Assembly (NCBI GenBank): GCA_016839515.1
Contig: JAEOUE010000066.1
Location: forward strand, 1 to 13,389
Direction: 5' to 3'
Source: Candidatus Hodarchaeum mangrovi
GTDB lineage: Archaea; Asgardarchaeota; Heimdallarchaeia; Hodarchaeales; Hodarchaeaceae
Length of the DNA stretch: 13,389 bases
Shown here: positions 1 through 13,389 of the stretch, piece after piece
Layout of the letters: every line of letters starts with the position of its first letter
Position numbering within the stretch: position 1 is the first letter of the stretch
Notes under the pieces: generated by a model
What the model saw: the letters and a program-made list of their open reading frames with translations, nothing else
Database searches by the model: none
What the model was told of the DNA's origin: nothing
Translations under genes and position numbers: made by a program

Positions 1-1010
1 ATCATTGCTTTAGAAAGTGTTGATCGTAAATAATCCATTTGTAATCGAACACCTTCAATACCTCCCCCAACGGCAGCTCGTACAATATCTCGTCCAATTA
101 AGGCAGCATGAGCTCCAAGGGCAAGGAGTTTTAAAACATCATAACCTGTACGGATCCCTCCATCTACAAAAATCATGACTTTTTCATCTTCAACTGCTTT
201 GACTATATGAGGCAAAACTTCGGCAGTTCCAGGCGTGTGGTCTAGCACTCTTCCTCCATGATTGGAAACGACAATAGCTGCAGCTCCCGCGTTAACAGCT
301 AAAACAGCATCTTCTGAACTCATAATCCCCTTGATAATGACTGGAAGTGAAGTCGCCTTAACTAATTCTTCAATATCAGCTTCGCTTTTACGAAAAACTG
401 GTTTATTATGCTTATTCATCATATAGGAACCACATCCGTCAGTATCTACTCCAACAGCAGCTGCACCAATTGTTTCAGCCCGTTTAAAAAATTTAATAAT
501 CTCTTCTTGAGAACGGGGTTTAACAATTTTGACTCCCCAACCACCTGCAGATTCTATGGCATTTAATCCATAGCTGCTATTTGTATAATGATAGGTGTAT
601 GTATCACCACGCCATCCTAGAGTACCTGCTGCTTTACATCCATGCACAGTCGCATGACAGAAATCAGCTTCTGTAATTACTTTATCCCCACCGAAAGAAT
701 TAACTCCAGTAACACTGGCCCCCATAATAGGCATCTTTAACTTTTTACCAAAAAAATTAAATGTGGTTTCAGGTTCAAAATGATTTGAAACTAAATTCAT
801 GTTTAATTTAATTTTTCGTAAGGCAAGCCAGTTATTATGAAAGGATGCACCTGAACCGATTCCACCGAATCCTAATGGACGTCCATAGTGTTGTCCTTGA
901 CAAAAACGACCGGGGTCTCCATCACAGTCTTTATAGACCATACAAACCCCCTTTAGTTTTTCTTTTGCGTTTTGACGAACATCTTCGAGTGATAAGACGC
1001 TTGAATTCAT
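1..1010 (-). CDS. FMN-dependent alpha-hydroxy-acid dehydrogenase/oxidase (LldD/glycolate oxidase family), 3' end truncated by the window edge
   Basis: Translated by hand from ATG at 1010 (AGGA upstream): MNSSVLSLEDVRQNAKEKLKGVCMVYKDCDG...LPVIIKGIMS...IVVSNHGGRVLD...IFVDGGIRTGYDVLKLLALGAHAALIGR..., open for 336 codons to the edge. SNHGGR, DGGIR, KG and GR are the family FMN/catalytic motifs. Confidence 0.93.
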   Translation of the reverse strand, partial: MNSSVLSLEDVRQNAKEKLKGVCMVYKDCDGDPGRFCQGQHYGRPLGFGGIGSGASFHNNWLALRKIKLNMNLVSNHFEPETTFNFFGKKLKMPIMGASVTGVNSFGGDKVITEADFCHATVHGCKAAGTLGWRGDTYTYHYTNSSYGLNAIESAGGWGVKIVKPRSQEEIIKFFKRAETIGAAAVGVDTDGCGSYMMNKHNKPVFRKSEADIEELVKATSLPVIIKGIMSSEDAVLAVNAGAAAIVVSNHGGRVLDHTPGTAEVLPHIVKAVEDEKVMIFVDGGIRTGYDVLKLLALGAHAALIGRDIVRAAVGGGIEGVRLQMDYLRSTLSKAM

Positions 1011-1036
1011 ATTAATTCCTTCAAATTGGGGGATAA

Positions 1037-1897
1037 TTACCTGAATTTACTTATTAATTTAATCAAAACTTCTTTATTCAATTCACGTTGAAATAAAGGG
1101 CGAGAATCTTTTGAATAGATACGAGTGTTTTGTTCATAAGTTGGTTTAGGATTGATATAAAAGGTTCCTAAAGGTAATTTTTTCTTCTCTAGGGCTTTTT
1201 CTAAAGCCATTTTTTGGTCATATGGATCATGAGTCTCATCTAGGTAGTAAGTATTCTCTCTGAACCATTGATACGTATTCAGTCGATTGAAACTGACACA
1301 TGGGGAGAAAAGATCTATTAGCGCATACCCTTTATGGTTTAATGCCTTTTTAATTATTTCTTTTGTCTCTTCAGGGTGGCCGACAAAAGCTCGGGAGACA
1401 AAAGAGGCATTTTGGGCAATAGCGATAGCAATAGGGTTTAATGGCTCATTATATACTCCTACTCTCTGTACGCTGGTTATGAATCCGATATCGCTGGTTG
1501 GAGAGGCCTGTCCTTTTGTTAAACCATACACACCATTATTATGAACAATATTTACAATATCTGGGTTATATCGAATAGTATGAAGAAAATGATTACCACC
1601 CTCGCTATAAGTACAACCATCACCTGAGATTGCAATAACGTGTAAATGAGGATTTGCTGCTTTTATCGCAGTCGCATTTGATAAATATCTTCCATGTAAG
1701 CCATTCAAGATATTTCCATTTATAAAATGACAAAACTTCCCAGCCTGTCCTATTCCCGTAACAAAAACTGTATCTTGAGGGTGAATATTTAAGTCGATCA
1801 GAGATTCTTTTAAACTACGAAGAGCACCAAAATTACCACATCCTGGGCACCAGTGTGGATCGTTTTTACTATCCCATTCTGTTCCTTTTTTTGACAT
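1037..1897 (-). CDS. korB: 2-oxoacid:ferredoxin oxidoreductase beta (TPP-binding) subunit, KorB/OorB family
   Basis: WCPGCG, LHGR, GDG...GGNH...[18 protein letters not shown]-binding region and SPCVSFN. Start directly abuts the alpha-subunit stop. Substrate specificity cannot be determined, so the symbol is family-level. Confidence 0.93.
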
Positions 1898-3631
1898 TTA
1901 ATCACCTCTAATTATCACTAGTACCTTTTCTAACAATTCTTCTACTGAAAAAGGATAACCACTATATTTTAATATTTTATGGGGTATTTCATGACCAAAT
2001 TCAACTTTTATTAAATTTGCAAACTGACCTGTTGCATTATTTTCAATAATTATTATTTTGTCAGCTTTCTTCAAGTAATAAAGAGTGCTTCTTGGTAACG
2101 GAAATACTTGTAAAAAATGTAGAAAGGCGACAGAATACTCTTCCTCGCGTAATTCAGCAAGTACTTCTTCAATGATGTGATAATTACTTCCCCAGCCAAT
2201 CATTAAAATATTGTAATCGGAAGGGCCAATAAATTTAGGGGGAAAAGCGTCATGTTTTATCATTTCTAACTTTTTCATCATTTTTTCAACAGATTTGTTA
2301 CGAATTGAAGCGTCTTCTGTAATATAACCATCTTCAGTGTGAGTGTGAGAGTCTACTCGAATCATTCCCTTTCCATATCCTGGTATTCCTCTTGGAGAAA
2401 TTCCATTATCTGTAAATTCATATCTTTGATAACCCTCTGCAGTTTCTACGAAATAGTTTGGTATTGTTAGATTTAAAATGCTAAGATCCGATATATTATA
2501 TGCTGAATTTACAATATAATGATCTGATAAAATTATTACAGGTACTTGGAACTTATCAGCTAAATTAAATGCTTCTTGTGTTAAAATGAAAGCTTCCTCT
2601 ATTGATCCAGGAGCTAATAGGATTCTTGGAAAATCTCCATGTCCAGCATGTAATGCAAGCTGCAAATCACCTTGCTCCGTTCGGGTAGGCATTCCAGTGG
2701 CTGGTCCTGGTCTTTGTCCTAAATTTATAACCATCGGACTCTCTGTTACTCCAATTAATGAAATAGTCTCAGTCATCAAGGCAAATCCTCCTCCAGAAGT
2801 AGTTACAAATCCACGAGCCCCTGCATACCATGCACCATAACATTTATTTATTGCTGAAATCTCATCTTCGCTTTGATCGACAATAATTCCAAAATCTTCC
2901 CCATACTGAGCAATAAAAGACGCTATCCCGGTACTTGGGGCCATAGGATAAAAGCACACATAACTACAACCTCCTGCTATTGCCCCTAAGGCTATTGCGT
3001 CTCTACCTGAAAGGATTAAGTCTGAACTAATATTTGGATCACGAGAAATATTGAGATTTAAATTCAGAGGTTTTTTAGTTAAAACTTCTTCGATAATATC
3101 AGCTCCTTTATTTGCTGCCTCTAAATTCTTTTGAACAATCTCGATTCCTTTTTGATGGAACTGTTCTGTTAGAATATCATCAATAAGCTTTCTTTCAGTC
3201 TTAAAGAGAGTAGCTAACACTCCGATAGCCACACTGTTTGAATAGATACGGTTTCCAATTATTTCTGCTATCTTCGTAAAATCAATCTCTAGAAAAGTAC
3301 AACCATTAAATGGATGCTGCCCAATTAAACTTTCATCTCCAATTATGCAGGTATTTTGGGTTATACGGGATTTAACATGACCTACAGCTTCTTTTGTTAA
3401 TGGAATCAAAATATCAATTCGATCGCAGTATGCACGAACAGGCTGTGATGAAACTCGTATAGTTGTAGAATTTGTTCCTCCTCTTACTCGTGACATGAAT
3501 TCTGAGGTGGAAAAGACATATAATCCAGATTTTTTCAAAATTTTGGTAAGAAGTTCCTCTACAGTTGCTATACCTTGCCCCGCTGCTCCACATAATACAA
3601 TAGATATATCATTCTTTGAATCGTGTTGCAT
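1898..3631 (-). CDS. korA: 2-oxoacid:ferredoxin oxidoreductase alpha subunit with fused N-terminal gamma domain, KorA/OorA family
   Basis: GAAGQG and SRVRGG (gamma domain), YPMAPS, EDEISA, TSGGGFALM, QRPGPATGMPTRTEQGDL, GWGS, IENNATGQ. ATG at 3631 follows AAAGGA and is preferred to the ORF-track start at 3646. Confidence 0.93.
   Translation of the reverse strand: MQHDSKNDISIVLCGAAGQGIATVEELLTKILKKSGLYVFSTSEFMSRVRGGTNSTTIRVSSQPVRAYCDRIDILIPLTKEAVGHVKSRITQNTCIIGDESLIGQHPFNGCTFLEIDFTKIAEIIGNRIYSNSVAIGVLATLFKTERKLIDDILTEQFHQKGIEIVQKNLEAANKGADIIEEVLTKKPLNLNLNISRDPNISSDLILSGRDAIALGAIAGGCSYVCFYPMAPSTGIASFIAQYGEDFGIIVDQSEDEISAINKCYGAWYAGARGFVTTSGGGFALMTETISLIGVTESPMVINLGQRPGPATGMPTRTEQGDLQLALHAGHGDFPRILLAPGSIEEAFILTQEAFNLADKFQVPVIILSDHYIVNSAYNISDLSILNLTIPNYFVETAEGYQRYEFTDNGISPRGIPGYGKGMIRVDSHTHTEDGYITEDASIRNKSVEKMMKKLEMIKHDAFPPKFIGPSDYNILMIGWGSNYHIIEEVLAELREEEYSVAFLHFLQVFPLPRSTLYYLKKADKIIIIENNATGQFANLIKVEFGHEIPHKILKYSGYPFSVEELLEKVLVIIRGD
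1899..1908 (-). promoter_or_regulatory. Shine-Dalgarno (GAGGTGA) for the beta subunit, inside the alpha-subunit 3' end; likely translational coupling
   Basis: Minus strand reads AGAGGTGAT-TAA-ATG, with stop and start adjacent. Confidence 0.7.
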
Positions 3632-3690
3632 TATCCTTTTCCACAATAAAATTAATGATTTTTGTTATTCTTCAACTTAAAGAAGAGATT

Positions 3691-3710
3691 AGATAAATAG
3701 CTTTTTATCT
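3691..3710. promoter_or_regulatory. 20-bp near-perfect palindrome upstream of the oxidoreductase operon; candidate operator
   Basis: AGATAAATAGCTTTTTATCT, 9 of 10 pairs symmetric, 60-80 bp upstream of ATG 3631. Confidence 0.45.
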
Positions 3711-3889
3711 CTTCAGGTAAAATTTTCAGAAATAAATCACAATTCGGGTAAGATAAAATAAATTAAGCATATTTTCCCTTAATTTTAATAATTTATTTAA
3801 AAAAATTATTACACTAGAGTAAAATATCAGATGAACTTATAAACAGCATAAATAATTGATTATCTCTATAAAGATTATTTTTTTTTAAA

Positions 3890-5710
3890 TTAATGTTTAG
3901 AGATAATCCCATCTTCCATCAAGATTTGTCTTTGGGCATAAGCTGCAATATCTTGTTCATGAGTGATTATTACGATAGTAGTTTTGGTGTGTTCATGAAA
4001 ATTCTTTAACAATTCCATCACTTGAGTTCCTGTAACAGAATCTAAATCACCTGTTGGTTCATCAGCAAAAATAATGGATGGCTGATTAGTTAATGCGCGT
4101 GCAATTGCAACTCGTTGCATCTGACCTCCACTTAATTGAGCAGGAAATTGACCTGCTTGTTGATCAATCCCAACACCACGGAGAAGACCCTCTATCCTTT
4201 TCTTTAACTCAGTATTTAATCTTCCTGCCAAGTCTGCTGGAAGTGCAATATTTTCTTTAGTGTTAAAATGGGGAAGCAGCGCATAGCTTTGAAAAATAAA
4301 TCCGAAATGCTTCAATCTAACTTCGGATTTTTCAGAATCTTTCATTTTATGTAAATCTTTACCTCGGAAATACACTTTTCCATGATCAGGAGAATCTAAA
4401 CTGGCCATGCAGTTTAAAAGGGTCGTTTTACCAGCCCCTGAACTTCCTACGATTGCAACAAATTCTCCTTCTTTAATATCGAGATTAACACCCCGAAGTG
4501 CATACACAGTATTGCGTCCTAGGTTATAATTTTTAAAAAGACCTCTAACAGCCAAGATTACGTCTTTATCAATGTTAACTGGTCCTTCATCACCCTGATC
4601 AATCAATTGTACATTAAAACTAAAGAAGGGTATATCAGAACCAAAAAAATCAGACCACATTTTTAGTGATTCAGCTTCAACAAAAAGATCAATACTTATT
4701 CTACTAATAGACTTAAGGTGAGTAATAAATTCACGTGTTGATTCTGCTATCTTTACTCCATTAACAGTTTCATCAAGATAATCTCTGAAGCATTTCTGGC
4801 ATCGCTGAATTAACTCACTAAGTTCATGGAGCTGAGTTTTTCCTTCGTTAATTTGATCTGAAATTGTAGCAATTGTTGTATTAATATCTTGAAAGTCACT
4901 CTTTAGATTGTATTGTGTTATAATCATTTTAGGGATTTCAAAAAGATTGAATATTCTATAGATTTGATTATCTACTTCCTCTAATGCAGAGAGTTTAGCA
5001 ACCAAAATCCGCAAAAAAAGTTCAAATTTTTCCTGTAACCTTTCATCTGAGCTTCGATAATGTGTTTTCTTAATCTCATCTTCCAATCTTACTAAAACTG
5101 ATTTCATGTTAATAAATCGTTGAAGTGAAGGTGTTAAAAAATTCATAAAGAAATTAATGATCAATAATTTATCAACAAGACTATCAATCTTCATATTTTT
5201 CTGTGTATATCCAGTGAAAAATGGAAAATCGAATCCTGAGAGAAAAAAGCGGTACTCTTGAATTTCCTCCATATCCCAGACTGTAATAAAGCTTTTACTA
5301 CTAATATTTCTAAACTCTTTTGGTAATTCAATATGCAGCTTCTCAAGATTCGACCCTAATCTTTTACCCAACCTTGGCTCAATTTCTTGAACAAAATTCT
5401 TTATTATTTGAGAAGTTTCATGAAGCTCTTGATTTTTTTTCAAGTACCTTTGAAAACGAGATTCATTTTTTTTGTAATAATCATTAAAAATGCGTTTTAA
5501 TTTTCCTTTTTCCACTTTCTCTACAATATCAGGATTAAAATGGCTATTTCTTGTTCCTGAAACAAATAGAAAAGTATTCAGTTCCTGAGTACTTATCTGG
5601 GAACTTTTTGCTGAAATCGCATTCTTTAACTCTGAGCTAATTTTATTTCCCAATTCTCTGTTTAATCGTCGCGAGGGTTTATTAATCAAAGCAGCTGTAT
5701 AAACTTTCAT
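3890..5710 (-). CDS. ABC ATPase (LolD/FtsE/MacB-type NBD, aa ~383-606) fused to a ~380-aa soluble N-terminal domain of unknown function
   Basis: Walker A GSSGAGKTT, Q-loop GFIFQ, signature LSGGQMQR, Walker B IIFADEPT, H-loop ITHE. GGAGG RBS before ATG 5710, 2 nt after the upstream stop. Confidence 0.92.
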   Translation of the reverse strand: MKVYTAALINKPSRRLNRELGNKISSELKNAISAKSSQISTQELNTFLFVSGTRNSHFNPDIVEKVEKGKLKRIFNDYYKKNESRFQRYLKKNQELHETSQIIKNFVQEIEPRLGKRLGSNLEKLHIELPKEFRNISSKSFITVWDMEEIQEYRFFLSGFDFPFFTGYTQKNMKIDSLVDKLLIINFFMNFLTPSLQRFINMKSVLVRLEDEIKKTHYRSSDERLQEKFELFLRILVAKLSALEEVDNQIYRIFNLFEIPKMIITQYNLKSDFQDINTTIATISDQINEGKTQLHELSELIQRCQKCFRDYLDETVNGVKIAESTREFITHLKSISRISIDLFVEAESLKMWSDFFGSDIPFFSFNVQLIDQGDEGPVNIDKDVILAVRGLFKNYNLGRNTVYALRGVNLDIKEGEFVAIVGSSGAGKTTLLNCMASLDSPDHGKVYFRGKDLHKMKDSEKSEVRLKHFGFIFQSYALLPHFNTKENIALPADLAGRLNTELKKRIEGLLRGVGIDQQAGQFPAQLSGGQMQRVAIARALTNQPSIIFADEPTGDLDSVTGTQVMELLKNFHEHTKTTIVIITHEQDIAAYAQRQILMEDGIISKH

Positions 5711-5712
5711 TT

Positions 5713-6474
5713 TTAATCCTCCATGAATGGGCCATTTTCAACATGAGAGATTTTTCCATCTACCATGTGGATTATATAATCACATTTCTCCGCAATCCAT
5801 CGATTATGAGTGACTAAGATGAATGTTTGTTGGTTCATTTGATTGATTCGTCTAAATAATTTCATAACTTCAGCACTTGTTGAACTATCTAGGTCCCCTG
5901 TAGGCTCATCTCCTAGAATAATAGCAGGATTATTAATTAAGGCTCGTGCAATGGCAACTCTTTGCTGTTGACCGCCAGAAAGCTCCAATGGATAATGATA
6001 TAGTCGATCGCCCATACCTAAATCCCGGAGTAACATTTTAGCTTGTTCTCTAGCTACTCCTGAAGGGATATCCTTTAATAATAAAGGGGTCTCTACATTT
6101 TCAACAGCAGTTAAAAATGGGAATAAATTAAATAGCTGGAAAATGAAACCAATATTATCTCTTCTGAAAGCAGTCATTTCAGAATCTGAAAGCTTGTTTG
6201 TGTCCAGATAATCGATTATGATCTCTCCTCCAGAGTTGTAATCAAGGTGTCCGATCATATTTAAGAGTGTTGTCTTTCCACATCCAGATGGCCCCATAAT
6301 TGCCATCATATCCCCTTTTTTAACGTCTAAATCTATCCCACGAAGTGCGTGTACTTCATTTGACTTTCCTTCATTGTATCGTTTATGCAATCTTCGAATC
6401 TTGAGAATTGTCTCGGAATCGTCAATCAGACGAAAACGTATACCCTCTAGTTCTATTATCTCACCATATGACAT
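5713..6474 (-). CDS. ABC transporter ATP-binding protein, LolD/MacB (MJ0796-like) family
   Basis: [58 protein letters not shown] upstream. Confidence 0.95.
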
Positions 6475-6489
6475 TTTTAGATCACCATT

Positions 6490-9400
6490 TTATCCTACAT
6501 ATCTAAGAGCTTCAGCAGCAGGTATTCTACTTGCAACCCAACCTGGAATTGCTCCTGCAAGTAAACCTATAAAGGTAATAAATGAAAGATAGGTTATGAT
6601 AGTATTCCACGGGATTACCATTGAAACACCCATCATATTTGCGAATCCAAGATTAACAATAAGTCCATTTACAACTCCAATAAACAGTCCAACGAAACCT
6701 AGCACAAATAACTCTAATAAAGCTGACAGCATTACTTGAAAACGAGGAAATCCAATTGCACGCATCATTCCAATCTCACGTTTTCTCTCTGCAACATTAC
6801 GAACTGAAATTACCGCCATTCCTACTGCACCAATGATTAATCCAAAATTAACATAAATTTCAAGGAATGAAGTCATTTGTGTCATCATTTCTAGTTCTTC
6901 AGCAATTTTAGAATAAAGAGTAGTAGCTGTAGCAACAATGAAATTATCGTCAACAAGTTTTCGATATCCTTCATCTTGAGTATTTGTAAACTCCTCTATC
7001 TTTATGGCTAGATCCTTAATCACTGGATCATCTAATGAATAACTTGTTTTTATCAAATAAGTATCAAATTGGTTTGGAGCTCTTGAAATGGGTGAAATTC
7101 CATTAGCTTCACCAAAAAAGTTTGTATATTTAGAAAATCTCTCTGGGATGTAAATATTCCCAAGTGTACTACTAAAATCGCCTGAAAATCCACTTCTAAA
7201 TCCACTTGAAGATAAGGGAAAGCCTCCGGCACGATTCGAGTCGAAGGCACCTCCAATTGTGAATGGTTGATAATTAGGAAAACCAAACATCGAGATATTC
7301 ATGGGTACGAAGATTTGCATACCAACTGGAAGGATGAATGAATCAGTGAATACAATTGGATTCTTGATGGGTGTTCCATTGATAGTCAATACTTCTATAT
7401 CATCTAAAGTTTGAGAGAGATCAAAATCAGTAAAATCAGTATCAGATAAAGTTGCTAAGTCAAACGTAATATTATAAGCTGACATTGAGTATGATGAATT
7501 AAAAAATGCATCAAATGATTTCTTTGAAAGTTCTAGGAGTTCTTCATCTGAATAGTCGGAACTAATCGCAGAAGCAAACCCCATAGCTGATGTTGGCATT
7601 CCTGGTGGACGAATACCATCGGGTAATACTCCTAGATAAGAATCATATCTCCAGTTATCATCAGAATAATCTTGGGCTTCCCCTCGGATCTGTTCTGAAC
7701 GGAGTTCAATGTATCCAATCGGCAGGAGATGTTCCTGTGGATTAAATTCAGGAGATTGAGGATTTTTTGTCGCTAAGAATTTAGTCCAATCCGTGCGGGT
7801 CGAAAAAGTCTTCATTCCAATAACATCAGTTATACTTGAGTCTAAGTTATATAACTCATCTGTATAAGAAGTATTTTCAAGAATTATTTCCTTCTTACTC
7901 AGCTTAACATACAGATCAATTCCTCTAGAATCAGATTCGGATTGGCCAATACTACTATCTATATTTGTTGCAACTAAAGATGCAACTGTGACATTAAGTG
8001 TTAAAACAACTGCAAAGATAGCAAAAGTTAGTGTACTTCTGGTCTTATGGGAAGAAATAAGCGCTGGAGCAACCTGAGCCACTCCTTTTACCCCACTTAT
8101 TTTTATCAAACTTCCTCTTAAAATCCTCATAAGGGGAGAAAGATTCATACCAACTAGCATAACAGACCCCAAAACAATTTCAACGATGCTAATAATTAAG
8201 AGATTAATTGCATTACCTGATAAATCTGCGATCCAGCCTTCTCCCATGGCTACGACAAACATAAAGACAGGGATTGTCCATATTATAAGAGCAGTCATAT
8301 TAAATGCTTTGGATCGATCGATATAGCGTGAAATGATAATCCCGAGTCCTATTGAAAGGAATCCGAATCCTACAAGTAAGTTTTCCCATTCTTCGACAGA
8401 ATCCCAGCCAGCTGTTTCCCAGATATACTGAAATTCATCATTTAAAACTCCATTAGTAAGAAGGAAAACTAGACCTAATAACGTAAGAAGAATTCCGATT
8501 AGAGCGAAATTTCTGCCTGATCGTTCTTCAAAACTGATTTTAATTCCCCTCAACGCCTCAACTATATTTACACGACTTGCTCTTAATGCTGGAAGTAGTC
8601 CTGTTATAATTCCTAAAGTTACACCGATGATAACTGAAAAAATGATTACATATTCTTTAACTATGGGTTGAACACTTGCACTACCTGATGCAAATAGAAA
8701 AACTAAATATAAGGCAACTATTTGTCCAAAGATCAATCCACCCGCCAGGCCAAAAATTCCTCCAAATACTCCTTGAAAGATAGTCTCAAGAAACATTGAA
8801 CGAAAAATCCCACTTCGTTTTTCCCCTACGGCTCTCATTACCCCTGTTTGAAATTCGCGATCCTCTACACTCATTAATTGAACATTTGTGATCAATAAAA
8901 TGCCTGTTATGACTATAAGGAGTCCTAGTACATTTAAAAATGATGACATAAGATTGAAAATTAATTCAATTATTCCATAATAGACTAGTCGAGCTGAATC
9001 AAGATTATATACTCTAATTTCCTGGCCATTAATATATTTAGTTGGAATAGCTGCTTCTAAAGCGTCAAACTTAGCTTGCAGAAGCTCTTCATCAATAGCG
9101 TTATTGAAATGATCTTCTTGGTACGAAATTAAATAATTACCTATGATATCATGATTTCGAGTTATATCTTCTAAACTCAGCCAATCCTGTAACGCTCTGA
9201 TCGAAAATAAAACCCCTCGATAAGATGCTCCTATTCCAGGACGATTGGAATCAAAAACTCCACCTATAGAGATATTAACTCTCAGTGTGTTAAATTCTAC
9301 AGTAAAAATCGGTAATCCTGTTGTGATGTTTATTATAGGGAGACCTGTTGTTTCATTTATAACCATTACAAGAGATAAATTATTAAACTCTGTATTCAGA

Positions 9401-9903
9401 GTTATTGGGAGGGCTGATGATTTGTTCAATCCTAAATCTTCTGCTAAGGAACTTGACATCAAAGCACTTTTATTATCAATTAAATAGTCATTTATATCCA
9501 ATTCCTCTCCTGAAATCCAGTCAAAAAATGAACCAAAGACACTTGGATAATTTAGCGGAATGCCTGCCATAGAAATTGACGGTTCAAATTGTGATCCAAC
9601 CAGAGCTGGCCCATAAGTTTTCAATTCAGGCATCACACCTAACGCATCAGGGGCTAAGGACGAAATAATAGTTTCATCCGCAGTGGAGAGGTAACTTCCT
9701 GTTGCGTTTGAAACACGAATATCTACTTCCCCTTCACGAATGAGAAGGCTTGTAAGAAATGCATTCTCTAAGGTGTCGGTAGTGATTTGAATTCCGACCA
9801 TTAAGGTGACACCTAAGGTAATTGCAAGAATTGCACTTAGATTCTTTGTTTTTCTCCGGGTCAAAGAGCGTTTAACAATCTTTAAACTAGCTAGTAATCC
9901 CAT
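6490..9903 (-). CDS. Type VII (FtsX/MacB-like) ABC permease, single chain with two TM1-extracytoplasmic domain-FtsX repeats
   Basis: N-terminal RSLTRRKTK plus TM. Two FtsX coupling motifs (SVEDREFQTGVMRAVG; NVAERKREIGMMRAIG). Two C-terminal motifs (PALRASRVNIVEALR; PGWVASRIPAAEALR). AAGGTG RBS. Confidence 0.93.
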   Translation of the reverse strand: MGLLASLKIVKRSLTRRKTKNLSAILAITLGVTLMVGIQITTDTLENAFLTSLLIREGEVDIRVSNATGSYLSTADETIISSLAPDALGVMPELKTYGPALVGSQFEPSISMAGIPLNYPSVFGSFFDWISGEELDINDYLIDNKSALMSSSLAEDLGLNKSSALPITLNTEFNNLSLVMVINETTGLPIINITTGLPIFTVEFNTLRVNISIGGVFDSNRPGIGASYRGVLFSIRALQDWLSLEDITRNHDIIGNYLISYQEDHFNNAIDEELLQAKFDALEAAIPTKYINGQEIRVYNLDSARLVYYGIIELIFNLMSSFLNVLGLLIVITGILLITNVQLMSVEDREFQTGVMRAVGEKRSGIFRSMFLETIFQGVFGGIFGLAGGLIFGQIVALYLVFLFASGSASVQPIVKEYVIIFSVIIGVTLGIITGLLPALRASRVNIVEALRGIKISFEERSGRNFALIGILLTLLGLVFLLTNGVLNDEFQYIWETAGWDSVEEWENLLVGFGFLSIGLGIIISRYIDRSKAFNMTALIIWTIPVFMFVVAMGEGWIADLSGNAINLLIISIVEIVLGSVMLVGMNLSPLMRILRGSLIKISGVKGVAQVAPALISSHKTRSTLTFAIFAVVLTLNVTVASLVATNIDSSIGQSESDSRGIDLYVKLSKKEIILENTSYTDELYNLDSSITDVIGMKTFSTRTDWTKFLATKNPQSPEFNPQEHLLPIGYIELRSEQIRGEAQDYSDDNWRYDSYLGVLPDGIRPPGMPTSAMGFASAISSDYSDEELLELSKKSFDAFFNSSYSMSAYNITFDLATLSDTDFTDFDLSQTLDDIEVLTINGTPIKNPIVFTDSFILPVGMQIFVPMNISMFGFPNYQPFTIGGAFDSNRAGGFPLSSSGFRSGFSGDFSSTLGNIYIPERFSKYTNFFGEANGISPISRAPNQFDTYLIKTSYSLDDPVIKDLAIKIEEFTNTQDEGYRKLVDDNFIVATATTLYSKIAEELEMMTQMTSFLEIYVNFGLIIGAVGMAVISVRNVAERKREIGMMRAIGFPRFQVMLSALLELFVLGFVGLFIGVVNGLIVNLGFANMMGVSMVIPWNTIITYLSFITFIGLLAGAIPGWVASRIPAAEALRYVG
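9307..9360 (-). repeat. Degenerate 2 x 27-nt in-frame tandem repeat (INETTGLPI / INITTGLPI) in the first extracytoplasmic domain of the permease
   Basis: ata aat gaa aca aca ggt ctc cct ata / ata aac atc aca aca gga tta ccg att; 8 of 9 aa identical. Confidence 0.85.
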
Positions 9904-9912
9904 GAAAACACC

Positions 9913-10599
9913 TTATCTTATATTTTTACTTTGTTTAACAACGATGGTACCTGCGATAAAATCAAGGACTCTTTGCTGTCGCCCACGAGTTTTCTCTGAT
10001 AATATTCCTAGGAAAAAATCGAAAGGGAGAAATGAAGTAAGAAATGGGACTTTTGTAATATTTCTAATAAAAGACTGAGTCCAAGTAATTTTGATTCCAG
10101 ATTCGTCAACGACCAGCAAACCTAATATTTTTTTTCCTATTGTAGTAGAGTACACATATTCACAAACTATGAAATAAACAAGTATAAAGCCAAATATTGG
10201 TATACTAATAAAGAAGAAGCCAAATGGAATGTTAAGATCATGCCATTTTAAAGCATCAAGCTGAAAATCAGAAAGAATAATACGGGTGAAACCAAAAAAC
10301 ACGAATAAACCAATAATGATTGAAAAATCAATAATTGATGCAAGAACTCTAATCGTCCATCGTGCTGGTGTTGTCCCCCAATCATAGCTGATACTTATAT
10401 TTCGAGCAACTTCTGTCGGTACTCCGAATACTACCGAAGGAGGTCTCTTATCTGATGACTCCATTGCGATTCGAACATCTTCTTGTAGTTCTAACAATAC
10501 AGGAGCTTTTTGTGATTCAGAATATGGAAGAAGTTTGCTAATCGACTTTATATACCCCAATATCGAATTAGATGTTTTTTTAATTTCCATATTAGTCAC
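9913..10599 (-). CDS. RDD-family membrane protein with an N-terminal HAAS/DUF1700-like helical domain
   Basis: RDD hallmarks RVLASIID, TIGKKILGLLVV, QRVLDFIAGTIVV. N-terminal YIKSISKLLP...ELQEDV...FGVPTEVARNI. Start may be GTG 10599 or ATG 10590; an AAGGAG overlaps the padR stop. Confidence 0.88.
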   Translation of the reverse strand: MTNMEIKKTSNSILGYIKSISKLLPYSESQKAPVLLELQEDVRIAMESSDKRPPSVVFGVPTEVARNISISYDWGTTPARWTIRVLASIIDFSIIIGLFVFFGFTRIILSDFQLDALKWHDLNIPFGFFFISIPIFGFILVYFIVCEYVYSTTIGKKILGLLVVDESGIKITWTQSFIRNITKVPFLTSFLPFDFFLGILSEKTRGRQQRVLDFIAGTIVVKQSKNIR

Positions 10600-10606
10600 A
10601 TTCTCC

Positions 10607-10954
10607 TTAATTTGTATTTTTCTCAGTTATATTTAGCAACATCTGTGTAAATTCAGTTAATGAATATCCTAGGTGGAGTAAAAATTCCTTACCACTCTGA
10701 GTAAGTTGATAATATTTTAATTCCTCATCTTTTTCAATTAAATTCTCATCAACAAGACTTTTGAGCATTGGATAGATATTAGATCCAACAATCGTTATTT
10801 GTCCTTTAGATAATTCAACTATTTTTTTGATTAGAGGGAATGCAGTACTTTTTCCAACCTCCTGTAAAGCAAACAGAATAAGTGGTTTTGAAAACCCTTT
10901 TTTATATTCGGTTTGCCATTTTTGAAGGAGTGATTCTTCAATCATGAAAATCAT
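10607..10954 (-). CDS. PadR-family winged-helix transcriptional regulator
   Basis: 115 aa; KKGFSKPLILFAL, SNIYPMLKSLVDENLIE, KYYQLTQSGKEFL match the PadR pattern. Alternative start at ATG 10945. Confidence 0.9.
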   Translation of the reverse strand: MIFMIEESLLQKWQTEYKKGFSKPLILFALQEVGKSTAFPLIKKIVELSKGQITIVGSNIYPMLKSLVDENLIEKDEELKYYQLTQSGKEFLLHLGYSLTEFTQMLLNITEKNTN

Positions 10955-10982
10955 CTGTCTTTGGAAGAGTATTGGAAATCAA

Positions 10983-11022
10983 AATATATGTACTGCAAAT
11001 ATTAAGTGCCTATAAAAGGCAC
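10983..11022 (-). promoter_or_regulatory. Putative promoter/operator of the padR operon: TATA-like box within an inverted repeat, plus a downstream imperfect palindrome
   Basis: GTGCCT-ATAAA-AGGCAC (11006-11022) contains TTTTATA on the minus strand. AATATATGTACTGCAAATATT (10983-11003) has 8 of 10 symmetric pairs. Confidence 0.5.
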
Positions 11023-11503
11023 ATCTTATCGGAATAGTAGAATCTGAATGTTAATTTAACAGTATAAAAAATGAAAAAATAACAACGTTTGGTTTAAAAT
11101 ATTCGAAAATCACTGCTTAAAGTTAAAAATACAATATTTCTTAACTTCAAAATGAAATTCCAGTTAATTTTGAGAAATGATGGGTCTTAAAATAGGCAAA
11201 CAGTTGATAACACATATTTTCTTTCACTATACTGTATGAAGAATTTCTGAAGAAAAAATATCAATGTATGTGTATTAATCTCTTGAAATATCAGACTTCC
11301 TTTAGGAACTATCATTAGTTTATCTTTTTTAACCCTGTTCTCCTTGATAAATAATCTAAGCCTATTTACATTTGGATTAATACTTATTTTAAGCTATAAC
11401 ATGACTTTAGGACATAATCTTAATCTGAAATAAAAAATAATAATAAGAATTGCGAATACGTTTAAAAGGATTTAATCCAACAATATTTTGAGGTAGTTGA
11501 TTA

Positions 11504-12589
11504 ATGGTAAAAGTAGTCATAATGAAAAAAAATGGAAAAATTGAATTGCAGGAACACCCTTACCCGAGTTTAGAATCAGGAGCTGCGCTTGTAAAAACTG
11601 CTTATTCTGAAGTTTGTGGAACAGATGTACATCTTCAGAAAGGGCATTTAGCTGATGTTCCCTATCCAATCATTCCAGGACATGTCTCTACTGGAACCAT
11701 AGAAGAGTTGAATGGTGATATTTATGATATTGAGGGCAAAGTACTCCAAGAAGGGGATCCAATTACATTCTTAGATGTTCATGAGACCTGTAATAATTGC
11801 TGGTACTGTCTTGTCGCAAAGACAAGTACCCGTTGTCCTAAAAGAAAAGTATACGGAATAACTTATTCATCAAAAGAAGGACTCTTAGGAGGTTGGTCTG
11901 AATATATTTATCTTAAACCAGGTGTCAAGATAATTAAGCTTCCATATAATGAATTCATGAAAACATTTATAGCTGCTGGGTGTGGATTACCCACTGCCAT
12001 TCATGCAATTCAGCGATCTGAAATCAAACTAGGGGATACAGTTGTTATTCAAGGATCAGGACCGGTTGGTTTAATGGCTGGATTATTAGCAAAATTGAGT
12101 GGAGCGTTTCATGTTATTATGATTGGAGGTCCTGGACATCGGTTGAAGATTGCTGATTATTTTGGGATTGATACAACAATTAACATAATGGATTTTGATC
12201 CAGAAGCTCGAGTCAAACAGGTATTTGAACATACGTATAATCGGGGTGCTGATATAACTATTGAAGCAACGGGTGTACCTACAGCAGTTAAAGAAGGATT
12301 AGAAATGACTAGGGACGGGGGAACATATACCATTGTTGGACAATATACAAATGCGGGAGATGTGACAATCAATCCGCATTTAGACATTAATAAGAAACAT
12401 TTAACAATAAAAGGTTCTTGGGGTAGTGATTTTAGCCATTTCTATTTAGCGGTTGATTTAATTAAACGATATTCTACAACATATCCTTTTAAAAACACTA
12501 TTAGTCGTGAGTATTCATTAGAAGAAGCTGCAACAGCCTTAGATGATGTTGAGCATCTAAGAGTTATGAAAGCCATTATAAAACCGTAA
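11504..12589 (+). CDS. Zinc-dependent medium-chain dehydrogenase/reductase (alcohol dehydrogenase, TM0436-like)
   Basis: Catalytic-Zn CGTD...GH...GCG, structural-Zn CNNCWYC-x8-C, Rossmann GSGPVG. GAGGT RBS at 11490-11494. Confidence 0.93.
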   Translation: MVKVVIMKKNGKIELQEHPYPSLESGAALVKTAYSEVCGTDVHLQKGHLADVPYPIIPGHVSTGTIEELNGDIYDIEGKVLQEGDPITFLDVHETCNNCWYCLVAKTSTRCPKRKVYGITYSSKEGLLGGWSEYIYLKPGVKIIKLPYNEFMKTFIAAGCGLPTAIHAIQRSEIKLGDTVVIQGSGPVGLMAGLLAKLSGAFHVIMIGGPGHRLKIADYFGIDTTINIMDFDPEARVKQVFEHTYNRGADITIEATGVPTAVKEGLEMTRDGGTYTIVGQYTNAGDVTINPHLDINKKHLTIKGSWGSDFSHFYLAVDLIKRYSTTYPFKNTISREYSLEEAATALDDVEHLRVMKAIIKP

Positions 12590-12631
12590 AGAAATGGAGA
12601 TAATTATATTAAACTTGAAGGTTACAAAGAT

Positions 12632-13389
12632 TTGAAGATCGCTCTCATTCAAGTTCCCTTTCACTTGGGAAAGGAAGATATTGGTATGGGAAAGGGACCC
12701 ATCAGATTTCTAAACGCAGGAATCGATCAGAATTTGAAAGATCAAGGCTATCAAGTAAAGGTTGAAAGAATACGACTTTCAAAACAATATAAGCGTGAAT
12801 TAGAAACCATTGCTAGTTTAAATAATACATTGGGAAATGTTGTTAAAAAAGTATTAAAAGAAGGTTTTTTTCCTTTTATTCTAGGAGGAAATTGTAATAC
12901 ATGTCTAGGTACATTAGCAGGATTTGATAAACCAAAACCAGGTATAATCTGGTTAGATGCTCATGGAGATTTCAATACTCCAGAAACATCCCCAAGTGGG
13001 TTTCTTGACGGTATGGGGTTAGCCATTGCAACTGGTCAGTGTTTTCATGATATAAATGCTATAATTGAGAATATGCATCCGATTCAAGAGTCTTGTATAT
13101 TGCACATTGGAGCACGTGATTTGGATCCCGAAGAACGTAAGCTTCTAGATAGTACCGAGGTTCTTGTTGTTGAAAATAATATATTGAAGAAGAGAGGAAT
13201 ACGAAATGGTCTTCTACCAAAGTTAACAGAACTTAAGTCACAAACTCAACAAGTTTATCTCCATATAGATATAGATGTGTTTGATCCTTCAGTAGCTCCT
13301 GGTGTTGACTTTCCTACACCTGAAGGGCTTTTTCTACATGAAATGGAGGAAGCTATTAAGATAATTGGTGATAATATTCAGATTAAAGC
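12632..13389 (+). CDS. Arginase-like ureohydrolase family protein, 3' end truncated by the window edge
   Basis: Translated by hand from TTG 12632 (GAAGGT upstream): MKIALIQVPFHLGKEDIGMGKGP...ILGGNCN...IIWLDAHGDFNTPETSPSGFLDGM...IGARDLDPEE...YLHIDIDVFDPSVAPGVDFPTPEGL. Exact start uncertain. Confidence 0.9.
   Translation, partial: MKIALIQVPFHLGKEDIGMGKGPIRFLNAGIDQNLKDQGYQVKVERIRLSKQYKRELETIASLNNTLGNVVKKVLKEGFFPFILGGNCNTCLGTLAGFDKPKPGIIWLDAHGDFNTPETSPSGFLDGMGLAIATGQCFHDINAIIENMHPIQESCILHIGARDLDPEERKLLDSTEVLVVENNILKKRGIRNGLLPKLTELKSQTQQVYLHIDIDVFDPSVAPGVDFPTPEGLFLHEMEEAIKIIGDNIQIK

Follow-up and report, generated by a model that had tools for sequence, protein, structure and literature searches.

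A soluble N-terminal domain without known relatives on one ATPase of an FtsX-type ABC operon in Asgard archaea and Bathyarchaeia

In Candidatus Hodarchaeum mangrovi, one of the two ABC ATPases encoded behind a duplicated FtsX-type permease carries a soluble, conserved and confidently folding domain without known relatives, hereafter the N-domain, in front of its complete NBD. The window analysed is a stretch of 13,389 nucleotides of contig JAEOUE010000066.1, and the features found in it are collected in Table 1.

Results

Architecture of the 606-residue gene

A single gene of 606 codons with an ATG start was found on the minus strand between positions 3890 and 5710, in agreement with the open frame described in the initial annotation. 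Positions 4565-5710 are exactly its codons 1-382, and this N-region is continued in the same ORF by a complete LolD/MacB-type NBD at residues 383-606; the proposal of a soluble, helix-rich region of about 380 residues in frame with an intact NBD was thus borne out. The GGAGG ribosome-binding site announced for the gene start is also present. The plus-strand sequence cctcc corresponds to a GGAGG located 7 nt upstream of the ATG and lies within the final codons of the preceding gene (NBD1), whose TAA stop codon at 5713-5715 is separated from the start of the 606-codon gene (N-NBD2) by 2 nt. No TM segment was detected in the whole 606-residue protein, the highest 19-residue Kyte-Doolittle mean being 1.32 where the usual threshold is 1.6, which supports the earlier view that the region before the NBD has no convincing membrane span.

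Table 1. Features of the operon and of the N-NBD2 protein (nucleotide positions are those of the window).
Feature	Position	Strand	Basis
NBD2, residues 383-606 and stop codon	3890..4564	minus	Pfam, NCBIfam, A2 alignment, Foldseek
Variable linker, residues 367-382	4565..4612	minus	low pLDDT, low identity
N-terminal accessory domain proper (N-domain), residues 1-366	4613..5710	minus	AF2 model, alignment A3
N-domain beta-strands	residues 2-8, 39-44, 47-53, 142-147, 152-157, 164-168		AF2
N-domain long helices	residues 70-138, 175-213, 223-267, 276-309, 325-357		AF2
GGAGG Shine-Dalgarno-like motif	5718..5722	minus	sequence read directly, ORF coordinates
NBD1, plain 253-aa LolD/MacB-type ABC ATPase	5713..6474	minus	Pfam, NCBIfam
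Duplicated FtsX-type permease, 1137 aa	6490..9903	minus	Pfam FtsX, hydropathy
RDD-family membrane protein, 228 aa	9913..10599	minus	Pfam RDD, E 4.6e-15
PadR-family wHTH regulator, 115 aa, first operon gene	10607..10954	minus	Pfam PadR, E 5.8e-10

NBD2 is an intact ATPase of the LolD/MacB/FtsE subfamily

The Pfam ABC_tran family (PF00005) spans residues 405-553 (E 1.6e-34), and the alignments to the NCBIfam models LolD, MacB and YbbA run from residues 383-385 to residues 603-604, which places the start of the NBD at D383 ('DVILAVRGLFKNY'), the boundary of about residue 383 proposed beforehand. The Walker A motif GSSGAGKT (K428), the Q-loop (Q474), the LSGGQ signature (526-530), the Walker B pair D550-E551 and the H-loop (H584) were all identified, and their catalytic residues are invariant in the 36 sequences of alignment A2. 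Foldseek analysis of the full-length model retrieved MJ0796, MacB, YbbA, BceA and LolD for NBD2 (TMt 0.81-0.92, 39-43% identity, about 224 columns), the best structural matches for residues 383-606 being 3tif, 1l2t, 1f3o, 5lj9, 9rle and 6z63 (E about 1e-18 to 1e-16, TMt 0.86-0.92); for MJ0796 and the MacB NBD, TMt was 0.86-0.89. The NCBIfam equivalog cut-offs were missed for LolD (220.8 against 307.75 bits), MacB (204.6 against 966) and FtsE (191.3 against 264.85). Judged from its sequence, NBD2 is a member of the LolD/MacB/FtsE subfamily and the orthologue of no named member. It shares all catalytic motifs with MJ0796 of Methanocaldococcus jannaschii, LolD, FtsE and the MacB NBD, whereas these proteins lack the N-terminal extension and their alignments cover about 218-226 columns only.

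Predicted fold and conservation of the N-domain

The AlphaFold2 model of the N-domain (pLDDT 91, pTM 0.87) consists of a six-stranded sheet and a bundle of long helices. The amphipathic, heptad-like stretches noticed in the initial annotation fit the predicted helices of 17-39 residues; in the model, these helices pack inside the monomer. The linker has a pLDDT below 50 at residues 371-382 in the model of the N-region and at residues 371-375 in the full-length model, and its mean identity to the window protein among homologues is 26%, compared with 50% for the N-domain and 77% for the NBD. The full-length monomer model, in which the linker is of low confidence, reached a pTM of 0.70. We read this value, set against the 0.87 of the isolated domain, as suggesting that the N-domain has no confident docking on its own NBD.

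In the 35-sequence alignment A3, 44 columns of the N-domain are invariant and many of the residues concerned are charged or aromatic, as expected of a conserved interaction surface. The invariant positions include E95, E98 and T99, D180 and N186-F188, and others within K228-L243 and E347-F363. The domain opens with a conserved M-K-V-Y and is closed by a conserved aromatic motif, W352-D354-F356-D359-P361-F363. We take residues 1-366 to be a true cytoplasmic domain that folds on its own and represents a family not described before.

Searches for relatives of the N-domain

No Pfam family was assigned to residues 1-382 at E<=0.01. When 35 orthologues were examined at E<=1, no consistent family emerged and the rows were scattered and sub-threshold, the commonest one appearing in 6 of the 35 with a best E of 0.0021, below its cut-off. 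NCBIfam gave only unrelated sub-threshold rows that vary among orthologues, PADLOC no match, phmmer against the PDB sequences 0 matches, and tblastn against plasmids and phages no match. Profile-search matches to de novo designed four-helix bundles of the PDB (E 8e-5) were attributed to helix composition and set aside. At the level of titles and abstracts, the literature search found nothing on the N-domain, nor on any type VII system of archaea that bears an accessory domain.

Structural comparison was in line with these results. With the N-domain model, Foldseek returned 0 matches at E<=0.001 in the PDB (best E 0.17) as well as in BFVD, and the best scores in the ESM Atlas (0.76-0.77) are within the range that the tool itself states for chance. 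With the full-length model, the PDB matches concerned the NBD and none reached into the N-domain. The initial annotation had called the region unexplained, and in these sequence and fold searches residues 1-382 matched neither a known NBD accessory domain nor any other family, so that similarity offers no clue to function. Weak leads were observed for CorA (probability about 0.9, TM 0.23-0.37) and for the IS200 transposase TnpA (about 85 columns).

If the CorA lead were meaningful, the sheet and long helices could resemble the CorA cytoplasmic domain, bind a small molecule or a cation and signal to NBD2. Campylobacter CorA chains do have the top probability (0.89-0.91) among the non-designed PDB folds, over about 200 columns, but the match is not significant (E 0.29-0.42; TM 0.23-0.25 normalised on the query and 0.33-0.37 on the target; rmsd 12-13 Å). 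Furthermore, the aligned N-domains contain no conserved Cys/His cluster, conservation of these residues being limited to C304 and H217, and no ligand-binding family of Pfam or NCBIfam was matched by the orthologues. Such a sensor is therefore considered improbable.

The fusion recurs in Asgard archaea and Bathyarchaeia

To describe the distribution of the gene, 80 loci were fetched from the genomes of other species, labelled Asgard or Bathyarchaeia. In 79 of them a single ORF encodes both the N-domain and an NBD, and in 75 this NBD is complete. The fusion is thus not unique to this assembly, the point on which the first interpretation depended, and it is not an assembly artefact. PF00005 was detected on 118 of the 120 listed homologues, 101 of which have a length of 600-649 residues. 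In a library-wide search of representatives, 6 of 41 clusters cover nearly the whole N-domain (from query residue <=26 to >=364), with lengths of 605-904 residues. The conserved M-K-V-Y N-terminus, together with the fusion in 79 of 80 loci, indicates that the N-domain is more than a chance feature. Some Asgard homologues of 904-941 residues bear in addition a coiled coil at the C-terminus and a wHTH that matches TrmB/HTH_24 below threshold, which connects the subunit with regulation in one lineage at least.

The order TMD-NBD is common in ABC exporters. The region could accordingly have been the degenerate membrane domain of a former half-transporter, or else the product of two misjoined genes, and the type IV exporters PCAT1, HlyB and TAP, which Foldseek listed with very low probability (0.08-0.12) and which were discarded as relatives of the N-domain, point in the former direction. 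Both versions are effectively refuted: the single ORF is found in independent assemblies, the start is conserved with residues 2-8 forming a beta-strand, a sheet is present where no hydrophobic segment is seen, and superposition of the full-length model on HlyB gains nothing past the NBD (TMq 0.31-0.32, compared with 0.35 for the NBD only).

Operon context

The genes are ordered as PadR, RDD membrane protein (Asgard only), duplicated 12-TM FtsX permease, NBD1 and, as the last gene, N-NBD2. NBD1 lies directly upstream of N-NBD2 in 75 of the 80 loci. Its orthologues (30 from Asgard archaea and Bathyarchaeia) are 71-84% identical to the window copy, and in these 30 sequences the Walker A, Q-loop, LSGGQ, Walker B D-E and H-loop residues are invariant. 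NBD1 is presumed to be the heterodimer partner of NBD2. The presence of this plain ATPase and of the duplicated permease directly upstream, which the initial annotation of the fusion had overlooked, indicates that the N-domain distinguishes one member of a presumed ATPase heterodimer. A 20-residue N-terminal extension of NBD1, considered as a conserved docking strand, was dropped because it is not conserved.

The permease gene is found upstream in 70 of the 80 loci. In the window protein, Pfam FtsX matches two stretches (E 2e-28), MacB_PCD scores 22 bits under a 27-bit Pfam cut-off and the match to the NCBIfam ADOP duplicated permease is far under its cut-off. From hydropathy only, 12 TM segments (4+4+4) are predicted, with extracytoplasmic regions at about residues 41-320 and 646-1015, i.e. 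about 280 and 370 non-TM residues after TM1 and TM9, and with cytoplasmic loops at 340-385, 438-464, 587-626 and 1035-1064. Having FtsX units, big outside domains and an adjacent NBD gene, the protein qualifies as the permease of a type VII (MacB-fold) system. Two loci depart from this organisation: in L044, a subtilase replaces the permease upstream of NBD1, and L059 contains an orphan N-NBD2 copy with no adjoining NBD1 or permease. The ATPase pair is therefore not always beside a permease.

In 58 loci the sequence upstream was long enough for the regulator to be seen, and 54 of these have a PadR-like ORF there in the same orientation, the Bathyarchaeia-type protein being recognised by Pfam PadR at 1.5e-13. 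In the window, the PadR gene adjoins an intergenic region at 10955-11503. The RDD gene occurs in 10 loci, all of Asgard archaea, and the loci of Bathyarchaeia are without it. In the clustering of the neighbourhoods, gene families from outside the operon were each limited to at most 13 of the 80 loci.

This context bears on the idea that the N-domain is a scaffold or oligomerisation module which joins transporters together or fastens the machine to a structure in the cytoplasm, for instance to proteins of cell division or of the cytoskeleton. Bacterial FtsE is linked to FtsZ and FtsA, so that FtsEX would offer an analogy, and the long helices and the conserved polar and aromatic surface of the N-domain are compatible with such a role. 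However, the N-domain is carried by one NBD only, giving one copy per complex, which argues against an internal symmetric dimer; no conserved cytoskeletal or division gene was found nearby in the clustering of the 80 loci; control by PadR suggests that the operon serves a stress-inducible rather than a housekeeping function; and no observation points specifically to oligomerisation. A scaffold is for these reasons quite unlikely.

Discussion

The reading that we favour, at about even odds, is that the N-domain is a lineage-specific cytoplasmic regulatory or adaptor module. The operon, headed by the gene of a PadR repressor, encodes an archaeal type VII ABC machine similar to MacB, LolCDE, FtsEX and YbbAP, composed of an FtsX permease that is pseudo-dimeric, with 12 predicted TM segments and two large domains outside, the plain NBD1 and N-NBD2. 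The flexible linker of about 16 residues permanently tethers the N-domain to the N-terminus of NBD2, and the N-domain would render the two ATPases unequal. As both ATP sites look catalytic, the N-domain is no substitute for a dead site. It would bind either to the NBD heterodimer or to a partner in the cytoplasm and so gate ATP-driven mechanotransmission, a process which the archaeal machine may share by analogy with the bacterial type VII systems; it may also report the state of the transporter. The flexible tether, the PadR-linked operon and the variants with a coiled coil and a likely wHTH fit a coupling of the predicted module to a cytoplasmic signal or partner.

A more specific version of this regulatory or adaptor reading was considered, in which the N-domain is the output arm of a sensor built on the transporter, changes its conformation with the ATPase cycle and binds or releases the PadR protein of the operon, or acts in Asgard archaea via the RDD protein, transcription then tracking the load of the transporter in the flux-sensing manner of BceAB-BceS. 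The frequent PadR gene and the 904-941-residue variants are in favour of it. The RDD protein has a conserved cytoplasmic N-terminal region of about 80 residues that may be HAAS-like: HAAS (PF22564) was found in 2 of 11 RDD orthologues, below threshold (22.4 against 27 bits). According to the study describing them, HAAS-PadR dyads include HAAS fused to FtsX-like TM domains with MacB/PCD domains (PMC11237479). The Asgard loci resemble these dyads in that the gene after the PadR wHTH gene encodes a membrane protein whose N-terminus is short, helical and conserved, and in the adjoining FtsX/MacB-type permease; they differ in that the membrane protein belongs to the RDD family, and the N-domain itself is not HAAS. 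Against this version, the window RDD protein has no HAAS match, the loci of Bathyarchaeia have PadR alone, and plain repression explains a PadR gene beside an efflux-type ABC operon equally well. We regard a relay of this kind as rather doubtful.

The machine recalls the YbbAP(-TesA) system of E. coli and BceAB. The YbbA and BceA chains match the NBD model (TMt 0.81-0.92, 39-40% identity), and the permease combines two FtsX units and two large outside domains in a single chain. According to the YbbAP preprint, YbbP is pseudosymmetric, with linking helices between its duplicated halves, has 10 TM helices (4+2+4) and binds two copies of the single NBD YbbA (10.1101/2025.05.16.654284). In contrast, the archaeal permease has 12 predicted TM segments and is encoded with two distinct NBD genes, one of which carries the 366-residue N-domain; the system is PadR-linked, and no TesA-like outside partner was identified here.

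Regulatory domains on ABC ATPases are found at the C-terminus of MalK, MetN and ModC, as CBS domains in OpuA and as FHA domain in Rv1747. The present protein likewise has an extra soluble, cytoplasm-facing domain on the ATPase subunit, and we propose that the same general principle is at work, but this domain is N-terminal, is borne by one of two NBDs and has no similarity in Pfam or the PDB.

In the YbbAP preprint, mechanotransmission by type VII machines is known only from bacterial structures and assays, and these machines are termed 'unique to bacteria' (10.1101/2025.05.16.654284). While type VII ABC machines (MacB, LolCDE, FtsEX, BceAB, YbbAP) have been treated as a bacterial speciality, the present operon represents a conserved archaeal version with an unusual trio: a pair of distinct ATPases, a fused permease of 12 predicted TM segments, and a 366-residue cytoplasmic domain that is modelled with high confidence and fits no known family. 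The N-domain is well suited for a new Pfam entry and for structural studies. It may also reveal asymmetric regulation of an ABC motor or coupling to a PadR-type regulator. Should it prove to be a passive appendage, the gain would be one of routine annotation only. Abundant in sediments, the archaea that carry the operon include the nearest relatives of eukaryotes, and their surface biology is almost unexplored. In the boldest interpretation, which we hold to be unlikely, the N-domain would act in the cytoplasm as the signalling centre of a sensing system built around a transporter and peculiar to Asgard archaea and Bathyarchaeia: the 12-TM machine would work on the cell surface and the new-fold domain would read the state of the asymmetric ATPase pair and pass it to PadR through the RDD protein in Asgard archaea or through the fused wHTH in the longest variants. 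If this were true, it would constitute an envelope-to-transcription route other than a two-component system in the closest prokaryotic relatives of eukaryotes.

The N-domain precedes an intact ABC ATPase

The region 4565-5710 of the initial annotation corresponds exactly to codons 1-382 of the minus-strand gene encoding N-NBD2. The start of the ATPase at 'DVILAVRGLFKNY' was correctly placed there, because the LolD, MacB and YbbA models align from residues 383-385 to 603-604 and the Pfam ABC_tran domain spans residues 405-553. This second nucleotide-binding domain (NBD2, residues 383-606) is indeed intact: across 36 aligned sequences, no variation occurs in Walker A, the Q-loop, LSGGQ, Walker B D-E or the H-loop. 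The preceding residues, composed of the N-domain (1-366) and a linker (367-382), contain no TM segment, the top 19-residue hydropathy of the whole protein being 1.32 for a usual threshold of 1.6, and a Pfam scan assigned no family to residues 1-382 at E≤0.01. Among the matches listed, the nearest database protein (P0001, 99% identical) bears the NCBI name ABC transporter ATP-binding protein and is from the Asgard archaeon Candidatus Hodarchaeum mangrovi.

In the AT-rich window (35% G+C), the gene belongs to a central group of five co-directional, tightly spaced genes of the minus strand. The GGAGG ribosome-binding site reported at its start is present 7 nt upstream of the ATG, inside the final codons of the gene for the plain ATPase NBD1, whose stop lies 2 nt from the N-NBD2 start; on these grounds both genes look translationally coupled. 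The gap at 10955-11503 is likely the promoter and PadR operator region. The flanking genes (3-3646, minus; 11504-13387, plus) are metabolic-looking and unrelated to the operon.

Features of the window and predicted elements of the N-domain (AlphaFold2)
Feature	Position	Strand
FMN-dependent dehydrogenase	3-1010	minus
2-oxoacid:ferredoxin oxidoreductase beta subunit	1037-1897	minus
2-oxoacid:ferredoxin oxidoreductase alpha/gamma subunit	1898-3646	minus
Non-coding gap, 243 nt, downstream of N-NBD2 gene	3647-3889	
N-NBD2, 606 aa, gene under study	3890-5710	minus
NBD1, plain LolD/MacB-type ABC ATPase, 253 aa	5713-6474	minus
Permease, 1137 aa, two FtsX domains	6490-9903	minus
RDD-family membrane protein	9913-10599	minus
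PadR-family regulator	10607-10954	minus
Non-coding gap, 549 nt, between divergent PadR operon and dehydrogenase gene	10955-11503	
Zn-dependent alcohol dehydrogenase	11504-12589	plus
Arginase-family protein	12632-13387	plus
N-domain strands	residues 2-8, 39-44, 47-53, 142-147, 152-157, 164-168	
N-domain long helices	residues 70-138, 175-213, 223-267, 276-309, 325-357	

A genuine and widespread fusion

With residues 1-382 as query, a word-indexed search retrieved 279 proteins at E≤1e-3. Among the best 120 of these, 101 are 600-649 aa long and 118 carry PF00005; of the two others, one bears the label 'partial' and one is an ORF of 429 aa from a contig of 1583 nt. When 1.84 billion representatives were searched exhaustively with phmmer, the N-domain query matched 41 clusters and no more. 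Six of them (605-904 aa) cover nearly the whole domain, starting at query residue 26 or before and ending at 364 or beyond; the remaining 35, of at most 469 aa, cover a shorter stretch (at most residues 1-337) and are taken to be fragments.

Recurrence in independent genomes, set as a check by the initial annotation, was analyzed in a survey that took a single genome for each species and gave 97 relatives and 80 retained loci (L-numbers). N-domain and NBD share a single ORF in 79 of the 80, and the NBD is complete in 75 of those. Among the exceptions, L024 lies at a contig end, L059 contains runs of N from masking and L077 has an apparent frameshift; in addition, L061 is not fused and the NBD of L029 is incomplete. 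According to the submitters' labels, the loci come from Bathyarchaeota (60), Thermoproteota (1) and Asgard archaea (17, labelled Hod-, Heimdall-, Prometh-, Hermod- and Thorarchaeota), two being unlabelled. Plasmids and phages gave no match.

Fold and conservation of the N-domain

The AlphaFold2 and Foldseek analysis suggested for this region yielded a confident N-domain model (pLDDT 91, pTM 0.87, 37-row alignment), in which the end, residues 371-382, has a pLDDT below 50, and no significant fold match in PDB or BFVD. Two rows deserve mention as weak leads, neither being significant: a Campylobacter CorA fold had a probability of 0.89-0.91 but an E of 0.29-0.42, a TM of 0.23-0.37 and an rmsd of 12-13 Å, and an IS200-type TnpA fold matched over about 85 columns. 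Searches of several orthologues against Pfam, NCBIfam and PADLOC, of PDB sequences by phmmer and profile, and of the ESM Atlas were likewise negative. Matches of the full-length model to MJ0796, MacB, YbbA, BceA, LolD and FtsE extend over no more than about 218-226 columns, and Foldseek found no counterpart of the N-domain in solved ABC proteins. The N-domain represents a family not described before, confidently modelled and lacking detectable relatives.

Its elements recur in the full-length model (pLDDT 86), where pLDDT is below 50 at residues 371-375 only. Since pTM falls to 0.70 in this model, we infer that the mutual orientation of N-domain and NBD2 is not confidently fixed. Compared with the window, residues 1-366 show a mean identity of 50%, the linker one of 26% and NBD2 one of 77% (minimum 48%). 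Forty-four columns, many of them charged or aromatic, are invariant in a 35-sequence N-domain alignment, with clusters at 95-106 ('ELxETSxIV..F'), 180-195 ('D..(5)..NFF..F..PT'), 228-243 ('K...F.RIL.AKLS.L') and, C-terminally, 341-365 ('L.F.E.E..K.W.D.F..D.P.F.F'). The domain holds no conserved Cys/His cluster, and its median pI is 8.7.

Partners of N-NBD2

NBD1 lies directly upstream of N-NBD2 in 75 of the 80 loci; of the five lacking it, four are contig starts and the fifth is L059. The conservation of NBD1 is unusually high (71-84% identity to the window copy in alignment A4 of 30 Asgard and Bathyarchaeia orthologues) and clearly exceeds that of NBD2 and the N-domain. Its N-terminus carries an extension of about 20 aa that lacks conservation. 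Because the catalytic residues of NBD1 are all invariant, the complex would have two competent ATP sites, its halves differing mainly by the N-domain.

The duplicated permease is found upstream in 70 of the 80 loci, and in eight of the ten others the gene is so near the contig start that a permease could not be observed. In L044 a subtilase (Peptidase_S8, E 3.6e-53) occupies the permease's place and NBD1 is present; L059, from the same genome, is an orphan second copy next to thiolase-like genes. The two loci (L044 5852-7228 and L059 7863-9539, both from the Bathyarchaeota genome CP070765.1) each include masked runs of N. Hydropathy predicts 12 TM segments (4+4+4) in the window permease, that is four linking helices, whereas for E. 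coli YbbP, which is bound to a YbbA homodimer, the reported numbers are 10 TM helices (4+2+4) and two linking helices. Apart from a sub-threshold MacB_PCD hit, no family was assigned to either of the large extracytoplasmic regions of the window permease.

Of the 58 loci where the upstream sequence exceeds 1300 nt, 54 have a PadR-like ORF ahead of the permease gene and in its orientation. In the Bathyarchaeia type (45/54), PadR has about 180 aa and its median distance to the permease gene is 22 nt; in the Asgard type (9/54), it has about 117 aa and precedes the RDD gene. Strong conservation marks the N-terminal region of the RDD protein, roughly its first 80 residues ('DPIDGY...LLPYPE..K.PVL.EL..DV.DA...RPPSVVFGSP.EVAKN'), and the Pfam family HAAS matches this N-terminus below threshold in 2 of 11 Asgard orthologues, the window copy having no match. 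The gene pair at 9913-10954 could represent an archaeal version of a HAAS-PadR dyad, with an RDD domain attached.

Variants and evolution

Forms of 904-941 aa represent 11 of the best 120 of 279 homologues. The three examined (P0030, P0031, P0042) have about 320 extra C-terminal residues with a coiled-coil-like stretch, and in both proteins scanned the terminal segment matches TrmB/HTH_24/MarR below threshold (best 21.3 bits, cut-off 25.6); in these Asgard variants, the C-terminal end is likely a winged helix. They occur in loci L012-L014, L016 and L017. Two proteins, P0052 from Odinarchaeota (663 aa) and P0020 from MGnify (737 aa), contain an internal duplication of the hairpin of helices that ends the N-domain, the helix 'GK..L.EV..K...CQ..LRDYLDE' occurring twice; the near-exact repeat of P0020 could be an assembly artefact. 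Some Bathyarchaeia forms of 716-727 aa have C-terminal extensions, one with hydrophobic stretches.

A quick maximum-likelihood tree was built from 69 loci and the window, 11 loci being left out (<590 aa or masked residues); it is unrooted, with a midpoint root for drawing only. All 16 Asgard rows and the window form one clade (SH-aLRT 100), inside which the submitters' phylum labels are intermixed and which joins one of two large Bathyarchaeia clades (SH-aLRT 100). This topology suggests that the operon was exchanged between Asgard and Bathyarchaeia and is compatible with one transfer, no direction being claimed.

Proposed function

By homology, permease, NBD1 and NBD2 would assemble into an ABC machine of type VII. 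For bacterial machines of this type (MacB, LolCDE, FtsEX and YbbAP) it is established that ATP-driven NBD closure moves extracytoplasmic domains, and by analogy the archaeal machine may work in the same way. The N-domain, modelled as a separate folded body tethered flexibly to the N-terminus of one NBD, has a strongly conserved polar and aromatic surface; because of these features, it is proposed to be a regulatory or adaptor module, which could dock either on the paired NBDs or on a partner in the cytoplasm, thereby gating or reporting the ATPase cycle. Given the constant PadR linkage and the variants with a likely winged helix, a link of the system to transcriptional control is plausible but unproven. 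What is new here is an accessory domain on the ABC ATPase within a putative archaeal type VII system.
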